Shown piece by piece: positions 1 to 39,981 of a stretch of DNA of 39,981 nt. A program made the position numbers and the translations under genes. Position 1 is the stretch's first letter. Each line of letters starts with the position of its first letter. The notes below the pieces were generated by a model. It saw only the letters and a program-made list of their open reading frames with translations, was not told where the DNA came from and did no database searches. Source of the stretch: Pseudogymnoascus verrucosus (taxonomy: Eukaryota); NCBI GenBank assembly GCA_001662655.1, contig KV460256.1, one strand, 5' to 3'.

Positions 1-2265
1 GGTCCCCAGACGCTTCGTCCCTGAGCGGGATGTGACGCTGGGTTAGACCAAGGAGGGAAACCTCGATCTGGAGCCGCATTCTGACTACTATGCCAAGATT
101 GGGGTTGGGTCGGCGGAACCTGCGCGTCAAGGCTACCACGGGATGAGACCTCTGGTATGATGCCGTTGATATTGACTTCATCGCCCGCCTTCTCTTTGCT
201 TAGCGGCTCAACGATAGGTGCGGCGGCCGCTTTGACCGGCTCTGGTGGGTGTACTTTCATCATACCATATTGCTTAACTTCGCCTGTAGATTCGCCAATA
301 GGTAATTTTGGTGGCACCGTAGACTTTGTGGCGGGTTCTCGAGCTTGAATCTGGATAGGAGTGGCTTTCTCGTCCTTTGGCGTATCCTTCTTTGGCTTCT
401 TAGATTCTGGTGGCGGGCCCATTGCCTCCAACTTCAGTCGAATTCGCTCTTTTCGCTCAGCCTCTTCGCGAGCTTCTTCATCAAGTCTCCTTTTTCTCGC
501 AAGCTCTCGGCTCTCTCGCATAATTTTCTTCTGTAGTTCCACTTCGTCTTCCAATGGGATTCCTGGAGTCGATGATACTGCGGGTTGGGCAAGAGCTGAC
601 GCAGGCGAGGCATGGCTTACAACAGGCGAGGCACGTGATTGCCACTGCTGCTGCTGGTTTGCCCTTTGGCTAGGATGTCCAGACGGAGAGTGTAGGGGTT
701 CGTCGCTGACTGCAACCAATGAACCACGGCGCGCCCCAAATGTGTCCTGTGGTGGGTAGCTTTCCTGGCCCCTACTAAGTCGCCTAGCATAATTTCCACT
801 TCCACCACTAACATTAGATGACGCCCTACGACGGCCATACGATGGGTCTTGCAGATTTGCTCTGTGTGTTTGAAATGCGGCAGAAGGCTCAGCTGGGCCT
901 TGAGTCTCTTGGTGTCTTTGCAGAAGAGCCAGTTGGCGTGGGTGGGGTTCATTTCGGCTTCCTCTACGTCCATCATTGACGGGCTCGTATCTCCCAGACT
1001 GTGAGTTGTACAACTCCTTGCTGGCGCCAGCGTTGCCATCTCTCCATGATCGGCTGAAGTCATCGGCGGCGATTTCTTTTGCCGGCGATGGCATACCGTC
1101 GAACCCATGAGGATCTCTAGTACCGAACCGCGGGACTTGTTGCGGTTGAGAAGGGATATCTGTAACAATCGGCGCAACTTTATCCATCGGGGGTAGAGGT
1201 GCCCAAGGCGACTTGGCGGGTACAGGGAGAGCTGGAGGTTTCGCGACAAGTGTTGGCTTCTCAGATGCTCCCTTAAGAACCAAGCCTCTTCCAGTCCCAC
1301 CAGCCATCGAGCCAAGTTTCATTGTCGACGCCACGGGTAGGGAAGGTGATGCTGTCTTTTCGACCTCATTAACAGCTATTGGGGTTGCTGGTTTAGGCAA
1401 TTCTGGAACAAGATCTTCTACCTGCTGCGGCATAGAAATTTTTGTCCCGTCCGACCATTCTATTGATTGTGGTGCCCAGTCATCATCATCATCGTCAATA
1501 TCTGCCCAATTTGCTTGCCTTCCAGGATCGTCCGATTGCAATCGGGTCGCGAGATGGATGCCATATTTCTGAGCCAGCTCTTCATCAGTAACCCTTTTCG
1601 GTTCTGGTATCGGTGCAGCTGTTCACGTTAGCTTCGTAGTCATTAGGGGGGAAGAGGAAGCACGTACGCCTATTCTTATTCCACACAGCACTTGCGTCCG
1701 GCGCCGCTCCAGATTTGCTGCCCGCGCCTGCTGCGGCTGTTCTCGAGGCCGATATCAAGTTATTGCCGGACTTTGCAACTAGCCGAGGTTTCGATACCAG
1801 AGTTGCTGATGCGGTTGCAGAGCTCGTGGTGGAGCTGATAGTCCCTTTATCTCCGGCCTTCGGTGGTGCTGGACCCGTAGCACCCTTCGCCGCCAGAAAA
1901 GTTTTATTGACTGATACGGCTTTGAATGATATCGGCTTCTTGACAGTCGAGGAAGTTCGTACATGGCCTTCGACCGTGCCTTTTGACTTTACCGCCTCGC
2001 TGTCCGATCCACCGTTGACGCTGACATCTGCTGACGTGACGGCGACATCCGCTGCATCGAGGAGTGGTGTTGCAGTGCGCTCAACCTCGATACCATCCTT
2101 TACTGTGAACGGGTTGGCGGAGACATCTTCGGTAGCTGCACTTTCCTGGGACTTGTCTTGTTAGTGAAGCCTTCAATGTAAAGTTGGCGCGTGACATACT
2201 TGTTCGGATTCAGCTATGGGAGGAGCAACCACGATATTCTTCGGTGAGGCTTCTGTTGCCATCAT
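1..2265 (-). CDS. Large low-complexity protein with PRRC2/BAT2-like motifs (partial; runs off the window start)
   Basis: ATG at 2265. Introns 2146-2199 (GTATGT..CAG) and 1619-1667 (GTACGT..CAG). Motifs downstream stay in one frame: KKPISFKAVSVNKTFL, VWNKNRP, NWADIDDDDDDWAPQSIEWSDG, LYNSQSGRYEPV, and a charged helix ELARKRRLDEEAREEAERKERIRLKLEAM. The gene is secure; the family call is inference. Confidence 0.8.
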
Positions 2266-3259
2266 ACGTCTTCAAGGCGTCTGAGAGATGTGGCGGAGCT
2301 TCGCATGCGAAGTTCTCTGCTTTCTAGGAGTCGATTGCAGCGATGGGGCGAATGTGATCGTTGCCGGCGTAAGGTAGAGAGGACGTGTGTCGCCTTAGGA
2401 ACTCGGGATCGAGGTAGACTATTGCGCAGCGGGAGAGAGTCTACGCCAGTCTTCGAGATAGCGCCCTTTGTATGGAATAAAAGGAACAGCTTGCGTGTTT
2501 AATGGCAGGGAGATGTTAAGAATCTCATTCGAGGTGCCAAATAATAATGGTCGACGTTGGAATGTTTGATCTGGTGTCAAGAAAGCGAGTGAAAGAGGCT
2601 AGCGCGTAATTGATGGGGACGGGCGGCCGCCACCAGGGAATTGGGGGGAATTGGCTGTCTGGAACACTAAACTGTGGTATTACTGTACTCTGCCACATAC
2701 GGCAGATTTAAAAAAAACAAAGGGATTGCGAGTCAACAGGAGTATATATATTTATATTTATATTTAATTATTTAAGAAGCAACAGCAATTTATGACTGCG
2801 CCGGAGTGACGGTCTTGAAAAATAAAACAAATTATGAGCTTTAGTACAGTTAGTAGCATACATTTCCAAGCCCACAACCAGCTGCAAACGCCAAGTTCAT
2901 GTCACGTGCAGCATTTTTTACCCATACAAAGACACTCCGGGTTGTTCCATTATCCCGAGAAGGAAGCCTTATGGCCCCAATATTGTCAATATCAAGAGCC
3001 TAATGGGGATGAAATACATAAGACACACTTCAAAATAGGTTCTGTCAGGATAGAGCATCATCTTGCCTATACAATATCACCCATCACTCCTGTAATGCAA
3101 GCGGAAAGCGGCGGTTCGCGAACATTTTCAGTCTATATTTGTAGCATTCACCAACGACGTTCACAGATCCACTCTCGGGCTAAAACTGATTCTCTTATAT
3201 TTACAACTCCTAAACCCATAGCTCAGGGCGTTCTACCATATAGTAGGCTCGGTATGCAT

Positions 3260-3833
3260 CTAGTGGGCGTTGTTCTTGTGGTGGCCTGTAAGGAGTCAGT
3301 CAGTGGGTTGTCCAACTGCGGTTTCGGCATCTATAACTCACGGAGATGGAAGTAGTAGTTCTGCGCATATCCAATGGCCATAACAGCGACAATGGCGTGG
3401 ACGATGGCTATAACATCCAGGTCAGCTTGTTTCCCATAGTCGGCGTTGTTGTAACGTACGTGCACCGCTTGGGTTCTTTCCAAAGTACTTTGCCTGGTAA
3501 CGTCCCCAAATGCCCTTGGCCTTAACCTCTGGAGCTGCGCCACGGGGAAGCTTCTCGTAGAAGCTAACAACCCTCTGCATGCGGGCAGCGTCTTGTGCTG
3601 CACCCAGGCCCTGCGTCAAGTTAGCCTTTTGTGTTTCGTTGTTGCGGGTTCGGTCGGGTCAATGGTATCGCAATCGATTCCGTTCAATGCCGGGGTGTCC
3701 TTACAGAAGGCGACGCCACCTATCTCAATATATTAGCATCCGTATCATATCCATAGCGAGCAGTAATAGAGTTGTTGAGGCATACCTTTGGCGGGATGAG
3801 CGTGGAAAGCGCGCGTCGGGTAACGAAGCTCAT
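3260..3833 (-). CDS. ATP17: Mitochondrial F1Fo ATP synthase subunit f
   Basis: Five exons (3786-3833, 3705-3719, 3460-3610, 3342-3407, 3260-3285). They give [48 protein letters not shown]...YAQNYYFHLRHHKNNAH, the characteristic fungal subunit f sequence. Confidence 0.95.
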
Positions 3834-4115
3834 TTTGAAGCTGGGAGCGATTGTCAGTCAAACACTTCGTCGGGGGAAACAATTGAATGCAGAGATTCAA
3901 CACTGTATCGGAATACACACATCAATTGAGTCTCTGTGGTGATAAAGACAGGAGGTGTTCAGTGCAAAGGGCTCGGGACGACATGGAAGTCGACCTGGAT
4001 CTTTCTATTAGCTCGGTTGATTACATAATCAGCCTCAAATCAATCGACTTCCACTACCAACACCACCACGTCTGATGCAACAAAGACGAATTGAAACACA
4101 TCAAATCCTTTCGCC

Positions 4116-4871
4116 ATGTCCCTCCTGCGGCCCTCCATCGTTGGGAGGTTATTGAAGGCGGCGAGCCCTGTTGCCCACCGACCTGCCCCCACGTTCGCCA
4201 GATATAGCACCCAGACTGCAATTGGGACGCCTATTACGGAATCCGAATCGAAGCCGACCCAGTCCAGCAATGCGCCTGTGCAGAGAACGGATACGAAGAT
4301 AAGGCACAGTAACCCGGATTGGAACGTGGAGGTTGACCAGGCTACATCGTACGCGCAGCTTGCCCCCAATGCCCATGGCTGGCGGACTAACATGCTATAG
4401 GACTTATTCCCCCGTTCCGAAACGAGTTATGGATGGCAGTGAAGAAGGCGAGGTTTTGCCAGCGGCAGTCCTCAGCGGTGCGCCAATTGAGCTACAAGCA
4501 AGAACCGTCCGGTATGGCATATCTACTGAATGCGCGGGGTATACTACTAACACTACACCAGCATCTATCGCCCAACCAAGACAGCTACACAGTCGGGAGA
4601 TTGGCACCAACACCACTGGAGAATGGATTGGGATATCTTGCCAAAGGGCCATAGATGGGAGAACCCATTGATGGGATGGCAATCATCTGGCGATTTTATG
4701 CAGGGGACCAATGTGACCTTCAAGACGAGGGAGGATGCTGTCGCTTTTGCGGAGAAGCAGGGCTATGAATACTTTGTCCAGGAGCCAACGGAGAGGAAGA
4801 GGTTACCAAAGGCATATGCCAACAACTTTTTGTACACGGACAAAAAGCTAAAGCATATTCGAACGAAGTAG
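4116..4871 (+). CDS. NDUFS4: NADH:ubiquinone oxidoreductase 21 kDa accessory subunit (NDUFS4/NUYM family)
   Basis: Introns 4349-4400 and 4512-4561. R/S-rich presequence, then RTVRIYRPTKTATQSG and RWENPLMGWQSSGD..F.T.EDAVAFAEKQGY, K.YANNF family motifs. Confidence 0.93.
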
Positions 4872-5143
4872 ATATGTGGATTTTTAGCATACCAGGCCAA
4901 GGCCGTAAATATATTCTCATTGTACCTTAGTTTCCGTTTGTTGCAACTAAAAGCACAAGATATAGTGCAAACGAGCCTCTCCAGATTCTATCGCTCATAT
5001 GTATATGATTTCTCGTTGTCATACCTCCCATGAAAATGATCTTAGCTTGCATGTACATAAATAATGGTGTTGTATCTTTGGAGGCAATAATTTATGCCGC
5101 AACCATAACTTCATCGCAATGCCTTTTCAACTGTCATATATAT

Positions 5144-6655
5144 CTATATACCCTGAAGTTTTTTCACCACTCTCCCCAATCTATCAATTCCCTCTTCCAA
5201 TGTCTCCAGTTCCTCCCAAGCAAAGCACACCCTTAACCACTGCCCCAGGTTCACAGCACTTTCGTCTCCATGAACCTCGAACAGCTCTCCCTCAGACACA
5301 ACCAGGTTCTCTTCTTCTTTCGATGCAGCGGCTGTAGCTTTCGCCGTCACCCCATCCGGTAGATGGAGCCAAATAAAGTAACCGCCAAATACACCCTTCC
5401 CTTCTAAACTCGACCTATTTACCTTCACACCAAGTGGAACAAGTACGCGCTCAATGGCATTAATCATCGTGGTCCACCTGTGTTGGTATCCGGGAATAAG
5501 CTTCTCAGCAATGTGCTTCTGCAGCGATCCATTCTCCAATATTTGCGTTATGAAGGTTGCAACAAGCTGAGAACCGCAGCCACCTGAGCGGGAAGACCCA
5601 CACTGGGAGAGTCCATATGATAGCGCAGCTGTGCTATCAGCCCAGCCTGTGCGAACACCGGGACCTACAATCTTAGAAAACGAGCCATTGGAGAGTGTGT
5701 TCCCAAAGTGTTTTGGGTCAGAGGTATGAGGTGGTAAAGCCCGATCGATATCTGACAGGCGTGGCAAGAGTGCCTTGAGCTCCAAAGTAGGCTGTGCCTG
5801 GTCATTGGTTGGCCATCCAAGAAAATCGTATACGTCGTCGGTTATTATAAGAGCATTGTAGGTCCGAGCTAGATCGACGAGTTCTTTACGCCGACGGAGA
5901 GACATTGTCTTTCCAGAAGGGTTTGAGTATGTTGGAACACAATATATGATGTGGGAATAGATTTTGTTCCATGGCCGGCAGGGTTTCAATGGCTGGGATA
6001 TATTAGCTCGAACTATATCGATACAAAGGGATACAGCTAGGCTAATAGGAAGAAGGATACAAGGAGAGAAATATCCGCCATGGAGGGCAGTTGAGATAAA
6101 ATGACAGTGTGCGTCACGTGGTTATGACCTGGAAGGCTGGAAGGAAAGAAATCCAACTGGTGGCAGCGATTACTGAAGAATATAAAGACTTACAGGGCCT
6201 CTGGGCTCTTCGTTTTCTAGGCTCTTAAGCTCTCTTTCCAGTGCATCCACATCGATCCCCTCATCATCCTCTCTAACAGCCCTCAGTTTCCCAGTGAACC
6301 CTGCGTCTTCGAAAATCCTACAAGCCAGATAATAACATGGTGCTACCATCCATACTCTCTTTGTAATATTTGGGTCAGAGAAGACTTGCAGTGCAGCTGC
6401 CAAATTCTGGCTTGCACCGCCAGAAATGCATATCCGTGCGGGGTCGTCCGGGACGGAGTAGAAAGACGCGAGCCAAGAAGAAACGGCAAGCCGAAGTGGC
6501 TCATAACCCTCATCGGGCCCATACTGGAGGGCTGGTATCGAGATCGATGGCTGGGTAAGGGCGTGCTGGGCCGCAGACAGGAGGGCGGGGGTTGGGTGGA
6601 GTGAGGGTGAGGGCCATCCTCTGAGGAGGTTGATTTGGGTTTTTGGAGGAGGCAT
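5144..6655 (-). CDS. PLP-dependent class I/II aminotransferase (yeast YER152C-like)
   Basis: ATG at 6655 (MPPPKTQINLLRGWPSP). One intron 5993-6193 (GTAAGT..GCTAAT..CAG). Motifs YCVPTYSNPSG, IITDDVYDFL and GSFSKIVGPGVRTGW (PLP lysine). Confidence 0.9.
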
Positions 6656-7137
6656 ACCAAAAATAGGGTAATGAGGATGAGTTTGAATATAAACAAATGA
6701 ATATAAATAAATATATAAATAAATTCGAATAAGCAACCAATGCACGTTGAACGTTCCGCTGTATTTCCGAGCTCAACAATTGGAGCTAAACCCCTGGCGA
6801 ATTAATAACTAAATAGTTTAATAGTCTCGCCAAATCAGACTATCACGTCACTAATTATTTGACCAGAACTAAATCACAAATTCCTCAACAAGAGCAAAAT
6901 AATATGTAAAATGTAACTTGATCATTGAAGCCTGAGCATAGTCCCAACTATTAATGGAATCATAACACATGAGTATAATGAAAAATACCCTAATACCAAA
7001 CACACAAACTTCAAATCCCTCTACAACTAATCGAAAGATCGCCCCATTCATCCAAACACCCATGAATTATTCGTAACGCCCACTCAAATCCCGTGTATCA
7101 TATTCGTTGGCCTAGCCCCGGAAATACAGCCACTGGA

Positions 7138-10087
7138 TTACCTTTTTGACTGCTTAAGCTCTATTTCATCAGATGCATAGTTTGGATGCATAACGTAAGC
7201 AACCTGGTCAGCAGGTGCTGAGTCGTCCTCTCCATCCTCAGGAAGAAGGCCGTCCCCACGGACAGCCATGAGAGTATTTTCCTGGAGAATGAAGTTAGCA
7301 AATTTCCGTCGATTATGAATGGTAATAAATCATACCCTGATCAGTTTCTTGAGAACCTTCCTCGCAATATTCATCTCATAATGAAAGTCTTCCTCATTGT
7401 CCATCTCGTCCTCAATCTCGTCGAGATACCACCTAATAAGGACTTCGCCTTCAACACCATTTCCGGTGGCCAACTCCTCCTCTTCGATACGCCGAGCAAT
7501 CATCTTCAGAATCTTCAAGTACTTATCGTGCGTAATCTTGGTTTTTGGGCGCTGTCCGTCTGTTCCTGCCTCCCGCCCATCGGCGTCTTCCATGGCTGCA
7601 TCGCCTTCGACATCGGTAGGACCACCCAAGGTTCCTGCTAGATCTTCTTCTTCATCGTCGACCTCCACGTCATCCTTTTCGACACTGATGATACTCTGTC
7701 TCAGGAGATCGAAAGCTTCCGTCACAAACGCAGCAGTAACCTCACCAACACAATTCGCCTTAGCGATGGCCTCTGACAGACGAATCAATGACTCCAGCTG
7801 CCTGACTGTAATTCTGTAACTGTTTCTACCAATACCACCCTGGGCGTCATCACTTCTCAGCTCCTTATATTTTTGAACCAATAGCTCCCTGGCCTCATCG
7901 TTGAACTCGGGCTTGAACGTCCTCGCAAATCGGATGTATCGCTGAAGCTGTTCCGTTGTAAATTCCGGCTCTACAGCCTCATCGCGGAATTGGTGGATTT
8001 TAACGATGTGTTCGGCCAAGTGACGATCAGTAGCCTCGTTGCATTCGTCGAGGATAACAAAGAACAGGTCGAAACGAGACATGATAGGTGCGGACATGTT
8101 GATATTTGCTCGAAGAGTTGTCTTCCGATTGTACCTTCCACCAACTGGATTGGCAGCGGCAAGAATAGATGTTCTCGCGTTCAGGGTCGCTTGGATACCT
8201 GCCTTGGCAATGGAGATGGTTTGCTGTTCCATAGCCTCATGGATGGCGACTTGGTCGCTAATGTCCATCTTATCAAACTCATCGATGGCACAGATACCAT
8301 TATCTGCAAGCATAAGAGCTCCTGCTTCAATTGTAAATTCTCCAGTTTCCTCGTCCTTCACAACAGCAGCTGTAAGACCTGCAGCCGACGAGGCCTTGCC
8401 TGATGTATAGACAGCTCTCGGGAGAAATGAGCAGATGTACTTGAGGAATTGAGACTTCGATGTCGAAGGATCTCCAACAATGCAGATATTGATATCGCCT
8501 CTGAGTTGCATACCCTCAGGAGTGGATTTGCTCACACCAGACAAAAGCTGCAACAGCAGTCCCTTTTTAACTATGGTATGACCATAAACCATGGGAGCAA
8601 TGGAGTCCACCAAACGCGAATAAATATGGCCACTGTGAACCATTTCGCGAAGTTCGGCAATTTCTGCATCTGTCATGGACGCAAGAACAGCTTCTTGAGC
8701 AAGGTCGCCCGACTCATTTGGATCGATGGGTGCCGTTTGGTTAAGTGACGCCAGAATGTTACTAGCTTGGCCATATAATTGCTGGCTTGTAACTGAGCCA
8801 GGTGTCGAGGTATCAGGAGTCACCATACAAGCCAAAAAAGCTAGCCTGTATGTCAGATCCCGAACACCGAGAGCTTTAAGGCCAGTAACGCCAGTGCCTC
8901 CAGCATCTCCGCTTCTGGGCGCATTTTTATCGTCCCGTACAGCTGTTGGTCGAACACCCGGGAGCCCGAGTTGGCTGACGTCAGGAACAACTATCAATGC
9001 GCCCGTAAAGATGCACTTCTCTCCTGCCTTCGCCCGATCAACAATTTCTCCACGGAGGATGACGTCCAACGTCCTGGGCATACTGCCTGTTGGAATTTCC
9101 GAGCTATTCTCTTGAACCCTCACTTTTTGCCAATCCACGAATGTACTTTGCCTGATATCTAGGCGCCATCCCTGGCGATTACCGCAGTTTTGATTCGGGC
9201 ATTGTGTCGGCTCAGTGTACCGGAATGTCTGCTCAATATTTGGCACCACCATCCGGCAGGCTTCACAAGTGAACGTGGCTAGGGAAAGCTCTGGGCGAAC
9301 CTCTGACGTTCTGGTAATTGTGCCAGATATTGATAGAAGCTGGCCGATATGGGCTGTTCGTAAACTTCTAACCCTGTCAACATGACTCAGATTGTAAAAT
9401 GCGATTGCAAAGAGTTTGTCTGTCTGTTGGTTGCTAGTTTTGTCTCCTTGAAAGTCAGACAGACTTTCGGAAGCGACATTGCCCGCTGCGGAAGAAGCCT
9501 GGTTGCTGGAGGAGGTTGGCTGACGATGCTCCTTAAAATATCTTGACTCGTATTTCGCGATCAAGTTGTGTAAGCCTTTGGTTAAGAATGGAAGAAATCT
9601 GTAGTAGTCGTTGACTATGGCATCTGCAAGATTTCCAGAAAACTGCTTCATATGGTTATAGTCAATGTACAGGGTCGAGAGTTGGTATATCCTCAGGCCG
9701 TGTATCTGAGCGATATAGTAGTAATTGCCCGCGGTCGCATTGCTGGACACTGGTGCAGCTGAGGGTGACGGTTCTTCCTCAAATCTACGCAGCACTTAGT
9801 AACTGTAATGTGACGAGTACTAGATATCCTACTCACTTTTCAAGAAATGTTTCGAAATTGCTCTGCACTGATAGACCGACTTTGTCCTCAACCCGAGGTA
9901 TTGGGCGATCATGGATGTTCCTGGGTCTCGCTATTCCCGTAGGAACTTGGTCATCTGCAAACCCTTCATCGTCACTTTGAGGTGCAAGGCTTTCAGACGG
10001 TGGTCCCCGTGGTCGCACCGAGGAGCTTCGAATAGAGCCAGACATTGGAGGGGCAATCCTCCCGGAATTGAGATCAAAATCCGACAT
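7138..10087 (-). CDS. MCM6: DNA replication licensing factor Mcm6
   Basis: Introns 9785-9836 and 7282-7335. Zn finger CEAC..CPNQNC, Walker A GDPSTSKS, Walker B IDEFDKM, R-finger SRFD, QENSSEIPTGSMPRT, C-terminal YVMHPNY. Confidence 0.97.
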
Positions 10088-10498
10088 AGAGGCGGCGGTG
10101 TTGGCGCTCAGTATCAGGAATAATATGAGAGTACCAGTCGTTTATGGCCGATCTGTAAAGAAAATGAAGGTTTTCGTGGGTTGGACAGAGAGGAGGTCGA
10201 AATGTGAAATCAATGGTTTGGCACGACGCGTCAGGAGGTTGGCTCAGGGACGCGACAAAGTGCTTGCATACACGCTAGACGCGTTTTGACTTGGATGAGA
10301 GCCCAACTCCCCGCAGTCGCCAGTATCACGTGGTTACAATTCTCAATATCACGTGACCACGCGACTGATCTCCAGACACTCGCTGATTACCACCGCGTCC
10401 TCCATGAACACGACGATCTAAGTTGGCGGCTGAGAATTTTCCAATTAACAGCAAGACATAGACACTCCGATCTGCCTTAACACTGACTGGACGTAAAC
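10088..10498. promoter_or_regulatory. Bidirectional MCM6/POL32 promoter with MCB and E-box motifs
   Basis: ACGCGT at 10226 and 10279, ACGCGA at 10250 and 10359, TCACGTG at 10326 and 10349, all between two divergent replication genes. Confidence 0.65.
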
Positions 10499-12049
10499 AT
10501 GGCATCGGACTACGGAACCTATTTGGCGGCTAATATTCTCAATGAGGATCGCATAGTACATCATGCCAACCCAACGTTCCAGTTCTAGACCAGTATGCTA
10601 ACGTACACCAGGTTACATATCGGCTTTTGAGCCGCGCCTTGAAGGTACACGTTAATATTGCCAAGGAGTGAGCTATTTCCTCCTAGTAAACCTGCAAATT
10701 CTAACTCAATGCTCAAGGATGCTATTCGACTTTCACCAGCAACAAAATCGCAAGAAGCCGGGAACAGTCCATGCCTCATACCTTATTGCGGGTAAAAAGC
10801 TTCCAACTGACCAGCCGAAGGCACCTAATGTAGACGGTGCCGACGGTGAGGCTGGGTATATGCAAAGTAGCCCTCCTTTCAGGAGCACCCCACAAGATGG
10901 TGCTCTGGAATCTAACGGAGATATTCCTACTCTCTCCGTCACTTTGGTTCGAGAAGGAGACCTCGAACAAGCACGGAAGAATTATGAGTCTATCAGCTCT
11001 ATTCACGTCTATTGTTTGGGGCCGAGCTTGATGAAAGACCTCGAGGCTCTATCGGATGCAAATAGAGAAATTGTCGAGAAGTACAGAGATCAAGATCCAC
11101 TCGAGGCTGCGTCAACATATGGCACCGTGATCAACAAGACTGTCAGGAGACGAGCGGGTCATCGTGTCGCCACATCTGCTGCGGTAGGCCCACCACCGGC
11201 TTTGAAAGCAACGACGAGCACCCTCAAAACAGAACCCAAAACAGAACCCAAAACAGAACCCAAAGCTGGTATCTCTGAGCCCAAACCCGATCCAGCAATC
11301 TCATCGACATCATCCACCAAAGCCAGTAAGGGATTCTTTGGAAAAACTGTCCCTAAAGGAGACGCTCCAGCGACCAAAGACATTCCGACGCAAAAAAACA
11401 CTGCTTCACTGAAACGCGAAGGCTCTGGCGGTATCTTTGCATCGTTTGCAAAAGCAAAGAAGCCGGCTGTCAAACCGGAAGCCGTTGATGTCTCTGAGGA
11501 TTCCCCGATGAAGGACGCTTCGGATGATGAGGAGGAGACATATGTACCGCCGCCAAGTAAACCAAAGAAGGATGTCGAGGAGAACCGGGAGTCGAGGAAA
11601 GCGAGGGAGGCGGCTCTACTGCAGATGATGGAGGAGGACGGCGAGGAGGAAGAGCCAAGTCTGTCTACTGTGCCTCAAGATTCATCTGAGAAGGAAGATG
11701 TGGAGAGCGTGACTCCTGATGTACTGCCCACAGCTAGCCAGGAACAGCAGGAGCATATGGAGGTTTCAGGGGGTAGGAGGAGAGGCAGACGACGAATAGT
11801 GAAGAAAGTAACGACTAAAGATGAAGAAGGTTACTTGGGTAAGTAGAAGAACCCTTTGCTTTTAATTACATAGCTAACAAGCTTCTAGTTACGAAGGAGG
11901 AGCCCGGCTGGGAGTCGTTTTCGGAAGATGAGCCGGTTGTCAAGGCGAAGTCTTCAGTTCCTTCCTCATCTAGTGGACCGAAAGGGAAGAAACCCGCAGG
12001 GAAACCCGGACAGGGCAATATAATGGCTTTCTTCGCAAAGAAGACATGA
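10499..12049 (+). CDS. POL32: DNA polymerase delta subunit 3 (Pol32/Cdc27/POLD3)
   Basis: Introns 10556-10611, 10668-10717 (AAG acceptor) and 11839-11888. N-terminal VTYRLLSRALKVHVNIAKEMLFDF, DEEGYLVTKEE, and a terminal PIP box QGNIMAFF. Confidence 0.93.
11226..11261 (+). repeat. 12-bp coding tandem repeat x3 (AAAACAGAACCC, encoding KTEP)
   Basis: Three perfect copies visible inside POL32 exon 3. Confidence 0.95.
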
Positions 12050-12289
12050 TTGGCGGGCGAATTTGCGGTCGATCCTAGTCGATATAGCCTATGATTTCTT
12101 CCTTGGGCTAAAAACTAGACGCGGGTCGTAGTCTCGAAAGGGGTATTTAGGTTCGTTGTGATAATAATAATTTCCAACGAACACTTTATAATAGCACAAG
12201 ACCAAGCCATAGCGAACCTGGATTCTCTGCAATGGATATATATACATCAAATGCCACTATCCACCGTGCTCCTTCTCTTGGGGCCTGGT

Positions 12290-14057
12290 TTAGCTCACCG
12301 TATATGGCTGCGCTCCGGGACCAAAAATCAGCTCTGGTTTCCTCTCCGCTAAATCTATAATTGTCTGCGCGAAGACGCTATTTGCCCCTATGTCGCGGGT
12401 CAGTTACAGTTACGGGTGGGTGGTAGTTTTCAACTTACAAGCAAACCAACTTCTTGTGTAGTCTCGTATACGATTGACGTGTATGCTCTCGTGAACTAAA
12501 CCAAGTCTGCTAGCTTTGAGGACCAACGCCAAAGATTCTTTGATCTCCTCATCGTTATCCGTTGTCATTACTTGCAGCAACAAACTCATCGGCCAGGCAT
12601 TCTCCAAGCCAATATGCGGTCCGCCAATGCCGTTAAATGCTCTCCCTTCCAGATAGTATGGGTTTCCGGACCTCTCGAGCAGCATCTTACGCGTGTTTTG
12701 ATATACCGTATTCGTGACGTCTACAAAGCCTAGTATGGGCAGTGCGAGAAGAGACGGCACATTGGCATCATCCATTATGATCTGGGATCCATATCCGTCA
12801 ACCTCGTAGGCAAAAACCTCGCCGTACTTTTTATGCTTCACAACGCCATGTTCCCAAACCCCATCAGCAATAGCCTGTCCGCGCTTTTCAATAACCTGTG
12901 CTTGACGCCCTTTCCCCGCTTTGCGTAAAATAGCTGCTGTGCGTTTCAGCTCAACAGCCATCATCGCATTCGCCGGAATATAGAAACCTAGAATCGTAGC
13001 ATCATCAGAGGGTCGGAATGCAGACCGGACTAGACCCGTGCCATGGTTAAGGGGGTTTCCTTGGCCAGACAGCGGTAAGGTCTCCGTTCCTTGGGTGGTT
13101 TTTCGAGAGAATCGATACTTGTTTGGCTCAAACTGACCCGAGGTCGGATTGAAGGTGGATTGAGACTGCTCCTCGATGACTCCCATGAGCGCATCTAAAG
13201 CCTCATACCATCGAGGAGTTAAGAAGTCCGTCGACCGAGTAAACTTGTGAAATGTGTTTGATAGCGCTAAGAAATGTGCCAGGGAATCTAGCTCATACTT
13301 GCACTCGAAAACAACCCCAGGTTCAAAAGCGGGGTGGACAGCATCATCTTGGCCATTCTGGGTTGCCGCCAACTTGCTCGGTGGTGGTGGCTGAAATGCA
13401 TTACAATAAGGCGACTGAATAACATATTCTGCTTGCGTGTTGATAGCCCCAAGTATCAAATTGAATATCTTTCGGTCTTTGAGGGCCAAAGGTTGGTATT
13501 GGAGTAATTGATTGGTGGAATCTCGCAGCCATTCAGCATTGATATCCCCCGTCACAATGAAGCTTTGAGCGCCTTCCCAAGCTCCATCGCCTTTCGTCTT
13601 ATGCCAGGCTTTGAACTCATTGTGTTTGAGCTTGTCGATCCCATCAACATGCCACCTAACAGTTGTATCTAGCGTGTTGGGAAAGGCATTCTCAAAGAGC
13701 CTGGCAAGGTCCTTATCAACCATTTTAGAAGTGATATCACCAATTATCTTTTCGACGTGTGGCGATGTAAATGTCCGACATTGTGTAGAAGGCCGTTGAA
13801 ACGGAAGCTGCATAACACCTTCGCTGAGCGGGCGGCTGTCGTCAATTAGTTCCGCTGCACATCCATAATCGCTGCAAATATACTGACTGGGGATATGTAG
13901 AATATTTCACGTAATCCGGACATGCTTCCTTATAATCATCGGCTACGGATGATGTTGTCGCGGATGTTTTTTGAGAAAATGTATCGAAATGTGTCGCGGT
14001 AGAAGGTTCGGAAAGGATCGCCCAAAGGATGGCCGCTGGAAGGGCGAATAGTTGCAT
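12290..14057 (-). CDS. Secreted glycoside hydrolase family 125 (DUF1237, exo-alpha-1,6-mannosidase-like)
   Basis: Signal-peptide-like start MQLFALPAAILWAILS. Introns 13836-13887 and 12388-12438. Motifs FENAFPNTLDTT, TGDINAEWLRDS, ECKYELDSL, FRPSDDA, DDANVPSLL and TRSWFAWANSVF. Confidence 0.9.
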
Positions 14058-14513
14058 TATTGCTTTCAGTTAAAACCTCGCACGAGGTATACTGTAAGAG
14101 CGTGATTACATGCGAAATGAAGTATGAACACTATATGAAAGCCCACGGCGGAAAGACAGGGACCACCGTCAGTGGCATGAGGTTGAACAATTGACCAGCT
14201 ATTTTGGAGCCTTGTTGTCTCTCTCCTCCGCCATCGGGATTGTGGCGGCTAGCGCCACATTGTGGCTGACGTTATACAACCAACACGGGAATGTCTGGGA
14301 TAGGTTTATTAAAGGTTTATATAGCACATAAAGCTGTAACAAAATCGGTGGTAATATAATAATTTACTGTTTGTACCGATCTTAATGCTTATTTCAAATA
14401 GGGTATTTCTATACGCCACTATGCTCCTTAATTCACCTCCCAAACACCACCCTTTCCGAAACAAGAATATTTACCCCCCAGAGAACCAAACCAGAGCCAA
14501 TTACCCATTCGTC

Positions 14514-16100
14514 TCACCATCCCCAAGTCCTGGAAGCTGCACTAAAGACCGGAGGTTTCCACTGTATCCGAGCTGGATCAATTATCCTCTTCGGCTTGGA
14601 TTTCTCTTTCTCTTTCGCTGCCCTATATCGTTCGATCAGTCCCGATGGTACAATCAATTTGTGCTCCCCTTTGTGGTATGCTAAGATCTCCAACGCCCGT
14701 AGCATCGATTCAACGTCGCCCAGAGTCATTGCCAGCTGTGCTGCCACAGACTCTATGCTGCATTTGTCGTCTCTTTCGTTGCTCTCCACCAATATTTCCA
14801 TGATATTTTCCGTCCAGTATTGTCGGTAACTGAGAAGTCCCAAGTCGGAAAGTGGCTTCTCGGGGGAGCCAAGCTTTCCTTCAATCTTCGAGAGTTCGTA
14901 TGAGAACTGAATAAGAACTCTTCCGTACCCCTTGCGCTGGTACTGGGGAAGAGTAAGGATACAAGCTACGTTGTAGCCGTCCGCACTCTCTTTCTCTTTC
15001 GAGAAGTAGCCAACAAGATGACAACCCTTCTCATCACGTGTAGTCATAACATAGAAAAGAAAAGGGTCCACGTCGTAATACAACGTTTTATGATCGAGAA
15101 ACATCTTCGACAGAAGACAGAGATTTCGGCACCATGTTCGCTGCCGTTTACCGTCGATTTCAAAGAACGAGATGTAGTCGTCGCGGTAGATTTCGTTCCC
15201 AGGAGGATGTAGTAGTGTACACTTGGACCTATGCCGGGAGAATGATTTTATATCTCCGAAATAGCCCAGACAGAATTCGCAAATATACATCAAGTCCTCG
15301 TGAGCGAAGTCCTCTGGGTACGGAGAGAAATACCACGGATGGAGGTCGAATTTGCCGAATTGAACTTTTGAGATGTTTCGAATTCGAGAAATTTCAGCCT
15401 GGTTTTGCGTCATTGAACCACCGGTGCGTAGCCTAGACAGTTCTTCTTCTCGGCTAAAGTCTTCCCTGCCCTCTGTCTTTGCTACAGCTGTGTCGTGTTG
15501 GAGCTCATCGACATCCATTTCGTCTGCTTCCGAATCGGCTGTCTGATCGAGATCTAGAGCCATGACCATTTTTTCGTCGCCAAAAGCATCCGGAGTACCC
15601 TTCCCATCTTTGCGTCCTTCTGCAAATTCCACCCATTTTTGAGAACCACCTTCCGATACGGCTTCGGACGCCTCCCTAGTGGCTGCTGTACGCTTTTGCC
15701 CCTTCTTTGGGGGGGCTTTGGTTGCCTTGGATGGCTGTGATTTCGATGCTGCTACTGCTTTCTTGCCCTCTTTAGTCTTCTCTGGGCTCGGCCACTCCAC
15801 GTCCTGATCGAAATCTATTCGTGAAGTTGGCACCCACTCGTCAAGGCGCTTGTTGAAGTTGTCGAAGTTGCAGTAGAAGTGTCGACCACTCTTTGTTTCT
15901 TTAATACTAAGAATTTCGGCCCTACGCGCCTGCCCATCCTTCTCTACCATAGCAATACATCCTGCTCTATAGATTTAATTAGTATACAATTTCGAAAAGC
16001 ATCATGTGACGTACCTAAGAGTATCTACTGTCGCTTTGCTCTTCTGCTTGGGGGCTGGTGACCCAACCGCCGAATCCTGTGCTTTTGAGCTCGCTGTCAT
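14514..16100 (-). CDS. ESA1: MYST histone acetyltransferase Esa1 (NuA4 catalytic subunit)
   Basis: Intron 15967-16014. Chromo-barrel FNKRLDEWV, PWYFSPYP, CRNLCLLSKMFLDHKTLYYDVDPF, QRKGYG and GSPEKPLSDLG. Confidence 0.95.
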
Positions 16101-16395
16101 GGTGACTTCACATCAATATCAGATGGGATCAGCTTGAATATTGATGGATAGTGAGAAAACGCGGGGTGTTACTGATGAGATGAGTGAAGTGGGATGAAAT
16201 GGTTGAAATGGGCAAGGCTGTGGCGCGACCAAAATAAAACCTTAGTATACGTAGCCTCGTTATTAGTAAGCGATATGTTTTCAGAGCAACCTCGCCGCAG
16301 TTCAAAATACATTTGCGCCGCCGCCGACTGGGATACTTATTCTACAACCTATTAATTACCCAAACCAGGTTTGCGAAAGAAACGAGGTTACGAGA

Positions 16396-17334
16396 ATGGC
16401 ACCTGAATTGTCTTCGAATTGGAAATTTCTTCAAGCAAAGTTGAAACAGGATCCGGCGAATGACAAAAAGTTAAAGGCACCGCCAACGCAAAGGCAACTA
16501 AACACCACTGCGAAGCGCCGGCGACAGGAAGCAAAGCAATTACTTGGTGGTGCGCCGAGTTTACCCAGGCCAGCTACGAAGCGGAACAAGATGAGCATTA
16601 ATGGCCAGCCTCCTACGGCATCGCTTGCGCTATGGGCAGAAGATAATGAAATTTCGGCAAAAGATCTTGCAGCGGCTTATGGAGATGGTGTGAAGAATGG
16701 CATTATGTATGGCGCGGAAGAAGACAAGGTTAACGAGGGCCTGGCAGAAGATGTGGAAATTGGACAGTATGTGGCCATGGACTGCGAAATGGTCGGTGTA
16801 GGAGGGGAAGAAGATCGATCAGTTCTCGCCAGAGTCAGTATTGTCAACTACAATGGTGCACAAGTCTACGATTCTTTTGTGCGTCCAAAGGAGTTTGTTA
16901 CAGACTGGAGGACGAAAGTGAGTGGGGTCAGCCCAAAGAACATGCCGACGGCGAGATCGTTTGAAGATGTCCAGGCAAGCGTCGCCGAGATTCTCAAAGA
17001 TAGTGTCCTCGTAGGACATGCCATCAAGAATGACTTGGATGTTCTGATGATTGGCCACCCCAAAAAAGATATCCGGGATACGTCGAGGTTCATCGGCTTC
17101 AGAAAATATGCCTCCGGAAGGACGCCGAGTTTGAAAAAACTGGCCAGCGAAGTCCTAGGCGTTCAGATACAGAGTGGAGCGCATTCCAGTGTTGAGGATG
17201 CCCGCGCAACCATGCTCTTATTCCGAAGGTTCAAACAGCAATTCGACCTTGAGCACGCAAAGCGATTTCCACAACGGGTGAGGGTTGAGGGGAGCGGGGC
17301 AAAATCGGGGAAGAAAAACAAGGGGAAGAAGTGA
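16396..17334 (+). CDS. REX4: RNA exonuclease 4 (DEDDh)
   Basis: Intronless ORF with N-terminal SSNWK, YVAMDCEMVGVG, LVGHAIKNDL, HSSVEDARATM and a basic tail. Confidence 0.93.
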   Translation: MAPELSSNWKFLQAKLKQDPANDKKLKAPPTQRQLNTTAKRRRQEAKQLLGGAPSLPRPATKRNKMSINGQPPTASLALWAEDNEISAKDLAAAYGDGVKNGIMYGAEEDKVNEGLAEDVEIGQYVAMDCEMVGVGGEEDRSVLARVSIVNYNGAQVYDSFVRPKEFVTDWRTKVSGVSPKNMPTARSFEDVQASVAEILKDSVLVGHAIKNDLDVLMIGHPKKDIRDTSRFIGFRKYASGRTPSLKKLASEVLGVQIQSGAHSSVEDARATMLLFRRFKQQFDLEHAKRFPQRVRVEGSGAKSGKKNKGKK

Positions 17335-18186
17335 AGTGATGGGGTTTTGAGTATTATTACTCCTCCAGTCTGCTTGACAGTTCTGGGCTATCACAATATT
17401 GCAGCTTCATTTCTGCGACTACCCACGGGAATAGTCTCATACCTGAGCATCGCGAAGAGACGACCAGCCCTCACATAATCGGACGCACGCATGTACGGCA
17501 TGCTACCAAAGCGCCAAAGCCTTTGGTCAACGGTGACGTTCGCTCACGGCCATTCCCAGAAACTACCTCCCCTATACAACAGGTTATGTGGTTGTGTATT
17601 CGACGACTATCTTAACACAAAAGCCACTTTGCGGCTTTTATCTCACCGTCTATGGATTATCACCATCCTGCCGCCCATACCAACTTGCTCCGTTATATGA
17701 ACTGCGCATGCCTGCGGCTTCAACAGTTTAGAGCCCTCAAAGCTCCAACATGGTGGAGACCTTTCGTATATACTGGACAATGTTCACCAAGGTGATGGAT
17801 ACTCGGGAGATACATACCGAAAGTATGTAACACACGCATGCTACGTTTGGTTTCGACAATAGTTTGTACTTGGAGTGTACTTGTGACTGACTATTTTGCA
17901 AGCCTTCATAGCAACTATGCCCATAAATATGACTTTATGATCCATTACCTATCAATAACCCTATGACGAGCATTTTTGGAGCTTATTGCATGTGAAATTG
18001 AACAGGAGAGGGGTTCATGGCCAAAACCATCCCCTCTCCTCGTGGCCTGTGCACGCGCGTATAATTGATCACGTGAATCTGTGTTCCGAACGCGTTGTTC
18101 ACGACTTGACGCTACGATTGGAACGAGCGCTGGGACATGACCAAGAGTTTGCAAAGTGCAACCCCAACAGCCCCCTCATTATTAAA

Positions 18187-18753
18187 ATGCTTTCAATCCG
18201 GAAGAGCAGTAAGCATCGCGGGAAATGCACGCCTAACGCTTTGCCATGTCGTATCAACCACAACGGCAGGGCCGAAGTATCGAAGAGATACTGGACGCCT
18301 ACCAAACGCAATGGTGGGTGACCCATGAGATTCCATCCCAGCAAGTCCAATGCTAATTTGCTTTTACAGATGACAAGACCGTATCATACTTCCGTGGCCG
18401 CCAATTGTATGGGAGAACTGTCAAGATCCCTCCTCAATGCAAAGGCGTCGTGCTTTCCACCACAGAGACACCACAGGCGGCCCAGGCTCTACCAGGATCC
18501 CATTCATACACGAGTGATAGCCACGAGAAAGAGGAAGCCGAAGCCGAGGGCATGATGGAAGAGTTGGCAGACTTCGACGAGTTCGTTATCTGGGGTCATG
18601 TAGCGTTACCAGATGAAACTACAGACGCCTATATCAGGGCAATAGAAGAGTATACTGCCTTTGCCGAAGTAGTATGTATCGTTATCCAGTGCTACTACAT
18701 AATCTGACCATTCATAGGTTCATACTGTGAGAGCGAAAGCGGAAAAGAAATAG
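18187..18753 (+). CDS. RNH203: Ribonuclease H2 subunit C
   Basis: Introns 18314-18369 and 18672-18717. Motifs NALPCRINHNG, SYFRGRQLYG, FDEFVIWGH and AIEEYTAFAEVVH. Confidence 0.88.
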
Positions 18754-19180
18754 CATTTGATAAAGCCATCGAATGCGGGCGTACTGGAATGGGGTGGGAG
18801 CTACGATTGCTAAGGCGTTTTGTATGGCGTTGGCAAATGGATGGGAAGCGTTGTAATTTATCTTTAGGACTTTTTAATCTATATGTACTGTAGAACAGCT
18901 CACTCAATGGCGGGATTCACTTGCAGCTCAGGAGTACTCTATACTCCTTTTTAGTCCTGGGGTTCATCGAGCTATGACGATAAATTATCGTTATCGTTAT
19001 CATTATCGCCCAAAATACTTTAACCACTCCTCACGGGGTACCGCGCTTCGCATCCATCCCAAACGCGTTTCCTTTCAAATCGTCGCGTCAAAGAAATACG
19101 TGAATGCCAACCACTAACCAGCAAGCCTGCCATCTGCTTTTTTGCTTTCACGACAAATACAAGTGTTATAGCTGAAAGTT

Positions 19181-20385
19181 ATGTCGACAATAGGGCCCCA
19201 AGACACAACTTTCGATGTTCCTGACCCCACCGATTGGAAAGGGACGGCTCTTCAAGGCTTTGCTGCTGTCGAGTCTCCCATGCGATGCCAAGTATGCAAA
19301 GAGTTCATGACGACTCCAATGATGACGAGCTGTGGACATACCTTTTGCTCCTTGTGTATCAGGAGATGCCTTGCGAATGACGGACTATGCCCGGCTTGTC
19401 GGACTCCCGATCAGGAATTGAAACTTCGAGCGAACAAGAGCATGGGCGAGGTCATCGATTCATTCAAGCAAATAAGAGGACCTGCCCTTGAAATTGCCCG
19501 AATGCCTCCAGCTCTTTCGGATTCGGTGTCACAGAAACGAAAACGTGATGCGAGTATTAGCAATAGCCAGGACCTCGAAAAGCGCAGAACAAGGTCGTCA
19601 GCACGCATAGCGTCCCAAGAACCTTTCGAGAGCCCCATGGAGGCCACGTACATTGAACAGTCTGACGGGGTTAATGGTAAGCGCGTAGCGCATTCCGATA
19701 TCAGAGGTGAAGTGCGCCCGACTGACTGGTACCTTTATGAATAGATGACGGCCTAGTGGCTTGTCCCATATGCTCAGCTCGTATGAAGGAGTTTTTAGTT
19801 AACAGCCATATTGACACTTCATGTCCAGCTCCACCCAGCGACCACCCGAGCAGCAAGCCCAACAATGTATCAAATCCTTCCATCACTACGAATTTTAGAT
19901 CGCAACGACCTACCTTCGAACCAAAGCCTCTTCCGACCCTGCCCTACTCCCTCTTTACTGACACAAGTTTGCGGAAGAAGCTCAAAGACTTGGGGATATC
20001 ATCTATCGGAAACCGACCACTCCTCGAGCGAAGGCACAGGGAATGGGTAACACTCTGGAATTCAAACTGCGATTCCTCGAGGCCTCGTTCTAAGGCCGAG
20101 TTGCTGCGCGATCTCGAGACATGGGAGAAAACTCAAGTTAGCCAGGGAACACCGAAGAGTTATACTCTGGTCGGCGGAGGACTGCCGATCAAAAGCAAGG
20201 GTTTTGATGGCGCTGCCTGGTCATCGAAGCACGGGTCAGAATTCCGCAGTCTAATCGAAGAGGCAGAGCGAACCAGAAGACAGAAATCAACTGGAGGAGC
20301 TACTTCAACATCTGAACCAATTGGTGTGGTAATCGACCTGTCTGGTGATAGCTTCAACGATGAGACTAAGGAGTGCGCCGATTGA
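19181..20385 (+). CDS. RAD18: Postreplication repair E3 ubiquitin ligase Rad18
   Basis: Intron 19677-19744. RING CQVC..CGHTFCSLC..CPAC, UBZ CPIC..HIDTSC, SAP-like LRKKLKDLGI, and WVTLWNSNCDS. Confidence 0.93.
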
Positions 20386-20744
20386 CCGGCTTTACGTTCG
20401 CTTGGTTACATTCTGCTACGAAGCCCCATCACTTGTATAGGCGATTTTATACAAGAGAAATAGGCCAGAAAAGGTTACCAAACAAGAGTACCAATCTCAT
20501 CCCTTTTCACAAAAACGACGCTTGCAGCTCTCGCAAGAAATATTAGATTGAGTCACGACCTCATCTAATATGCACGACTGAAGACGTGCAAGATGGCGAC
20601 AAACGCTTATTAATTATCGGGAGATTCAATTATTGTGATTGAGTATACTTATCACCTCCTATCATAACAAATTCTCGACCACGCCATCCCAATGACCCCC
20701 ACAAATATAGCCAGGGTGATCGACCTTGATACATCCGCGATGAT

Positions 20745-22158
20745 TCACAGCGACAGTTGCTGCAACAATTTACTGCTCTCCTCGACTTGTCCCTCAGTAG
20801 TCTGCTTCGACCGACTCACTTGAGGCTCAACTTCTGTTTCCAGCGCCCCAAGTCGGCGTTTCGTCTCTGCAGCTTCCTCCTCCTCCTTCCTTTCGTTTGA
20901 GAGTCGTTCGGCCTCCTTCTTCTTGTCTCGATCTTCAAGTTCTAGTGCTTCGAGTTCGTCGTCCACCTCGCTCTCATCCACCACTCCACCATTCGCCTCG
21001 GTGATAATATTACCGACCTCGTCTACTTGAGCCATTTGCTCCCCCAGCTGAGCGAGAACGTCATCAACCCTTTCAACGCCGCCGATCTCTTTATGTAGAG
21101 CTTTCAGCACGCCCGTGCTGCCCTCCATAATGCGCATAAGCTCAACTTGATCTGCTGCCTCACTGATCTTCGAATAGACTTCCTCGAGTTGACCAAGCAC
21201 CGCGGATTGCTTGGCCAGCTGAGACTCGGCGAGTTTCTTGGATCGAAGAGAGGCAATTGCAGAAACTCGATTTTTACGGCTCACGGCGTCTCGGGCAGCA
21301 GCAGATAGGTTATCGATTCTTGCAGCCAATTTCTCCAACTGCTTCTCAATATCGTGCATGAGATTCTTCAGGGACGCGATACTTGAATCTTCGTGTGTTA
21401 TCTTGGGAGGTTGGGCGTCAGAGTGGGACTTGAATTTTATCGTCTGGCCATCATAATCGGCCAAGCCCTTGTCTCGTGAAATATACGTTAATAAGACCTC
21501 AAGATCTCTCTGTGATATGTGACGCTTGTCTGTCAGAACATCCCCGTAGTCTCGATAAAACATCTGTTTTGAATAGATCATATCGACCCGTGACGTATGA
21601 TTGCCCATTCGTCGTAGAACCTCTCTCGTAGCAGCTTCCACGTTCGTCAGAACCACCAGCTCCTCGACAGATACTTTATCGCTGTCTCCATACCTGTCCA
21701 TAAGTCCAAACTGTCTTAGGCCCCACGACACGGCCTGCCATGGCGTGCTGCTCCATGACCGTTGATATATGCTTTCTTGGGCACCCATGAAACTCTTCAA
21801 CGGCATCATTTCCTTTTTACCCGTGGCATCGCGCAACACAGCTCCCAGTGCCAAAGGGCGGCCCCATTCTCTTGTTTCTAAACCGTGCATGAGACTTTCA
21901 TCTACTCTCAGCACCAAGAGGTCTCCAGAAGCAGGGACACACCCTTCCCGCAACGCAGACGCTAGGCCTTTCTTCCACGCCTCGACATTTGCAGCAAAGC
22001 CATCAGGATTTAAGCTTTGGAGCGCCCTGAAGTCTGAGTACAATGCCGGGAGTCGAGCCCTATCGTATCGTCAGCAGGGGACGCACATCGTTAACTCCTA
22101 GTCCTTGTTACCTGCGGAACTGTTCATGCGTCGTCAAAAACTCAAAAAGCTCGCCCAT
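20745..22158 (-). CDS. CHM7: ESCRT-II/III hybrid protein Chm7/CHMP7 (Snf7 family)
   Basis: ATG at 22158, intron 22060-22111. RARLPALYSDF..NPDGFAANVEAW signature, then a Snf7-like coiled coil ending in DESEVDDELEALE. Confidence 0.85.
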
Positions 22159-22556
22159 AGTCAACAGGGCACAGGGTCTCAGAATTTGCTTCCGAGATAG
22201 TCCCGTTTGTTATAGAGAGACCGTATCATGACCAAATTGGCACATGTGACTGCCTGGCTGTGTAGCCTTTATCTCAGCATGTCCCTAATGCACGTGATAG
22301 CTGTGTTCCTGAATTGTGGCCATTAAATTCAGGCATACATAACGAAACCTGTCGACGTTTCAAACCATATTGTCCCCACCCAGCACCCTGTTCGATACCC
22401 CTATTGTTGAAAATACGTGATCTTCTGAGTTATTACACACGAAGTAGCACTTGATAAATGAGACATTTGTTGATTCATGACGACGCATTATACTATGTAC
22501 TATAAAGATAAAAGGCTAGTATTTTCTACAGCGGGTTCAATATTAATAGAGTTAAA

Positions 22557-24893
22557 TCATGAAAAATCATCCTCTTTAACTCCCTTGCCGCCTGTATCCT
22601 CTTGTACCATATGCAACGGTGCTGTTTCTAGGCTTCCCATTGTCGGCATGGTGGCGCCTATGAGGCTATTCCGGTGCGTTCGTGCGTGTAATGTTTCGCT
22701 TCCTTCAAAAGTTTCGGTTTCAATATCCTCAGAAACCTCTTGAGTAATCTGGCCCTCGCCACAGAGTGATGCCCTCTTCAAGTCTTGTTCGAGGCCAATC
22801 AAAAATTCGTTCGCGGCGATAAACCCGGATATCCCCTTTTTGCTCGCGGAGATGTCATATACGTTTCGGACACGGCCCAGCAATTTCTGAGCTTGAACAT
22901 ATTTACCTAAAATAAGCCATTTATCAGCGGCCAAGATATCCCACAACGCCGATTTTCGAGACCGGCTTCCCCAGCCTCCAGACCCTGTCCCCTTACGGGA
23001 CTTGTAACAAGTCGCAACCCTCTCCTTCATCAGGGCATCTCCTGTTGCTCCAAGTATGTTGCTTTCGATTATCTTTGTTCCCCATTTGGCAGCAGCTTCC
23101 GAGGCAGACTCGCCACGGATTTTGAGCAATTCCATACTCAAGATAAGGCACCGCAAAGCCCCGTATGGTGAGTTACAACGTGTGAGGTACGAGTAACACG
23201 AAGCCTCCAGCATTTGATCAACAGATTCTATTCGGACTTTAGAGCTCATAGCCTGTGAGGCAAGAAGGGTGCTAACAGCAGCCATCTCGCTGGCAGCTGC
23301 ATAATACTTCCACGCTTTGTCGTTATTGAAGTCGGACCTCAACAGCTCGTACACTGACTGCGCTAATTTCCAATCGCGTAACATGAAGGCATAGTCGGCC
23401 AACTTCCTCATTATTGATTCCGGTGTATCGGGCTGGTAAAAACCATGAACGGAGTCATAGTTATTGCCGGACCCACCAGCACCTGGACCCCCAGAAGATG
23501 ACTTGGAGCTGTTGCCAAATACCGTCCACTTTTTAGACAGGCTCATGAAGCGGCCGCTGATCCCACGGCGCCTCGATGCAACTTGGTCATTCCATGTCGA
23601 TATGCACCTTTCCATTGATGGTACTACAGATTGAGTAACCATCTCCCGAATGAACGTTGTAATCGCTGTAGCATCCGACTCAAAAATGCAAGGAGGAGTA
23701 ATATCTAGTCCGTCTTGGTCTTCTCTTGTTTGTATATCCAGCAGTTCCTCGGTAGCCGACATCCACTCACAAGTAGGAAGAGGTATGCTATCGTCATCTG
23801 TGGCGACGCAACGGCTGCTTCGCAACCTCAGAAGATGGCAATGCAGACCAAAATGACGTTTCATCTGGTCGAACAAGCTCATTGCCTTGCCGATATCGTC
23901 TCGTTCTTCATCATGCACAAGAACATAATATCGTAAATACTCGCCATTCACCCATGACGGCAATCGCTTTTCACCCCTAGTTGCCTCTTCATAGAGCCGG
24001 CGGAGCTCTTCTATCGGGTTGGGATTGCGTGAGCTTATTGCAATGATACACGCAACTGGATGTGAGAATGTTTCGTGTGGAGCCAGTGGCATCCCTGAAA
24101 GGAGCCTCCTTAAGTACAACGAGTAGAAGGGTGATAATTCGGATTCAGGTGTGGGTAAATCTCTTCCAGCCAGGTGGTCTTGATACCCCACACCAGGGAA
24201 ATTCTCTGCGTATTCCAGGTGCAAGTCAACCACATTCTCGACAGCCTCTATATTTCCCCCTGTCGCAGTAAATTGATCCTCGGTGATATGCTGCTCATTC
24301 TGCTTCGATAATTGCGCAGTTGAACTCTTTAGGTTTTCTGAATGCACAGGACGCTCATATCCACTCCCAAGCTGCATGAAGCGCACCGAGAAGTCTTCGC
24401 AGACCCTGCTTGCACCGATGCTATCCCGAATAATTACTTTCCCCTGGACATGGTCACCAAATGGTCGTAACAGCTGCCACAGACCCCCGGAAAATCCCTT
24501 TTCCCCAATAAGGTCGTCTGTGTCTTTGGACGGGAAAACAGCAATATGGGGTACGAAAGCATGTGCTATCAGTGGCCTAGGGTCATCTCCATCACTGGCA
24601 GGCCGATCGTGTGGGGCGCCTTCGTGGGGTGTTCCCCCACCAAATATTGACCCAGAAGGTATTTTGGGGGTCGTTATGCCAGCACTAGGTGACAGAGGCC
24701 GTGAACCGGGCGGTGTTGTCGCCGCAAATAGGACGGAAGCAGCAGCGTTGGGCCTGTATGGTAGACTTGATATAGAAGAGGCTGGGGATTGTAAATCTGT
24801 ATTATCTCTTGTCGGCGGTAGCCTCGCCTGTGGGGAGGTGGCTGCTAGGGAGGGCGACTGTCCATGAGGAGCTCCATCATTGATTGATGTCAT
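22557..24893 (-). CDS. TRS85: TRAPPIII-specific subunit Trs85 (TRAPPC8)
   Basis: 778-aa ORF with PHETFSHPVACII, LRYYVLVHD and MRKLADYAFMLRDWKLA..Y..DF.NDKAWKY.A motifs. Confidence 0.9.
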   Translation of the reverse strand: MTSINDGAPHGQSPSLAATSPQARLPPTRDNTDLQSPASSISSLPYRPNAAASVLFAATTPPGSRPLSPSAGITTPKIPSGSIFGGGTPHEGAPHDRPASDGDDPRPLIAHAFVPHIAVFPSKDTDDLIGEKGFSGGLWQLLRPFGDHVQGKVIIRDSIGASRVCEDFSVRFMQLGSGYERPVHSENLKSSTAQLSKQNEQHITEDQFTATGGNIEAVENVVDLHLEYAENFPGVGYQDHLAGRDLPTPESELSPFYSLYLRRLLSGMPLAPHETFSHPVACIIAISSRNPNPIEELRRLYEEATRGEKRLPSWVNGEYLRYYVLVHDEERDDIGKAMSLFDQMKRHFGLHCHLLRLRSSRCVATDDDSIPLPTCEWMSATEELLDIQTREDQDGLDITPPCIFESDATAITTFIREMVTQSVVPSMERCISTWNDQVASRRRGISGRFMSLSKKWTVFGNSSKSSSGGPGAGGSGNNYDSVHGFYQPDTPESIMRKLADYAFMLRDWKLAQSVYELLRSDFNNDKAWKYYAAASEMAAVSTLLASQAMSSKVRIESVDQMLEASCYSYLTRCNSPYGALRCLILSMELLKIRGESASEAAAKWGTKIIESNILGATGDALMKERVATCYKSRKGTGSGGWGSRSRKSALWDILAADKWLILGKYVQAQKLLGRVRNVYDISASKKGISGFIAANEFLIGLEQDLKRASLCGEGQITQEVSEDIETETFEGSETLHARTHRNSLIGATMPTMGSLETAPLHMVQEDTGGKGVKEDDFS

Positions 24894-24980
24894 GAAGGCC
24901 GACCGACCCGGGTGTTTGAGTGCGTGAGGTGTGGGGTGTGGGGTTCAGAACAGATAGGCTCGATGCTCAAATTGAAGTCT

Positions 24981-25033
24981 CATTCGAAGCTGAAGTTATC
25001 AACTACCATTCGAAGCTGTAATGGATCAACTAC
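24981..25033. repeat. Imperfect 26/27-bp tandem duplication
   Basis: CATTCGAAGCTG-aagtt-ATCAACTAC followed directly by CATTCGAAGCTG-taatgg-ATCAACTAC. Confidence 0.85.
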
Positions 25034-25643
25034 CAGTTGTGCTACATAGTCAAGTCAGCCTCTTTCATTCGTCTATCTGTGGGAACAATCATATGCTGAC
25101 GAGACGGGAGTACCCTACAAGGCATGCTCCGGATTTGAAGACGTAGAAACCAAGAACGAAAGAGTATAAATCAAATGGCATGGTATAGTGGCTCGAAAGA
25201 TAGTGAAGTTGTCGCTGTTTGGCAAAAAGGCAAGGCCAGTTGCGACTGTAGGGACTGCGGGCTATATCAAGACAAGAAAGAGGTCGTGGTCGTGGTCGTG
25301 GTTGACGATCTTTATGGAGATGGAGCCATTTACTATTCACACCCGTCGGGGCGAATTAAGGTTCCTGGGTGGTTGCGTGGTATGTGGTATGTACTCTTAC
25401 TGTACCGCCGTACATGTGCTTTATGTGCTTTTGTACTCCACCGGAAACTTAAGAGGTACATGTTCCGCTCAACCCCCACCAAAACATTTTATACCCGTCA
25501 TTTATTTATTTACCTTCAGCCTCTCCACGTCAAACCCGCCCTGAGTCACCAGTCACCCTTCTCTCCCCCTCTTTCGAGCTTCAACTTCTACTTTGCGCTT
25601 CAGTTTATACCTCAAATATAATGAAGTTTCTTCTACGTTTTAC

Positions 25644-27505
25644 ATGACTATCTCGTATTCGATATCCCCGCGCCGACTCATATCTTGCTCTACATTATCA
25701 TCAGTTGGGCGATCGTTCCGCCTTGTGACTCAACAACCCACCTCCCAAAAGCGCCAAAGTTCGCACAGAAGTCGGAGCTTCAAGAGGTTCCCACGAAAAG
25801 CCATCATGGCCAGCGCCAGCATAGGTCAGGCGAATTTGCGCCCCGAGGATGTCGTAGCAACTGCTCGGATTACTCTTACCCCCCAGGAGTCCAAACTACG
25901 AAACCTGCTGCTCGATGTGGCTCGGTATATCGACGAGTCAAAAGAGATCAAGGAGCGCCTGGAGCTTCGATTCGCCGGGGGCTGGGTGCGGGACAAGCTT
26001 CTGGCTATTCCAAGCAACGATATTGATACTGCTATAAATTCAATGACAGGCTATGCGTTTAGCCTCAAGATGAAGGAGTACCTCGATGTCCCAGAGAATC
26101 GGCTCAAGCATGGCATTGAGAATGTCTCGAGCCTCCACAAGATAGCAGCAAATCCAGAAAAGTCGAAACACCTCGAAACCGTCACCACGAAGTTATTGGG
26201 CTACGATCTGGATTTCGTAAACTTGCGGAAGGAGACATATACTGTTGATAGCAGGAATCCACAGATGGAATTTGGAACCGCAAGAGAAGATGCTTTACGC
26301 CGAGATGCAACTATCAATGCGCTGTTTTACAACATCCACACAGACGAAGTGGAAGATTTCGCAGGAGGTCTAGCAGACCTTGACGCAAGGCTAATCAGAA
26401 CTCCTCTTGAGCCTCACCAGACCTTCGTCGACGACCCGCTTCGCGTCTTGAGATTAATTCGTTTTGCAAGTCGGCTCAATTTCAGAATAGACACAGACTC
26501 GGAGCTGTCTATGGGTGATCCGGCAATTTTAGACGCTTTAAAACTGAAAATCAGCAGAGAAAGGGTCGGCGTGGAGTTGGAGAAAATGATGAATGGTCAG
26601 TTAATTCCTCTGAGATTCTGCTTGTCGAGTCTTGATGCTAAAGAATGTCACAGACAAAAACACCCGTACTGCTTTTGACCTGATTGATCGGCTGGGCCTG
26701 TATACGACAATATTCACTAACCCCACTGCAGAGCGATTTCCCCAGGTGGATACTAGCAATTGGAAAAATGCATATAACTGTCTTGATCTTATCAAGTCTA
26801 ACGAATCTCCCGCCTCCATTTATAAGCTACTTGTTCGCTCTGACGAATCTGAAGCTGTTGCTTGGGTCCTTGCAGCATTATCACCTTGGGCGCTTCTTGG
26901 GTCCCCTCCCAGACCCCCTGGAGGCAAGCTACCGCTTCCATATGCTACATTTGCTGCTAGGGAAGGTATCAAGTCAAACAACAAAGTTTGCGATGTTGTT
27001 ACGGGTGCTTCCAGGCACTTTCGCGAAATTATCGACCTAAAGGCAGCTGTACTGGCAAAGGAGTCTCACGTATATGAACGTGACACGATAGGCATGACAA
27101 TTCGTCGCTGGGATGCCAATGGTGGCCAATGGAAGCTCCACGTCGTTCTAGCCATACTCGTGGAGTCTATGGGGACTGATGTCACTGCTGGTATGCCTGT
27201 GTCCTTGTTTGCAAGAAGAAAGAGTTACTAATTGTCTAACAGGATATGATACCTTTCTTCAACAGTGGCAGAAGTTTCTGGATCATATTATTGACTTGGA
27301 TTTGTTGGAGGCGGCAACTTGTAAACGGATTATAGACGGCAAACAATTATCGAAGGAACTCAAGGCTAAGCCAGGGATATGGATGACGGCGGCGTTGGAT
27401 TTGGTCATGGCCTGGCAATTCCGCAACCCTACAGAGACAGATCCTCGTGGGGCAATCGAGGAGGTACTGAGGAAGAAAGAGGAGCTTAAAATTCCCATTA
27501 TATAG
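25644..27505 (+). CDS. CCA1: CCA tRNA nucleotidyltransferase; in-frame starts at 25644 and 25806
   Basis: Introns 26596-26653 and 27191-27242. Motifs RFAGGWVRDKLL..DID, SKHLET, DFVNLRKE, DALRRDATINALFYN, DDPLRVLRLIRFASR and ISRERVG. Confidence 0.92.
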
Positions 27506-27957
27506 GCAATTTTATGTTCTTCGACGACCTTTTTGGTCATAAATATTTTCTTGGTTGGAATTGATTGATAATAGCATCACGGACAGGTTGCAGACTAAAT
27601 GTTGCGTTGGGTGTTGATTTAGGGGTAATAGTGATGATGCTAGATCTTGGTAAATTTGTATTTGGTATCAGTCGCTGTGCAGTACGGAAATGTTGGTCTC
27701 TGTCGTCACGTGGCACACGCATCTTCCCAAATATGAGCTTTGGTATTGGAGATCTTGCTGGCGGCCTCATGTCCGCAATGTAAACTACGCCTGTACCAGA
27801 TAAACTCAAACCTACAGTACTGTTGTGGTTTCTTATTGTTTGAGCGAACAAACCCTGCGCCCAAATATCCAAAAACCGTCAACCAACATTGAACCTCCCC
27901 CAAGCACCTCACACCACACATAAGCACCACGAACTCACGACACCATACCTCCAAAAT

Positions 27958-29833
27958 ATGACCTTACTGTTTAGTGCAGCCCAGAAAATTGTTACAGAAC
28001 AGGTTAATAAAGGGGTTACTATTGATGATGTTGGCACCTTGGTTGTACCGATAGATGGTAATGAAGCCCTGGCTTTGACATCCTCGTTGAACCAGCGTTA
28101 ACAAACTCGTGCTTGTCAGCTCTACCACCAAAATATAGCATTCGACAACTGAACGATGGGCTTATCCAGTTACCAGTATCCTCTCAGGCCGAGGTGAGCA
28201 ATACGCACACCATGCTTCGTATCCCACTAACTAGGTTATGTATCAGAAAACAGCCAAAGCTGCAATTCTTGAACGCTGCCTGCAAAGTCGCGAAAGACTG
28301 AGCCTGGGAGGTGACGAATCAGTGGCTACACGGGAATTAATAGCTTGGCTTATTGAAACTATACGCCCCGATGGTGCATGTTTCCTCGACGCCTCGTTTG
28401 ACGAAGGTTCCTATGCTCGCAATACTCCTTCAACTGGGCATTGCTAACCATTCTATCAGCCAATTCTCCAGAAATAGAGAAAGCAAGAGAAGAATGGAGG
28501 TTCACATCTATATTCGCCCTGAACTCCATGAAACTCTTGATATCGTACGGCTACATATCAGAAGCAAGTACTATGCCAGAGGTTTTGTTGAGTTTGCTTG
28601 CCTTTACTCATCTGGACGATACCTGGAATTCCAAGCCAGCGTATGAGGTTTCAAAGGATGCATTAGATCACCAATCACAGGAAGTACATACAGGGACATT
28701 TATTGTCGACTATGTTCTAAAGGGGTTCATACGCCCTTTGTTCGCGAAGTCCACCCCACAGACAATAACATCCCAGGGAAGAAAGGCACCAATTGAGAAC
28801 CTGGGGAATCGAATTATTGAGGTAGCAAGCAGCCCTGACGCGATATCGAAACCGTGGAAATGCAGAGATATTCATGCAGTGACGGTATTTAAGTGGGTGG
28901 TCACTACAGCTGATGTAAGGTCGCAAGTCGTTGAACACCATCAAGATACTAACTAGCACCAGGAGGGACTAATATCCAATAACTGGCACTTGTTCGTCCC
29001 GCCGTTGATGACTCTCTTAGATGACCCTATGACTTCTGTGAGAGCATCGGGATTAACCATTTTATCTGAATTCCTCAAGAAAACTTCACCAAGAATGCTC
29101 GTTCAGACCGGCCTCAGCGATTTACTCGAGGAAGCGCTCATGCCGACTCTGTCATTTCTACCCACCCTAACTCCCGTCGCAGAGTCACAACTTCTACTCA
29201 AGAAGGCATATTCAGCTCTATTAGAGCTAGGGGATATTCGATACGCCTCCAAGGATAATAAACCCGAAAGGAATCGGTTTTACGACAGACTGATGCGTGA
29301 AGGGGTTTTTTATGGGATTCACCATTCCGGCGATATAACGATTATACTGGAGCTATTACTGGCTGAAATGAGCGAAATAATAAACCGCCTTCACATTTAC
29401 TCCGTCAAACATGCCAAGGTTTGCAAGATTTCAAGTTGCTTGAGTAAACAAACTAATGTTCATGCAGGATATCCTGCCATTACTTTCGGCTGTCCTGGTG
29501 GATCCATTCGCGCCTTCTAACCCTGCCCTTCTTCTACGAGGAATAAAGACTGTTCAGACCACAATCCTCAATTGCTGGCCAATACTCTCGGAGGAACATC
29601 ATCGCGTTCAGATTGTCAAAGCGCTGTCCATTTGCTGGATAAATCTAACCGAAGAGATTATGAACAGTGCGAGTGAAAATGTCAAACACGAACTTGGTCA
29701 ACTCAAGCAGGAGCTGCAAATTTCGGCCGCTTTGCTTTTCAAGTCCACTGTAGGAGCAGCTGGCCAAGAAACGGCCCTTACAGATGTAGTCAAAGTCTAC
29801 CCTGACCTTTCGAATTTATTCAAACTCGAATAG
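27958..29833 (+). CDS. TTI2: TTT complex subunit Tti2 (ARM/HEAT repeat)
   Basis: Introns 28058-28119, 28194-28246, one ending at 28459 (donor uncertain: 28374 or 28407), 28915-28962 and 29419-29467. Motifs IRPLFAKS, PWK, NWHLFVPPLMTLLDD and ILNCWP. Confidence 0.75.
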
Positions 29834-30070
29834 AATAGAACGTATTATATACTCAATATTGGCCTATAAATACCGCCTAGACCTTCGTTGCAGATAGGTA
29901 CAAGTTGAATGCAATGAATATCGCAGACTTGCCCATAGGCCGTGTCCTCATGTGAGCTTTCAAGCACATAAGGTGTATTCCGACGCAAGGCCCAAGATTC
30001 CAGCTACCGTTAGAAGGACTCAAAATCTATTGGTTTTGTTACCAACGTCCAACACATGATATGGATACAT

Positions 30071-33000
30071 TCAGTCAATAGGTTGCTGCTTAAACAATGA
30101 TTTCCCGTTATGCCATTTACGGTATGCTTTATACCTCTTCTTCTGGGCATCCTCGTTGGTGACTGTGAGAGGATTGTCGGGGACGGTTAGAAAGTCGGAA
30201 AAGTCTCTTAAATCCTCCTCAAGGGTATACGAAAGAGAGTTCGATTCTTGCCACGCGCCACTTACATAATCCAGATATTCGACATCAATATCTGCTGGCG
30301 TTTCAGTTGAAACGACAAGTGGTAATGTCTGCGGGTGATTAATGTACCGCGCATAATCTTCCGCTTCCTGATCCGTGACAAATGGATTCAGGGAATCCTG
30401 GACGACTTGCTTGAAAGTCAGCGGGGCCGTTTTGGATAAATCAAGCGCTGGCAGCTTCTGGTTTGATTGTAATAAGTGGATATTTGTAGACCGAGGCTCC
30501 ATCACAGTTCCATGGCTCATGGAGGCTTTCTCGTCGATAGGCTGAAGCCAGCGTTGCCTTGGCGTTCTTTTTGTGGCTCCCCGGCTGACAGAGGTGTCAT
30601 CGTCGTGCTTGTCCTGAGGATCTAAATTGGCAGCTCGGTATTTTACCGCTTTTTTGTCCGGCACTTCTTGATTTATCTCTGTTCGAACTCTGAATGGACT
30701 CAGGTCATACCTCCCTTCTTGGGCAAACCTAACGGGTATGTAGCGTACAGTCGAATTCATATTATAAGAAAATATTTTCAAGAATGAGGAAAGTGCGAGA
30801 GGTTTATAATATTCGAGCCAGTAATCGTCAAAATTATAGAGTGTTTCGTCAGTGGTTCTCGATGTTAATAATAGCGCATCAGTTGGCATCTTCCTCTCGG
30901 CCAGATATTCCGGGGTGTACCAGGAGATATAGTTGCGACGTTGTTTCCCAGACCAAGCTCTTGGATCAGCATGGTGCAGGTAGTAATCGGTTACTAGATC
31001 CCAAAGCATGGGTTGCCCTTGGGTAAAAATGTAATTGCCGAGGAAGAGGTTGTATGCTTCTTGCCGCTGACCGTCGAGAAAAGAGTTGTTATAGTACCTC
31101 TTGAAACTTTCCACCATATCCCTAGAGTGACTTGTCCACTGGTTTATTTTACGATATGTTTCCATAGTATTGACGAGTTGAGAGCCTCCATATTGAACGG
31201 CAATGGTGTCGCCATGATCATGATACATATGGGTAAAGAGATTGACAGCGTCCGTATCATAATCAATAGAGGTCCCAGCAATGATTCCCAATGCGTGCAG
31301 CTGATATCCTAGGGCTCGCTTTCCAATAACAAACTGGGCTGCGTTGGTGCGATCAAGACAATCGATGCAGTTAGTTCTTGCAACCCCGTTCTGCACTGTA
31401 GGGAGAGTGGTCTTGCCGTCTCCATTCCGAAATAGACCGGTAGTGGTAACAACTTCCTCCGCGATAGCTTCAAGTGTCCCAATAACATCTTGGTCACGGC
31501 TTTTAGACGCTCGGCTCATATCCCATGCCTTGTGTATGATTTTTTTACCCTCCGGCAGGGACTGATTTAAATATTTTATGGCACTTGTGAACTCATGCAA
31601 TAACTTCGACTCGCGAGGAATCCTCTCACGAGACTTCACGAGGTTAAGGACGTAAATTGGGGCGCCGTATCGCTGAAACAAGTTGTCAAAATGAAGGGCT
31701 GCCGCACTGTAGAACGGGTCTACCAGATTCAGTTCGATGGGTGGCTTTGGTGTCACTCCAGTATTATCCTGAGTCCAGTATAGGGGTATGCTTCCTCGAT
31801 GTTGAACGTATGACGTATAGTTTGGACTGGCAAAGAGTTTGGGACCCGGCGCATGGAACGAAGTGGTCAGGCCCTCAGCAACTATTTGCTCAGTTTCGAC
31901 ATCGTTGGCAACGTAGCCCTAGGCAATATTTAGTGAGGAACTAAAATAAATATGGGCGAGCTTACCAGATCATTTGCCCCGCGTTTAAGGAATCTGGCCC
32001 CGGCAAAGAATCGCGATCTTCTTGCAATGATTGTAATATGCACGGTCCGGCCGTATATTGAAAGGGCTGCAGGGTTAGCACGTATTCGACAGTGATATAC
32101 ATAGTGCCATACCTGCTTGATCCATGTAGCCATGGATTATTGGAAGACACCAGTCGTAGGTGTTCTTCAGTGCCACTGTAGCAGGCCTCAACAAGTAGTT
32201 GTTCCAGACAAACATGTCATTGTATTCAGGCGGGTATGGGCGAGGAAGGTTTTGAGTCATGGCGGCGCGTTCCTTTAGGATATTGTGTTGGAGTGTGTGC
32301 GTTATATCGTATGAATAACTGAAGTAAAACGAACGGGACAAGTCAAGATTATTCAAAATCCCCAAAAATCTTGTCTCCTCTGCGTTTCGAGAATCTGGTT
32401 TGAATCTGGAATTCTGCGAAGTGACGAGAGGCACAAGTTCCGTCCCATCTATTTGGTAGACATAATGCCCCCCAATCATGGCTACTTGGCTTCTCTTGGT
32501 AATCAAAAGCATATAATAAGTCCCGGTGAATCGAACAAAACCGAGAAGGCCCCATGTGCTGCATTTGAGCTTCATCCCCCCAGTGCTTTTATTGCCGTCG
32601 CCCACGGCACTTAATAATTCGCTCATCTCTTTTTTCGTGTACACCATGTCATCCTCAGCTACGCTTAGGTTCCCAACGTCCGAATTACGGTCAATTTTTA
32701 GAATCCGGAATCTCTGGTCCATGATGTCGGCGCCCACGATGAAGTACCTCGTCGCTGTTTCGTATACTGTGAATTTGTGCATCTTACAACCCCCCTGGTC
32801 GCTCGCTTTTTTATGCACCGCGCCTTTACCCTTCTTTTGATCAATGCTGGGACCAGCGGAACTTTGGGAAGAGCCCGAAATCGCTGGCTGGTCATGCAAT
32901 CCACTGTCCTGGGCAGATTTGGTAGATGAAGGCTGACTTGCATCTTCGACATGTTTTGGTACGTAGTTGTGGAGCGGGGACAAAATTGGCTCAGTCGGAG

Positions 33001-33205
33001 GGTCCCCCGCAGCGAAATAATTAGAGGCAGACGATGGCAGAGGGTGCATGGCAGGTGTTGATCCAAACGTGTCATCGGTTGGCTGTGCACGTTGACGGGT
33101 TTCATCCTGGAATTGCCCCTCAGAGTCTTGACGGCCCCGGTGCCCCGAGGATCGCGACGATCGTCCCCGTGATTCTTCGCCGGTATCATCAGAAGCTCCT
33201 ATCAT
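30071..33205 (-). CDS. FIG4: PI(3,5)P2 5-phosphatase Fig4 (SAC domain)
   Basis: Introns 32067-32112 and 31919-31965. Motifs [42 protein letters not shown], catalytic [12 protein letters not shown] and [10 protein letters not shown]. Confidence 0.93.
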
Positions 33206-33712
33206 GTTGAAGGCTCCTCTTCTGCACACGATCTAGACAGCTACTGGCGCCGTCGTGTTTATCCGTTGTGAAAACTGTTTTGCCATGCTGCGGTCAAACC
33301 ATAAGTAGATTTCGCGGTTGCCTTCCGAAGATCCTGTAGGGGATATTCAGCATGCCAATATTTAGAACATGTTTGGCAATATAGGTGGGTTGTTGATCTG
33401 ACAATTTAGGTGTATTTTAAAGGGTGCTGTAGACCGCGAAGGGTCAAGTGAGGTCTAGCCATCAAGGTTGTCCAGCTTTGAAGTCAACGATCCCAACGCA
33501 CGGACCATGCACGATTAAGCTACGATAACCGATAATCGAGCATGCACGAACTTATAGTACAAGGCTGTCTGTTGTCTATGTGACCCACCTTCCGATTACC
33601 ATACCCAGCACCAACTCTGCTTCTTCACAATCCCGCAAAGCCTCAATACACAAACCTCACCATACACCTCTGCCTTTGCAGATTGCGGATTGCGGATTGC
33701 GGATTTTCTGCA

Positions 33713-34576
33713 ATGGCTAATATATCTCCCCCTCCAAGCGCTACGTACGTGTCATTGCACACCGACACGTTTGTTTCGCTGCTAACCGTGATATAAAGTG
33801 TATATGTCCGCAACCTAGAAGAACATATCAAGGTTGATCAACTGAAAGAAGCGCTCACGGAGCTGTTCTCGGAATATGGCGAAATTATAGATATCGTCGC
33901 GAAGACAAATTTAAAGGCAAAGGGCCAGGCTTTCGTCGTATTTGACACTGTCGAATCTGCCCAAAAGGCTATCGATGAAGTCCAAGGCTTCGAGCTTTTT
34001 GAAAAACCGATGCAGCTCGCGTTTGCAAAAACAAGGAGTGATGCCACGGTTAAGAGGATCGGCGACGAAGAAGAATACGAATCTCACAAGAGGAAACGCC
34101 TCGCAGAGAAGGGTAAGTGATACTGATAGTATGTTGGAGAAGGTTACTGATCCAAAGGATTATTAGATAAGAAGAAGTCCGCGGAGGCTGCCGAAGAAGC
34201 CAAGAAGCTGAAGATCGCAGCGGCAGCTGCTGGAAATGCTGCAGATATGACTTCTCGACCTATCAAAGCAACAAGAGGCGCTGGCTTACGTTCCTCAAAT
34301 GCGGCCACCAGTGCAGTGGTTCCGGATGAATATCTTCCTCCGAATAAGATCCTCTTCGTACAGAACGTTCCAGATGAGTACGATATTGATGCTTTAACCA
34401 GCATCTTTGGAAGATTTGAAGGATTTCGGGAAGTTCGTTTGGTCCCAGGTCGCCGTGGTATTGCTTTCGTCGAATATGAGGCCGAGGCTGGTGCTATAAG
34501 TGCGAAGGAAAACACAGCAGGTGTGGCCCTGGGGGAAGCTGGCCAGGCCATAAAGGTCACTTATCAGAGGCAGTGA
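33713..34576 (+). CDS. MUD1: U1 snRNP protein A (two-RRM U1A/U2B''/SNF family; Mud1/Usp102-like)
   Basis: Introns 33745-33798 and 34113-34166. RRM1 TVYVRNLEE..KTNLKAKGQAFVVF and RRM2 LPPNKILFVQNVP..FREVRLVPGRRGIAFVEY. Assignment to U1A rather than U2B'' is inferred. Confidence 0.88.
33747..33770 (+). promoter_or_regulatory. Intronic RNA hairpin mimicking U1 snRNA stem-loop II, overlapping the 5' splice site
   Basis: ACGTGTC-[ATTGCACACC]-GACACGT: a perfect 7-bp stem with a C-G closing pair and a 10-nt loop starting AUUGCAC. Confidence 0.8.
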
Positions 34577-34710
34577 ATTTTTTTGTTTCTGAATATAAAA
34601 TTGATCTATGAACAACACAAATAAGCTTATAATGTGTGCCTTTAGGCGCAAGCTTGCCATATGACAGGGATTGCCATCCATAACACATTTCGAAGCTATC
34701 TAACAATTGT

Positions 34711-35906
34711 TCAGAATATGACGTCCGCATCTTCTTGCTCCCCAAGAATATCCGCATTGCCCGAGAGTCCGTCGTCACCGCCGTTGCCAGCAGCGTTGTC
34801 TTTTTCCCTTCTTGCTGCCATCTCAGCATCGGCTGCGGCGACGTCTCTTTGCTTCTTGTTCGCAACCTAAACATAGTGTAAGACAACGTAGATAGCCTAT
34901 ATGAACCCAAGCCTACCTTCTTAAGCCGATAAAACTCTTCTCTATCCAGCTCATCGAGCTCAGAATTAATATCTAGGGATGGTTAACGCTATCATCTCGA
35001 ATGCTAGTGGGAAGACGGCCAAAACTAACATTTAATCGTATTTTCAGTACGTGGAATGATGACATGTTCACTGATATAGGTTAGCCAGGGTTGATTGGTA
35101 AAATGACATATACAGACATGGCATTCACTATGACGGTCAGCAAAACAGAATCGAGAGAAGGCGGTTACAATGAAACGAACCTCTGCGGTTTACAACTTTG
35201 ATAACCTCATCCAATATCACAAAAGCTGTCTTGAGTCGAGTGTTAGATATGCTCGTACGAGGCTGTCAAATAGAAGATGGTACCTGTAAACTGGCAAGCT
35301 CAACCAGCGTCTCGACAGCTCGCGCGTACGTTTCCCTGCACCTTTGGACCTGCTGCCCCCCCTTTCCCAAACCCGTCAATCCGAAATCGTTGTTCCCTTC
35401 CGTTGTATAGCTTTCAAAAGCAGGCAGGAAAACGCCAGAAACATTCTCTTGCTTCGTTCGGATACGAAAGCGTGCAGATTTAGCAGACTCCTGAACCTGG
35501 TAACCAATATCGCCGCCAACAGCATAAGTTACTTCTGCAAGTGAAAATGCCGCTATCTGCATAACTCGTCCCATTTTGCGCTTGGCTTCATCAATTCGAC
35601 GGGTTATCTCTAGCAAGGGTGTCAGCGGAGTATCGAGATGCGACTCGTTAGGTGCTACCTCTGAAACGCCTGTGGTCTGTTGTCAGCTAAAGTTGAAGAC
35701 CGTAAGGTAAGGAATATATACTTCGTTAATGCCTCGCTCTTGCGCTTTAAGAGGCTGTGACCTGTCTCGGCTCCCTTGAGTTTGGCCTTCATCAACCCCA
35801 GCGTTTGCCTCGTAGGGAAGACAGCCTCTCGGTCCTAAAACGAGCTGCGTTAGCCAGCACTTCGTGACACTGAGCACCCAGGTTATATTACCGTAGCTCC
35901 CGACAT
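34711..35906 (-). CDS. VMA8: V-type ATPase V1 subunit D
   Basis: Nine exons (35892-35906, 35722-35834, 35659-35669, 35284-35609, 35181-35229, 35118-35127, 35030-35070, 34917-34972, 34711-34866). They give REAVFPTRQ..GHSLLKRKSEALTKRFR..NRRVNAIEHVIIPR..LDELDREEFYRLKK..DADVIF. Confidence 0.95.
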
Positions 35907-36310
35907 TTTGAGAAGGAATATAAATTGCTAGAAAGAGTGCAATGGCCGTTACGGCGAAATAATTACTCCAGCTAAGCTTGATTGTCTCGCTGAGTTGTTT
36001 ACAGCGGACATTATTTGAAGTACAATACAAGCAAGCTGGACATGCCCAGTGGGTTGCTCTCCAAGATAAGGCGGTTGCGGGAACAGGGTACTGCCTCACC
36101 GCCTAGCCGATACGGTTTAGCGTAGTAAGCGCCTGTTCAATGCCCAAACTGTCTGCGACTCGTCCTGTGCCGCGCGCGTCTTCAGAATTATAGCTTCATT
36201 AGCTTTAATATCAATCATCGAAAGGACATTGACACAGGTTTCTCTTAAGCATTATCAGCGCGCCCGGCGCGGCATTTACTGCGCGTATAAAGTGGGCGAG
36301 GACTGAAATC

Positions 36311-38888
36311 ATGACCGCTGCAATGGCGCGTGGAAAGGTTTCGCGGGGACAACCTGATCTATATCTCATTGTATGTATTACCATCACTCGTGGCTGTTGG
36401 GCGTTACTGACTTTGAGGCAGTCTGAAGAAGATACGATTTACGAGCAAGATATACTCCGCGACCCTGAAAGCATCAAGCCATGGCTGGGATATATAAATT
36501 TCAAGTTGCGACATGGGAGCTTACACGAACAAGCATACGTCCTCGAACGTGCGTGCTTGCAGTTACCACGATCATATAAGCTATGGCGAATGGTAAGGAT
36601 GATAACATGCAAACTACTTTGGGCGATGCTAACTGTACCAGTATCTCTCTATCAGAACGAAGCACCTCCGAAAGCTCAACCCGGCCATCTTCGCTGCAGA
36701 ATTTGCGAAAGTGAATTCATTATTCGAGAAGGCTCTTGTTCTCTTGAACAAAATGCCTAAGATATGGGAGATGTATCTTCAATTCCTATTACTTCAGCCA
36801 CTTGTAACACTCACACGCCACACATTCGATAGAGCGCTACGAGCGCTACCAATCACTCAACATAACAAGATATGGGCCCTCTACAGACCATTCGCAAATT
36901 CCGCAACTGGACAGACGGCCGTTAAAATTTGGCGACGATACATGCAAATACACCCAGAAGATGCAGAGGACTTCATCGAACTGTTGGTCGAAGAGAGGCT
37001 TTACACGGAGGCGATTAAGATGTATATGAACATTCTCAACAATACAAGGTTTCGAAGCAAGCATGGAAAGGGGCACTACCAGCTCTGGAATGAAATGATT
37101 GACCTCCTTGTTACTCATGCTAGGCTCGTAGAAACAGGATACGAAAATGGCATTAATGTTGAAAGCATTATCAGAAGTGGCATTGAGAGGTTTTCAGACC
37201 AAAGAGGCAAGCTGTGGTCTGGCCTAGCTACGTACTGGATCACTCGTGGGAGCTTTGAAAAAGCAAGGGATATTTTTGAAGAGGCTATAATAACAGTCAT
37301 GACTGTTCGTGACTTCACGCTGGTTTTTGATTCATACACGGAATTTGAAGAATCGGTTATTGGGGCACTGATGGACTCTGCGGCCAGTCGCTCAAGCAGA
37401 GGAGCTGTGGACGAAGACGCAGATTTTGATTTAGATATCAGAATGATGCGGTTCGAGCAACTAATGGACCGACGGCCATTCCTCGTGAATGATGTCCTAT
37501 TACGGCAGAACCCCAACAATGTGCCTGAGTGGGAGAAACGAGTTGCGCTCTGGGGTGACAACAAGCGTGAAGTAGTCCAGACATATACCGACGCCATCAC
37601 TGCGGTGCAGCCGAAGAAAGCAATTGGCCAGTTTCACGAACTTTGGGTCAATTATGCTAAGGTCTATGAGAACGGCGGGGATTTGCGAGACGCTCGGTTA
37701 ATACTGGAGAAAGCTGTAAAGGTCCCTTTTAAGTCAGTTGCAGAGCTAGCAGAGTTGTGGATAGAGTGGGCTGAGATGGAGCTGAGAAATGAGAATTTTG
37801 AGGGAGCCGTCAATGTCATGGCCAAAGCAGTACAGGCACCGAAACGATCAACGGTAGATTATTTCGACGAAACACTCTCGCCACAACAGCGAGTTCACAA
37901 GAGTTGGAAACTTTGGAGCTTTTATGTCGACCTTGTTGAGAGTGTCAGCACTCTTGAGGAGACTAGGAACATATATGAAAGGATATTTGAGCTTCGAATC
38001 GCTACTCCACAGACAGTTGTCAATTATGCAAACCTTTTGGAGGAAAGCAAATATTTTGAAGAGTCATTCAAGATCTATGAACGGGGCTTGGATTTGTTCA
38101 GTTATCCGGTAGCCTTTGAACTCTGGAACTTATATCTCACCAAAGCTGTCGACCGGAAAATTAGTATTGAACGGCTACGGGATCTTTTCGAGCAGGCTGT
38201 TGAAGGATGCCCTCCACGTTTCGCCAAAGTGCTCTATCTCATGTACGGTAATCTTGAGGAGGATCGAGGCTTGGCACGACATGCAATGCGCATATATGAG
38301 CGCGCCACAAGAGCAGTCTCGGATGAAGATCGAGCAGACATGTTCAACTTTTATATTACGAAATCCGCGTCGAACTTTGGGTTGCCGTCCACACGACCTA
38401 TTTACGAGCATGCCATTGCTGCTCTACCTGATAGCGACGCCAGGGACATGTGCTTAAAATTTGCCGATATGGAGAAGAGGTTGGGTGAAATTGATAGAGC
38501 GAGAGCCATATACGGGCATGCTTCGCAATTCTGCGACCCGCGAACGAGTCCGACCTTCTGGTCCAAATGGGAAGCTTTCGAAGTTCAACATGGAAATGAG
38601 GATACGTTTAAGGAAATGCTCCGCATCAAACGCAGCGTACAGGCCCAGTACAACACAGACGTTAACTTTATTGCTTCCCAGGCTCTGGCAAGGAGTCATG
38701 CAAGCCCCAACGGTAAGGGCGACGACAATCACGAGGATGCCATGGCAGCCCTGGAACGAGAAGCACGTGCCCCTGTGGGGTTTGTTGCTGCAAGCACCGG
38801 CCCACCACAGGGCAAAATTGCTGTTGAACCAGCTGTGGTTGCGAATCCAGATGCAATCGATGTTGATGGATTAGAGGAAGAAGATTGA
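36311..38888 (+). CDS. SYF1: Pre-mRNA splicing factor Syf1 (XAB2), HAT/TPR repeats
   Basis: Introns 36371-36421 and 36593-36641. Motifs YEQDILRDP, LPRSYKLW, LLRQNPNNV, FEVQHGNEDTFKEMLRIKRSVQA and ANPDAID. Confidence 0.95.
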
Positions 38889-39447
38889 GCTAGCACCGGC
38901 GCTTATAGATAGCATGGGAGTAAATGATATCATCAAGGCATAATAACTTAACATAGTTAAGTGAAATACTCGTAATTTCTTTCTAGACTAAGCTGAACTT
39001 CAGCCCACATTGACTCTTTTGCATTTTTAAATTCTTTAAGTGACAATTTGTCGATTGATGTAGTCCCTCTGTCCATTCTGCACCGTACGTCGCATTTGCA
39101 CTAATGCCTATACATAAAGATACTTCTAGTTAAACTACCTTCAATGCCACTTTAATACTTATTTTATCGGCTAGTATCAGAACTAAACTGCCACCTATAA
39201 TATTAAAAATATCAGATCTGCCTGCCACCTAATTGTTTCGAAATATCAGAACCCTATTTCAACTTTAGTTATATATATTAACAAGTACTATATGTTTAAG
39301 TTAATATTACTTATATACAACTACTATTATAACAGAACATAAGCTAGCTTAAAATTATACCCTGTTAATCTTAGCTAAAGGAATGAATTCATAGAATATA
39401 TAGACAACAGTGTTATATTGTGTGTTTAGAATGCTTTTTTACCACTA

Positions 39448-39981
39448 ACGTAGGTCGTGGCCAGAGCGGCGCCATGGCCAGAGCGGCGACTTGGCTCACC
39501 CCACCAAAATCCAGAGCAAGAACACCAAACTACTAACTTAGAAAAATCGCAAATAATTCAATTACTACCACCCTAATTCATCTATATCATCCTCAGAAGG
39601 CTCTTCTTCGCTCTCTTCATCTATTTCCTCAATTATAGCCTCGTTTATAGGTTGTGGTGTTGTTCTAGGCCTCTGTGAAGCTGTGGCTGTTGCTGCTTCT
39701 GCTTCTACAACTTGTAACCAGAGTTCTTCTGTAGAAATATGGAATTGACCCTTCAAAACTGCTCTTTTACCCTTATTCTGTACTCTACGCTTCTAAATAA
39801 TTGAGCGTAAGTTATCACACTCTCTTTTTTGAAGGGTATTGCGTGTATTAAGGCGTTCTGACTCATCTGCTAACTTATTGATATATCGCTTTATAGGAGT
39901 ATTCAAAACACCTTGATTTAAGGCTGTTGAGAGCACTGTATTTGCTTTGTGAAGTGTTTGAAAATCAGGTGGACTGCTATT
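39448..39981 (-). mobile_element. 3' end of a Fot1/pogo-family DNA transposon (partial)
   Basis: TA at 39446-39447 precedes ACGTAGGTCG and two internal direct repeats TGGCCAGAGCGGCG (39458-39471, 39475-39488). This is the TIR architecture of fungal Fot1/Tan1/Pot2-type elements. A transposase-like C-terminus lies inside. Confidence 0.8.
39565..39981 (-). pseudogene. Transposase C-terminal fragment with internal stop
   Basis: Reads NSSPPDFQTLHKAN..LNTPIKRYINKLADESERL..RSII*KRRVQNKGKRAVLKGQFHISTEEL..acidic tail, with TAG at 39793-39795. Confidence 0.72.

Follow-up and report, generated by a model that had tools for sequence, protein, structure and literature searches.

Does the pre-mRNA of a U1A-like gene of Pseudogymnoascus verrucosus carry, at the start of its first intron, a binding site for the protein that it encodes, and would occupation of this site restrain the splicing of that intron? 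The question arose from a first-pass annotation of a 39,981-nucleotide stretch of contig KV460256.1 (assembly GCA_001662655.1), hereafter called the window, in which a hairpin resembling stem-loop II of U1 snRNA was noticed over a 5′ splice site. Judging from the sequence comparisons described below, the hairpin of intron 1 is predicted to bind the U1A product of its own gene, and it is probable, though well short of certain, that binding by free U1A blocks splicing and limits U1A output.

The gene and its transcript model

The gene, a member of the U1A/U2B''/SNF family, was located on the + strand at positions 33713-34576, to which strand all features below refer, and its product was a protein of 251 amino acids with two RRM domains. 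The ATG at 33713 was confirmed as the start codon. Pfam RRM_1 was matched twice in the protein (E 2.7e-14 for RRM1 and 5.3e-10 for RRM2), and the nearest relative of RRM1 among solved structures was human U1A (E 8e-26), followed by U2B'' (E 2.6e-22). Because two RRMs were combined with human U1A as the best solved relative, the gene was classed as U1A-like within the U1A/U2B''/SNF family; in public sources its orthologs were named U1A, usp102 or U1A/U2B''/SNF. Counted against binding of the hairpin by this product were two replacements in the alignment to human U1A, R52 to K and N15 to R, at residues that in the human protein are presumably RNA contacts. The product was 100% identical over 251 amino acids to P0001, which is labelled hypothetical protein and comes from Pseudogymnoascus sp. 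24MN13, a member of the Leotiomycetes, and the N-terminus of P0001 across the position of intron 1 reads SAT|VYVRNL.

The coding part of exon 1 (33713-33744), encoding MANISPPPSA and the first two bases of a Thr codon, was delimited by identity with P0001 and by an 864-nt contig from run X1, derived from a close relative, which covered 33632-33744. It is followed by intron 1 (33745-33798, 54 nt, GTACGT...AAG), by exon 2 with RRM1 (33799-34112, delimited by Pfam, the match to human U1A RRM1 and the contig), by intron 2 (34113-34166, 54 nt, GTAAGT...TAG), and by the coding part of exon 3 (34167-34576), which holds the linker, RRM2 and the stop codon TGA at 34574-34576 and was delimited by Pfam and the contig. 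In the contig, position 33744 was joined to 33800 with a C replacing T33799, and 34112 was joined to 34167; elsewhere it differed from the window by substitutions, five in all with the one at the junction, and by one 7-nt deletion. Both introns were thus absent at their exact borders, and therefore intron 1 is real, with GTACGT as its donor and AAG as an unusual acceptor, in agreement with SAT|VYVRNL in P0001; this single spliced contig constitutes the whole RNA evidence, and run X1 is only guessed to be RNA. As a separate observation, the clean loss of two GT-AG introns is the typical look of a contig derived from mRNA.

An in-frame TAA at 33794-33796 stops translation when intron 1 is retained, and the retained intron is read through as MANISPPPSATYVSLHTDTFVSLLTVI before this stop, giving 27 codons. 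The intron length, the AAG acceptor, the position of the TAA and the 27 codons had all been given in the first-pass annotation and were borne out by the sequence.

The hairpin and its resemblance to U1 stem-loop II

The 5′ splice site GTACGT (33745-33750) lies within the stem of a hairpin, as seen in the sequence, the splice of the contig and the computed fold. The 5′ arm ACGTGTC (33747-33753) matches the reverse complement of the 3′ arm GACACGT (33764-33770) at every base, giving a stem of 7 bp that is supported by sequence, fold and covariation, and the two arms enclose the 10-nt loop ATTGCACACC (33754-33763), closed by the pair of C33753 with G33764. On its 5′ side the loop bears the U1A-type heptamer AUUGCAC (33754-33760), followed by a variable 3-nt spacer. 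By RNAfold, positions 33743-33774 took the structure (((.(((((((..........))))))).))) at -10.0 kcal/mol, in which the 7-bp stem is followed by a U33746/U33771 mismatch and then by the pairs G33745-U33772, C33744-G33773 and A33743-U33774. The donor, both arms, the length of the loop and its C-G closure were hence the same, base for base, as first annotated, and RNAfold also reproduced the mismatch and the three annotated pairs across the exon junction. A fold of 71 nt added the pairing of AGCG (33737-33740) with CGCU (33777-33780), so that the minimum-free-energy structure is an extended irregular hairpin spanning the end of exon 1 (33737-33780); its outer arms were identical in loci L001, L002 and L004 and showed no covariation. 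The last base of the extended hairpin immediately precedes the branch-site motif GCTAAC (33781-33786), whose branch adenosine at 33785 lies 13 nt upstream of the acceptor. Within the 3′ arm, 24 nt downstream of the donor and in frame with it, stands a second GT (33769-33770), here called the mirror donor, of the kind that some gene models of other species use.

Fold energy was unremarkable against shuffled sequences in the window (z -0.9 for 71 nt and z -1.66 for 32 nt) and was not taken as support. Likewise, ATTGCAC was not enriched in the window, where it was matched twice against 6.4 expected, at 33754 (+) and at 35937 (-). What is beyond chance is the joint occurrence of the heptamer, the 10-nt loop, the C-G closure and a perfect 7-bp stem inside the intron of the U1A gene itself, and the case for the hairpin rests on this combination and on comparison between species, not on fold energy.

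The likeness to U1 snRNA was assessed with Rfam. Searched by itself, the 45-nt stretch 33738-33782 aligned locally to positions 49-91 of the U1 model (RF00003), which correspond to stem-loop II, with the loop and closing pair (CAUUGCAC..CG) identical; the score was weak (7.6 bits, E 2), which is to be expected of 42 nt. In cmscan of 33000-35500 and of 33738-33782 no match reached the gathering level, the weak local U1 match being the sole one. Like U1 stem-loop II, the hairpin has AUUGCAC on the 5′ side of a 10-nt loop, a C-G closing pair and a helical stem; unlike it, the hairpin lies in a pre-mRNA intron, the splice donor dictates the sequence of its stem, and the last three loop bases vary. 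U1A RRM1 is described in a portion of PMC6325900 as recognizing AUUGCAC atop U1 stem-loop II.

Distribution and covariation among orthologs

Named orthologs of Pezizomycotina (26 proteins) were aligned, and two conserved peptide patterns were derived to fetch metagenome loci; as the patterns were confined to coding exons, the sampling of loci was blind to the intron and to the hairpin. Of 352 confirmed U1A-like stretches the best 80 were used; 75 of these include the start of RRM1 and 5 are cut. Among these best 80 of 352, 33 of the 75 evaluable loci had the hairpin in the equivalent intron, the one that follows the Thr codon preceding VYVRNL. By best named protein match, 20 of the positive loci were Leotiomycetes-like, 9 Sordariomycetes-like, 3 Teratosphaeriaceae-like and 1 unplaced, three of the class labels of the named matches having been checked. 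The Teratosphaeriaceae-like (Dothideomycetes) positives were L047, L056 and L058, of which L056 was 100% identical over 225 amino acids to a protein of Friedmanniomyces endolithicus. The unplaced positive, L053, had best named matches of at most 59%.

The hairpin was missing from 41 of the 75 evaluable loci, which were Eurotiomycetes-like, Lecanoromycetes-/Lichinomycetes-like, other Dothideomycetes-like or unclassifiable and had either an ordinary intron of the GTAAGT type at the same position or no intron; the device is therefore dispensable in large clades. Two Sordariomycetes-like loci were negative, L011 having no intron and L070 no hairpin, and L065 was cut inside the hairpin so that the 3′ arm alone was visible. 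When the hairpin-negative loci were scanned under relaxed settings (at most 1 mismatch in the heptamer and a stem of at least 4 bp), 6 sense and 3 antisense matches were obtained, which is near background.

For the comparison of hairpins, duplicates were removed and 26 distinct segments of 34-35 nt (25 loci and the window) were aligned. The closing C-G was invariant in all 26, and ATTGCAC was kept in 24, the exceptions being ATTGTAC in L073 and ACTGCAC in L047. Loop length was 10 nt in 23 and 11 nt in 3, and the last loop bases were free, occurring in seven forms (ACC, ATC, ATT, TCC, CCC, TGC and ATCC). This division between what is kept (heptamer, loop length and C-G pair) and what is free (spacer bases and stem sequence) fits the recognition rules of U1A RRM1 on U1 stem-loop II; the rules for the closing pair and the loop spacer reportedly derive from the structure of Oubridge et al. 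of 1994. Over the stem of 9 pairs, 95.3% of 234 cells were standard pairs, compared with 6.8-61.5% in controls in which the partner strand was slid, and changes on both sides occurred at 7 of the 9 pairs. The covariation score was matched by 0 of 500 shuffles, a count that is not a probability, the sequences being related, many of the loci being close relatives or duplicates, and the independent events being few, at about four stem types. One stem type was GTACGTGTC/GACACGTAC; another, GTATGTGTC/GACACATAC, represents a swap of C-G to U-A, with a U-G intermediate preserved in L037; a further type was GTGCGTGTC; the Teratosphaeriaceae group had GTTCGTAC/GTACGAAC; and L053 had CGGTCGC/GCGACCG. 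All stem types folded as single hairpins, at -8.6 to -12 kcal/mol. Even so, wholly different stems below a constant loop and closing pair are hard to account for in any other way than by covariation. The alignment of orthologs that the first-pass annotation had suggested for loop conservation and stem covariation thus gave a positive result on both counts.

Introns of the positive loci measured 52-101 nt, and outside the hairpin the branch motif alone was common to them; CT[AG]A[CT] was present in every one. Their retention led to a stop or a frameshift in all 30 that were examined. In 32 of the 33 positives the 5′ arm started at intron position +1, with the whole donor hexamer paired, and in the window the donor was paired from +3 only, with the interrupted extension in addition. 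In the shortest positive introns the hairpin ended about 13 nt upstream of the branch adenosine. L053 differed in having its hairpin in mid-intron (+21 to +44), with the donor free and the branch point 7 nt further on. Burial of the donor, which the first-pass annotation had noted here, was thus seen in 32 of the 33 positive loci and not in L053.

A covariance model built from the hairpins gave 34 matches at E ≤ 2.9e-6, namely the 33 loci and the window, one in each positive locus. As the model necessarily matches the sequences it was trained on, what is informative is that other sites are lacking: across 265,390 bases, which took in the entire window and were searched on both strands, no further match had an E value under 0.28. 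Because the hairpin is conserved and each positive locus has exactly one site for the model, a chance origin is disfavored.

Proposed feedback and its alternatives

From these features we infer binding by U1A, inhibition of splicing and nonsense-mediated decay of the unspliced RNA, in the following manner. When U1A is in excess of U1 snRNA, free U1A would bind its own nascent pre-mRNA and lock the stem that holds the donor, which in the majority of lineages comprises positions +1 to +9 of the intron and here +3 to +9 with the interrupted extension. As the intron measures 52-101 nt, the bound protein would also be no more than about 13 nt away from the branch point, and assembly of U1 and/or U2 snRNP would be prevented. 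The unspliced RNA, with its premature stop (after 27 codons here), would yield no U1A and would probably undergo nonsense-mediated decay or nuclear retention. At low levels of U1A, a hairpin of about -10 kcal/mol would be outcompeted and intron 1 would be spliced.

We favor the view that free U1A, once bound, obstructs early spliceosome assembly sterically and structurally, as a rule by occluding the donor, because what L053 shares with the other positive loci is a U1A-type hairpin in a very short first intron. With the donor clear in L053, it is this hairpin in its short intron, and not occlusion of the donor per se, that counts as the selected feature. The donor is situated at the base of the stem, distant from the loop, and U1A binding may leave those pairs able to open; a steric block is assumed here.

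The alternative that best withstands these data keeps the hairpin as a U1A site and gives it another output, such as a switch to the mirror donor that would add 6-8 residues before RRM1, promotion of splicing, or storage of the RNA; we regard it as unlikely. Because it pairs with the donor, the 3′ arm has GTAC or GT as its last bases, the offsets between the two donors are multiples of three (24 nt here and 18 nt in the Teratosphaeriaceae type), and the mirror donor is used by four public gene models that read the hairpin through, P0090 of Apodospora peruviana (YVSLHSDT) and P0128, P0146 and P0137 (FVHCTS), the last three from Meristemomyces frigidus and Teratosphaeria destructans. Such models are, however, weak evidence, as gene predictors prefer in-frame solutions, and the upstream donor was used in 16 of the 19 N-termini listed and in 24 of the 26 aligned named orthologs, the two exceptions being P0090 with the mirror donor and P0098 with a different insertion. 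Furthermore, the contig from the relative was spliced at the upstream donor, the mirror donor is buried in the same stem as its counterpart, and L053 lacks the mirror arrangement.

Considerably less probable is a structure acting without protein, in which a constitutive or temperature-sensitive attenuator would damp use of the donor and the likeness to stem-loop II would be incidental. Splicing would be slowed simply by having the donor covered with a stem of -8.6 to -12 kcal/mol, yet an attenuator requires no specific loop, and the heptamer and C-G closure were kept while other stem positions changed; besides, the donor was uncovered in L053, and the element was confined to the U1A gene in the 265 kb searched. 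About equally improbable is that the hairpin is read by a U2B''/Msl1-like paralog or another RNA-binding protein, which would make this cross-regulation and not autoregulation. The RRM1 domains of U1A and U2B'' are close, as the two E values obtained with the product here indicate, but the heptamer of the loop is of the U1 type, with C as its last base, like the Rfam U1 consensus, from which the form in U2 stem-loop IV differs, and in every case the element was located in a U1A-like gene with two RRMs. Very improbable, and rejected as contradicted by the stem covariation and the analysis of frames, is a coding constraint on a retained-intron peptide YVSLH.DT in place of RNA structure: the read-through peptide is alike in Leotiomycetes-like and Sordariomycetes-like loci, but compensatory stem changes alter it (FVHCT in the Teratosphaeriaceae type), frames differ with stops within a few codons and intron lengths of 0, 1 or 2 mod 3, and third-codon positions were conserved as much as the others.

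Feedback by free U1A through a block of splicing thus being preferred, a broader account of it can be offered tentatively, and we hold it to be more doubtful than the block itself. The hairpin may be an old sensor of free U1A that goes back to the ancestor shared by Leotiomycetes, Sordariomycetes and Dothideomycetes, a sensor in which an intronic stem-loop II decoy competes with U1 snRNA and gates spliceosome assembly. It would be independent of the vertebrate 3′-UTR device and would have shifted within the intron by lineage (donor, mid-intron, branch point), with the mirrored in-frame donor perhaps providing a third state, an isoform with 6-8 additional residues.

To our knowledge, autoregulation of U1A through mimics of stem-loop II is known only in vertebrates and only at polyadenylation. 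There, as stated in part of PMC6884704 (citing Boelens 1993 and van Gelder 1993), U1A acts via the PIE in the U1A 3′ UTR, in which two heptamer boxes bind two U1A molecules and poly(A) polymerase is inhibited. The hairpin described here shares with the PIE the protein family, the heptamer and, presumably, the logic by which surplus free protein meets a copy of stem-loop II within the pre-mRNA that encodes it; in contrast to the two boxes in the 3′ UTR, set at a fixed distance from the poly(A) signal, it is a single site in a terminal loop of intron 1, placed on the splice donor, and splicing is presumably the step affected. ATTGCAC was absent from the 3′ UTR of this gene, and no family of the PIE type was listed by cmscan at E ≤ 10 in 33000-35500 or 33738-33782. 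In plants, U1A of Arabidopsis is reported in PMC5829640 not to bind its own mRNA.

The arrangement resembles that in yeast ribosomal protein L30, which belongs with other intron structures of ribosomal-protein genes, in that one of the splice signals in the gene's own pre-mRNA overlaps with the site, here the donor in 32 of the 33 positives and in the window and the vicinity of the branch point in L053. The L30 protein (then called L32) is said, after Vilardell and Warner in 1994, to bind a mimic of its site on a stable RNA that includes its own 5′ splice site, and to block spliceosome assembly. It differs from the present case in that a kink-turn takes the place of the hairpin loop bound by an RRM, and the protein is ribosomal, not spliceosomal. 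Screens for structures in fungi have put forward autoregulatory candidates in the RPL12 5′ UTR, an RPS13 intron and an intron of lysyl-tRNA synthetase (portions of PMC8216456 and PMC5640933). According to the same portions, these are likewise structured elements of Pezizomycotina genes, positioned in a first intron or a 5′ UTR, that are presumed to bind the encoded protein; the terms U1A, snRNP and MUD1 did not occur in the main texts of the two papers. In line with the first-pass annotation, which knew of none in filamentous fungi, no account of a hairpin with a U1A site in the U1A intron of a fungus was found in the openly accessible main texts that were searched in full, nor in targeted reading of a review on autoregulation by RNA-binding proteins (PMC6884704), the Arabidopsis U1A paper and the two fungal screens. 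One literature match, PMC7049704, was discarded as false (u1AUG).

Protein, RNA motif and feedback logic have each been described before; what is new is the location, the step proposed to be controlled and the fungal distribution. If the proposal is true, the same protein-RNA pair would have been recruited again for feedback at another step, as a clean natural case of convergent regulatory design, and a further core spliceosomal protein would be seen to control its own splicing. With a hairpin measuring about 28 nt and introns of 52-101 nt, the system would also offer a compact, genetically tractable model for how a bound protein blocks spliceosome assembly. Apart from regulation, odd insertions of 6-8 residues in several public models of this gene are accounted for by the hairpin-bearing intron sequence having been read through.

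A second GT within the hairpin of intron 1

The U1A-family gene of Pseudogymnoascus verrucosus (plus strand, ATG at 33713) carries in its first intron (33745-33798) a U1A-type hairpin (stem arms 33747-33753 and 33764-33770), the stem of which holds the GTACGT donor. Because the 3' arm pairs with this donor, it contains a mirror GT (33769-33770), located downstream of the donor by 24 nt in hairpins of the 9-bp stem type, by 18 nt in those of the 8-bp type, and in frame with it in both. The mirror GT was used as the donor in four public gene models (P0090, P0128, P0137, and P0146), by which YVSLHSDT or FVHCTS was inserted ahead of the first RNA-binding domain (RRM1); either these models are artefacts of annotation, or they reflect a minor isoform that is really made. 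The hairpin was also traversed in other frames by gene calls on metagenome contigs (P0003, P0005, P0018, P0023, P0083, P0093, and P0094), giving, for example, ..RYVRVIAHRHV... U1A proteins in public protein sets thereby acquire false N-terminal extensions from gene calls that read through the hairpin.

Splice-site variants of intron 1

The acceptor of intron 1 is AAG, not YAG, both in the window (33796-33798) and in L001, the metagenome relative closest to it; use of this acceptor was confirmed by X1, an 864-nt spliced contig of a close relative from a public run. At its other end, intron 1 of the Leotiomycetes-like locus L006 begins with GCACGT in place of GTACGT (1454-1459), the rest of the hairpin being intact; the intron is either of the GC-AG type or shows a sequence variant.

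Possible U1A-type sites at other positions

The intron hairpin is absent from the related metagenome loci L019 and L041. Both have a small hairpin in the 5' UTR, approximately 65 nt 5' of the ATG, with a C-G-closed loop of 10 nt (TTGC ATTGCACAAC GCAA, L019:44-61; TTGC ATCGCACAAC GCAG, L041 near 1299-1316), which may be a U1A site at a different position. Weak C-G-closed ATTGCAC loops on 3-bp stems were found on the sense strand of two other loci, one Eurotiomycetes-like (L025:1321-1336, 5' UTR) and one unplaced (L046:777-795, intron 2), and these are close to chance expectation. Besides the hairpin loop, the only ATTGCAC in the window is on the minus strand (35937-35943), where no match to the covariance model of the intron hairpins was obtained.

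The 5' UTR and the upstream region

In the 5' UTR of the window gene, GATTGCG is present in three tandem copies and a partial fourth (33681-33705), 8 nt 5' of the ATG. Of the seven bases of the U1A heptamer (ATTGCAC), five recur in every unit. The array is polymorphic, since that of the X1 contig is shorter by one unit (a 7-nt deletion at 33681). Further upstream, positions 32075-33232 of the minus strand form a long open frame, 385 aa from stop to stop.
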